A stretch of DNA of 64,000 nt from Vicugna vicugna (GCA_013265495.1 MU063738.1:496001-560000); one strand, 5' to 3'. Positions 1 through 64,000 are shown, counted from the first letter of the stretch. Program-made: numbers and translations. Notes: generated by a model from the letters alone, not told the origin.

Positions 1-2004
1 TTCTCGCCCGTCCGCTCCCTTGCCTCCTTTCTTCCAGCTGGCGGGGGCTTCATCCAGGAAAGGAAAAAAGCAAAGAACCTGGGGAGGGACCTGCCGCGGT
101 TTGGAAACGTCCCCCGAAGCCCGGGCTGTGGGTCAGGACCCCGTGCCTGCAGGGACTGCCTCGGGGTCACAGGGGACTCAGGAGCCCTGCGGCAGCCCTG
201 AAGACTTTCCACAGCTCCCAGCCCCGCCGCCGCCTTTCCTACGGGAGGAAACTGGGACCCAGGAGGGAAGTGCTTTGTTCAAGGTCACCGCTGGTGGGAA
301 TTTGGGGTCCCCCTCGGCCCCCCCGTGGGGAGGGGTGGGGGGACAAGAGGTTGTCCTGAAGGGTGAGCTCTGAGGGGCCTCTTGCAGGCTGGGTGAGGGG
401 GCCTTCTCGCCGAGCCCCTGCCCGCCACTGCAGAAGGGTGCGATGTCTACCGCAGGGTGTCCTTGCATGCAGCCCGGGTCAGGTGTGAGCCCGGGAGCAC
501 TTGACCCTGCAATCCGCGGAGCCAGGCAACAGCTGGGGGACCCGCCCACCTGGCCGTGTGGTCAGGCTGAGAGTCGGCGGTGGGCGCCACCTGGAGGCCA
601 GTCCTGCAGCCACAGCTCAACCAGCCCCTGGCCAGACAGGCCAGCCCCGAGGCCTGAGGGGCAAGGATGGTGGCTGGAGCAGGGGCCAGCCCCGTCTCTC
701 CTGAGACTAGTCTTGGTGGCTGTGCCTCCTTCCCGGAGCCTTTTCTTTCTCTGGTCTCTAGCGCTGAGCCAAGCTCAGTGTAGAGCCAGAGCCACCGTGT
801 TCCCCACTCCTGCCACCTCCCCAGGTCCATCCCAGGTGGACATCAGCAGCCTGGAGGCCTCGGGACAGCCAACACTCCCTCCACCCTGGACTGCCAAGCC
901 CCAAGGCCCCCATACACCCCTCCCATTGTCTTCTCTCACCTCCCAGGCCCCAGGGGCTGACCAGCTGGGCCAGGTAGCCCATGGACCCTGGCCCTGGGTC
1001 TTGGATGGGTGCGGCTCTGATGGAGACAAGCCTCCAGGGAGGCCTGGGTGGTCGAGAATGGAGGCCCTGGGAGACCACAGGTGGGCTGCCTGCCCCCCAC
1101 CCCTCGCTCTGGCCCCTGCTAGACTGCAGCTCCCAGTAGTCCCCTCAGCAGTGGGGGGGTCAGGGGCCTTGCCTGCTGGAGGGTCACTGTGGGCCAACCC
1201 TGGGCTCCTGACAAACGTGGGGTCTGAGGAGGAGGGGCCCTCATCCTGGGGAGGCTCCTGACTGAGCGGGAAGCCCGGCCTCCGGTCCGCTTCCACACCA
1301 GGCCTGAGAAGGGCCCTCCCTGACCTCTGACCCCTTGCCTCTCAGGGCCTCCCGCTCTGCTTTGTCCAGGCTCTGCGTCCCCCTCCCTGGGCCCTCCACC
1401 AGGAACAACTGGGGACCAGCATTGGGCACCAGCTGTCCAGGGCCACGCAGTCCGATCAGGGGACAGACGGGCCCTGGTGAGGCCACCGGCGATCGCATCA
1501 CCACCGAACGCACTGCAGGCCTGCAGCTTGGGACAGGCTCACCCTAACCCTAACCCTCCTTTCTGTTCCTCCTCCTGGTTTTTTCCTCCCCCAAACTCCC
1601 TTGCTGCTACTCTCCTGGCTCCTGTGGGGGAGGGGAGGGGGGCAGAGAGAGCCTGGCATCTCTGACCCGAGGAGCAGCAGAGCCCCAGCACCTGCCCCTG
1701 CGGGGCTGCAGCAGGTGGAAGGTGGGCGGGCGGGAGGAAGAGGGCACGGACAAGTCCGTCCTGAGGCACACGGGGCGGGGTGGCCCTGATAGCCAGGGCT
1801 CTGAAGCCAGGCTCCCAGGACACTAGGGACTAAATGTGAGGAAGCTAGGAAACTAGAGGGCAGGGTCTGGGGACTGTGCCTGGGAGGGCCACCTGCTAGG
1901 CCCATCCCTGCTTCTGTTTCCCCCAGGCCCTTGCACTGGGCTGTTTCTTTCCTCCTGGAGAGTGGATGGACAGAATGCACTCGGCCTCAGGCTTGACCAC
2001 ATCC

Positions 2005-2010
2005 TTTATT
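2005..2010 (-). terminator. Polyadenylation signal AATAAA of PTPRV
   Basis: tttatt on + strand, about 80 nt downstream of the ancestral stop (2091-2093). Confidence 0.7.
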
Positions 2011-5000
2011 CCCCGACTCAGCCCCTTCCCAGCTTTGGGCCAAGCGTGCAGCCTGCCCTCCCGGCGGGCACAGCAGTGACCAGTGCCGACTCAGGGCAGC
2101 CCGTCCAGGGGCGCGCTGTTCAGACAGTTGTAGAGATAGATGTACTGCTGCTGGGGGCAGACACCGCGAGGACACCGCGAGGACACAGTGAGGGCACAGC
2201 AGGACAGTCTCCCTGTGCCTTCACCTGAGAGCAGTGGTCGCCAATGCCACCTGGTGGCTGCTCCTATGGCGCTGCCCAGAGGCCCCCTGCAGCTGGAGCA
2301 GGACCTTCCCTACCCTTCAACCCTTCCCAAGGCTGAGCCCCTGATCGCCTCTCATCAGAATTGGGATCATGAGGCCACAGGCCTCTGACTGCTGCAAGGC
2401 CACGGTGAAGACGTCCACGGTGCACTCAGCCCCTGCCTGCTGCAGCAGCTGGTCCATGGCCAGGAAGGTGCCCAGCTGGGCCGCACCCTTGCTGCAATTG
2501 GTTTTGAGTTGGAGGGGGGACCTTAGGGGCAAGGAGGAGGGCCAGGTACCCAGGGAGATGGGAGAACCCAGCCTGGGCCTGGGGACCAGGGAGAGACGCT
2601 AGGCACGGCCAACCAACCCCAGGCCCCAGTAGGATGGGGGCAGATTCCTGAATGATGTCAGGCTGAGTGAGGGGGGGGGGCTGTGTCCTTCTAAGCTGGG
2701 CTCAGTGGGATGTGAGGCCCTCGGGGAGGCAGTGAGGGGTTCTGCCCACTCCCCCAGTCCCCGTCCAGCAGCACCTGGAGTGGCTGAGCAGCGTGCCTGG
2801 CTTCTCCGCTTCCCGGGAGAAGCACTGGCCCACGGCGGCCAGGAAGGGCAGCAGCGTGGCAGCTGGGAGTTCCTGCCCTGGCTCCCCACGGGGAAGCTGC
2901 AGCCGCTGCACCGGCCTCTCCTTCCTGCTCCCACGCTGGGGGCACAGACCTTGGTGCTGGTGCCAGAAACCGGCTCAGGCCTGCCCTGCGGCCCCACCAC
3001 CCCAAGCCCCGCGGCCTGACGCTCACGTGTGTGACGCTGAGGAGGGTGCAGGGCCAGCCTGCCACATTGCTCTCGGCCACCCAGTTCACGGTCACTGCAC
3101 GCCCCGCGGTCACCCCTACCCACGATGGGGTGCCTCTCCGTGGGCCAGAACTCCTGTGGCTGGGACCAGACACGGCTGCTCAGCCAGGTAACCCCTCCCC
3201 GCCCAATCACACCCCACCTCAACTCCTGAGACATCCCACCCTCTGTCCCCTGTCCCCCTCACCTTCTCCTGGACGTCCGGCGGGCACAGGGAGACCAGCA
3301 CGCGGGCCCCGTGCTCCCACACCAGCTCCCACAGCTCCTCAGGCCCTCTCGGGCCAGTCAGCACCATGTGGTCGTGGCCAGAAGGCCCGCCCTGCAGAGC
3401 GCAGCTGGTCGGCCCCCCGGACTGAGGTTGTCCTCTGCCCATCTCAGCCCCAGGACCCCCAGATGACCCACCCAGGGAGCACAAACAGCCAGAGGGCACT
3501 GTCTTACGGGGAAGAGCCAGGCTTCGGGCATCTCGCCAGGGGGGCCCTCCTCCGCCGGGGGAACAGAATGGTCGTCTGAGGGACGAGGTGGGGCGTGAGG
3601 CTGCCACTGGTTTCCACCGGCCCAGGTCCCACCCACCTGCACGTCCCCTGAGTGCTCCTGCTCACAGCCAGGAGGGGTCGTAGCAGAGCCGACCTGGTCC
3701 TTGAGGGCCTGGAGCAGGAGCTGGGAGGGCAGAGCTGGTGAGGCTGGCAGGCCGCAGGGGTGCTGGCGGGAGGGCATGCCCCGCGATCACCCCCACTGGC
3801 CGGCAGCGCACCTTGTACTCCCCAGTGAAGCCAGCGTTGGTGTCAGCCGCCCTGAGAGTGCACGCCTGCACGAAGTTCCCCACGGGGATGGGCTGGGGCC
3901 TGGGGGCCTCGCGGGCAGCACGGGTGCCACCTGAGGCTCCCCAGCTTCCTGTCTTCGCGGCCCTGCTGTGGACAGGAGTCGGCGGCCTGTTGGTGAGAGG
4001 GGTGGGCCCCAGGCCTCTGGCCCCGCCCAACAAGGGCTCCTGGCGCGGCTCGTACCCAGAGGAGCTGGAGGGCCCTTCCAGGACCTTGCTCAGGAGGCAG
4101 CTGTGCAGGAAGACGTACTGGCTCTGGAGGAGGTGGGGAGAGGCCGTCCGCTGAGGGGCTGTGGCCCTGGGGGAAGATTTTCAGGCCCTAACCTGCCACA
4201 CCCAGCGGGGCAGGGGAGGGGGCATCTGGGCAGAGACTTCCCACCTCCCCTTTGGCAGAAGGGGAGACAGAAGCCCTGGTGGTCAGGTGACTGAGCCCCT
4301 CCCCAGGGCCCTTTCCTGGCCCCTCCGAGCCTGTGGCCCAGCCGTCTACCCCCATCTCCTCCCAGGGTCCGGCTGCCCGGCCTGGCCAGCTGTGCCCTCA
4401 CCGGGGTCTGGATCATGAGGGGCTGGTGCAGCCGCAGTGTGTATGCTGCGTGGAACACGTCCACCGTCTGCTCCTCCTCCAGCTGCCGCAAGAGCCTCAA
4501 CAGGGCCACGAAGGTGCCGGAGCGGCCCACGCCTGCGCTGTGGGACTGAGGCCCAGGGCGGTGAAGGGGAGCCCTCCCCGGCCCCCGCACCCCGCTGCCC
4601 GCCCTCACCTGCAGTACACCAGGAGGGGCCCCGTGCCCTGGGCGGCCCTGGCCTGCTCCTGGACCAGAGCCACGAAGGCCAGCAGGGAGCTGGGGGTCTC
4701 GGGGACGCCGTGGTCGGGCCAGGTGGTAAACTGCAGCTGCTTCACCCTCCGTGCTGGTTGCTGGGCAGCCTGGGGATGGGGCAGCAGGGGGCTTCGCTGT
4801 TTCTCCTCCCCTCCGAACCCAGGACCCCTGCAGCCCTCGCTCCCTTCATCAGAGCGAGGGCAGGCCGGGCCTCCCCACATCCAGAGCTGCCTTTGGGATG
4901 ATCAGACAGAGGGCATACCACCCCCGGAGGTCACAGCCTGGGAAGGCGGATGGGGTGCAGGCGTCTGGGGTGAGGCGGGGGCCCCGAGCTTAGCGCGGGG

Positions 5001-8000
5001 CAGGGCAGAAACCTCCCCTGCTCAGCCCGCTCTGCCTTGGACTCGCTGTGACTTCAGGTGAACCCTCAGCCTGCCCTGTGCCTCCGGGCCCCTTCCCCAG
5101 CCACCAACCTCCCCGGGAGGAAGGAAGCCAGGGGACCCAGGAGGTGAGGCCACCTCCCCCAAGGGTCTCCACTCAAATGCCCTGCCTCGCCCCGGGGCAT
5201 GCACGTGCTGCAGCTGAAACTCCTACTTGGTCCACTCCTCTTCCAGCTCCTCTGCCAGGAGGTGGACGATGATGTGCCCATGGGTGACGGAGGTGGGGTT
5301 GGCTGGTCAGTAGTGCTCACATAGCACCTACGGCCAGCAGGGGGGCGGGGGGTGAGTGTGAGCCCAGCTTCCTCCCTGCCATCCCTGCTTCATCAGCGCA
5401 GCCCTCTGCCTCCGTCACCCTGCTGAGACGCTGCTCTCTGTGCCACCTGTCCCAGAAGCCTCTCCCTGGACGGGCTCCAGCACCCTCACCCCAGGCCTCT
5501 CATGTGACCCTTAGCGCTTCCAGGCAGCTGCCAGGCTGCTGTGCAAAGCTCACGGCCTTCCTGCAGGCCAGGCCTGGCTCACTGCCCAACCCGGGGGCTC
5601 AACAGGCCTGCCCCAGGGCCCCTCATGGAGCAGGCCTGGGCGTGTTTAAGGCAATGGTGTCCTCTCTCTGCCTCCCACCCTGGGGCCCTCCTCACCCCCA
5701 TCGCCTCCAAATGCCTTTGCCTCCTGGGCTGGGGCGGGACAAGGCGGACACGAGGAGAGACAGCAGAGGCCGTGGACGCTGAGTCTGCCCAAGTCCCTGG
5801 TCCCTCTACCTGCCCCATCCTGGAAGGCCTGGGGACACCCATCCATCTCCAACCTGACCCACCCTCCTGCCCCGGGCCAGTCCTGCAGGGAGAATCCGCC
5901 ACCTGGCGTCCACTCCAGGAACTGCGGTGTGCTCACCTGCCCATTCTCCATGCCCACGGTCAGCATGATGATGATGTGGACCTGCTGCTCCCACACCAGC
6001 CTCCAGAAGTCCTCCAGGGTCTTCTTGAGGGGCCCCTGGGTGACAATGAATTCCTGCCGGTGGGTGTAGCCCTGTGAGGGGGGAGGAACACGTTAACTGG
6101 GGTCCCCAGCACCCAGCTGTAAGTGTCCCACGTGTGAGCTTAGGGAGAGAGGACTCCGTGTACAGGCGCACATGTGTGCACACACATGAACACGCGTGCA
6201 CTGACAACTTAAGCCAGGAGGGTGTCAGAGACAGCCCCACCGTGAAGGGACAATGACAAGGGACGGACGGGCCTGGAGCAGCCTCCCCAGGCCACCCTCT
6301 ACACCACCCCTTCCCACAGCAACCACATGTCTCCTCCAGGTACACCCGAGTCCCCAATCCAGCACTCAGCTCCCCCTCCAGCCAGTCCCAGTCCCCTCTC
6401 CTGCCTCGTCCCCACCCCTCCCAACCCCTGGCTCTTCTCCGGCTTCCTTCCAGCTGCACCATCCACCCCTTTTTCCTCACTTCCAGGATTCAGGAAACCA
6501 ATGCCCCCTCTACCAGGAAGTCTTCCTTGATTCCTGGGTCGACTAAACGTCTTCTTCTTCAATGTGCTCTGAGCACTACACGTGTCCCTTATTACAGCGC
6601 TTGCCACCCCACGTGATGGATGTGACACATGCATACACACACGTCCTCTGAAGCTGGGAACATGAGTGGTCTGGCTCTGCCTCTGGTGGGCCCAGCACAG
6701 TGCCCGCACAAGGCAGACCCTGAATACATGCCCGTCGTGTTGACCCAAAGAAGCACAAGCTGGTGACCCTGGTTGATAGGAGCTGCCCCTACAGCAGGAC
6801 AGTGTGTCCCGTGAGGACCCTGAGGGCGGCCCTACCGGGATGAAGCTGGCATTGACATAGTCAGAGTGGGGCTCTCCGTCCAGAGGGGCCAGCCTGACCC
6901 GGGAGTGGTCATCTGAGGACGGGAGAAGCGGTGTGCTCAGCCGGGCGCCTGCAGCCCCTCCCCGGGCCAAGCTCCAGCCCCGCCGCCCATGCCACCTGTA
7001 CTCACAGGGCAGCACGTGTGGGTAGCGGTTCTTGGCAGCGTTGGCTGGGTGCTCGGCCTCCAGCCTGGGCAGCTCCTTGCCCACCTCCTTCAGCTCCTGA
7101 AAGGTGGGGCCGAGGCAGACCCTTGTGGCCCCCATGCCAGCGAGGGGCAGTGCATCATGGAGTCCAGGGCCGCGGAGGCCTTACCTCGAACTCCTGGAAG
7201 CAAGCCTGGTGGGCATGGGCACTCTTGGCCTCATAGCTCTGCCGGAAGCTGTGGGCAGGGATGGGCCGGTGGGTCCGCCTGGGGAGAGGGAGGGAGTGGG
7301 CAGTGGCCTGGTGGGTACAGTCCTGCCCTGGGCTCTGGTGGGAGGTGGGCACAGTACCAGGGACCCCAGACCTGGCTGCACAGCCTGGCTACCTGGGCCC
7401 CAGCCCTGAAGTGAAGCCACGTAAAGGAGGTTGTCTGCACACAGCAGGGCCGCCAGCCACCCCGGCAGAAAGGTGGACAAGGGAACAGAGGGGGCAGGAC
7501 AGACAGGACCCCTACGCCCGGGGCCTGCGCACACGTGCTCACAGCGGGAGCTCCGTGTGAGGTCACCAGAAAAAGCAGGGATGACCAGAGGGTAGATGAC
7601 AGATCCGATGTTGGAGAGAAAGAAGGAAAAGGCAGCGATTTGACCTGAAACCACCCAAGTGGTTAGCCGGGACAAGGTAAGGACGGAAGGCCGGGGGTCT
7701 GGAGTAGAGGCTGGAGGGCCCAGAAGAGCTGGCTGAGGAGGGTGTGCTGGCAGCTGACGCAGGACTTGGCTGGGGGGGGGTGAGGGGTGCGGTCCCTCAG
7801 GATACAGCGCCAGGCCAGGCGGGGCCGTGCTGCTCAGCTCCTGGTCCAGGGCGGGAGCCCACTCACCACAGGTTGTAAGCAGTCCGCTTCGGGGAACTCA
7901 GCTTCTTCTCCGCCCTGCAGAGGATGAGGGGCCATGGGAGACAGCCCGGGCAGCCTCCTACAGCCCCGCTGCCCCAGCCCCACCCACTCACCTCTGCGCC

Positions 8001-8405
8001 TTCGCCCGCCTCCAGTACAGCAGGCCCAGCACCCCACAGAGGGAGAGGACGCAGCCGGCCACGATGCCCACCACTGCAGGAAGGGGCATGGCTGCCTGGG
8101 ACACACTGGCCCGGGGCTCTGCGGGAGGCAAGGGGCGGGTGAACTGGGCGACCTCAACCCTTGCCCTGCGGCAACATGCCAACCTCCCCTGGACCTGGGA
8201 CCCTCAGGGTGGAGGGCGCAGCGACAACTCCCCATCCTGCGCAAGTCCCAGGTGCCAAACCGAGGCCAGAGACGGCTGCAGGGGGCCCGTCCTGGATGGG
8301 AACTGGGAGTGGCCAGCAGCACCCCTGCCCCAGCCCCTCCTGGACTTCCTCGAGGCAAAGAAGAGGGCAGGCCTGGCCCCCTGCCTCGTGGCGGGGCTTC
8401 TGGAG

Positions 8406-8711
8406 CTGTGCTGTCCAGGACAGTGGCCGCACGCCCCTTGTGACTACACAGCAGCTCCAAGGTAAGACTTGCTGTGAGTGTCAAATGCACACAGGGCGCC
8501 AACGACTTACTGACAACAAAAGAGCGTAAAATACCTCATTAATCATTAAAAATGGGTTACATGTTGGTGTGTTATTTTTGATATCTTGGTTTAAATGAAG
8601 TGTTACTAAGATTAACTTCAACTGTTTATTTTTTAACGTAGCTACTGGGAATGTTACTTACATGTGTGGTCCCCACTTGCGGCTGGCCACCGTGTCCACC
8701 AGACAGCACTG
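8406..8711 (-). mobile_element. MER33/MER3-like hAT-Charlie MITE
   Basis: Terminal inverted ends ctgtgctgtcca...cagacagcactg and an AT-rich body matching the recalled MER33 consensus (gtaaaatacctcattaat, gctactgggaatgttacttacatgtgtgg). Confidence 0.7.
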
Positions 8712-11637
8712 TTCCAGAACCTCGGTGGCCAGGGGCAGCAGGCAGAGGGGGGCATTGCTGGAGGGAGCCAGATCCTGGCAGCAGCAAGCCGTCTCCTCGG
8801 TGCCTCCACCCATCCCAGCCCCTCAGCCCACCCCGGCCAGGGCTGCCACCAGGAGCACCCCCACCTGGCTCTGAGGCCCCAGCCCTGCTCTCCCGCCAGT
8901 GGCTGGGGATGAACCAACCCCCTCAGCACCAACCCCCACCCCCAGGACCCAGCCGGACACCAGCCAGGTGCCACCTACCTGAGAAGGCGGAGAAGGAGAC
9001 GAGGGTCTCGGGAGGGCTGTACTGGGTGAACGCCACGACACTGAACCTGGGGCAGAGGCGCAGGCCCTCCCGCTGGGGCAGAGGCGCAGGCAGCAGGCCC
9101 AGCCCTCCCAGGAGACAGGCATGAGCACCAGGCACACAGACAGTGTATCGCCCACACCTATTCGGGGCCCTGAGACTGCACAGCCAGCACCCCCCGCGCC
9201 TCTTCCTGCCCTATTCTGAGAGCAAGAGGCCCTAGAAACAGCCACCTGAGTATCCTTGGCATCAAGACAGAATCCATCCCCTTGCTTTGCAGAGGAAAGA
9301 ACCGTGGAAACAGGTGGGTGTACTCCTTTTTGCCTTGCCTACCAGGAAGCCCGATCAGAATGACTCTGCGGATGCTTCTGGAGCAGCACATGCTCTCTCT
9401 TTGCAACTCAGCCCAGCTCTTTGGTTGACAGAGGGCATAAACAACCCATAAATGCAACTGTAAAGTTCTCCTCCCATCAGCCTTGGGGTCCCCATCAGTA
9501 TCCCAGCCTCACCGATCCTGGGAACCTGGCTCGAGCTGCCCGTTACAGATGTCCTGGGTCCGGCTGCAGTCCTCCATCCCCACAGGCACCCTCCAGGAGG
9601 TCGGCACAGCCCAGGGCCCGGGGTGGAAGGGGTTGGCGAGCAGGATGGCCAAGTAGGAGTCGTGTCCTCCATAGTAGTGGTCGTACCACGTGTGGTTGAC
9701 AGCCTCCCGGGGCGGCTGAGTCACTGGGACAGGGGCCGGGACAGGGAAGGCAGAGGGGGCAGTGGGGCCATGGCCTCGCTCCCCAGCAGAGGGGCTTCCC
9801 TGTGTTTCCACGGTGCTCCCGCCGTTCATAACACAGCAGCCCCATCGTCCAGAATGTTTGGAGCTGCTTCCTGCGCCACGACTCACACCGGCCTCAGACA
9901 TTTCATCCTGCCCAGGTCAGCGCCTGGACCCCTCACCCACCCCTGCTGGGCAGCAGCCAGGGTCATCCTCCCCCTCTTGTGCCCAGGACTCACGCGACAT
10001 GCTGGTGGTGGTGATGATGCCACACCACTGGATCTGCCCGTCATCCTTGCCGAACATGCCCCGTGTGATCATCACGCCCGTCCCCAAACCGGGCTCCAGC
10101 TGGGGCGCTGGGGCCAGCTCTGGGGGGGCGCCAGGCTGGGAGGACAGGACAAGTGAGGCCCGACAGTAGCCTCCAAGGGCAGGGCCGCGCCTGCCACAGT
10201 GGCTGGCAGATGCCCTGAACCAGAACTGGGACCCCTGGGCCAGGCTCCCAGGCGTGAGCCCACAGTGGGCAATCTGCGGAAGGCCAGGGGAAGGGGCTGG
10301 AGCTCAGCGGTGCGGATGAGGATGGAGGAAGACCAAGGGAGCGGGGCTCTGAGGCCGAGGAGGGAGCCTACCCTGGGCAGACGTGGCGCACACCAGGGTA
10401 ACAGCCCGGCTGCACAGGCCATTGCTGCCCCGCACAGAGAGGCTGAGGCGGTAGGGAGTGGAGGGCTCCAGGCCAGACAGCAGCAGGGCATCCCCAGAGG
10501 TGCCGGTCTGGAAGACTGGTTGGGCACTGCCGCCGGCTGCCAGCTGCTCTGCCACCACCAGGCAGGTGTCCACGGCCCCCGGGGGCACTGTCCAGGTCAG
10601 GGTCAGACGGGTGGCCTCGGGCCGGCACTGCACGTCCTCCACGGGGTCTGGCTCTGCAGGTTTGAGGGTTCTGTGTCATGTGGGAGTCAGCGTAGCCCCT
10701 GAGGGGCTCAAAATCAGCAGGCATGGGGGACCAGGCATTTCTGGCACCTTGGATGTGGGCAGCGGCCATGTGGGGAAACAAGGTCTCCTCTGGACATGCC
10801 GCCCATCGAGAGGGAGGGGGCATTCCCAGGGCGGTGTGGGCGCAGTGCCCACCTGGACGAGCGGGGTTGGGATAGAATGGACGGCACTCGGGGCACTTTG
10901 TCCCCCCGCGACAGGCACCAACATACCCACAGGCAGCACCACATGGTGGGTGGAGGCCTGGAGTGGCCCTGCCTGGCACAGCACCGACAGGAAGAGGTTG
11001 CGTCCAGGTGTGAGGTCCCTCAGGGCCAGGTGGGCTTGGCCCAGCACCAGGGGCTGCTCCCGGGAGAGGAGCCCAGCCTCGCAGAGCTGGGCGCGGCACA
11101 CACCATGCCCCAGGGGGCCGCTGGCCCAGGCCAGGCTGACCACGGCACTGCCCACCTGCATCGACACCAGCAGCTCAACGGGCACCAGTGGGGCTGTGGG
11201 GAGGAGAGCGGTGGCCGCTGACCTCACGCAGGACTCAGGGTGCAGGTGGGGAGAGGGACTGGGGGCGCTGCGGGGCCGCTGAAGGAAGGAGCAGAGGTCC
11301 CAGAGGAGGGCCTGCCCACCACCCCCGCCACGGCCTTCCCCACTCCCACTCACACGTGCAGCCCGAGGTGTTGGCCGCCGCCCCGCAGAGAGGCCCAGCT
11401 TGCGCGACGACCGCCACCTCATACTCAGTGCCTGGAGTGAGAGCTGAGAAGCTGGCGCTGTCCACCTGCGCCCCCACAGTGCTGGAGCCCACCCGGGTGC
11501 CTGCCTGGAACAGGGTCACCTGGTAGCCATCCCGGCCCCCGGGAGCGTGGACCCAGGATGTCCGGAGCTGGGTGGGGCCTTCACTGGTCACATTTACCAC
11601 AGGAGGGGCGAGGGGGGCTGTGGGGAGAGGAGCGAGA

Positions 11638-11955
11638 TTTCAGGGGCTCAACTGTGTCCCCCCAAAATTCATGTTGACGTTCTGACCCCCAGAATGCGAC
11701 TATATTTGGAGGTAAGGCCTTTAAAGGGGCTACTGAGGTGAAACGAGGCCGTCGGGTGGGCCCTGACCCAGGGAGATTAGGACCGACACACCCAGAGGGA
11801 CTCGGGGCAGGCGGCCGTCCGCACGCCCCAGAGAGGCCTCAGGCAAAGCAGCCCTGTGACCCCTGGGTCTCAGACCGCTGCTCAGGGCAGTGAGGGCTCC
11901 AACGGCCTAAGCCGCCCACGTGGATTCGGTTCAGGCAGCTCCAGTGACCGAGGCA
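11638..11955 (+). mobile_element. MaLR solo LTR, MLT1A/B-like
   Basis: gggctcaactgtgtccccccaaaattcatgttga...gaatgcgactatatttggaggtaaggcctttaaa...gggtgggccctga matches the recalled MLT1B consensus. Confidence 0.8.
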
Positions 11956-13125
11956 GGAGGGAACGCAGGCCAGACCTGGGCCCCACCCCCGCAAAGGGCC
12001 CCTGCTCCCCCACCCTTGACCCAGTCGCCAAGCACCGGCTCGGGTGGCGAGTGAGAGGAGCTGCCTGCTGAGGAGCAGGCACCTGCCAGTTCCTCCTAGG
12101 CCGCGGGGCCCGAGCCCCCGCAGTGCCGACTGAGCGAGCAGTCACCCCGCCGCCGCTCCGGACTGCAGGGAGGTCGGGGGCCGCGCAGCCCTGGGGACCC
12201 ACTCCCCGTGTGGCCAGTAGGAAGGGCCCGGCAGGGGACACTCACGCGTCCAGCCGGAGGCGTTAGCGCCACTGCTCTCATCCAGTCCCTGCAGGGTAGC
12301 CAGCCACACCAGGAAGGCGGTGCCTGGGGGCAGCCGGGCCCAGGAAAAGCTTTGTGCCTCGGGGGCCAGAGTGTCCTGGCCCTCCAGGGCTGGGGGCCTC
12401 AGGCGGTAAAGCCGCAGGAGGAAGCCATCCCTGCCCCCCCCCGGTGGGGGGCTCCAGGAAGCACTCAGGACAGGAGGCTGGGCAGCCAGACCCAGGCTCA
12501 AGTTGGCGGGAGGTGCAGGGACTGCAGGACAAGGGGGAGACAGATTTGGGACAACCCAGTCCCTGCCCCTCCTCCCCCACTGTCTGACCCCGCTCGGTGG
12601 TCTCCAAACACAGCAGCCACGGGACTTGGAGCCCACCCTCGTTTCCTCCCCAGGAAAACCTCTCAAAAGACACAGGGCTCCACCCTGACGCCTGCTCCTT
12701 GCCTCCTTCACAAACCATCAGCAACTTGAAGGCGTGACGTCTGATCCACATGGTCCCCAGCCACACCCAACCTGTGTCTCACACCCCTTAGGACCAGGGT
12801 CCCCAGCTCAGCCGACATTCAGCCCCTGCAAGCTCACTCCCTCCCTCTCTCACTCCCCCACCGAGGGCCTGGGTGCACACCTGCCCCCTCTGCCCAGTAA
12901 GGCCCCTCTGCCCACTCTGCTCAGACCCACCTGCTTCTCAGCTCTCTCTCTCCCTCTGGGAAGACATCCCTGACTTCCTAAAGTGGCCCCTCTCTGAACC
13001 CTAAAAGATTAGCCAGAATCACATAAAATTCCCCGTAGTCCTCGATTTTAACCCACGAGAAGAGAGTTTCACGCGGCTCAAGGAGACTGAACACGTTTAC
13101 GCTATGACAGGAAAAGCAACGCGCA

Positions 13126-13275
13126 GGGGAGAGCAGAGCTCAGTGTGCAGAGCATGTGCTTAGCATGCGCCACGGTCTGGGTTCAGTCCCCAGCACTCCA
13201 TTTACAAAAAGTAAAGTTAAATTAATAAGCTTGATTACATGCCCCCAAACAAAAAAGTCAAAAACTACTAAAAGC
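13126..13275 (+). mobile_element. tRNA-derived SINE of camelid type (Vic-1-like)
   Basis: ggggagagcagagctcagtg...tgcttagcatgc...ctgggttcagtccccagcactcc (A/B-box-like head) followed by an A-rich tail. Confidence 0.7.
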
Positions 13276-14769
13276 TGCACAAAAAAAATCAATACGCGTA
13301 AACCAACTGTTTGCTGGTCAGCCTTCCCCCGAGACCGCCTGGTTCACAATCTTTAGCTTCAGCACCTAAACCCACACCCAGGAAATGGGGCGCCGGTTAC
13401 ATACTTACTGCAGGGATGGCCGTGTGGCTGGCCGCCCAGAGGGCAGGGGAGGGGGAGTGCTTGCAGACAGACTCGGGAAGGGCCCCCGTGGACAGATGCA
13501 CGACCAGACGGAGCACGTGGAGGGCACCGCCCCCGACCCTGCCACCGCCCAGGGTGGGCCTCCCGGAGCTGAAGCCGCAAACTCACGGGTGCAGGCGCCG
13601 GCCCTCTGGACGCTGGAGCTGAGGTTCCCCACCCAGGTCCACACAGACACGGTGTAGCAGGAGCCGGGCACTAGGCCCGTCAGCGTCAGGCTGGAGTGAT
13701 CTGAGCCCACATCGACAAGACCACCTGGTGACCTCTGGCTGCCTTCCAAGTGCCAGCTGACCCTGTAGCCTTCCCGCTGCCCCGGTGCTGGGACCCAGCC
13801 AATGGCCAGCTCAGAGGGGCTGCCCCTGCCAGTGACTTTCAGAGACTGGGGTTCCAGGGATCCTGGAGAGAGAAGCAGTTTGGTAAGGGGGGCATATGAT
13901 GTCTGGGGCCCTGTGAAGCCCCTCCCTTTCCTCCTCAGCCCTCCCCCACCTAGGTCTCTACCTCCAAGGCGCAGCCTCCCAGCCCCAAGGCGGGCGACAC
14001 AGTGCTGGCACCCACCTGTGTGGCCTGGGAGGCTCTGGGTGGTGTTCCCCAGAGAAGAGACCACGTCCGCCTGGTAGTGGCCCCCAGGCCCATGGAGGGT
14101 GCCCGGGGTGGCACCGGGTGGCACGGAGATGTTTCTGAGAAGGCCTGGGGCTCCCTCGGTGTAGAGCATGGTCTGGCTCCCAGGCCCCCCGCTGGTCTCC
14201 TGCCCGTCCCGGGGCAGCTCAGGGCCGTCACCTTGTCCAGGCTGGGCTGCAGAGTTGGGAGAGGACATGGTCCCTGGAGAGGGAGGATTCACCTGCCTCT
14301 TGGTGCAGGGCCCCGCCCTCCTCCACCCTAGCCCAGACTCACCCTCCAGCCAGGCACTGGCCTGGGCCCAGGCGTCATGGGGCCCGGCCAGAACCCTCAG
14401 CTCCAGAGTGTAGCGTCCGGCTGGCAGGGGTCCTGAGAACGTGGCATTAAGGGCCCTGGGGCCCAGAGTGATGGTCTTCTCCACTGGCCCACTCAGCCTG
14501 AGCAGGTAGCCATCCTGGGCCCCGGGCCCCGCCTCCCAGCTGGCACAGAGCCCTGGGGGCAGGGGCATGAGCAGCAGGTCCAGGGGGGCTGAGGGATCTG
14601 TGGGGAAGGGAGCAGGATGTGACCTGGGCACTGGTGAGAACAGTCACACCCATATGCAGCTCCCCTCTGTGCTCAGGGCCAGGTCACACCCAGGTGGACA
14701 CGGTAACAAATGATAACACATCGAGTGACCGAGTGTGCTGGTGCAAGATCCCACACTCCTCCCAACACC

Positions 14770-14875
14770 GCCATTCTTGCCCCCTTTAAAGGTGCAGAGA
14801 CCGAAGCTCAGAGAGGGTGAGCAATCTGTCCAGAGACCTACAGCCAGTGAGTGGCAGCAGTGGACTCAGAGCCCA
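14770..14875 (-). mobile_element. MIR fragment
   Basis: gaagctcagagagggtgagcaatctgtccagagacctacagccagtgagtggcag resembles the MIR core. Confidence 0.55.
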
Positions 14876-14989
14876 GGCGGCCTGGCTCTCCACTCTTTAC
14901 CAGCGCCAGACAGCGCTGCTCTGCACAGAAATGCAGCAGAGTCCCTGTGTGCTCAGCCCAGCCTGGACGCTTGTAAGTCTCAGGACCTG

Positions 14990-15100
14990 GTCCCTCTCTC
15001 TGAACCTTGGTCCCCTCAACGTAGCAGGGGGATAACAAGACTTACATGGGGCTGTTTTGGAGGGTAAATGAGATGATGCACGGGGCTGGCACACGGAGGG
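14990..15100 (+). mobile_element. MIR fragment
   Basis: ctctctgaaccttggtcccctca...ggggataacaagacttacatggggctgttttggagggtaaatgagatgatg. Confidence 0.55.
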
Positions 15101-18100
15101 TTCCAGTGACAGTAACTGTCACCACGGACATCTCCTGCAGGAGCGCGCTCCCTCCGGGCCACACCCTTCCCTGCAGGGTCCTGGGCCCTCACCCCCCAGC
15201 TGTACCCTGCCATGTCCCCCTTTTGCTTCAAGCACTCACAGGTCCACTCAGTGGCGTTGGGTCCCACTGTCTGAAGGGGCCCGGCAACAGCTGTGAGCAT
15301 CAGCTTATAGGGGGTTCCCGGAGAGAGGTGAGCAAAGGTGTGACTGGAGACACCCCGTCTGATCCCTGCCATCAGGTTGGGGCCACCAAGGAGGTCTGTG
15401 AGGGCGAGATGCAGCCAGGCGGCGCCCCGAGAGCTGTTCCAGGAGGCCTGCAGGGCACTGGTGCCCAGGGCACGCAGCGCCAGCTGACCTGGAGCCTCGG
15501 GGGCTGGAGGGAGAGCCGTGGGCTTGGAGGAAGGGCCAGAACAGTGTCCCAGCAGCCAGAGCCCAGAGGCCCGGCTGCGCTGGCACACAGCCCTGCACTG
15601 CCCCCTCCCAGACTGGCTGCCACCTGGGGCCTCGCCGAGTGCTGGCCTAACCTGTCCACTGGTGGGTGCTGGTCTTTGCCTGGAGGTTGGCGGCCCAGGT
15701 GGTAACCTCCAAAAGGTACTCGCTGCTTGGTAAGAGGTCGCTGAAATTGTAGGACAGGGTCCCCGGGGCCACGGAGATGTTATGAGCCACTGCCTGGGAT
15801 TCCAGGTGGTAGAGGAGAAGCTGGTAGCCATCCTGCCCACCGGGGGCAGTGCCCCACGAGGCCTCCAGGCTGAACGGGCTCCCAGAGCTGTGGAGCCGCA
15901 GGGCCTGGACAGCGGACGGGGCTGCCCCGGAAGCAGAGGCACCACGTTCGGGGCCAGGGCATCGCCCCTGCTGCTAGTGCTCTGGACAGGCCACTGTGCC
16001 AGGCATGGTCCTCGGGCACTTCGCCCTCCTTGGCACCCTGTCCCCCGACCCTCCAGGGTGTCCACATCAGTGCCCGCAGCCCCTCCCCTGCCTGCTGGCC
16101 AGGCACCTGTGTGGGCAGTGAGGACGACGGTGGTGTTCTGCCCGCAAGGGTGCAGGGCCGTCACTTCCAGCTGGTACTGACTTCCTGGCACCAGGTCCTG
16201 GAACTCAAAGCTGGACGCACTGGTGTGGGTCTGGAGCTGCTGCCCTTCGGGGAAGCCCAGGGGGCTCAGCTGGGTTAGACGGAGTATGTGACTGGGACTG
16301 CCAGGCCCTGGGGCTGCCCAGCTCAGAGCGAGGCTGGCGGACGTCCCCTGGCCACTCACGTTCACGGTTGGAGGTGGTCCTGGGGAGAAGGGTGTGTTCA
16401 GATGCTCCCCGCACACCCCTTCTGCCCTAAAGAAGGCGGGAAGGCAGGAAAGGCCAGAGCAGAGACAGGGTCTGGGTGGAGAAATGGCCCCGCCCTACTC
16501 CCCGCACCCCCAGCAGGGCTCCTACCTCTGCTCTTCCCGCCTGGACCCCCTTCCAGGGAGGGACACTCGTCTTCTTGTGGGGAGGAGGTGGTGGGAGGCT
16601 ATGGGCAGACGCTATGGGTCCAGCCAAGATCAGAGACGGCTGTCCTCTCATCTGGCACCCCAGACCCGGCCACGGGGCATCACGCAGGATACCCAAGATG
16701 CGGAGGCCGGCAGCTAGGGGCAGACCACTCTGTCCTCGTCTGGGCTGGGAGGGAGCACCGCTGCCTGAAGCAGACCAGCTGTGGGTCCACGGAGCAGCAG
16801 GGGGCCTGGAGGCCTGGGGAGCAGGGGGTCCACTCACCTCCCCCACCTCCAGTGCCCACCTAACCTGCGCCAAGAAGCCTCCGAGCCAGAGGAGCACAGC
16901 GAACAGGACCAGGGGCCTCATCTTGATGGACAGATGGACGGACGTCTGCAAGGGAGAGCCGCAGGAGGAGCCAGTCCCTCAACCTGCCCCTTGCCCTGGG
17001 GGCTGGCAGGCAGGCAAGGGCGGCTGCGCTGCATCTCAGCAGGGGGCAGGCAGCCTCTCCACCCGGGGCCCTGACCCCACTGCGCCCAGCTTGGCAGGAC
17101 CTGGTGAAGGGGGCAGATCGCAGCTCCCAGGCTGCAGACCAGCTCACCTCTCACTCTGCACCCCCTCCACCCTCTGCCCGCAGGTGGCTTCCCAGGTAAG
17201 GACATGCCCTGTGCTGGGGGTGGGCACACACACAGAGGCAGCTAGCCCCCCAGCTCTCTGCCCCCGGGAGAGGAGGGCCGTCTGACTCTCAACACATGGA
17301 GATGGATGGGGCGTTTGTGTTCCTCTGGGATCAGATCCTGGTGACATTGCCTGGGGGCGCGCTGCTGGGTGCCTGTGTGGATGGACCAGCTGTACATGTG
17401 AGCCCCCTTCTGGGTACTCCTGAGGCCCCACGTGCTGATGGACACTGGAGCACGCCCTAGAGGCCTTGAGTCTCCGTGACTGTAGATCTAGAAAGGCATG
17501 TGGCTCCACACCCTCACACCCCAGGGGAGGGATAGCCCAGCTGGCCGCAGTGTGAGGAGGGGCTGGACTGGAGCCTGGGACTCCCAGCTCCTCCCAGCAG
17601 AGACCGCATCCCACTCCCAGCCCCCAAGGACGCGTGCTCGCCACCCCCACCTCCCCCACCCAGATTAGCGGTGCCCACGGGCCCTGGCCCTCCTGCCCCC
17701 ACCTGCTCAAAGGCCCAGAGCAGCCTTTCTGAGGCCTGGCCTAGAGGTCCCTCTAGCCTGGAGCCAATTACCTCCTGGAAATGCCCCCCCGGCCCCCAGC
17801 TGTCACAGGAGGGGACAGCAGAGGAAAGGAAAGAGCTCTGGGCCCTGGGGACTCAGGAAGTGAGGAGGGGGACACGCAGCAAACACGCAGGTACAGAAAC
17901 CGAGCAGCGAGACGGCTTCTGCGGGAGCTGGTCTCCCTGGGGCCAGTGGGGCTGGGAGCACAGGCCTGCAGGGAACCTGCTTAGCCCCACTCCCACCCGG
18001 GGTCCTCCCGCTCCATCAGGCCCCGAACCTCAGCGCGCCCGCTGGCCTCCGGACGGGGGCCTGGAAACTCGACCCTGCAGCCCCACCAAGTTTTCCAGGC

Positions 18101-21100
18101 TGCGTGTGTGTGTGCGCGAGTGTTCACGTACACGTGTGCTCCTTCAAATGAGGTGGGGGTGGGGGTAGCAACCAGGGAAACTGATGTGAAAGGTGGGAGG
18201 CCTTGGTCTGGCCAAGAGGAGGGGGAAACACTCTGCCCTGGTCCCTCCTCCTTCCCACCTCACCTGGGGCACCTCGCGTGGCTCTTTCCGGCAGCGTCTG
18301 GAGAGCTGGGGTGGAAACACCCTAATTCAGAATCCAAGTGGAAGAGACACAGCAAAACAGGGTTCTAGGTAAGGGGGTGGGGCTTCAGACCTGCCCCAAG
18401 AGTCTCCGCCGAAGAGGGCCCGTTGGGGGCACACAGACTCCACAGCCAGCCCCACGGACGGGCCCGCAAAGGGCACCTGGCCACAGGGGCCAGCCCTGTC
18501 CGCCCCCAGCCAGCCTGGGGCAGCCTCGCGCTGGGCCTCTGGAGAGGCGGCAAGAAGATTCCGACAGATAAGAGGCGGCCTCCCAGCCCCAGCCTCTCCA
18601 TTCAGCAACAAGTGCACCACAAGGGCTGCGCCTCTTCCCCGGCCAGCCCGCCCACAGACAAACCCACATCCTCTGCCTAGAGAGCCCCTGCGTCCTCCCA
18701 AGGTCCCGGCACCTTGCTGATTCCTTCTGGAGAGAGCCGGGCAGGAGGCAGAGCCGGGCAGGGGACCGGTCCAGGCGTCCTGGCTCCAAATGCAAACCAG
18801 GCGCTGCCCAGCTCTCTCTTCCGGCCCCTCCTCTCCACTCCCCCTGCCTGGAGCCAGGCCTTGGGCACCCCCAACACTGGGGGAAGATAAGCTCCCAGCA
18901 GAGAAGGGCCAGTGGCTCCAGGCAGCCCCGCCTGCCACTCTCCCTCCCACACAGGGGAAGGTCACCAGGGAGGGGTCGGCCCAGGCCCCTCTGGCCAGGC
19001 TGTGGGAAGGCTGCAAGGGGCTGGGGGCAGTGGACTGGCCAGGTGATGGGTGTGCCCACAGCCGTGGCATGTGTGTGGACCAACAGTGTGTACGAGCACG
19101 CGTGAGTGTGAGGGTGCACACAGCTATCTCAGGTGGATGTGCACGCGTGGGGGTCCGGGGATGTTGTCAGGGGGCAGACAAGAGGGCCCCTGGGGAGAAA
19201 GGCCATACTGGGGAACAGATGTCCGCGTTGCTGGCCCTGGGCCTGGGAGAGAGGGAAGGACCCTCTTCTGTCATAAAACCTCCCTCCAGGGACCTGAGCT
19301 CCAGCAAACTGGATCCCCCAGTACCAGGCTGGCCTTATTCATCAGTCCTTCAGCCAGCGGAGAGAGAGGTATGGGAAAGCCCCCTTCACCAGCTGGCACC
19401 CAAATGGTGTCAGGGAAACTGGGTCGGGTGGGGGCTGGGTATCTGGGCCGGCCCCCCGAGAGGAGGCTCCTGGGTGTGCCCAGTGGGTGCCCTAGCCTTC
19501 CTGCTGGCCCAGACCCACTGCACACCTCCCCCAGCCCTTCTCAGCCCTCCCCTGCATGTGTCCTCCTTCCAGACCCCAGCTCTGTGTCCCTGCCTCCTCC
19601 ACACAGCCAGGGACAAGCTGGGCCTGCAACGCTGGGCAGAAGCTGGCCTGGACTGGTCCAGGATTTGGGGGCTGTGTGTGGGAGGACCCAGGGTCCCAGG
19701 GCTTCTCCAGAGAGGAACCAGAGAGGAAGAGGGCTGGACAACGGTTTGGGGTGGGGGAGCAGGATGTGCACAGGGTGCAGAACCCCCACAGCTGGCCCAG
19801 ACCCCGAGATTCCTGCCTCAGGAACCGGGTAGGGTAGCCCCTTTGGCTCTGGGGCCGGCAGCAGCCTGGCCCACTCCCCCAGTGCTGCAGGAACAAGACT
19901 TGGGAATTTCGGGCACACCTGCCCCTCCGAAGGGCTTCTGGCCCTGGGGACAAGGAGCTGAGGCTCACAGCCCTGGAACTGGGGAGGGACAGGAGGGGAC
20001 AGTGTGCCCCAGGCAGCCCTCCTCCCGAAGGCCATCTGAGACATGGGACGTGGAGACCATGGTTCCTGCGCCCCGGCCCTCCCCTCCCCCAACAGCGGGC
20101 TTCTCCGCCGAGGCTACCGCCTTCTGACCACTGCGGGAGAGGCTGTCATTGCAGCCCTGGGGAGGGAGGAACCTGGGGAGGAGCCGGAGCCCCAGGCAGG
20201 GGCAGAAGGTCGCCCAGGTCACAGCTGGTGACCCAGTGAGGGCTCAGTGCAGTCCTCCTGGCTTTCAGCCATTGCCGTGTCCTGAACCCAACCCTGGATG
20301 ACAAGTCAGCAGCTGGAGTGACGAAGGCCTGAGAGCCATCCGGGCTGGCCCGCATCAGGAGCCAGGATGGCGTGGGGCTGGGGACGCACTCTCGGGCCTC
20401 CAGTCCTTGCTTGCCCCAGCAGCCTGGATGGAGTGGAATCCACTGCAGAGAGGGCAGAGCGGGTGGCCCAGGCCGCCCAGCCAGTCCTGCCCTCCCTGAG
20501 CTTCAGGGGTGGTGCCCCCGAGCTCTGGTCACACACCTCCACAGGAGTCCAGGGGAGAGAGGCGGGCAGTAGGCAAGGTGACTATGCCCCCTCCACCCCC
20601 ACCCCCGGCCCACCGCGTCCTGCTCCCCACCCAGGAGCTCAGCTCCAGCACCTCACATTGCCATGGCCCAGCCTTGGGAGGGGGAAGGAGTGTGCTCACT
20701 GCCAGCAGGGGCCAAGGAATGGGGGGCCCTGGGAGAACAGTGTGGGGAGGGCCGCGCCCGCTTCCTCCTCGCCACCCTGCGGTGTCCTCGCTTCCTGTTC
20801 TTGACACAGCAAGGCTCAGAGCGGGCGGCCCTCTTTCCAATCCCCTCCCGCCCCCCATGTGACCCCCAGGGCCCCGCTGTCCCCTGATGGAAACACCGGA
20901 GGGGCTGGGGGCCGGTGGAGGCAGAGTTCACTGCCCACAGGGTCACCAGGCATCCCCAGACCCCTGCCCCTCCTCCCCGTCTCAGCACCAGAGCAGCTGT
21001 GCCAGGCCTCCTCTCATGGGATCCCCCAGAGGAGCACAGGCGAGAGGAGGAGGGCCGTGGCTGGGGGGCAGCTCAGGAAGGAGCCAGGAGCAAGGGCCGG

Positions 21101-21753
21101 GCCGGGGGCCTGCAGAACCCAAGAGCACCATCCTGCTCTCCGCATCAGCCCACCCCAGGGCCAGCAGAAGGCCGCCCCTCCCCATCGCCCCCTCTGCGGG
21201 CCCACCCCCTGCCTATTGCACCTCATTTCTTTCCTGCTGTCATCATTTGACGGCTGAATCAGAGATGGGGGCGTGAGGGGGGTGTGGGGAATGTCACCAG
21301 GTAAGAGATGAGCCGGCCGGGAGCACGCACCCGCCGGGCCGCTGGCCACCAGGAGGCCTGCGGGCGAGGCAGAGGCCAGGCAGAGAGGTCTTGGATTTGG
21401 GGGCCGGCCCCAGACCCCAGGCTCCAGATGCCCCAGCAGCGAAGGAGACCCGGGAGTCCCCTGGTGTGAGAGCCAGAGACCATCTACTCTCTGTAAGTCT
21501 CTGAGCAGATGGCAGGGTTCTGGGAGGAGGCCTAGAAGGGGCTGGGGCCAGGGGAAGGCCCTCAGCGCCTCTGACCAGCTGTCTCCACTGCATGCTTCCA
21601 GGGTGGCTGGCCTAGTGCAGACTAGAGGCAGCTCGGGGTCTGGGGACCACCTTCCAGCCTGGCCTAACATTCCCCATCGTGGAGCAAGGATGCTTCCCTC
21701 CCCTTTCCCCCGCCCCATCCCAAGTCTGCACCCACTTCTGCCTGGGCCTGGCC

Positions 21754-21763
21754 GGGAATTCCC
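21754..21763. promoter_or_regulatory. NF-kB site upstream of PTPN7
   Basis: Perfect palindrome GGGAATTCCC about 430 bp upstream of the probable PTPN7 TSS; function not shown. Confidence 0.45.
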
Positions 21764-22170
21764 AAGGCTTGGAGGAGCTCAGGCTTCCAGGGTGAGGGGC
21801 TGAGGAGCAGAGAAACGGAAATCAGTTTCTGGACAAGGTCAGCAGGAGCAGGAGCACCTGGGCCTCTACGCGGGCCAGCCCGGAGCTGGGTCGGCTGAGC
21901 TCTGCCCAGCAAGCAGGCTGGACGTGGCGAGGACCCCAGGGAGAAGGGCTGCAGGAGGAACAGGGCTCAGGAGCTCAGGGATCGGGTCGGGGTGGTCAGA
22001 GACAGCCTGGCGCCTCGTCCATTCCCAGGGAGCTGGGCCTCGGGCCACGGCAGCGATGCTGGGACACTGCCTGCCAGCCCCCAGCAGGGCAGAGGCAGGA
22101 GGCACCGACCCCTGGTGGTGGCAGAACGCAGCTGGGTGTGCGTGGGTGGCAGTGAGGAGGGGCGGAGGGA

Positions 22171-22184
22171 GGAAGCTGGCTTCC
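22171..22184. promoter_or_regulatory. Head-to-head ETS pair at the PTPN7 core promoter
   Basis: GGAAGC-TG-GCTTCC inverted repeat immediately before exon 1. Confidence 0.45.
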
Positions 22185-22189
22185 TGAAG

Positions 22190-22258
22190 TCTTCTCAGCC
22201 CTCAAAGACAGACAGACAGACAGCTGGCAAGAGGCACACGGGGGACACAGCTGCTTCA
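22190..22258 (+). other. PTPN7: PTPN7 non-coding exon 1 (5' start approximate)
   Basis: agacagacagacagctggcaagagg...cagctgcttca matches the recalled human PTPN7 5'UTR and is followed by donor GTAAGT at 22259. Confidence 0.7.
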
Positions 22259-23339
22259 GTAAGTCCCTGAACCGGGGACGGAGGGGTCCTGCGGGCCTGG
22301 GGTGGTGCAGACCTGGGGAGACAGGAGGGCCCCTCTGAGGAGGATGTGCAAGAGGGCACCTGGGGTCACGGTGCCTGGATGGGGAGTGGGTGCTGAGCAG
22401 CCGATGTGCAGGAGGGGGCGGGCAGGGCTCCGCAGGGAGACCAGGGGCAGAGGAGCCCCGCCGGCCGCCCGCCGCGGAGAGTCTCTCTGCCTCCCCCACC
22501 TGCACACCCGCTCCTGCCCTCACCTTGGTCCCTGGGCTCAGCAACTCCAACACCCCCACCCCACCTCGGAAGCTGGGACCCTGGCTCTGGAAGATGGGGA
22601 CTGTCCCCAGAGGAGGGGCCCCGCCACGTCCGCGCCCCAACTTGTGCCCCCAGCTGTTGCCTCCCCACGCGCTGTCGCTCAAGGGCTTGGTGAGGCCATT
22701 TCCTGTGACGGTTACAGAGGCGGGATGGGGGGATGGGCAGAGGAGGAAGGAAACACCCCAGCCTACCTCCCTGGACAGAGACCCCCAAAGCCAGCATGGC
22801 CCCGGGAGTGGGATCGCCAGCAGTCAGGCCAGCAGCCTGCATGCCGGGCCCCCTGTGGCTCCAAGGCTCACGAGGCCACCACCTTCTTGTCCAGAGGAGG
22901 CCCACGTAGACCCAGAGGTGCCGTCTCAGCCGTGGCCCTTCCCTCATACAGACCTCGTCTGCTCCTCCCTCACTGTCGCCCCAGCTTAGGGCCCGAGCGG
23001 CCCCTCCCCCTCCGCCTCCTTCTGGATGCTTCCCCATCCTCACCCACAACCTCCACCCTTTATCTTGTCCAGACTGCCACGGCCCGGGGTCTCCTTGCAG
23101 AGATCCTGGCCTCCCCACAGTGAGAAAGCCACCACTTGCTGGGGAACAGAAGACACCCCAGCGCAAACAAAGGCGCCGCAGGGCAGAAGGCTGGCCTGGG
23201 CCTGGCAGCCTCCCTCTGGCCTGTCAGGCAGCCCGGAGGTCCAAGCTCATGGCTGAGTGAGCGTCCCCAGCATGGTCCAGGCCTGCGGGGGATGTCCCAG
23301 AGCACAGCTGCCAGTCTCACCTTCGCCTTGGGGGCAGCC

Positions 23340-26300
23340 ATGACCCAGCCTCCACCCGACCAGGCACCACCCAAGAAGCACGTGCGGCTGCAGGAGAGGT
23401 GAGACCTTCTGTGGGGGTCCTTCCCAGCCCCCAGCCCTGCCCGCCCCCCCCCACTGCCTCTCCAGCCTGGAAAGGAAGCCAGATGTGCTCATTTGCATGC
23501 CCTTTACACGTCTGGGGCACCAAGTTTGTGCCTGGGCCCCAAACCCCAGGTCAGCTTGAGCAGCCCTGGCGTGGGGGCCTAGAAGGAGGGCCAGGAACGG
23601 GAGGTGGGGGCAGCCGGGCTCAGGGCTGCCTGCTCTGGTGCACATGGGATGGGGCGTGGCGGGGCCCTGGGCCAAGGGGAGGACGAGGAGCGGCCTCCCT
23701 GGCCCAGAACAGCCAGAAGGCGGGCGCGAGGGGCTCACCGCCATCCGTGCTGCAGGCGGGGCTCCAACGTCTCTCTGACGCTGGACGTGCGGTCCCTGGG
23801 GGCCGTGGAGCCAGTCTGCTGCGTGAGCACGCCCCGCGAGGTCACCCTGCACTTCCTGCGCACAGCCGGGCACCCCCTCACCCGCTGGACCCTGCAGCAC
23901 CAGCCGCCCAGCCCCAAGCAGCTGGAAGAGGAGTTCCTGGTAAGAACGTGGGGTCCCCTGGGAACCACTGCAGCCCCTGGCCTCACCCCATTATGGCCTG
24001 CGGGCCTGTGCCATTTGGGAGCCCTTAGGGAAGAGAGCTCTGGGGCTCCAGGAAAGAGCTCGCCCAGGCTCCCTCTTCCGCCCTCCACCCCATCCAGACC
24101 CATGTCTTGAGGCCAGGAAGGAGTGCCCAGGGCCCAGCTCTGCTAGGCCAGGTGGAGGGAGAGGAGGCTGGGAAGGGGTTGGCTGTTCACTCCTCCCTCC
24201 CCTGCCAGAAGATCCCCTCAAACTTCGTCAGCCCTGAAGACCTGAATGTTCCTGGCCACGCCTCCAAGGACCGATACAAGACCATCTTGCCAAGTAAGAA
24301 CTCCAGTAGGGGCTGGGGGCAGGGCGCAGTCCCTGGGGCCAGAGGAGTTCCGAAGGCAAGACACAAAGCCTCAGCCAGGGAGAGCTGCCTTCGTGGAGCC
24401 TCCTCTCTCGGCCGAGAAATACCCACAGCTGGACCTGGCCGGGGACAAAGGAGCAGCCACAACACCAGGATAAGAACAGGGCAGCACTGTGGCCAGCACT
24501 GCCCAGGAGGACCCCAGGAAGTTGATCTATGGTGCTATGATCCACATTTTACACATGAGGAAACTGAGTCACAGAGAAGTTGAGTAACTTGCCCAAGGTC
24601 ACACAGCCAGTTGAACCAAACCTTCTTCCCAGCTCAGGTTTGCAGGGGAAGAGGCCCCATCAGGATGGGCCTGCAGGAGAGGGCTCTGAGAATCCCGGGC
24701 GGAGGCAGGGCAGCGCTGGCGAGAGGACAGTGGCAAGACTGGAGCTGTGAGGGGTCGAGCCTGCAGGCTTGACACACCCAGGGTCAGACCCTCTTTTATT
24801 TCAGAGACAGGTGTGGGATCCTCCGGCCATGAGACCCAGGGAGACTCTCTCCCATCCAAGCAGCCTTATCTGGCTAACCCGCCTCCAGCAACCTCGTCTG
24901 GAGGCTGCAGCCCCCTGACTTGCCTGTTCTGATCTTCCCAGTGTCCTCGCCCTCTGCTGCCTGGGCTGATCAAGGGGCTGGACCCCAGGTACACTCTGTC
25001 CAGACCAGCTGGCCCTGGGGAGCCGGTCCCCTCTCCTTTCCCCCACAAACTAGCTTCATCCGGCTTAGACTTGGAGAAAGGCCTCCCCTTGGAAGAAAAG
25101 GCTAACATGCCCTGTGGCGGAATGAAGCCTGAGTCTGGGCCCAGGCGTGACTTTGGTTAAGTCGCTCATCTGAATCCCGTGGTCACCATCAGGACAAATT
25201 CTCCCTGCACAGCACCTCTCTCCCTGTTCCTCGTGGTCCGGCCCTCTTCCGCACCTCGCTATCTCCAGACTAGCATTCAGGGCTGCCCTCTCCTCGCTAG
25301 GCCGCCCCGCCCAGCACCACCCCGTTAACCTTCCCAGCTACTGCTTGGGTCACAGCACTCCACTGCTCAGGATCATTCTGTGGCTCCCTACTGTCTGCAC
25401 ATGAAATAATCCCACAGGCATCGGGCCAGCTGCTGTACACAGGGACCACGCAAGCCCGGCACACTCCTCTTCCCACCTTTGACCTGTGGCCCTGCTGCTT
25501 TTCATTTCCTAGACCCCCAGAGCCGCGTCTGTCTGGGCCGGGCACAGAGCCAGGAGGACGGGGACTACATCAACGCCAACTACATCCGGGTGAGTCACTG
25601 GCAGGGACGGGATGGGGGGGCCGTGTCCCGAGACCCCCCCAGGACGCTTCCCAGTGTGGCTGGAGGTTTGGGCTCCCTGTGTCTGGGCTCCAACCCCCCC
25701 GCTGCCATGGCCCGGGGCCGAGCCTCCAGGCCTCCAGGCCTCCAGGATGCCCCCTGGGAGCACAGAGCAGACATCAAATGATGCTGGAATTAGACCTCTG
25801 GTGCCCTATGTCCATCCTGTCAGCCTGCCCCTGCCAGCCTCTCAGCATGGAAGGCAGCACGGTCCAGCCCCCTTGACTCCCAGGTCTGCGCGGGAGCATG
25901 CGGCCGGCCCCTTCTCCCTCTCTCTCTCCCTCGCTGCTCCTCACGCGGCCCCTCCTTTGTGGAGGCAGAGGGCCACCAAGGTCGACTTACTCAGTCACAG
26001 GGAGCAGGTGGCCAGCAGAGGCGGGAGGCAGTGGGTGTGAGGGCAGTGCCCTCTGGCGGCTCAGAGTGGGTAGCACAACGGCCGGGTGCAGGGAGGCGAC
26101 CAGCCCTCGCGCCTGGGGACACATGGTCGCCCATCTGCCTGTGGAAACCAGGTGAACAGGGGTCTGGATTTCACTGGCTCTGGAGGGTGGGGAGCTGAGG
26201 ATTCTGAAGGGGAGAAGAAAAGGCTACATCTTGCTACTAAACATACAAAGTAACACGTAAGTGTGAAACTTCCACTCAACAAGTGTTGCCCTGCCTTCTC

Positions 26301-29300
26301 CGCACTTTGTAGATGGCAGCGAGCGGGGGAGGGGACGGACGTCACAGAGGCCCTGGCCCTCAACACACTCTGCCGAGTGTCGCCCGCACCTCACACCCGC
26401 TAGAAACTACCCCTGATTTGCAGGCAAGACGCTGGGGGCTGTCGGCAGCAGAACCAGGCTTTGAAGCCAGGTGCCCCTCACTCGGACACGCGGCTGCCGG
26501 TGTGCGCGTCTGTGCTCCTGTGCGTCCAGGGGCGCACGCTCCCCGACCTCAGCCTGACCCCAACCTGCAGCCCCTGGGCTCTGGCCTCACCGCCCACCCT
26601 CCTCCGTGCCTCTGCCGCAGGGCTACGGCGGGAAGGACAGGGCCTACATTGCGACCCAGGGCCCCATGCCCAACACCGTGTCGGACTTCTGGGAGATGGT
26701 ATGGCAGGAGGAGGTGAAGCTCGTCATCATGCTCACTCGGCTCCGAGAGGGCAAGGAGGTAGGCGGCCAGGGCGCTGCCCCCAGTGAGCCCAGAAATGGC
26801 TGCACCCCGCCCCAATGCAGTCAGCCTTGCTCCGGGCAGCTCAGGACACCTGTACACCCCAAAATACACCACCTGGAGGCCAGCCACAGCTGCGGAGGCG
26901 GGGGCACTTTATCTGCAGGTGTCAAGCTCTAGCTGGGGTGGACATGGTGGGGGACCCCATTCCCCTCTCTGCTGCCCTGGTCCCCACTCCAGCCCACAGA
27001 CCCTCCCCCTCTGACTCCCAGCTCCCTCCCTCCCAGAAATGTGTCCACTACTGGCCCACAGAAGAGGAAACCTACGGGCCCTTCCACATTTGCACCCAAG
27101 ACGTGAGAGAGTGTTCAGAATACACTGTGCGGCAGCTCACTGTCCAGGTACCTCTCTGGTTCGCGGGGACGTCGGGACACCCCTTAGCCTCTGGGACCCG
27201 GGGCCGACCTCCACTGAGAGTCAGGCGTTTGCTCGCCCAAACCTGCTGGAATTCACACCTGAAAGATGCCCTTGAGGCCCAGAGAAAGAGGGACAGGGAT
27301 GCTGTCCTCAGGGAGCCTCTGATCCCGCGGGACAGTGCCAACAAGCCACATGGGCACCTGTGCCAAAGAGCCAGGAGGAGGGCGGGGGTGCTCCAGTGGT
27401 CAGTGGTTTGCACAACAACGTGCAGAAGTGCCTAGAAGCTCGCCTATTACCGTGGAGTGTCTCCTACTCCTCAAAGCACTTCTCCATGGAGTCACTGTCC
27501 TCAGAGCATCACTGTCCCCATTTTCAAGGTTAAGGACTCGAACTTGGGTCTCACCCTCCCCTCATACTGTTCCCTCCCCACGTTTCAGAGGAGGGAGTGG
27601 TCGAGCACCTTGGGCAGGACAAGGCTGGTTCTCTGCTCGGGGTCCATGGCTGCGCCGGGTCACTCAGCCCTGGCACCAGAGAAGGTGGACAGCGCCTTCG
27701 TCCTGTTCCCAGTTCTCATGCCTTGTCCCCTCCCAGTACCAGGAGGAGTGCCGGTCTGTGAAACACATCCTCTTCTCGGCCTGGCCTGACCACCAGACCC
27801 CAGAATCAGCTGGGCCCCTGCTGCGACTGGTGGCCGAGGTGGAGGACAGCCCAGAGACAGCGGCCAGCACGGGGCCCATCGTGGTCCACTGCAGGTACGT
27901 GTCCCCTCTGCGGCAGCCCTTCCCTCCCACTGGGCCTCTCCTAGGAAGGGTCTAGGCAGAGCGGGGCCGGGCAGGCCCAGTTCTCACCTGGACAGGAACC
28001 TCTAGGTCATTAAGCAGGCACTTCTCTCTTTCTTCCTGCTGCAGAACCTGGACACCCGGGCACAGTCCAGAGAGGCAGCTCCCATTAAGCTGGGGGAGGA
28101 GAGGGACATGGTGTCGGGACCTCATCTATTCATCTCCCACACATCTACTGAAAATCTCATTGCCAGGTGCAGTGTTAGGTGCTAAGGAGACAGCTGTGAA
28201 CAAGGCAGGCTGGTGGGGAAGATGGCAGATAAACGAACAGGTGACGAGAGAATGATGTGGGTGTGGGGCACAGGACCAAGTCACCTAACTCAGATTTTGA
28301 CGAGAGAAGGTCTTTCACGAAAAGGGACCTCCAAGCCAAGCTAAGACCTGGAAGATGAATTAGCCGAGGGTAGTGGAGGGGAGCCTCCCAGGCAGGCAAA
28401 GCAGCACGTGCAAAGGTCCAGAGGTGCAGTTCAGAAACTGATGGGTTGCTGAGAGTGGAGTTAGAGAATGCAGGCCTGGGGGCCGTGGGGGGACAGGGAT
28501 GAGAGACGAGGCTGGAAGGCAAGTGCAGGCCCACTGATGAGGGGGCTTGCGGGACTGGCCAAGAAGCCTGAATTTGCCATTTAAAAGAATACTTAAGCCA
28601 CAAGCAAAAAAGTGGATTTGGGGGAGATGCAGGGGGCAGATTTAAAATAAGGAAAACATTTGGGAGTGCATACCCTAAACAGAAGGCAGAGCCCAGGGCA
28701 CAGATAGAGCGTCTGGAACCTCTGCCCCACAGGGGACACCTGGACACAGTGAGGGGGTCAGGAGTGGCTCCCATCAGCCGTCCACATGGGAAGACTTCTC
28801 ACGGGAGGGGATCCTGAGAAGACTTTGGAATCAAGGGCAAGACAGACTGGAGGAGAGAGACTGGGCAGGACTGAGGGGGCCACGGGAGCATGAGCAGCTG
28901 TGAAGACGAGTGACCACTAGGGAAGGGGCCCCATGTGGGCGCTGCCGGCTGGAAACCGCTATCTACCGCCCGCCAAAATGTCCCCAGGGACCGGAGGGTG
29001 ACCTGGGGTAGGTCTGGAGTGGGGCTGTGAGGCGCGTGACCTCCTCCACGCCAGGCTCAGCCTGTGCAGGTAGCACTACTTCCCCCCACGCCATGCCCGG
29101 ATAGAGTCCCCTTGGTCCCTAGCACCTTCTCTACAGTGTGGGGCCTGCTCCCGGCCTGCCCGGCCCCCTGTGACCTCCCCACCCTCCTCTGGCTACACCC
29201 AGTGCAGGGATCGGCCGCACCGGCTGCTTCATCGCCACCCGAATTGGCTGCCAGCAGCTGAAGGCCCGAGGGGAGGTGGACATTCTGGGCATCGTGTGCC

Positions 29301-29677
29301 AACTGCGGCTGGACAGGTGGGTCCGTGCACGTCACCGGGACTGAGACACGAACAGGGGCACCGATGCCTCTCGGGGGCCGAGTACCCACAGGTGCGGCGG
29401 CACCTCCCGTGAGACAGGAAGGGCTCTTTTGCTTAAAGAGATGCTTCTTCTGCAGCTCACGCCCAGAAAGGCATCTCTACCTAGAACTTCAGCTCTCTGG
29501 GGGGCCTAGAGGTAGGCCCCTCCCATAGGATGCCGCCGCCTGAACAGACCCCTTGCTCACAGTCTGGGTGCCTCTCCCCACAGGGGGGGCATGATCCAGA
29601 CGGCGGAGCAGTACCAGTTCCTGCACCACACCTTGGCCTTGTACGCTGCCCAGCTGCCGGAGGAGCCCAGCCCCTGA
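23340..29677 (+). CDS. PTPN7: Tyrosine-protein phosphatase non-receptor type 7 (HePTP), 339 aa
   Basis: Exons 23340-23398, 23756-23939, 24209-24293, 25513-25589, 26621-26758, 27037-27147, 27737-27894, 29203-29316, 29584-29677; 1020 nt, all GT-AG, phases consistent. KIM LQERRGSNV, WPD loop, [11 protein letters not shown], ends QLPEEPSP*. An in-frame ATG at 23292 could add 16 aa. Confidence 0.97.
24530..24615 (-). mobile_element. MIR core
   Basis: cacattttacacatgaggaaactgagtcacagagaagttgagtaacttgcccaaggtcacacagc. Confidence 0.75.
28130..28620 (-). mobile_element. L2 3' fragment
   Basis: gttaggtgctaaggagacagctgtgaacaag ... ggcaaagcagcacgtgcaaaggtccagagg, typical antisense L2 3' text. Confidence 0.6.
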
Positions 29678-31163
29678 CCCCTGGTGCCCTCCCCAGCCTG
29701 GGGGGCTGCCCCCTCCCGCCAGGCCTGGAAAGATGGGTCTGGGGAAAGCAGGACTTGTGACCTGGGGGACCCCTGGGGTGGGCATGGGAATGGGTGCCCC
29801 TCAGATGGGTGCCACTTCCTCCAAGGGCCCCAAGTGGACCCTTGGGGGACCCCCATGTCTCTCTGAGCCTAAAGCCAGGGGCTGACGCTTACACCAGAGC
29901 TGGAAAGAGGCCCAGGTGCCCTGGTCTCTGAAATGCCACATAAGCGCCAGCCTCTCCCGCCGAAATGGATGTCAAATGCTTTGCTGCCATCAGGAGAAAG
30001 CAGTCCAAGGGGCCCCCAGAAGCCGTGCCAGCTCCACTCCCTCCCCAGGGCCAGCAAGAAAGGGACCCCAAGATCATCCTCCACCCATGCCCTGCCCAGC
30101 AACAGGCCAAGCGCCCAAGCTGGGGAAAGTCTGGTCCTCCTTGGTCAAGTCCTCAGCCTCCTCTCAGTGACTCTCTGCTTCCTCAGCCCACATCTGTGAG
30201 GCTGAACACCCCACAAAGAGAACAAGGACCCAGACTCCGCCGGGTCCACACATGTGTCCAGGGAGCAGACTACAGAGGTGAACCAGCCAGACAGTTGAAA
30301 TCTCTGGAAGATGGAAAGTGTGGGGACCCCTTGGAGGCCCAGATGGCGGCCCGCACCTCCGTAACTGCCAGCCACCAGCTGCCAGCTCCTCCCTAGGGAG
30401 ACCCTCTGCCTGCCTTCTGACCTCAGTGGGGGCTGCAAGTACCCAGGAAGCACACAGGAAACGGGATGAGGGAGCCGGAAGCTCGGCCTGATTACAGACA
30501 ACCAGCCCGCCACACCCTCCGCCCTGCAGAGCACGCAGGGACTGCGTGGCTATTTCAGGAACAACCTGGCTTAAAGCACCCTATGCAGACCCAGGGGCTC
30601 AGGCTGAACCAGGACCCCTCACGTCTACCCAACCAGGCAAACTCTCTTCCGAGTCTCACATCAACACAATGTCCAGGGTTAGACCCATCTCAGGGCTGAA
30701 CTCTGCTCCCCAGGGAGGCCTCCAAATCCTTGGTCCGCGAACCCAAGACAGGCTGCTACGGGGGAGGAGAGCAGCCTCCGGCTCTCCAGGCGCTGGGCCC
30801 TGGCACTGCCTTCGCGATGCCGGTCCTCCGTGGAACCCCCGGGAGCCGGACCCCAGACAGCAGCTGGGCCTCTAGCGCGGATGTCTCTTCCGAAGACCGT
30901 GCAGCGCTGGAGCTGAGGCTGATGTTCTTGGTGCTTCTGCTTGGCCTCCTTACTCCCACACAGGAACCTCCCCAGCCCTGTGAGAGGCACCCTGGGGCCC
31001 GTGGAGCTGGGCGCAGAGCCCTCAGGTGCCCAAGCTTGTCCTGAGCTCAGACCCTGCGGGACGAAAGGCACCACACAGGCCCACAGCACCCCCACCCTGG
31101 GTCCTGCTGCCCCGTCCCACTCCAGAGCTCAGGGAGCAGACCCGGAAAGACCCCAGGCGGGAA

Positions 31164-31169
31164 AATAAA
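31164..31169 (+). terminator. Polyadenylation signal of PTPN7
   Basis: AATAAA about 1.5 kb after the stop, the first canonical signal noticed. Confidence 0.65.
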
Positions 31170-32331
31170 GGCTTGTCAGACGGCTGAGGCAGTCCTTCTT
31201 TCCATCGTCTTCTCGGGCCTCTGGAGCCCCTTTACAGCAATAGAGAGCGTAGGAATCCACAGAGCAGGAGCAGGCTGCGGGTCTTCATCCCAGACGTGCG
31301 CCTCTACAGCGCTTCCAGGGACACATGAAACAGATGAGACTGGAGTCGCTTTGGGAAACAGGGCAAAGCATTCCTTGGGCGCTCCAGAGGGACTTAACAA
31401 ACGGCAGGGATGAGAAAGACCACGGAACTTAACAACGTAACACCCCAGAATATTATGCTGGGCCAGGACTCTGGGATTCCTCCACTGTGGCAATTCGAGG
31501 TCATCTCGGGTGGGTTTTGTAGGTTGACATTGAAGGTTTCTGCACCTTTGACTAAAACGATAGACATGTGGGTGCAGATGAACGCCAAATGCTGAGGGGC
31601 ACCCAGGGTGGGCTGGGGACTTCGGGGGTCAGCAGGTCCCCAGGTTACATCCTCCAGGGACGGGCATCTTGGCAGGCTCCTCACCTCGCACCATCAGCTC
31701 TCCCAAAGAAAACTGGCTTTTACCGAAGTGGTTTTTTTTTTTTTCGTTTGTGGCAAAACTCCTCACAGGCGATGTCCAGCGAGATTTTATTTGTTTAAGT
31801 ATCATGGTGACCCCCGTGAAGCTCCCTGTGAGCCAGAGGCTTCCTAAACAAGTGGCTTGGGTACCTTGGGGTCAACAAACCCTCACTGGGCTGCTCTTCC
31901 CCGCTGGGTACCGTGTGAGAGGGCGGGCTCAGTGCCTGGAGATGCTCGGAGGCAAGAACTCAGGGAACAAAAGCCCTGTTCGCCCCTTCTCAGGCTCCTC
32001 ATAGACCTGCTCCGCGGGTCCTGGAAGCCCAGGAGCTACCCTCCTCCAGCCTCCTCCACCCGGGAAGTGTTCCTGCTCAGTGGGCCCTCACTCCCCGCGC
32101 TCCCCCACCCCCACCCCCGCCCCGCATAAAGGACGGGGCCGCCAATCAGGGCGCGGCAGCCCGCGAAGGGGAAAAATAAAATTGGAGCTCATCCCCCAAG
32201 TGGCCCCCGCCGCGCCGCCCGCCCGGCCAGCCCCGTTGCCTGCGGGCGCCCCGCCCGGCGCCCCGCCACCCGGCCCCGGGGCGAGGAGGAGCGCGCTTGG
32301 GGGCGAGCAGGGCCGGGCGGGCGGCGCGGGC

Positions 32332-32376
32332 GGAGGAGGAGGAGGAGGAGGAGGACGACGACGACGACGACGACGA
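32332..32376 (+). repeat. Compound trinucleotide microsatellite (GGA)8(CGA)7
   Basis: Counted directly: GGA x8 at 32332-32355, CGA x7 at 32356-32376. Confidence 0.95.
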
Positions 32377-32566
32377 CCAAGAGGAGGAGGGCGCGCCGAG
32401 GCCACACCCATTGGCGCGCCGATCCGGGCAGCGAGTCGTCGGCCGCCGCGCGCGCTCCAGCCGAGCCTCCGCCCGCACCGAGCCCGGGGACGGGCCGCAC
32501 CGGGGAGGGGCCGCTCCGGCCGCTGCGCGAGGGCACGAGGGGCGGCGGGGAGCCGGCACCGGGCAC

Positions 32567-32722
32567 NNNNNNNNNNNNNNNNNNNNNNNNNNNNNNNNNN
32601 NNNNNNNNNNNNNNNNNNNNNNNNNNNNNNNNNNNNNNNNNNNNNNNNNNNNNNNNNNNNNNNNNNNNNNNNNNNNNNNNNNNNNNNNNNNNNNNNNNNN
32701 NNNNNNNNNNNNNNNNNNNNNN
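32567..32722. other. ARL8A: Assembly gap (156 N) predicted to contain ARL8A coding exon 1
   Basis: Lies in the CpG island; exon 2 begins at SGQF in phase 0 and no MIALFNKLL-type exon is visible elsewhere. Confidence 0.8.
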
Positions 32723-34789
32723 GGCGCGGGCCGGCCTGCCTTCCGTCCCCGCCGCGCCCCGCGGGCCGGTCGCCGCCTGGCGTGGCCGGCGGGGAGGCGC
32801 GGGCCCGGGCGCGCGGGGCCTAGCCTGGCGCGTGAGGACCCGCGGCGCGCGCCCCGCTCTCCCGCCCGGGCCGAGATGGCACCGCCGGGCGCGGGGGCGG
32901 GGGACGAGGGGACGTGGCTGGTACCCCGGGACCGGCGGCCCAGAGGGTGTCACGCGGCCGGAGGGACCGCCGCCCGCAGAGACAGGCGCCCCCGGCCCCC
33001 GCGCCCCGGCGCATGACGGGGCGAAAGTGCCGGGCCTGACGGCTCCGCGTGCGGAGGGTCGCGGGACGGGGCGCCGGCGCGGCCTGCAGAGGGTCCTGGG
33101 CCGGGCCAGCCCAGCCCCACCCCGGGGGCTTAACCCCTCCGTGACGGAAGAGGAAGCCCCGGCGCCGTTGAGGGGGAGGGGAGGTGGCCCCTTGTGGGGA
33201 GTGGAGTCAGCCGAGGCCCTTGGCTCCAGCCCAGGCTCCTCCTCCGCGGGAACCTCTCCCCGACCACACTAGCGGGGGTCCGGGAGGATGGCACCCTCAG
33301 GGGAGTTCCGAGTCCGCCTGGCTCGGAAGTTGCAGAGTGAGGTGCCCTGGACCCGAGGAGGAGCTGGAGGGGCGCTGCCTGCTCTGGGAACACGGGAGTG
33401 GCTCTGAGGGTTTTGGGTGGTCAGCACCAAGGCGGGCAGCGTAAGCCTTTCAGTGCCAGGGAGTGGTGGGGAAGGGGTTAAAATCTGCCTCAGATAAAGG
33501 GGAAGATGGGCTCTCTGGGTGTGTGAGCTGAGCTGAGTAATGGCTGCGGCCTGCGTTTCAGAGCAGGGCTGAGCTGGGCTGAGCTGGGCCTGTGGGCTGA
33601 GGAAGGCTTGGGCAGGGGCTGGGGTTGTCCAGCGACCCGGCCTGGCTCCCAGACTGGGGTTCTGCGAACTGCGGATTGGCCAGATACGAGATGGGTCAGC
33701 AGAGCAGTGTGACTGGCCAGCCTGGTGCCTCCCCTGTCCGTGTTTTGCCCACCTCAAAGAGAAGGGTGGCAGACGCTGGAGGGGCAGGGACCCAGTGTTT
33801 GAGCACTGGCTCCATTTCCCAAATATACCTGCCAGTGACCTCTGCTCCTTCCCTGCCCAGGGGTCCTGACCTTTCTCCTGCAGGGCAGGTGCTTCAGGCC
33901 CTGGCTGGGGCTTGTTGACACGATGGTTTCTGAGCCAGCATGCGCCCCCTGGCTCCCAGCTGCCCAGGCTCTGGCCCTCCAGTCAGAGACCCCTGGTTAG
34001 ACCCGGCTGATCCTGCAGGCCTGGCTGGCTCAGCTTCAAGGCATCCAGACCTGGGCGATGTCTCTGGGGAGAGGCCAGGAGGAGCACCCGCTGCTGCACT
34101 ATCTCACCCTGGGAGTCACCCTGGTCCCCAGCAAAGTTCTCCTTGCCCAGGGTTTACCAAAGCCACGCTCCTGGACAGGTGGCTTGGTGCCCTGGTCAGG
34201 AGGTCCCTCTGGATTAGCATTGTATCCAGAGAGTGAGATGCTCTGGCAGGTCAGGAGAACCCAAGAGTCACAATTCCACTGCCAGGGCCCGGGGTGTCTG
34301 AGGTCTCCAGGGAGGGGTCCCCCTGCCTGGCCACAGGTGCCCCTCTTGGACATTGAATTTGCCACCTTGTATCGCACATCCTTAAAGTACAAGCTAAATT
34401 TTCCTAGAAAGAGGCTCCCAAGAACCACCTTCCCTCGTGGGCTGCAGTGGGAGTTCCAGCGTCAGGGTGAGGCCAGTGTTCTCAGCCTCTCTGGGCCACG
34501 GCCTCCCGCCCACCCCGTGTATAATAGCAATCGGGCTTTTCAGAAGGGAGCCAAGAGTCAGGACCTTGGGCTCTATCCCCGTGCCCACCACTGACTTCCT
34601 CAGTCACTTCTGCCTCTTCATGTGGCCTCTGTTGGTCTCAGCTTTTTCCCCATTTGGCTTTTACTACTCACTAATTGAGGCCTGACTGTAAACAGAAGTT
34701 GAGGCTCATGTGAGCTGGGAAGCCGCACACAGAGACTTCACAGGACTCCTCTGAGAACCCGAAACTCACCTCTGAGTTCTAAAAGTTTT

Positions 34790-34960
34790 CCTGCTAGAAA
34801 GAGTAGGTGTTTTGCCTGAGGGAAACAAGAGGACCATCTTCATATGTTTAAAAGTGTGGAAGACCAGCTTATGGAAGAACTATTCTTGGGGTGCCCGATG
34901 GGTAGACTTGGGGAGGAGCAGTGGAAGTTAAAGGAAGATGGGTTTTTGACTCACAGTAGA
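34790..34960 (+). mobile_element. L3/CR1-like fragment
   Basis: gaccatcttcatatgtttaaaag...actattcttgggg...gtggaagttaaaggaagatggg resembles the recalled L3 3' region. Confidence 0.4.
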
Positions 34961-36855
34961 GCACTCTGACCCAGGAGGAAGGAGGCGGAGGAGATTCGAG
35001 TCTGAGGCCAGAGGTGGACACATGACTTCGAGGTTACTTTTGCCTTTAAACCAGGAGCCTGTGGGATCAGGCGGCGTTCCCGGGAAACGAAGCCATGACC
35101 GGTCCAGCTGAGCTCTGATTCAAAGCTGAGCGGGCAGCCCTGGAGCCTGGCTCCCCGAAGGCCCTCCTGGCACCCCCTTTGCCCAGGTCTCGTCCTGCCA
35201 GGCTAGGCTGTTCACTTACGTGGGAGCCTGTGGATCCTACAGGTGCCTCTTGCTGAATCGAAACCATTTCCAAGCACCTTGTGGGCCCTGCTCACCTGCC
35301 TCGAGGAAGCCAAAACTGCCGTCCCCCACTTCACACAGGGAAACCCTGAGGCCCAGAGAGGTTCGAGTCTTGTCCAAGCTCCTCCACCGTGAGTGATAAG
35401 CAAGAACTGGGCTTCCTTCCTCTGACTCCACGGTCTTAATCAGCCCGGATAGGGTTGGCGAATGGGGATGGCGTGGGCTCGGGGCAGCAGGTGCCCCACC
35501 CACCCGGCGCCCTGCTAGGGTGTGGAAATTAAACTGCTTGTCCCTCCGTAGCCAGAAGCCATGTGTCCTCCTTCAGGGCACTCCCTTTCCCACGCGCTTC
35601 CTCACTGTTAGAGGCTCTTGGACGCTTTTGTAGACCTTTCCCCAGAGCCGCGTGCGCAGTCACGTGTACCTGTGTGCTTTCAGCCCGGCTGTGGCTCAGG
35701 GTTAGGAGCCTCGCCTGCCTCGTCCTGAGCCTCGGCCTTGGGTGTTGGGCTCTCACGTCCAAGGGCCACGGTGAAGGAACTTGGCTGACTCGGGAAGATG
35801 AGGGGGAACCCACTTCGTTCAGCGGAGACCTTGGGGGCCCCGTGCAGACTCTCGGGCTCTGAGTGAGGAGCCGTCATGCTCTGTGCCGTGGCTGATGGTC
35901 AGAGCCACTGACCTCTACCGGGCCCGAGGCAAACCATTCCTCCCACCTGGTGGAAGAAAGTGGTGGCAGAAGGAACAAGGCTGTCCCCCGGGTTCAAGGC
36001 TGAGAGGGCCCCAGCTCCTCCAGCCTGTGTCTGGGGTGGTGGGGGGCGGGGAGCAGGTGTGCTACACGTGAACGTGGAGGTGAGGAGGTGACCTTGAAGG
36101 GAGGTTGGTCTGGCCTTGTTTGAGGCCTGTGGCCAGTTTAGAACAATCTTAGAGACACTTTAGAGGGAGAAGTGAAAATTACTAGAATTTTGAAATGGGT
36201 CATGGGAAATGGAATTGCAGTCAACTCCTAGTTACTGAGTAAACGTTCACGAAAGCTGCACGGACGTGGTTCCTCTCCCAGGGAGTGCTCAGTCTAGTGG
36301 GGAGACTCGTAAGTCAGCAGACAAGACGGTGGGGGCATCCTCCTACAAGTGGGGTTCAGTGCAGGAAAACCCAGAAATCGCTTGGTGTGCATTGCATTTG
36401 GGGCATGGCCTGATTTACCCCCCCCCCCATTTTGATGTGAATATTACTACCAGTGTGCAAACGTGTGTACTTCCCTCGACGGTTCACCACGACCTCCTCA
36501 GGTCCCTTGCTGAGCCGGTGATTGTTTTGCTCCATCGCTCCAGCAAAGGGGCTTCAGGTCCCGCAGAGATGTGGGTCAGGCGTCAGGAAGCGTTTTCTCC
36601 ATCCAGGTTGAGAGGCCTCGAGACTGCCTGAGCAGGACGGGAGAGTCCAGCTGCGGGGTGGACACCAGGCTTGGTTACAGCCTGTCCGGCCTGAAAGCAA
36701 GGGACACACAGGGGGTGCCGGGACCCCGAGAGCACCTGAGGGGCTCTGGCCTGGCCTGTGCCGTATCCTCGCAGCCTTCTGGTCTGTGGCTGTCTGGGCC
36801 GGCACATCTGGGTCCTGGTGACTTTGCCCCTTTGCCGATTCTGACCCTCCTTCAG

Positions 36856-39142
36856 TCAGGACAGTTTAACGAGGACATGATCCCCACCGTGGGCTTCAAC
36901 ATGCGCAAGATCACCAAGGGGAATGTGACCATCAAGGTGAGTGTCCAGGAGCGGGACCCTGGATGCACGCACTTGCGTGTGCATGCGCGCATGTGTGTGT
37001 GCACGTGCATGTGTGCTTGAGTGTGCGTGTGCATGCTTGCGTGTGTGTGTGTGTGTTTGTGTGTGTATATGCGTGTTGGGTGGGGCCGAGGGGCTGCGGG
37101 AGGCGCCTGAGGCCCTGGAGGAGAAGCTGAAGGAAAGCAGAGGCTTGGGTCCAACCAGGTAGTTGGAAGAAGAGAACAGGAGACGTGAGGAGGCAGAGGG
37201 ACCTGGAGAGAGGAGGAACCCCGGGCGGGGGTGGTGCAGGGCGCTTGGGAGCCATGGTGGGTTTGGATGCCTGCCTGCCGCTGAGACCGTCTCCCCTCCT
37301 CTTGCTCAGCTCTGGGACATCGGGGGACAGCCTCGCTTCCGCAGCATGTGGGAGCGCTACTGCCGAGGAGTGAGTGCCATCGTGTAAGTGTCCGGCAGGG
37401 CTGCAGGGACCTCTGGCACAGAACCAGATCGGGCACAGTCCTTGGCCTGTGGCTCACGGCCGCACACAGCTGCCTTTGCTTTGAGGGGCGCTCTGGGCAC
37501 CCACTGGCCAGTTTGAGAACCAGAGCATCAGCCCCCAGAAGGGCCTGTGTGTCCGCACCTGCCTGCCTCCCCCAGCCCAAGCTCACCCTCTCCCGAATTT
37601 TGTGTGACTTGATGGTTCGTTCCCTTGCTTTTTATGTTTTATTTTATTGTTTTCAGCAGAGGTGCTGGGCTGGAACCCTGAGCCGCCCCCCCACCCCCTC
37701 GCTCTTTGAAAGCAGCTTTATCCTACGGACATGGGCCCAAACGAAGCATTGTTTAGTTTCCGTTGCTCTTAACCTGATTTTTGAACAGCGTCTTGATGCG
37801 GGGAGGTCTTCTGGGGCTTGCTTTGCCGTTCTCCCCTGCCTTACCTCGTCCTCCCATGGGAAGGAAGAGGGTCGCTGTGGGAAGGACGTGGGGGGCTTCC
37901 CCAGGGGCCCTTGGAGGCGCCTGCAGACCTCACTCCCATCGGCCTTGAGCCGCCTGGGTGGCCTGTGGCCCAGGGTGACCAGCCAGAGCAGTGTTTTCTC
38001 TTCCAAGCAGGAGCCCCTTCTCCCCTCATCTCTCAGCTGTGGTGTCAACGTGCTTGTCTCCACCCTGCTGTCCCCAGGTACATGGTGGACGCCGCTGACC
38101 AAGAGAAGATCGAGGCCTCCAAGAATGAGCTCCACAACCTGCTGGACAAGCCCCAGCTGCAGGGCATCCCGGTCAGCCCCCGGGGCGGGGGGGCCCTGGG
38201 GGAGGACGCTTGCTGCAGAGTTGGGGGGGCAGATGTGGACCAGGCACTGTGGGGGGAGGCAACAGGGCTGTGGAAGCCAGCCCCCTGGACAGCCTGGCCG
38301 GAGCTGCCCTGGAGCGAGCCCTTGTGTTCTCCCCCTGCAGGTCTTAGTCCTGGGTAACAAGCGAGACCTCCCAGGAGCCTTGGATGAGAAGGAGCTGATT
38401 GAGAAAATGTGAGCTTGGTGACTCCTCCCTGTCCTTCCTCCCCGCTCTCCAGACTCCCCAGGCTGGGCGCAGAGGGCTGGCTGCCGGTCTCAGCGTTTGC
38501 CGCACGGTGGCGGCAGAGCGCACCATCCCGAGCCTTGCCCCTCACACGGGCCTCCAGCGCAGGCTCCCACCTGCCCCAGGCCCCCTGGGTGGTTGCCGCC
38601 TAGGCAGACTCCTCTGGTTTCCCGCAGGAATCTGTCCGCCATCCAGGACCGAGAGATCTGCTGCTACTCCATCTCCTGCAAAGAGAAGGACAACATTGGT
38701 GCGTGGGTTTGGGGGCAGTGCTGCATTGAGGGGCATGGTGGGGGTGGGAGGGGAAAGCACTTGGATGCTTTGGAGCCCAGAGCTCTGTGGTTCTCCTGGG
38801 TTGGGACAGGCAGCAGGAGGCCCGGATTCTGAGCATCACCCCAGCTCTGCCATCATCTGGTGTGTGATCTTGGCCAGTCCTCCCTCCTTGGGGCTCACTC
38901 CCCACCCACTCGTGAGGTATCAAGGTCAGACCAGGTGATTCCAGGCCCCTTCCAGCTCCAAGGGACATGGTTTGTGGCTCCCGTGGCTCTGTCTCTTTCA
39001 CAGCACCAGACACCCCCAGGGTTGACCCCAGCTGCAGTTCAGAAAGCCTGAGCCCCCTCCAGAAGCCCTGTAACCTCCTCTCTCCCCCCCAGACATCACC
39101 CTACAGTGGCTTATCCAGCACTCAAAGTCACGGAGACGCTGA
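36856..39142 (+). CDS. ARL8A: ADP-ribosylation factor-like protein 8A, exons 2-7 (exon 1 in gap)
   Basis: Exons 36856-36936, 37310-37383, 38078-38171, 38341-38408, 38628-38698, 39093-39142: [41 protein letters not shown], ends [16 protein letters not shown]. 438 nt plus the expected 123-nt exon 1 gives 186 aa. Synteny favours ARL8A over ARL8B. Confidence 0.95.
36965..37075 (+). repeat. Imperfect (GT)n / (GC)(GT) microsatellite in ARL8A intron 2
   Basis: gcgtgtgcatgcgcgcatgtgtgtgtgcacgtg...gtgtgtgtgtgtgtgtttgtgtgtgtat. Confidence 0.8.
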
Positions 39143-39912
39143 GGCTGCTGCCCGCCCCCTCGGACCAGGGACGCCGCGCTCCCGCCCCGCCCCCACCCCC
39201 CCAAGCCCACCCCTGGTACTCAGCCTGGGGAGGGGCCCTCTGGGGGGTCCCAGAGTCCTGCTCTGCTGAGGTTTGAACTCCTGATTTTACTGAAAAACTT
39301 CTGTTGTTGTCCTGTGTGTACAGTATATATATGTATATATATTTTAATTTTTTAATTTAAGCAAAGACTAAAATCACCCATGTGATGCTGCAGGGGCCTG
39401 TCAGGGTCGGGGGGACGTCCGGAGACGGGGAGAGTGCTGCGGGCTTGGCTGGGGCAGGTTCAGGTCAGGACAGGCAAGGCTGCCCGGGGCAGGTGGCCGT
39501 CCCCCAGTCCCTGTCCCCGCAGTGCTTGACTGACAGGCCGACGGGAGCCTCTGGAGGCGCCCGCTCTGTCCTAGCCTCCGCGTGGCCGCCAGGCACGCCC
39601 AGGTGCCAGAGATCGCTGGCCGAAGGGGCGGGAGGCCAGCGTGCGAGGCCCCCCGGCAGCCCCCGGCTCCTGCCCCTCCCCGGGCCCCCACCTCCACGGG
39701 CCGCCTCATTTTCTGTTCTCATTTTGCAGAGTTGCACACGGAGAGAACTCAGCACGGGGGGTTGGTTCTTTGGGTTTGTTTTTTGTTTGTTGGTTTAATT
39801 TAATGGTTTGTAAAGTGACTCTCTTCCTTTTTACACTTTCAGCTCATATTTAACCTCTGTTTGGAAAATGATTCTTGTAACTGTACTTTTTTTGCCTCCT
39901 AACAACAATGAG

Positions 39913-39918
39913 AATAAA
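39913..39918 (+). terminator. Polyadenylation signal of ARL8A
   Basis: AATAAA at the end of an AU-rich 3'UTR block (39770-39920). Confidence 0.75.
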
Positions 39919-42871
39919 TGACGGTTTTGTGTTGGGGGGTGCGTGGTGCGGGCTATTTCCGTGGGTGGCGTGGGACGACGGCCAGCCCGGGGACCCGGCC
40001 CCCCTGCCCCGGCGCACACAGCGGAGGGAGGCACGCGCTCACCCGGGCTCACAATGGCCCTTCACAGAGCCGCCCAGCGTGTGCTCCGGCTGCCCCCATC
40101 CCGCCGCCTCCTCTGGTCAGACTCCAAGCCAGCAGCTTAGCTGGGCCATGGTGGCAGGAGTGCGGGGCCACACCCATTTCCTCAGATTCTGGTCGGGGGG
40201 TAAGGGCTCCACCTGCAGCCAGAGACGCTGGAGCCAGTGAACTGTTGGAGAGGGCGGGGGGCTTCCCCTCTGCAGCCTCTCTGTCGGTGTCTGGCTGCTG
40301 GTTTTGGGGAGAGGCCATACCCTCCCTCCTCTGCCCACCCCCTCCTCTCCCTGCCCAGACTTAAAGCTGGTCCCTCTGGCTGCCTGCAGCTGCAGCCTCA
40401 GAGCCTTGCGGGCCCTGCTGCTCAGGGCCCTGCTGCTCAAATCCGGGGCCATCTTGACCCAGTTTGACTGTAAGCCCCGCCCCCAGCTCCCCTCCGCCCC
40501 GCATGGAGCGGCCCTGCTGAAGGCCCATCGGCTCCCCCACCTCTGCAGGAGGGAGGCCGGACCCTCGGTCCTGGGAGCGGGGCCCACCCTGCTGGCTCCT
40601 GAGCTTCACCAGCCTTCCTTGGTGCTTCCTCCTGGAGGCACCTTCGGGCCCCAGGCGCAGGGAGAGAGGACCTGCCTGGAGAGGGCGTTTGCTCCCCGCT
40701 GCCGCAAGTCTGGGGGAAAAGTGGATGGAGTCTGGCAGGTGGAGCTACCTGACTACAGGGCGCCTTACAGTGCGTGCCCCCGGGCTGAGGAGCTTGGCGC
40801 TGGGGCCAGGCTGTCCCCTGGGTGCTCCTGGCTTCGAGGTGGTAGGGGACGCCGTGGCCTGGGGGGCTGGGGCAGGACTGACAGTCTCACTGATCCTGGG
40901 AGCAGGGCGGGCACCTTCAGGGCTGACCTGCCTTTCTCGTGCTGTGTCCTCTGATGAGAGCGAGGCCTGAGATGAGACAGGAGGAGCTGGTTACCGGCAA
41001 GCAGGTGTCCTGCCGCGGAGCCTGGTATCACAGACCGTGCATGTGCGTGTCCCGCTGCACACGCACTGCCCGGGCCCAGCCTGCTCTGCGGTTCTGGAGA
41101 GTTAACTCCCGGGGTGGGGAGAAGGGGAAGGTGCCGGGCGTCGTGCCAGGGGCTGGATGTATCGCCTCCTGTTCAGCGACTCCAGGCCCTGTGAGGGGTT
41201 ATTCCACATTCTACCAATGGGGTCCAGTGGCCGGGTCCGTTGACCAGGGGGAGGCGATTCTTGCTGCAAGTGCAGGGCTGGGGGTGGGGGTGGGGGGCTC
41301 AGTGGGTTGGTCCCTCCCCATGGCTGGCATCAGGGTCTGAGAACTGTCCCCTCAAGTCCAGCTCAAGGCCTCTGCTCACCACTGCCAGCCTGCCCCTCCA
41401 CCCCAGGCCCGGGACCCCTAAGCGACAAGCGCTGCATTGTTCCCCCAGCTGGCCCGGCCAGCGGGACAGTGGCTCTTTCCCAAGGCCTGCTGGCCTGCTG
41501 ACTGAATCTGCAAGCCCCTCGCGTTGCTGGGCCCTGGGCGGTGGTGGTGCCGGGCCTCGGAGCGCACGTCTCCTCTCTTGGGCTCTGAGCCGGCCAACTA
41601 GCCGCCGGGAGAGGCAGGGGGTGCCCTTTGTGGCAGAGCCCCTGAGACAGGATGTAGAGGTGCCCCCGCCCCTCCTGTCAGCCTCCCATCCTCAGGCCTC
41701 GTGTCCCAACTTCACCCCGGCCCCCTCCTATGTCCGGTAGGAAGCTGCTGGTATGGCCAGGATTGGGGGGGTCAGGGGGAGAGGGAGTGTGGGGGGTGAT
41801 GCAGAGGAAAACAAGCCCCTCTTCGGACCCCTCTCCAACTTGCTCCCCCCACCTGCCTCCTTTCTGCAGACGAAGCAGGTGGGTGGGGGGCTTCAGTCCC
41901 TGTGGCAGTAGGTCTGCCGAGAAACAAGGGGTGTCATTCCCAGCACAAAGAGTGCGTGCTCGCAGCGCCATCACCTAGCAACCGCCTCCCTCTTGGCGTC
42001 GCCCGTCCTGGGGGTGGGTGCCAGGGAGAGAGAACAAGGCCGTTAAGATCTCCAGGAGAGGGGGAAGGAGGCTTGGGGCGGGGCAGGCTGGGCGTGGGTG
42101 GGGTGGACAGAGGAGAATGGATCCAGGGCACCGGCGACTCCTGCGCCTCAGTGTCCCTGGCCCTGGGGACCCTCCTGCGACCCCACACAGGTGTTCTCGG
42201 CGGGGCTGGCAGTGGAAGTCACTGTGGGACCCAGGGCTGCACTTCAGACAGGAAGGGTGGGCTTGCGGGGCGGGGAGTGGTCAGTGGCCTAGGCCGAGGC
42301 ATCCGTCTAACTGACCCTGTGCCAACTTCTCTGGCCCCAGATGGCGAAGGGGCCTCTGGAAAGGGCTGGAGGAGCAGCAAGAGGAACGAGTCTGCGGGGG
42401 CGTCGATGGAGCGCTGGCTGCCAGGAAGCGGGTGGGGTGGGGGCAGGCAAGGGGCAGGCAGCTGGGCCATCCGCAGGCCGAACAGTCTGTTCTAAGAAGC
42501 TGAACAAGAATGGCTCTCAGAGTCAGTGAGGCTGGAAGCCCCGGCTTCATGGAGGGAAGGCTGCTGGCTTCCCTCAAATGGGGGCTTTGTGGGGAAGGAG
42601 GAGCAGCGGCGGGGGCTCCAGTGGGGACAAGTTTGCAGCCTTTGGCTCCCCGGGGACGGCTGGGCTGAGGCCAGCATGAGGACGTGGTGCCCCAGCTCCC
42701 AGCCCTCCATCCACTCTGCCTCTCGAAAGCCACAGGCCTCGGGCTGGACCAGACACAGGCCACAGGCAGGGAAGGGCCAGAGGTGGCCAGGAGGGGAAGG
42801 CCCAGGTGCATCGGGCACTGCCAGAATGTGGCACAAGAAAGTCCCGGGGGCACAGGGGCGGATCTACCTAG

Positions 42872-42877
42872 TTTATT
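42872..42877 (-). terminator. Candidate proximal polyadenylation signal of GPR37L1
   Basis: tttatt on + strand, about 500 nt after the stop. Confidence 0.5.
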
Positions 42878-43380
42878 GTTTTCCAGGGAGGGCCTTCTGT
42901 GGGGGAGCACCCCGCAGGGGCTGGGGACGGGGCCACCGGGATACATCAAAGAAGGATGGAGAAGGAAATCCTCCCAGAGAAGGGATGGCGCCTGAGGAGA
43001 TGTCCAGGGCTGGGATGGGTCCGGTCCGGAGGACAGCCCAGTCGCTGGCCTGCAAGAGCCTCGTCCAGGATGGGTGATGATGGGGCACAAGCCGGGCTCC
43101 AGATGGAGAGAGGGACTGGGGCTGGACCAGGCCAGGCTCTGCCCTCCGGCTGGGGGGTGCAGAGTTTCTGGGCAGCTCTAGGGACCGGAGGCACCACCGC
43201 CCACCAGTGAGAGGACGGGCGGGCAGGCCCCAGCGTGTCTGGGAAGGGGGCTCAGGGAGGGGGCTCCCACACACCTGGACCCCAGCAAGAGGCACCAAAT
43301 CCATCTCTGTACAGAGGGACAGACAGAAAAGCAGGACCCGTGGGGACGGAGCTCCCTCCCGACCCCAGGCCATCCAGGCC

Positions 43381-46300
43381 TCAGCAGGGCGTGCCCAGGG
43401 CCAGGAGTGGCGGCGACTCCCTGGGCTTGTGGAAGTAGACGGGGGCGGACAGCTCCTCCGTCTTGAGCTTGCCGTCCGGGCCGGCGGCGGCTGCGGCCCC
43501 CCCACAGCCCTGGCAGCAGCAGCAGCAGCAGTCCAGGAAGGCGCGGCCCAGCGGCCGGCACACGCACAGGAGGAGCACGGGCGTGACGGCGGCCCTGAAG
43601 AAGGAGGAGAACTGGGTGACGAGGCCCAGGAGGTCCAGGGTCCGGCGGGTCAGCGCGGCCGACAGGTAGGCCGCCACGACGTTGCACACGTTCTCGGGGA
43701 GGGTGCAGAGAGCGTAGACGGCCGTCAGGCCCATGACGGTGCTGCTGAGCTGGCCCTCACCCTGCTCCTGCCGGCCCGCCCGGCACTCAGGCCTCCTGCC
43801 CGGGGGGCCCCGCACCCGCCACGTCACCAGCTGGCAGGTGACCGTGAAGAGGACGGGCAGGCAGAAGTAGCAGCCAAAGGACCACCAGGTGCGAGCGTTC
43901 TGGTAGGTCATGACCAGCGAGTACAGGGACTCAGGCAGGCGGGCCGAGGGCTTCATGACGCACGAGTCCACCGTGCCCCCGGTGGGGCCTGGCTCCTGCA
44001 CCAGATGCCACAGCAGGAGCTCGGGCACGGCCAACGTCATGGAGCCCACCCAGATGACCGCCAGCTTGGCCAGGATGGATGGGCACGGTTCGACGAGCCT
44101 CGCCTTGGGCAGGGTGCTGGTGGCTACGTGGAAGCGGTCGATGCCCAGGGCACAGAGGCTGAAGGTGGTGACACCCAAGGAGGAGACCTGCGGGCAGGCA
44201 TGGAGCAAGAGGCGAGGGCTCAGCCCCGGGCCGCTGAGGGGCCGGCTTCCAGCCCGGGGAGACCAAGAGCTGGTGGCAGGCGTGGGACAGACAGCGGTAA
44301 CTCCACTGGGCAGGGAGCACTTCCCACCCACCTCCTGTCACCCTCAGGTCTCATGGCCCACGTGTCACAGGACAACCTGCGCCCATGCAGGACCAGGGAC
44401 GTGGCGGCAGCAGAGCTCAGGTCTCCACACAGGACGCCTCTCTTGCCACCTGCCTCCTCGCCTCTGGGGCCAGGGTGAGCGGCCTGGGTCCCACAAACCT
44501 CGTGCTCCCTGAGACTTTGGGAAACTGTCTCTGAGGACGAACACAGATATGAATGGGGCGTCCTGGGTCCTCTGTCCCCTCACTGTCGACGTGCATGGAG
44601 CGAGCAGCCTGGGGGATGTGGGGGCACACTCATTCACACTCACACACACACACGCGTGCTCACTCTCGTACTTACGCTCTTACACTCATACTCACATCCA
44701 CACACTTACACTCTCGGTCCCTCCTGCCCCGCCCGAGAAGCCCGGGGCCGGAGCCCTGCAGAGAAGCAGCCCCTCCAGGCCGGCCTGAGCCCACATGCTG
44801 GTCACGGAAGCCCACCTTGGGAGCAGAGGAGCGCAGCAGCAGGGAAGGCAGCCAGAGAGGAGGAAGGCCTCCAGCTCAGGGGGCGTCCGGCCACGCCCGG
44901 AGCTTGTGCTCAGAACCCCGTCGGTCCAGGCTCTTCCCTCCCGGCCGGGGCGGCACAGGCCGCTGCGTGTTAGCGCCGGCTGCCTCCGAGTGAGTGTACT
45001 CTGTGGGAAACCCCCCATCCTGGCAGGCTGGGGCAAGAACACCACTCTCTCCCACATCTCAGGAAGTACCCACTCGCCACCCAGCTCTTCCCTGGCCCTC
45101 CGGGGGCCTCCGTTCAAAAGGGACGGGGGTCACGTTTTGTCCCTTGACGCCCACCCGTCACCAAGCTCCGTCAGCTCCTGGGTCACTCAGTCCCCCAGTC
45201 CGTGGAGGGGCCCGCCTCGGGGATATAGGTGGCTGAGCCCCACCATCCGGCAGGGCTGGGCTCCCCTGGCCACCAGCCACACGCAGGCAAGTGCTCATAC
45301 GTGTCTGCTCTCCCCTCCTGTTCTCAGACCTTTCCCAGGAAAAGCCACCACAGTCGAATCACTCTAATTCAGAGCACTTGGTGACATCGCACATGCAATC
45401 CTTCAGAAGTCCGCTCAGCCCTGTGACGATCATCCCCCGTTCACAGGGGAGGAGGCGGAGGCTGAGCTGGTCGAGCGACTTGCTGAGGGCACTCAGCCGG
45501 TCAGGGGCAAAGCCCAGCTTCTGTCCAGTCTGCCCAGCTCCAAGGCCCCGGCCTGACCTCCCGCAGCGCACCTGGGCTCTGAGCTTCCGAGGGCCAAGGC
45601 TGTGCCCGGCTGCAGGGACTTCCTTCAGGTGTGAGCGCCTCTGGGCCCCAGTAGGTGGTCTCTCCGGGCTGGGAAGGGCGCAGACCACTGAGCCCGAGGG
45701 CTTGTTCGTCTGTGGACTCGTCCCTAGCCGCAGTGGCCGGGGACAGAGCCGGGACCGGGACTGCGTCCACGTGCCTCTTCCGAGTCCCCCCCCCCACCGT
45801 GTCGCACAACACCCTCCACTCCAGGAGGAACGGCAGCCCCCGTGGGGCGGCCGCGGTCACTCCAGCCCTCACTGTGACCCTGCACACAACCGAAATCTGC
45901 TGGGCTGCTCGTCTGACCCGTCCCTACACAGATGAGGCGGCCTTGCTGCACCTCGCACCAGTGCACACGCTCTGGTCTCTTCTCATTCTTTTGCGTAAGC
46001 TGTCTCCTTGCCGTCTACAGGTCCACCCACACCCATGCGCTCATCCCAGCAGGGAAGTTCCCCGCGGTGAGGGCAGTGGCCCACCTTGGAACCACAGAGC
46101 AACACAGCTGCGAGTGTCGCCTGGCCCACCTCGGTCGGGAGCCAGGGAACTGGAGAGGAGCCGTGACCAGCCCAGTAAACCCCGTACGCCAGTGACGGGG
46201 CTGCCCTAGGGCGCCCACCCGCAGCTCCGGCCCCCAGAGCCAGCCCTCCCCTTTCAGAGAGGATCGAGGAGGTGGCTGATGGAGACGCCAGCAACCATCG

Positions 46301-47343
46301 CAGTGAGGAGCCACCCTTCCTTCCATGTTGGCATGCGGGGGAGTAGACACTGACTTGACTGGAGGCTGGGGTGGGGGTCTCTAGGAAATGGAGTCTGCCT
46401 TCAGGCACTGCCCAGGGAGGCAGGAGATGAGGGGTGAAGAGGAGCCACAGAGGGAGAGGAAGGAGGCACACAAAGGACAGAGTGATTTCTTGGGTGGAAA
46501 GACGGAGGAGGGTTAAGGCGGGGCAGCGGACCATCAGAGAGGCTGCTCCTGGGCCTGGAACCCAGGGCCCTGCACACCTGGCTGCTGGTTACCTGAGAGC
46601 CACCAAGACCCTCACTGTACTTGCCCCCTGGCCTGACCTGCGGGAGAAGCCAGGCAGCCCCCAGGCCTCCGGGCCTGGCAGCACCCCTGGGCTGCAGGGG
46701 GACTCGCGCTCACCTCCAGGAAGGGCACGGCGCGGCAGGAGACGTCGCCCAGAAGCCGCTGCTTGGTGATCTCGTTGAAGATGACGACCGGGAGACAGAA
46801 GAAGAGGACCAGGAAGTCCCAGAGAGCCAGGCTGGCAAGGATGGAGTTCCAGGCGCTCTTCAAGTAGTAGCTGTGCCAGACGACGCACATGACGGACAGG
46901 CTGCCCACAACGCCCACGGCGAACAGCACCAGGGCGAGCAGCAGGACCGCGTAGGCACCGTAGGAGCCCTCGGTCACCGGGTACAGGGGGTTCTGGATCC
47001 GCAGTCGCCGGCCCGGCATCCCCACCGGGCTTCCCCGCGGCTCCAGCCCACCGCCCAGAGCGCCCCCGTCCCTGTCCGGGCGGGGGCTGGGGGCCACCCA
47101 GGGCTGGGAGGGCTGGGGGTCGGCGGGGGCGATGGGCCGCGGGTACTCCCCCCACTCCTCAGGCACATACTGCTGCGCCTTCTTGGCCTCCTCATCCTCA
47201 GTGCCTCTCCTGGGCCGGCTCTGCTGCTCCCAGGCCCCTGCCCTGGGCTCATCCCAGGGCAGGGTGGCCCCCCTAGAGACTCTGCCCGGCCCCACAGCCA
47301 ACGCCATGGCCAGGGAGACAGCCAGCGGCCACAGCCACCGCAT
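43381..47343 (-). CDS. GPR37L1: G protein-coupled receptor 37-like 1, 478 aa
   Basis: Exon 1 46714-47343 (630 nt, [12 protein letters not shown]...RAVPFLE) and exon 2 43381-44187 (807 nt, [19 protein letters not shown]...CCCCCC...LALGTPC*); GT-AG, phase 0. Confidence 0.97.
44625..44712 (+). repeat. Imperfect (CA)n low-complexity tract in the GPR37L1 intron
   Basis: cactcattcacactcacacacacacacgcgtgctcactctc...cacacttacactc. Confidence 0.7.
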
Positions 47344-48019
47344 GGCCGGACAAGCGGGAGGCAGCTGCCCACGGAGAGATGTGGCAAGGACCCGAGCTCT
47401 GGGCTGACTCGAGACAGGCAGCTGGCCGGTCGGTCCGCCCCCAGTCAGGCGTCTGGCATCGCCAGCCTGCTCCAGCGGACCCGAGCAGCTCCCTCCCGCC
47501 TGGCCAGCTGGTCAGGGCCCTCTGCTGGACACAGAGAACTCTGCGCAGCCCCCCAGGACACCTTGTCAGGCCCCACGGGCGGCAGCACTGGGACCTGGCG
47601 CCCCAGAGGCCAGTTGCCCCAGGGAGCTGCCCCTGCCGAGAGGGGGCACAGCTGCAGGGGTCCCCTGGGGAGGAGGGCAGGGCTCCATCGCACCTCAGGA
47701 GGCAACTCCAGGGCAGCCCCACCACCCAAACTGCATCACCGCCACTTCCTGGCCCCGACGAGGCCCCGCCGTCGACAGCTCTGCAGGGCGTAGCCACTAC
47801 CACCGTGTCTCTGATTAGAAAGGAGGTCGGTCACTGACCACAGACAAAGCCTGCCCGGGCTGGCCCGGCACCTGGATCTGACTCCTGACCTGACCCATCA
47901 ACGTTCTCCGCAGGCGCGAGTCCACCTGCTCACCTGCTCACCACACAGACTCCCCCTGAGGACAGCGACAGTCAAAACCTGAAAACACCACGTTCCGATC
48001 CAGACACAAGACGCACGGA

Positions 48020-48680
48020 CATTCACAATAACAGAGACTTACTGAGCCCCTGCTGTGTTCTAGAGACAGAATGCAGAAATGTAACCACCAGGGAGACTTC
48101 GGTCCGGGTTGGGGGATAAATGTGTGTATAGGTAATTACAATTCAGTGGTGGGTGCTATGAAAGGCAAGGGGCCGGTCGCTGAGGGAGCCCAAAGTCGCC
48201 TAGAGGGATGTGGAAGGCCTCTCTGACTAGGAGACTTTCGAATGGACCTGTGAGTTCACTAGGCAGACAATGGGGAGGGAGGGGTGCTCCGGGCAGAAGA
48301 GGCAGCATGTGCAAAGGCACTGGGGTGTGAGGGCAGCGACATACCTGGAGGACAGCAGGGAGAGTGTGGGGAGGGAGCATGGGAGTCTGGGGCGAGGAGC
48401 CCGGGGAGGTCAGCGGAGGAAGGGCCGGGAAGCACCCTGTACATCAGGCCAAGGAGTTTACAGTTGTCCTGAAGGCAGTGGGCAGGGCTGCGGGCTGTGG
48501 AGCAGAACACGACGTGAGCAGTTCTCTAGAAGGATCCCTGGTGCACAGCGGGGGTCACAGAAGTCTGGAGCTGGGGACACAGAGACAGAGGCACCTGTGG
48601 GGTGCAGCTGTCCAGAGGACGGCGAGGAGCAGAGTCCAGGAAAACTGAAGGTTCGGGTGCATGGAGGGACAGGTCATGGC
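48020..48680 (-). mobile_element. L2 fragment
   Basis: ggaaggcctctctgactaggagacttt...gaggcagcatgtgcaaaggcactggggtgtgag...ccaaggagtttacagttgtcctgaaggcagtggg. Confidence 0.65.
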
Positions 48681-50150
48681 TGAGCCCCAGGCCTGGGCGG
48701 ACAGCTAGACCCTCCCCTGTGCAGGAAAGGTGAGTCAAATCTGGTGCAAGGTTGGGATAAAACCTCTGCCTTGTACACGTGAGGCCCTGTCCCAGCGAGC
48801 TGTTCAGGTGGAGCTGCAGGAGAGTCACCTGTGGTGCAGGAGAAGACAAGAGCAAACGCTGAGGTACAAGGTCAGAGGCGGGGTGGGTCAAGTTGCCAGA
48901 GAGCATGCAGAGCACTTGGGGGTGCAGGGTGAGGCCAAGGAGCCCCCACACTCGTGAAGAAAATGGAGCGAAAGTGTGGAAAGGCAGGTGGCCAAGCTCC
49001 CGTTCCTCCGAGGCCAGAAAAAGACGAAGGAAGCTGTCTGGGCGGCCAGAGTTGAAAGTCACTCACATAGTTGGTTGGCAAACACCAGCCAGGGCTCCCA
49101 GGAGCGGAACCAGCTGGGAAGTGACTTTCCTAGAAACCTGCTGACCAGAAAAGCACTGTCCTGCCCAGAGGCCCCACGTGCTGTGCAAGAGTCGGAACCC
49201 CAAGAGAGAAGGGGGGGAGAAAGGAAATGGTAAATCTCATGCACCCTCAGACAAGGTAAGGGGAGCATCTTTGGCCTTGGAAACATCCTGCCTTTCTGGC
49301 TTCTTCTTGTTTGTTCTTTTTGTGGGGACAGGAGACACGGGGCTGCTGCAGGGCCGGGCTGCATGGGGTTCACAGTGTCACAGTGAAGACGCAGGGTCCT
49401 TCTGGGAGTCAGATCAGACGAGGACTCGACCGTCCCCTTCTCTGGCTGCCACCCTTGCAGCCTCCACTGCAGAGGAAGGCCGGGCCTCCTACTTCCACCT
49501 CCCTGGCCTCAGGATGGGGCTGAGGAAGGATGGCAGGGTCTGCACAGGGTGCCCAGTCCTCATCCTGAGCGTCCTGGGGTCCATCTCCCGAAGATGCTTC
49601 CCGCACCCTGGACAGCTGCCCTGGGGCCTGCCTCAGAGCTGGTCGGATCCCTCTGCCTGCAGCTCCGGCACCGAGGCTGCTGTCCCTGAAACCCACCACC
49701 TGCCGTGTGGTGCTAAACACTCAACAGAAGCATCATACTTCATCTTTACTTTTTTACCCCAGCTCAGAGAGGTACAGTAACCTGCTTGAGGACACACAGC
49801 TGGGATCCAAATGCAGGTTTGTCCAACCCAAAAGCTGAGACTCTCAGCCACTTCTCTGTGCAGCCTTACGGAAGTTTAACACAAGAAGGGGCCTGAAGAG
49901 GATGTACACTTATTTTCCAGAAATGGAAATTGCTTTCCAGAGAAGTTGAGCACCAAGGCCAGGCACCCGGCGATGCAGGGTCGACACCAGCACTCACAGA
50001 TGGGGAGTGGAGAAGTGGCCCCCCTCCGCTCCTGCCCGTGAATGTGCCCCTGTGGGTTGCACCTGATAAACTCTGAGCCCCGCCCAGAGGGGCACCCCCC
50101 TCTGCCCGGCCTGGGCTTCCTTGGTTCTTTACAGTGGTTGGGACGTCAGA

Positions 50151-50167
50151 GGCCACTAGGTGGAGCC
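50151..50167 (+). promoter_or_regulatory. Candidate CTCF site
   Basis: ggCCACTAGGTGGAGcc is close to the CCASYAGRKGGCR consensus; a second candidate is TGGCCACCAGGAGGCC at 21343-21358. Confidence 0.35.
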
Positions 50168-52249
50168 AGACGTCCAGAGATGGACATTCAGGGCCACCCT
50201 CACTCCAGCAGTCCTAACCCAGCCCACCCTGCCCGAGCCTGGCCCACAGACAACCTGCTGCTGCCTCTGCTGCTGTCGGAGGGAGGGACAGGGAGGAGGC
50301 AGGCCCCGGGGTGGGGGCCGACATGCGGGGATGTGGGGATGTACCTGCTGCTCCACTCCACCCCTCTCTCCTGAGGGCACCCAGCGTGGGTCCCCTCAGG
50401 GGTCCGCCTCCCAGGCAAAGTCTCCTCTCCTGGACCGACCTGGGTCAGCCTCCGACTCAGAGGCAAGCCAAGAAGAGGGCAAAGCCCCTTCCGCCCTTGG
50501 GAATGCCTCCAGGACCCCAGGGATTCCCCCACCTCCTCCCTGGGGATTCCCTCCCACGCTGGCCCTGGGAAAGGTACTCAGGTGGCACAGGGTGGGACAG
50601 GTTGGGGCTGCCCCCGGCATTGAGTGGGGAGAGGGCTGGTGTGGGGGTGCCGCCCGAGGAAGTAGCTAAGAGCCGACATTTCCTCGAGCAAGTTCCACGA
50701 GCCGCACCATCCAGCGATGGAAACAGACGGTTGGGATTTGGCTCCTTCGGTGGCTCTGCGGCTTCCTGGCTGTGTGTACCCGGCTTTGGCCCAGCAGGGA
50801 ACTGCTCTGCGCCTCATCTGTGGTGAGGGGCAGCAACAGCCTGCTCGTGAAGACCAAGTGGGCTGGCCTGTCAGTCGCTGGACCAGTGCCTGGGACTCAG
50901 GACGCAGAGGGGAGGGGGGCTGCTGCCAGGGTGACCCCTGACTCTCACCCCGGCCCCACGAGGCCGCTGCATTACCATCTTCGCTTCACGGATCTGGAGC
51001 TGAACACAGAGGCAGGAGGCAGCCAGAGGCAAGCAGGCTAACTCGAGAGGGCTCCTCCCCTGCCAGGGCTCGGTGCCTGCCGCTGGCACCAGGCCCGAGG
51101 GTGCCCACGGGGCCCCGCTGCACCAGTGAGCAACACGGGCATGACCTCTGCCCCTTGAGACTCACCTTCGGGGAGGGCGGCAGCCACTGGAAAAACCACG
51201 CCCCGAAGAGCGCAAGCATAGCCTGTGAGGAAAGACGTGGGAGGACGGGGCACGAGGTCCAGGGACCGCTCTGTCCGTTGCTTTCTCCTGGGGGAAGGTG
51301 GGGGTGTCAGCCTGGGCCTGAGGCCTCACAAGGGTGCCGTGGCAATGGAATGGGCGTCGTGGGGACCGTTTACGAAGGGACGGCTTCGGCGGTCATGAGC
51401 GCCAGAGCGCCTCGGAGCGTGGTCCTTGGGTCCCCAGCCCCTGGGGGCCGAGCGGAGGGCCTGCGTCCGGGCCCCGCCGCAGACCGGCTCCATCAGACCC
51501 GACGGGACCGGCCTTCCAGGTTTCACAAAGCCCCCCAGAGGACGTGCAGGCGGGGTCCGGTCAGCAAGTCAGGTACCCCCGCTGCCTCCACGGATGGGAT
51601 GGAGGGCGCTGCCCCTGTGGGGTCTTGGGGCCGAGCTGGTGGGAGGCTCCCAGACCACAGCCCCTCAACTCTGGGGAGCAGGGCCTGTCTCCCAGCAGCT
51701 CCCTCAGCACCTGGCCTTCAGGAGATGCTTAACACACGTGTGAAAGGAAAAATAACTCGGCAGAGGCACAAAACCGCTCACAGAGTCCCACCTGAGGGGT
51801 CCCCAGTGTGGGCAGATGCCCGCAGAAGCCCCTCCCCTGGGGTCTCACTGTCACAGCCGTGCCCTGGTTCCCCAGACTGTCATGCTCCAAACATGGCTCA
51901 CCACCGCCCCCCTCCCGCCCCAGTCAGCCCGGCTGAGGCAAGGCTGGAATGTTCCAGCATGCGGAGGGTCGGATGCCACCGTGATGTAAGCCGCGTACGA
52001 GGAACCAACAGCCTAGCGGGCGAGGTGTCATCCTGCCTCTGACGCCGGGGCTCCTCCGCTGAGCTCCGGCCAGCACCCAGCCCTGGGGCGCCCCAGGCAC
52101 TGCTGTCTTCCAGCGGGGAAGGGAGGGCCTCCCACCTAAAGCCAGCACTCCAGGTCAGGGCCTCCCCGCAGGGACCCTCCAGGCCCAGCCAGCTGGCCCC
52201 GTCAAAAGGCTTATGGGATTCATAGTCTCTGTAGGGGGAGTAAGTCACG

Positions 52250-52830
52250 TAGGTGTTTATTTAACAAGTGCTTATTGACTCCTGTTATGCGCCAGACACA
52301 CGACTTACTGCTAGTGACAACCAGCCGCCGTCTGAGCCCCTCACCGCTGACAGGGAAGCCGCTGCCTCTCAGAGCAGCTCGCTCCAGTTTTAGACGGCTG
52401 TAAGGTGGGCGGTGCACCTTGTCAGAAACGTGAGTCCAGGAAAACCCACTCACCCCCTGGCAGAGATAGGACACACCGAGGACCCAGGTGGGAGATGCAG
52501 TCAGCAGACGCAAAGTCAGCTCCAGAAGGAACAGGACCAGCCCCAGTGACAGGTGGAGGCGCATGTGACCAGCAGGTTGGGACGCTTGAGGACAGCTGGA
52601 CGGTGCTGGGCGTGTTAAAGAAGGCTTCCTACGCAGAAGTCTTAGAAGGGCTTCTCCCGGGGCAGAGTCTGGGGGCGGAGAGGGAGCTAGCTGGGCAAAG
52701 AGGAGGTGGAGCAGAAGTTCCAGGCAGGAAGGTGGCTGGCGGGGAGGAAAGGTGGCTTCTGGGAAGGATCAGTCCGCTGAGCGGAGCAGTGGTCACCAGG
52801 CTGGAGGAGGGAGCCTGGCTCCCGGAACTC
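52250..52830 (-). mobile_element. L2 3' fragment
   Basis: tttatttaacaagtgcttattgactcctgttatgcgccagacac (antisense L2 end) ... aaagaaggcttcctacgcagaag. Confidence 0.6.
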
Positions 52831-55817
52831 AAGACCAGGCCCTGAGGAGCCGGGCAGGGGTGGGGCGAGGCTGGAGAAGCCTAGGAAACCCACGGAAGGC
52901 GCCCCTGCTTCTTCCCTCTGCCCCTTCCCAAGTGAGCCGGCCCCAGGGCGTCCGAGTCCCTGAACCTCTCCTGGCTCTCCACCTCGAGGGGCAGGAGGGC
53001 AGGCCGGAGGGCTCTGGAGTCTGGGACGTGGTCCTGGAGCCCTGGGATGGTGGGAGGGCCAGGATGAAACCCTAGGGGCTATGGCTGTGAGGGGGCCGGC
53101 TACAGTGGCGGAGGGGACACTGCGGGAAGACACCCCCACTTCTTCTTGGGTGGTGACTGTCTGGGAGGTGAAGGGGGCTCTAGACAGAGCAGTCCCGGGG
53201 CCCTGCCCCGATGGCTGGCCCCCAGGTGCTGGTGCCGACCCCACCTCCCTCTGGCACCCCAACCCACAGCCCCGGGCGAGCAGATAATTCCTGGCCGGGC
53301 GCCCCAGCCATGTCCTTTCTGCTTTCCTGCCCTGATGTTCTGACACAAGCTGCCCACCAGGCTCAACACGAACGAATGTGGTTCGGAGCCAGGGAGGAGG
53401 CATGGCCTTGCCCGGGCAGCACCTGCCAGGCCGTGTCAGGGCACAGGCTGGGGTGCTGAAGGAGGGTGGTCGGACTTCCGCTCTGGGGTCCTTCTGAGCC
53501 CAAGAGCGGCTCCGACCTCCTCCCTCTCCCCAGGGTGAGCGGTTGTCCTGACGCAGCGGGAGGTTGGATGCGCCACGTCCTCGCTCTATGGCCCTGGGCA
53601 AGGTCTCCTGAGCTGACCCTCAGCTTTCCTGGCTGCAAGTGGGGTAGTGGAACTCCCGCAAAGGCTCTTCTGAAAGTCACACTGCACAGCAAAGGGGCCT
53701 TCCCGACACAAAGCGGGCTCCTCACGAGGGTCTCCTTCCTCTTCCTTCACACCTGCCTCAGCTCCTGGCCCCACAAGAGCCGTCCTCAGTGGCCCTGGAC
53801 CCTTATGTTCATGCAGCGCAGCCCCCAAGCCCCCACCCTACATCGGGAGGCCCCAGGGCCTGCCATCCAGCCAGCCTGGCAATGGGCTCTGACTCAGAGC
53901 GCCCAGGGACCTCAGGCCACACGGCCAGGAGCCCAGCACGCGACGGGCCCTCCTAGTGTGACACGTTTACTCCAAGCCCACTTCAGTCATCGCCCAAATT
54001 GGGGCGAAGAGGTGGGGAGGGCGTCAGAGGACGGACAGAGCCTCCTGCTACATCTCCTGTGGGAGGGACGGGGACTTGGGGAGCAAGTCCCAGAGGAGGC
54101 TGAACAGACACAGAGCCCCCACCCCCGCTGGGTCTGTCCCACCCGGAACTGCAGGGCCTGCCGGCTGCCCAAGCCCTTGGGTGGGATTGGCCTGTGGATG
54201 AGCAGATGGGCTTCTGGCCGAGCCTAGACCCCTCCCACCTCCGGCTGCCCCTGGTTGTAGGGGTCACATCTTGCCCACTTCTGATTCATCCTGGACTCAC
54301 TCTTCTCTCCCGTCCAAATCAGCTCACAAGTTCTGCAGTCCGCAGGGCTCACCGGGCTAGGTCCTGCGGCCTCGGGAGCTGAGAGGGAGGCGTTTTGCTG
54401 AAGCCGCCCTACGTGAGGACAGACTGCAGGGAGGCGGGTGCCTGGCCGCACCGGCCCCTGGCGTCCTGACACCTCCTGGGGGTTGAGGCTTTGGTCCTGC
54501 TGGGGCTGTGCAGGGCTTCAGCCAAGGCCAGGCCCGGGGTCAGCACTCGCAGCAACAGCACCCTGCATCTGCAGGATGTGCGTGTCCACCTCCCGGGACC
54601 CCCCCAGGGTCGCCCGAGGCAGGTCTGGACGGCGGTCGTCTTCCTCGGGGGAGGCCCCTCCCCACGCAGCCCTGCTCCAGCACCCGTGAGCCACCAGCAA
54701 CCCTTGGGCTCAGCCCGCTTCTGCGATGGCAGATCCCGGCCTCCCGGGCCTCGGCGTGTTCCAGGGCACAGTCCCTTCTCCGGGCCACCTAGGGGCACCT
54801 AGGACACCCTCCAGGGTGGCCCATGAGCCCAAGACTGACCGGGCTCCTGGAACTTAGGCAGGACGCCCTCATCAACACAGTAGGCCCCGCCCCCCTGGAT
54901 GAGCCCCTCGCTGGCCCTGGCCCTCATCCGTAGGGTGGAGCTTTGCTGGAGGAGCTCGGACCCTTCGGGCCATGACTCCCAGGGAACTTCCGTGAGCACC
55001 AACTAGCTGATTTTTATTTGGCTTCGGTTTTGGTTTTTGCCTATGATGAGGGAAATTTTTGGACCCCTGGGCCTAACAGTCCACAGAAAGCTGGAACTGG
55101 ACGTTGCAATCTCCCGGACCCCCAGGGGCTGGGGGGAAGTGGAGCCGGCAGGGACCTTGGTGGAGGCAGGAAGGCGCACGCCTCCACCTGTGCAGGTGCC
55201 CGTGGCCAGGCCTGTGTGTCTCTGTGAACCACCCCAGCATGGAGCTGGCCACGGGCAGGCGTGTTTATATTTCTTTCTCGAGTGGTTGGGGCAGGGGTGT
55301 GGTCCAACAGATGGCTAGCTGGGTACAGGTGTGTCCAGCTGGAAGAGGCACCCGGCCCGGGCCTCCAGATTGGCTGTCAGTGAGTCATGGCAGCTGGGCT
55401 CTCGGAGCGAAGTGAACAGGCCATCATGGAGTCAGGGTCATGCCCGGCCTTATCTTCAGGGCCTTCTCTGCCAGCCCAGACGGACAATGTCCCCGTATCA
55501 GCAGTGACGCGCGTAGGCGGCTGACTCCAGGTCAGTGGGACATGCCCTCTGGGTCGCCTTCCCAGCAGGCTGCGGATCACCTCAACCTCGCCACGCCCAA
55601 CACCACAGCCCTCCCAGGGCCTGTGGCCCCCCCATGGGGGGGACAGGGGGGCCAGCTGGCTGGCCGACTGTAACCCAGCAAAGCCATCTAGGGGTCTTCT
55701 CAGTCCTTAAAGGCCCACCTGAACTGACCAGCAACATACAAATCTTAGTGGGTAACAGACATTCTAGAAACCAGCTCCAGACTCTGGGAAGGGCCCCCAG
55801 GGAGATGGCAGGGAGGT

Positions 55818-55831
55818 GTTGCCATGGTAAC
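55818..55831. promoter_or_regulatory. RFX X-box
   Basis: GTTGCCATGGTAAC, near-perfect 14-bp X-box palindrome. Confidence 0.55.
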
Positions 55832-56906
55832 TCGCAACCTTCGGAGGATCCTGCAAGAAGGAGAGGCAGGAGCAAGGGACCCCAACCCCAGGTCTCTGGA
55901 CACGTGGCCCATGGGATGCGTCCTGCCTCACAGTCCCAAGTCACAGGCACCCACAGAGCTTTCCACCTCCCAGGCCCTTGGTGGGTGTGGCTTTGTGTCA
56001 TTCCAGGAGGGTGGGCTCCATGCCTGTCCCAAGCCCCAGATAGACAGAGCAAGGCCTCCATGGAGACATGGGCTGCCCAAGGCCACAGGCAGGGGCCGGC
56101 AGCCAGCAGGAGCAGACACAGGGACATCTACCCTTCTTGCCTTGACAAAGCTCTCTCCCTGCCTGGCCACCCAAACGGCCGCAGCCCCCAGCCCTCCCTC
56201 GGGGGCCTGGGACCACTCTTGGGGATGGTGAGGACTGGCCTGACCACCTTGACTCAGACCTGCAACTTCTGAGAAGCTCCAAGCTTTCAAGAAACCACCA
56301 CACGTTTCCCCATCTGTCTTCCCCCTTTGTCTGCCTACCTGAGCAGAATACAATTTTTGTGTCTGGGTGGGGGGGGGGCATTGAGCTGGGGGGGCCCAGG
56401 CCAGCTCCCTGTGGCGGCCAGGCCATCGCCAGTACCCGAGACCCAGTCCCGCCTGCCAGGCGGGCACAGCAGCCATGTAGGGTGCCTGGGCAGAGCGCCA
56501 GAGGAAATTTTCCACCTGCCTGGCTTCGCTCTGTGGTCTGGAGCCTGGGCCTGGGGAGGGGCTGCCCCCACGGTACCTGGAGGAGAGCCGCCCCCAACAC
56601 GCGGCCAACCCTCACCTCGTCCCATGACAGCCAGCAGTGTCGCTCTGTCCCCCTGAGAGAGGCAGGGGCTACTTGGCTCACCCGATGAGCAGATGGGGAC
56701 ACTGAGGCATCAGAGAGCAAGAGACCAAGGGCACAGGAGGAGGTGGTGGCCAGGCCAGGCCTCAGAGCCAGACTCACAACACAGTGTCCTTGACCACATC
56801 TCCCAGGCTCCCCAGAGCTCACCTCTCCCTGATCTCACTCCTCCACCCCAAGAGCCCAGGCCCCTCCCACACCCTGTCCTCCCTTCTTGGCACAAAGTTC
56901 ACGGGC

Positions 56907-56942
56907 TCTGTGTGTGTGTGTATGTGTGAGAGTGTGTGTGTG
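56907..56942 (+). repeat. (TG)n microsatellite
   Basis: ctgtgtgtgtgtgtatgtgtgagagtgtgtgtgtgt. Confidence 0.85.
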
Positions 56943-58266
56943 TCCCTGGCCGGGCTCTGCCTGGCTGCCTGGGGCTGAGGGTGGGGCCGAGGCTGCACCA
57001 GGACCCATGTGACGACTGAAACCAGGGATGGCCACCGAGGCCGGAAGGCTCCCTGGGAGAGACTAGAGGCAGAGGGCTGAGGACTCAGCTCTGGGTGGGG
57101 CGGGGGTGAAACCCAGGGCCTCTGGGAGGGCAGGGCTTCTGGCTTGCCCCTCAGATCTCTTGCCTTGCTGAGGAGGAGTCCAAGACCCCATCCCAGCCTT
57201 AGGCCACTTGCAGGGATGGGGTCAGACGGCACCCCGTGTTCCCAGGCTCAGAGCCTGGCATCTCTCCCTCCCACGGTGAGGTGACCCAGGTGCACCTGCT
57301 CCTGTGAGTAAACAGCAAAGGAAGGCCTGGGGCTGGGGCGGCCGAGGCTGAAACTGGGAGCCCGGGGCCCATGAGTCATGCTCTCGATGCGTGGCCACCA
57401 GGGAGGAAGGCAGGAGGGAGGATCCGGGCCACGACACAGGCGGGTCTGGGCCCCACGCTCCTCCCCTGGGACTCCTGAAAGTGTCCTCAGCAATGTCTCT
57501 TACAGCCTCTTCATCTCACTGAGTTAGGCTGCACCCTAGAGGCAGCCCAGAGAGGACAAGTGACTTGTCTGCACACACACAGCATGTTAGTGTCTCAGAC
57601 TCCTGAGCTGTGGATTCAGATCCCAGAGTCGGGAACAGAGCTCCAGCAGGCTTGCCCTGCCCTGCCCAGTCCAACCCGCTGCCCACTGGGAGAGAGATTT
57701 GTAACTGCAACCTGGGATGGGGCCTGACGTCACCCAGGTGTCACTGCTCCATCCCCGGAAGCCCTTCCCGGTGGTGTGAAGTCACAGGGCTGGACCAGTT
57801 CTGCCGGGAAGAAAGTTCCACCCTGGGAGGCAGGGTGGACGACTGAGGGATCCGGGTCTAGGCTTGTGTTTGCACAAGATTGAGCTCCCCCGTGACTCCC
57901 CGTGGCCTCGGCGGTTCCCTGTCCTCCCTGCCCCGCTTCCCTCCCCCCCGACACCAGGCTCCTGGTGCTGGTCCTGTGGGTGACTGAGTCAGCTCTCTGG
58001 GGCCAGGTCACAAATACCACGAAGTGGAGCCTTCCCTGGCCATGCTGGTATTGGGGTCAGGAGGGAGGAATTTAGAGAATTCAGAGATTCGGGTCATCCT
58101 AGCAAAGCTCAGCCTGTCCCCTGGCTGAGCCCTGGGCTGGTGTCTGGCCTCACGGAGCCTCCGCTGGAAACATGTCCGTCCCCACGGGGCTGTCCTGACA
58201 GTTACAGGCAACGATCCGTGTTACTCCACCCGCGGCCTGGCTTGGGGCAACAGGGGCTCACGCTCT

Positions 58267-58380
58267 GTTTGGTCTTTGCTTTGTTTTTTGAGGGGGGTAA
58301 TTAGGGCTATGTACTTAACAGAGGCATGGGGGACTGAACCCAGAGCCTTGTGCAAGCGGAGCATATGCTCTGCTCCCAGT
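58267..58380 (-). mobile_element. Camelid-type tRNA-derived SINE, partial
   Basis: ttttttgaggggggtaattagg...ggggactgaacccagagccttgtgcaagc...atgctctgctccc is the reverse complement of the same family as 13126-13275. Confidence 0.65.
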
Positions 58381-58754
58381 AGGGGCTCACGTTTTGGAAG
58401 ATCAAGGGCAAAGTATCCAGAGGCGGATGCTGCCATCAATGGGCCAGATCCAGGAGAACCACCTCGAGCCCCTGCCTCGCATTTCCTCAGCAGCCCCCTC
58501 TGACACCAGGGCCGGAGTGTCCTCTGCCCACCAAGACAGACGGAAGGATGGGTGGACAGTCGGATGGACAAGGGGGGCGCTGGGCCCCTCTCCCGGACGG
58601 GGAGTCGTGCTGGCAGCGAGCCTTCTGTTACCCCAAAGCCACTGCCCCCCGAGTCTCTTCCTCACCGTGAGCCTCACCCCCCAGCTCGGAGCCTGGAGGG
58701 CTGGCCGGCGGGCGGGGGCCTCCCGCCATGCACAGCACTCTGTCTCTGCTCCTC

Positions 58755-59050
58755 CGGGTTTCTGTTTTATTGGAGCAAAGTGCGACTACAACGTGCAGTG
58801 CTGTGTTGGCCTGTGTGCGCAGCACAGCGGCCCAGCCACACACGCTTGTGCGTTCCTTCTCGTATTCTTTTCCGTGACAGGTTATTGCAAGGTACTGAGT
58901 GCAGTTCCCTGTGCTGCACAGAAGGGCCTTGCTCTTCACATCTGCTCTCTTTCTTGCTGTTTGTCACGGGCCTCACCCTACCATCCGTGCTCTCCTCTCC
59001 AATGAGACGTCAACTCCCCCGTTCCTCTCCTGTCTCCCAGTGTCTCTAAA
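58755..59050 (-). mobile_element. L1 3'UTR fragment (cetartiodactyl/laurasiatherian type)
   Basis: ttttattggagcaaagtgcgactacaacgtg...attcttttccgtgacaggttattgcaaggtactgagtgcagttccctgtgctgcacag matches the recalled L1 3' end. Confidence 0.65.
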
Positions 59051-59292
59051 TCCCAGAGTCCAGGGCAGGGGGCTGCCCCTAGAGTGAGCGAGTGAGTCCC
59101 CAGTCCCAGGTGTCCAGGGGCAGAGACCCGAAGGCCCTCCTCCCACCCACATGCACATGTGAACCCACGGGGCTGTGTGCACCCCTGGGACAGGGGCTCT
59201 GTTGCTCCACAGCGCCTGCTGGGATGGGGAGGCTCCCCTGCTCCAGGATACTCCACATGGCGGGGGAGAAGGGAGAGGGGGACTGAAAGTGC

Positions 59293-59306
59293 ATAACCAT
59301 GGCAAC
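59293..59306. promoter_or_regulatory. RFX X-box, 1-2 mismatches
   Basis: ATAACCATGGCAAC. Confidence 0.45.
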
Positions 59307-59634
59307 CATCCACCCTGGACCTCAAGGAGACGCAGCCAGGAACTCAGTGTATCCAGGAGTGTTACTCAGGCCCACAGGTGCCCAGCACTGGGCTAGGCCC
59401 CTGGGGAAGCAGAAATGGGGAGGCCAAGCAAGCAGACTGTGCTGGCAGTGACAGCCTGGGTGCGGGGACAAAGGAGCTGGGGGTCCTAGAGCCGGGAATC
59501 ACCCAAATCTAGCCGCAGGGTATAGGGTGGGAGGGGCATCAGAGCCAGGACGGAAGGGGAGGTCGGTCTGGGCAGGGAGAGGAGTGTGGTTCGTGGCACA
59601 GAGAGGAGACAGGGTGGGATGTTCTTCCCAGAAA

Positions 59635-59886
59635 AGCTGGTCCAGCCCTGTGATGTCACACCCCAGGGCAGCGCTTCCTGGGACCCGTGACACCTGGCTG
59701 ACGTCAGGGACACAGCAGAGCTGGTCCAGCCCTGTGATGTCACACCCAGGGCAGGGCTTCCAGGGACCCGTGACACCTGGCTGACGTCAGGGACACAGCA
59801 GAGCTGGTCCAGCCCTGTGATGTCACACCCCAGGGCAGGGCTTCCTGGGACCTGTGACACCCGGCTGGCGTCAGGGAGGCAGAGCT
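59635..59886 (+). repeat. Minisatellite of about 83 bp, 3 copies
   Basis: Units start at 59635, 59719 and 59802 (agctggtccagccctgtgatgtcacacc...gtgacacctggctgacgtcaggga). Confidence 0.95.
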
Positions 59887-60639
59887 CCAGGGAAATTCAG
59901 GGGCCTAGGGAGATGCTGTAGCTCATGGGGAGGGTGCAGGATTGCACGTGTGCGTACTTCAAGTGAGTGAACGTTACTGTGAGGAACAGATTCTCCAGCG
60001 GTTGCTTTAAAAGAGGGGGCAGGGTGGGGAGCAGAAGAGACGGAAGGCCCCTGCTGAGGGGGGTAGGGGAGATGTGCGGGTGAGGTCCAGAGGTGTCTGC
60101 AGGTGGAGCGGGCTTTGTTTGGAAGGTCCCAGCTCCAGGTCAGTGTGGAGAACACTCAAGTCTCCTGTGTGATGCAAGTCACCATCGTGTTTCCCCAGAC
60201 GACGACTCTTTCTCATCTTTACCACCGACGGTCATTCCCAGAATTCTGGAAATCTCACGTTCTTCATCTGGAAATATGGGTCTTAATCCCTTCCCTGACA
60301 GCTATCGCAGGGTTCCTGTGAGGATGAAATCAGAAAACACATACAAAAGCGTTTCACTGCAGGGGCCTTAAATGAGTAAAGTGAGAGATGGTCCTACAGC
60401 TCTGTCCATCCTCTGTCCTGCGTGGCTGGGTCCGTTACGGACTCCGTGAAGACAGGGACCTGGCGTAGACTTCTGTTTCAGTCGCTGGGGCAGTTCTCAT
60501 CCCACAGAAGGTAAGACAGGCCTTGATGAGAGTCCTTTAAGATAAAGGTCTTAAACCCTGAGGACTCTTTTTGGCCGCATTTTCCACTTCTCTGGGCTGT
60601 TTGGCATGACGCTGCAGCTGCTGGTGCTGGGCGATAGTG

Positions 60640-62207
60640 TAAGGGAAGAAAAATACTTCTCCTACCTTCTTAGGTTCAGATACTAGTCTCCACAAATTAA
60701 ACTAGGAACAGACAGATTAACAGGAAAAAATGCATACAAGCTGTATTTGACGTTATATTTTTATTTTTGTATGCATAAAGGTCTTCACAGAAAATAAATG
60801 AAGAGGGGAGGGGCCGGGGGTGTGCAGGTCTGAGCACATGCTGGGAGTCAGGCTGGGAGTCAGGATGGGGGTCAGGCTGAGGGTCAGGCCTGCTGCAGGT
60901 TGGGGAGATCACAGAGGGCCTGGTACACGGACCCAAGGCAGCCCCACAGCGTGGAGCCCAGCCTCCGGACGCTGGATATTGACACGTCTGAGAATGATTC
61001 AGAATTCGGAAAGATCCGAAAAGAGAGACACCACTCCTGGGTGGACATAATAACCACATAATAACCATAATAACTACCGAATCACGAAGGGAAGATGAAG
61101 CTCTATCGTGGGAGCATTTGCACTTGGATGATAAGACTCGCTCTGTCTCAGAGGCAGTGGTGTCTTTGATGTGAGAGATGAGAGGACTGGGAGACTCTCA
61201 TTTCCATGGAGAAGGGAGACAAGATCGCTCTTCCTGCGGGGACCGGCCTGCTCCAGCCTGGACGGGGAGCGCTGTGTGAAAGCTGTGCGGCCGCTGAGAA
61301 CCAGCCCGGACCGTGCACGGCCGGCCTGCTGGCCACTTGGAGGCCCGGGGGCAGTTCGTGGGGGTTTGGGCGCAGACAGCACAGCGCTGCCCTAGGGCCC
61401 AGTGCGCCCCACCCTCCTCGCGAAGGTCCCAGGCGTGACAGCCGCAGAAAGCCTGTTGTGTTCTTTTTACGCTTTTGCGTCGTTGACGTGAGGCTGGGCG
61501 AGCGTTCCTTTGTGAGACTGTCTGGTCAGACACATTGTCACGGAAGGCGCTGTAACGCTGCTTTGTACGTGGGAGCGACTGTGGGCATCTGGGCAAATCC
61601 TTCCGTTTTCTGTGACTGGGGATCAGAGGTTCGGTGGCCCTGGTCAGCACACACCTTCGGCTCTAACCCACTGAGTTTTGTCTCAGCTGCCCCCTCTGGA
61701 CCGGATTCTGGGACTCGAAGCCGATGCCAGGCGAGGTGGTGCCCACCCTGTGAGCACAGTGCTGGCCAGAGAGAAGACGCCTTCCTCCCAGAGCCCGGGA
61801 CAGCAGGGGGGCGTCCCGGGGATGCGCTGGCCCGTTAGAGGACACGCACTGCGGCTTGTGCCGCTTTCTTGTGGAAAATAAAATCTCTGCATTGATTGAA
61901 AAGGAAGAAGTGAGGGTGCCGAGGAGGTTGGCTCGGGGGCTTGCGCGCCGTTTTAACAAAGGACGGTCCGTCGTGGGGCAGTGAAGAGGCCGAGGTGAGG
62001 CGCCTGGCCCCCAGGGAGCCAGGGCGGACAGGAGGCGCAGCTGGGCGCTGTCTTCATCCCCCCTTCCCTTCCCGGTGCCTTCAAGGGGGACTTCCGCCCT
62101 GATTTTAGCATGGGGACAGGCAGAGAGCGCGCCTGTGTCTGCTTGCTCTCAGGTTTCTTCAGTAGAAAATAATCTTTGTGCCCCCGCGGCGTGTTCTTGG
62201 CCCGTCA
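60640..62207. mobile_element. Interrupted ERV1-class LTR-like element
   Basis: The start (gtaagggaagaaaaatacttctcctaccttctt...acagacagattaacagg) and end (cttcagtagaaaataatctttgtgcc) resemble one recalled LTR family; the interior is interrupted and the family cannot be named. Confidence 0.4.
60841..60888 (+). repeat. 12-bp tandem repeat x4
   Basis: ctgggagtcagg ctgggagtcagg atgggggtcagg ctgagggtcagg. Confidence 0.85.
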
Positions 62208-62539
62208 AAGTCTCGCGCTTGCCGGCACTTTCCACACACGGGGACCGTTCTGGGTGTTTTCTCTGCCCCGACCCACATCATCCTCAGAACATTTTCTTAT
62301 TAGACGTACTTAATAATCACCCCACTTTACACGTGGGGTAACCAGGGATCAGAGACGTTACCAACTTGCCTGCAACCCTCCCACAAGCCCCTCCGGAGTG
62401 AAGCCCACGTTCAGAGGCAGCCAGCCCGGCCGGGGGCCGCCCGCCCGCCGCGTCTGGTGGGCGGTCAGCCGTTCCAGGGCCCTCTGTGCTCCTGGCGGCT
62501 CCGGGAGCCCTGGGTCTGCCGCTCCTGTGGTTGAAGCCG

Positions 62540-63005
62540 TCGGTGTTCGTCAGATTAGACATGAAAACAAGGGGCTTCTAAAACGCCTTTGAATGAGCGC
62601 AATGGCCCATCATATGCCACAGAACGACGTTTCTTAAAAGACCTAAATTTTCCAAAACAACCAAGGCATTTCATTGGAAGAGTGGCGTTGTGCTGCATTT
62701 TTGCCACATCTCTCTAGTCTCTGGCCTAAGAGACTACAGCTGGACTCAGCATTCAGTCTGCTGTGACGCGCCGTTTGGAGGGTATGGGTTAAACCCCGCC
62801 TCCCGGACTGAAGGAGAGAGGGGCGCTCTAACAGCCTCTGCGCGTCGCTGTGGGTGTTCCTGACGCCGCGCCAAGACCCAGCAAGTGGGGTGTCTTAGCC
62901 GCTGGTCGCAGTGTGGAAGCTGAAACCAGGTCAGTGGGATTTTTGTTCTCTGTCACATTAAAACCTTTAACGTTAAAAACCCGCTGTCCTATTTTCCACT
63001 TAGTG
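62540..63005. mobile_element. Charlie1-like hAT DNA transposon fragment
   Basis: gaagagtggcgttgtgctgcatttttgccacatctc...cagctggactcagcattcagtctgctgtga...gtggaagctgaaacc...ctctgtcacattaaaa resembles recalled Charlie1. Confidence 0.55.
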
Positions 63006-63009
63006 GAAC

Positions 63010-63140
63010 ATTTTTGGGGTGATGGATATGTTCACTGTGTCGACTGTGTTGTTAGTTTGGGGATGTACACAAATGTTAAAACTTACCAAACTGTGCAAGC
63101 TACATATGTGCGATTTATGGCATTCGATTATTACTCAATA
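63010..63140 (+). mobile_element. Old L1M 3' end
   Basis: ttttggggtgatggatatgttcactgtgtcgactgtg...aaacttaccaaactgtgca...ttactcaataaa. Confidence 0.6.
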
Positions 63141-63261
63141 AAATTGCTCAACAAAAACCACCCCCGAGCCAGACTGCACTGCCCTATTCAGAAAAGCAGC
63201 ACAGCGTGCGGGGGAAGTCCAGATCTGGGTCTGTCTGGCACTGCCGGGCGTATGAGCTTGG

Positions 63262-63830
63262 CCGTGCTCATTCATTCATTCACCTCACGTGCGTGGACCC
63301 TTCTCCTGCGCTACCAGGTGTTGACCTGAAGCTGCAGACCGGGTACGACCCTCACACCTGGAGCTTACAGTCTGGCTGAGGAGACTGGGTAATGACCAAA
63401 CACCGAGAGGGGCAATTAACCCGGGGGGTTATGATCAGGGAGTGCTTCCTGGAAGAGGTACCCTCTGAGCTGACTACCCGCTCCCCCGCCCCCAGATGTA
63501 GGATGGGCGTTAACCAAAGACAGGGAGTTTTCCCAGCAGACGGAATATAACCACAGAAGCCCAGAGACGTGGAGAGGGGTTTGCAAGCCCTCAGGGGAGT
63601 AAGGACGGCAGGTGGGTGGGGGAAGAGGAGGCTGAGACAGGGCCACAGTCAGACTGTCCAGGCTCTGTCCTGAGGGCAGAGGAGAGCCTGGGAAGGGTTT
63701 GAGGTCAGAGTGCGGAAGCCAGAGGCTCCCTCTGCCCCGGGGCTGAGAGCAGATTAGAGGGGCTGGGGACTGGGCACAAGGCTGAGGGCTGGAGACCAGT
63801 TAGCAGGCCGTGGCAGGAGGGGCTGGGAGC
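63262..63830 (-). mobile_element. L2 3' fragment
   Basis: cattcattcattca (antisense L2 tail) followed by ggagcttacagtctggctgagg...gcttcctggaagagg. Confidence 0.65.
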
Positions 63831-63877
63831 TGAGTGGAAGAAAGAGGTCACAACAGGCAAGGCGGCTTAAAATTGGG

Positions 63878-63883
63878 TTTAAT
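63878..63883 (-). terminator. Candidate polyA signal ATTAAA of a minus-strand gene ending at the window edge
   Basis: The minus strand reads ttttTGTA-ATTAAA in an AU-rich block, with a GU/U-rich element downstream. Confidence 0.4.
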
Positions 63884-64000
63884 TACAAAAATAACACACA
63901 TTCTTAAAAGCAGAGCAACACTAAAGCATTTGAAGTGAAGCTAGAGGCCAACCCCAGGCCCCACGTAGACAAAGGTCCTGGGGAGCCAGTGCTGGCTGGT

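Follow-up and report, generated by a model that had tools for sequence, protein, structure and literature searches.

The minus strand of the 64-kb stretch of DNA analysed here (the window) carries what is probably a unitary pseudogene of PTPRV (OST-PTP/Esp), extending over 33 exons from start to stop codon (2094–16921, spliced alignment). This structure was obtained by aligning the pig, oryx and cat PTPRV proteins to the window with our own spliced protein-to-genome aligner, which, as a validation, recovered Oryx PTPRV from its own locus in 33 exons, each bounded by GT-AG, at 100% identity. All three proteins map colinearly from 16921 to 2094, bearing out the complete 33-exon gene that an earlier note had read here. 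Each of the 33 exons is also matched at the nucleotide level by the oryx gene (69–92% identity), exon lengths and phases agree with those of pig and cat, and the 32 introns lie at orthologous positions. Because introns and ancestral position are retained, the gene is not a retrocopy. A search among 1.84 billion proteins returned pig PTPRV as the best full-length match (E 1e-96), and other receptor phosphatases score far below PTPRV ('phosphatase eta' has E 1e-155, PTPRV proteins E 0). Translated conceptually, the gene shares 73.8% identity with cat PTPRV, about the same as pig versus cat (75%). No camelid PTPRV protein is found among the 117 protein matches listed.

The neighbourhood is that expected of PTPRV, which is flanked by LGR6 at one end and by the group PTPN7-ARL8A-GPR37L1 at the other. 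Within the window, PTPN7 is found on the plus strand at about 24–30 kb and GPR37L1 at 43–47 kb; the position of ARL8A is held in the Camelus loci by a 186-residue Arf-family gene, unnamed in the record, and LGR6, which falls beyond the window start, was observed in the oryx locus only. Best match, colinear exons and synteny thus support the assignment of the sequence to PTPRV. The copy number is judged from this single 64-kb window, and a second intact copy could lie elsewhere. We further note that exon 1 of GPR37L1 is identical to that of Vicugna pacos and has six mismatches to Camelus, which narrows the probable camelid origin proposed earlier to Lamini; the PTPRV locus itself is about 95–96% identical to Camelus at the nucleotide level.

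The layout of the gene is that of an intact receptor phosphatase. Exons 1–5 lie at 16921–16865, 16574–16526, 16379–16107, 15921–15652 and 15503–15240; exons 6–10 at 14597–14343, 14246 (or 14255)–14016, 13862–13587, 12521–12246 and 11617–11354; exons 11–15 at 11193–10927, 10653–10372, 10135–9994, 9723–9513 and 9046–8979; and exons 16–20 at 8118–7992, 7914–7867, 7278–7185, 7096–7006 and 6912–6836. They are followed by exons 21–25 at 6071–5937, 5327–5205, 4769–4609, 4537–4402 and 4123–4056, exons 26–30 at 3962–3812, 3720–3633 (or 3641), 3575–3508, 3391–3263 and 3153–3027, and exons 31–33 at 2935–2775, 2491–2356 and 2150–2094. Exon 1 (16865–16921) is intact, with the start codon, the signal peptide MRPLVLFAVLLWLGGFLAQ and a GT donor. 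Exons 3–12 (10372–16379) encode the fibronectin type III (FN3) ectodomain and are all open, with no stop or frameshift, and exon 16 (7992–8118) encodes the transmembrane helix VVGIVAGCVLSLCGVLGLLYW; signal peptide and helix were both read from the open reading frames. The membrane-proximal PTP domain (D1) occupies exons 18–25 (4056–7278), with the WPD loop in exon 23, and exons 26–33 (2094–3962) encode a linker and a second PTP-like domain (D2) that ends at the conserved TGA stop (2096–2094). Pieces of the gene match the Pfam fn3 and Y_phosphatase families, the latter with exon pieces of D1; a Pfam search with the D2 pieces alone gave no match, and D2 was recognised by colinear alignment with the orthologues, as both PTP domains align.

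In its signal peptide, FN3 ectodomain, transmembrane helix, two PTP domains and exon structure, the window copy resembles intact orthologues such as mouse and rat Ptprv (Esp, OST-PTP). It differs from them in its nonsense, frameshift and splice lesions and in having VYC for VHC. The all-FN3 ectodomain, with repeats on exons of about 270 nt, is also a feature of the R3-type receptor phosphatases PTPRB, PTPRJ, PTPRH and PTPRO, which possess only one PTP domain.

When the gene is aligned at the nucleotide level to the intact loci of oryx, cat and elephant, and is set beside the pig gene model with three local comparisons to pig, all six of the disabling lesions listed in the earlier note (two nonsense codons, two frameshifts and two lost splice sites) are confirmed in the window copy, as is the catalytic-motif change. 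Two lie in the 5' half. The exon 2 acceptor (16575–16576), which is AG in the oryx, cat, elephant, dromedary and bactrian alignments and in the pig gene model, has become AA, and each simple alternative, namely the AGs at +1 and +4 downstream or skipping of the 49-nt exon, shifts the frame by −1. Exon 13 has one extra C (10122–10128; C7 versus C6, 142 nt versus 141) that shifts the frame, in a run that is C6 or shorter in dromedary, oryx, cat and elephant; pig exon 13 is likewise 141 nt. With orthologous splicing, the first stop after this frameshift falls at residue 953, ahead of the transmembrane exon.

The remaining lesions fall in the phosphatase domains. Exon 22 carries an in-frame TGA in place of an ancestral TGG (Trp; 5307–5309), which precedes both WPD loop and catalytic Cys, and an in-frame TAG in place of an ancestral CGN (Arg; 5223–5225). 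In exon 23, a CAC to TAC change (4614–4616) turns VHCSAGVGR into VYCSAGVGR. Among 104 annotated PTPRV proteins, the motif reads VHC in 95, IHC in one and Tyr in none, with no motif match in eight; the VYCSAGVGRSG of the window therefore departs from the (I/V)HCxAGxGR(S/T)G signature of active classical PTPs at a His that is shared by all 96 orthologues with a motif match. Exon 30 contains a frameshifting insertion of about 16 nt (3106–3121, the placement being ambiguous by a few nucleotides) that looks like a duplication in the sequence, the exon measuring 127 nt versus 111 in pig, cat and elephant. The exon 32 donor (2354–2355) has changed to AT from the GT present in oryx, cat and elephant (alignment) and pig (gene model).

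The count of 62 intact splice dinucleotides out of 64 internal ones, given previously, agrees with the output of the spliced aligner, and two further orthologous sites have moved. At the exon 7 acceptor (14247–14257) the orthologous AG has disappeared, with another AG in frame 9 nt downstream (14248–14247); this change is shared with Camelus and is therefore probably a benign change of the camelid stem. The end of exon 27 (3631–3641) has one extra nucleotide and GC at the orthologous donor (3640–3639), and the frame is maintained only with the GT at 3632–3631, 8 nt downstream of that donor. The exon 27 end is thus ambiguous: it may represent two more lesions, a seventh and an eighth, or else a shift of the donor that keeps the frame.

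Comparison with Camelus, which covered exons 1–17, places these events in time. Both 5' lesions of the window are absent, the exon 2 acceptor being AG in dromedary and bactrian and exon 13 having C6 in dromedary. Dromedary PTPRV has five disabling changes of its own in exons 1–17, all different from those of the window: a one-base deletion in exon 3, GC at the exon 3 donor, a one-base deletion in exon 10, TAG in exon 12 and GA at the exon 16 donor. NCBI nonetheless predicts proteins (1795 and 1729 residues) from the Camelus locus, so that Camelus PTPRV could be either dead or still coding. From these sequences, we would assign the loss to Lamini; a loss in all camelids is not demonstrable.

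Over exons 1–17, dN/dS on the Lamini branch is 0.42 (bootstrap 0.23–0.78; neutrality P=0.002) and is indistinguishable from the background values of the camelid stem (0.46), pig (0.41) and oryx (0.42), all of them simple counts on parsimony ancestors rather than likelihood estimates. This equality fits a recent loss and is by itself no sign of relaxation. The six to eight lesions observed also compare with about 17.4 expected under neutrality along the whole Lamini branch, in keeping with the young decay suggested by the earlier note. Because the 5' lesions are absent in Camelus and the Lamini dN/dS stands at background, we take the loss to be young and to follow the split from camels. Inactivation would then have occurred on the Lamini branch after the split from Old World camels, and the gene would have been inactive for about the final fifth to half of the branch. 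Overall, we put a probability of about 85% on the reading that the gene is the single-copy PTPRV orthologue of a South American camelid, a unitary pseudogene lost on the Lamini branch.

An older loss, in which PTPRV or its phosphatase part was already dead in the common camelid ancestor and tribe-specific lesions were added later, is unlikely. It would account for the disabling changes in dromedary, for a dN/dS of 0.72 on the Camelus branch that is not distinguishable from 1, and for the greater density of lesions in the 3' third, where four to six of the six to eight lie within 35% of the coding length. The stem-plus-Lamini dN/dS for D1 (0.29) is also above that of pig (0.11), and the 3' lesions may be common to Camelus, whose compared sequence is exons 1–17. 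However, none of the seven exon 1–17 lesions (two in the window, five in dromedary) is shared, and the dromedary exon 3 frameshift is absent even from bactrian. Further, dN/dS is at background on the camelid stem, neutrality is rejected on the Lamini branch, and the D1 value of 0.29 is far below 1.

Under the preferred reading of a recent Lamini loss, no phosphatase could be made from the window copy, although that copy has kept every one of its 33 exons and almost all of its splice sites. The exon 2 acceptor mutation and the exon 13 insertion would break the 5' half, the exon 22 nonsense codons would end the frame ahead of the WPD loop and catalytic cysteine, and the exon 30 insertion and dead exon 32 donor would break the second PTP domain. 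Transcription of the locus in reproductive tissue probably continues, yielding non-coding or NMD-prone RNA. RNA runs labelled 'reproductive system' contain 0.19–0.25 of the sampled words of both halves, and we reckon that complete coverage of a spliced mRNA would account for about 0.24 of the 3'-half words. Expression of mouse Ptprv in osteoblasts and gonads (PMC8799702, PMC3657394) parallels the label of these runs.

These RNA words would also suit a locus that is still partly alive, giving either a regulatory RNA or a useful product free of phosphatase activity, for example a secreted FN3 ectodomain that stops after exon 13. Exons 3–12 are all open and retain a Lamini dN/dS of 0.42, and the frame would close with orthologous splicing before the transmembrane exon. 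We nevertheless find this quite improbable. With the exon 2 acceptor mutated, all simple splicing alternatives leave the frame shifted immediately after the signal peptide, a recent loss predicts a low dN/dS equally well, and the transcript support consists of RNA-run words that carry no transcript structure.

Sequencing support for the lesions was taken as the share of sampled 31-mers of the window found in public runs. For 2091–8090, which holds the 3' lesions, this share is 1.00 in at least nine DNA runs from six studies under three organism labels. For the 5' half (9900–16950), it is 0.98–0.99 in 14 runs. Each of these runs misses about 2% of the 5'-half words, so the exon 2 and exon 13 lesions could be assembly errors, and the homopolymer change in exon 13, with this share, is the least secure of the lesions. 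The alternative that the lesions as a whole are sequencing or assembly errors, with an intact gene in the animals themselves, draws on this one-base homopolymer change and on the uniform 0.98 of the 5' half, but is very improbable, given that substitutions and a 16-nt insertion, untypical of assembly errors, make up five of the seven changes, that the 3' stretch with five changes has all its sampled words in nine runs from six studies, and that, with 31 words spanning each lesion and about one in 9.5 sampled, the chance of a lesion going unsampled is an estimated 3%.

The protein search finds intact annotated PTPRV in pig, many ruminants, carnivores, afrotherians, rodents, strepsirrhine primates and marsupials. 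Human PTPRVP is listed as a unitary pseudogene (PMC2864566) and is described as a pseudogene in two further papers (PMC8799702, PMC3657394).

The window copy shares with human PTPRVP (1q32.1) the same gene, an unprocessed structure in its ancestral place, recognisable exons and the same neighbourhood. The difference lies in lineage and event, and the camelid copy, with its six to eight lesions, is much younger, the human gene being known here from papers. The earlier suggestion that this loss is separate from the human one is upheld by the ancestral state found at each lesion site in oryx, cat and elephant (alignments) and pig (gene model). The lesions are likewise not common across Boreoeutheria, since oryx, cat and pig are ancestral at each site and Camelus lacks the two that can be compared. 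The camelid loss thus appears independent both of the human loss and of the decay in dromedary, on the basis of intact orthologues rather than human sequence. Dromedary and black rhinoceros PTPRV resemble the window copy in being the same gene in the same place with disabling changes, but their lesions are unlike those of the window in every case. The black rhinoceros gene is far more decayed: it has four stops and some 17 single-base deletions, part of which could reflect faulty assembly.

A debated model, in which bone acts on insulin sensitivity via osteocalcin, gives mouse Esp/OST-PTP a central part, and the absence of the gene in human is the standard objection to carrying that model over (PMC3657394, PMC8799702). 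Judged from its sequence, the window PTPRV would lack the activity on the insulin receptor that has been proposed for the mouse enzyme, namely its dephosphorylation. The loss does not explain camelid glucose physiology, and any link between the two is pure speculation. No mention of PTPRV loss outside primates was found in the literature searched. Tentatively, and at slightly less than even odds, we suggest that PTPRV was knocked out independently in the human lineage, South American camelids, dromedary and rhinoceroses, and that the Esp-insulin receptor-osteocalcin brake is repeatedly dispensable rather than general to mammals. In one variant of this reading, the camelid phosphatase half may have died first, with the FN3 ectodomain remaining under selection for a while. 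A second, independent and recent loss in camelids would mean that mammals can do without the enzyme more than once, and the decay in dromedary and rhinoceros points toward repeated dispensability too. Camelids would then serve as natural knock-outs for finding what takes the place of PTPRV, PTP1B being the candidate suggested in humans.

The minus-strand ORF pieces found between 2 and 17 kb encode a signal peptide, a series of FN3 repeats, a transmembrane helix and a WPD loop, together with 'LLVYC' then 'SAGVGRSG' and a second PTP-like domain, and Pfam supports fn3 and Y_phosphatase domains on these pieces. The best match of one piece (13408-14643) among 1.84 billion representative proteins is the 1716-residue pig receptor-type tyrosine-protein phosphatase V (E 1e-96). 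The matches listed in this search include PTPRV annotated in ruminants, carnivores, elephants and other afrotherians, rodents, lagomorphs and strepsirrhine primates, as well as in marsupials, a monotreme, birds and reptiles; PTPRV of camelids, cetaceans or the horse is not among them. The gene model was built with a custom protein-to-genome spliced aligner that permits introns of any phase, frameshifts and stops. As a control, oryx PTPRV aligned to its own locus at 100% identity in 33 exons, all GT-AG, and cat, elephant and pig PTPRV gave an equally clean result. When aligned to the window, PTPRV from pig, oryx and cat maps colinearly to 16921-2094 of the minus strand, which bears out the 33-exon gene described in the earlier note, and its count of 62 intact splice dinucleotides out of 64 is reproduced. 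Each oryx exon has a nucleotide match in the window at 69-92% identity. Exon lengths are the same in pig, cat and elephant, and pig and cat were taken as the structural reference because the oryx model deviates from these at exons 6/7, 25/26 and 30. The retained introns rule out a processed pseudogene. A paralogue such as PTPRB, PTPRJ or PTPRH is ruled out by synteny, by the order of hits and by the presence of two PTP domains. The window as a whole is GC-rich (about 0.55-0.68), and its sole N run (156 N, 32567-32722) lies in very GC-rich surroundings, with PTPN7 on one side and the expected ARL8A gene on the other.

Alignment of each exon and its flanks to oryx, cat and elephant, and to pig via the gene model, confirms all six disabling lesions and the catalytic-motif change that had been noted, all on the minus strand. 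Two of these affect splice sites, where the exon 2 acceptor has changed from AG to AA (16576-16575) and the exon 32 donor from GT to AT (2355-2354). Exon 13 carries one extra C (C7 versus C6, 10128-10122), and exon 22 has two stops, TGA where the others have TGG (5309-5307) and TAG where they have CGN (5225-5223). Exon 30 is 127 rather than 111 nt long, with about 16 extra nucleotides (~3121-3106) that resemble a local duplication. In exon 23, TAC replaces CAC (4616-4614) and converts the catalytic VHC to VYC; among annotated PTPRV orthologues, the 96 whose motif could be located all keep this histidine. Two more splice sites are displaced. The orthologous acceptor of exon 7 is lost, with an AG 9 nt downstream preserving the frame, and since dromedary and bactrian camels have the same arrangement, this is probably an old and harmless camelid change. 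Exon 27 is one base longer, and its orthologous donor reads GC; a GT lying 8 nt beyond restores the frame, and the site is an in-frame donor shift or else further damage. Exons 7, 9, 26 and 28 also contain in-frame indels. The G9 run of exon 9 (12438-12446), which is G6 in dromedary and shorter in the outgroups, is a 3-nt in-frame homopolymer gain.

The camelid lineage proposed earlier is borne out and can be narrowed using GPR37L1. The exon 2 ORF of this gene is closest to alpaca GPR37L1 (99%), followed by pig (87%), and exon 1 is identical to alpaca and differs at six positions from Camelus ferus/bactrianus and from dromedary. Judged by these exons, the window belongs to the Lamini, the South American camelids. 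The Camelus loci, which were found through Camelus PTPN7 proteins, are about 95-96% identical to the window where aligned. One dromedary locus (L004; GCA_036321535.1, CM070330.1) and the bactrian locus (L005; GCA_048773025.1, CM109928.1) cover exons 1-8, ending at window-equivalent 13371, and the second dromedary locus (L006, CamDro3, CM016649.2) covers exons 1-17, ending at 7281. We also note that RefSeq labels PTPN7 'LOW QUALITY PROTEIN' in all three Camelus species (P0397, P0447, P0448, P0450) and not in alpaca.

Mapping of shared and private lesions across exons 1-17 finds both comparable window lesions absent in Camelus, where the exon 2 acceptor is AG and exon 13 (covered in dromedary L006) has C6. 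By this comparison, the two lesions are Lamini-specific. Dromedary has changes of its own, namely a GC donor at exon 3 (in all three Camelus loci), a one-base deletion in exon 3 in both dromedary assemblies and not in bactrian, and, in L006 (exons 1-17), a one-base deletion in exon 10, CAG to TAG in exon 12 and a GT to GA change at the exon 16 donor. None of these five disabling changes found in dromedary (L006:1-10300; L004, L005:1-4200) is present in the window. In L004 and L005, what looked like a stop at cat residue 567 was rejected as an end-of-locus artefact. At the place of PTPRV, NCBI nevertheless annotates protein products with 1795 and 1729 residues in dromedary and bactrian, and an older Camelus annotation has one product of 1373 residues.

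Read words support the lesions unevenly along the gene. Five of the seven changes fall within 2091-8090, where all 631 sampled 31-mers are present (share 1.00) in nine DNA runs from six studies under three organism labels; two further DNA runs reach 0.99 and three 0.95-0.96, one of these three bearing a fourth organism label. For 9900-16950, 13 of the 14 DNA runs have a word share of 0.98 and one of 0.99, with about 15 sampled words absent from all fourteen. These missing words could reflect a mis-called homopolymer (exon 13 C7, exon 9 G9) or GC-rich drop-out, and the exon 2 and exon 13 lesions are therefore less secure than the 3' ones, the exon 13 homopolymer above all.

The timing of the loss was addressed through dN/dS, with the cat protein serving as codon anchor for every species and changes assigned to branches by parsimony; anchoring replaced plain nucleotide pairwise alignment, which gave too many spurious compensating gaps. 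Over exons 1-17, dN/dS on the Lamini branch is 0.42 (bootstrap 0.23-0.78; neutrality P=0.002), equal to oryx (0.42) and near the camelid stem (0.46) and pig (0.41), with 0.35 for cat versus elephant and 0.72 for Camelus (bootstrap 0.42-1.34; neutrality P=0.15). For D1, the membrane-proximal PTP domain (exons 18-25), the stem plus Lamini gives 0.29, against 0.11 for pig and 0.17 for cat versus elephant. The oryx branch stands at 0.54 over the same exons (L001) and, taken with its shifted exon boundaries, may indicate weakened constraint on ruminant PTPRV. With a locus indel-to-substitution ratio of 0.062 and a Lamini synonymous divergence of 0.03, about 17 disabling lesions are expected had the Lamini branch been neutral throughout, and six to eight are seen. 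The young decay suggested earlier is supported: the Lamini dN/dS and a lesion count below neutral expectation would place inactivation within the Lamini branch, roughly in its last fifth to half, and not in the camelid ancestor. Lesion density is somewhat higher in the intracellular third, a pattern compatible with the phosphatase part having died first.

The pseudogene locus is probably still transcribed, since 'reproductive system' RNA runs contain 0.19-0.25 of sampled words in both halves of PTPRV, and a spliced mRNA covered in full should, by our own count, reach about 0.24 in the 3' half. This agrees with mouse Esp, which is expressed in the gonads (PMC8799702, PMC3657394).

The lesions noted in PTPRV of the window are confirmed, and its reading as a young unitary pseudogene in South American camelids is supported. 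Human PTPRV is a known pseudogene (PMC2864566, PMC8799702, PMC3657394), and the evidence supports a camelid loss that is independent of the human one, as had been proposed, and not common to Old World camels at the comparable sites (exons 1-17). A link from this loss to camelid glucose handling is unsupported. PTPRV loss in camelids or other non-primates was not found in the literature searched. In black rhinoceros, the locus behind a 'hypothetical protein' (P0005; L007:2600-19350) is interrupted by four in-frame stops, has about 17 deletions of a single base, has several donors broken and is probably another independent loss, with some of the indels possibly being assembly errors. This heavily decayed locus suggests that PTPRV loss has probably been recurrent in mammals.
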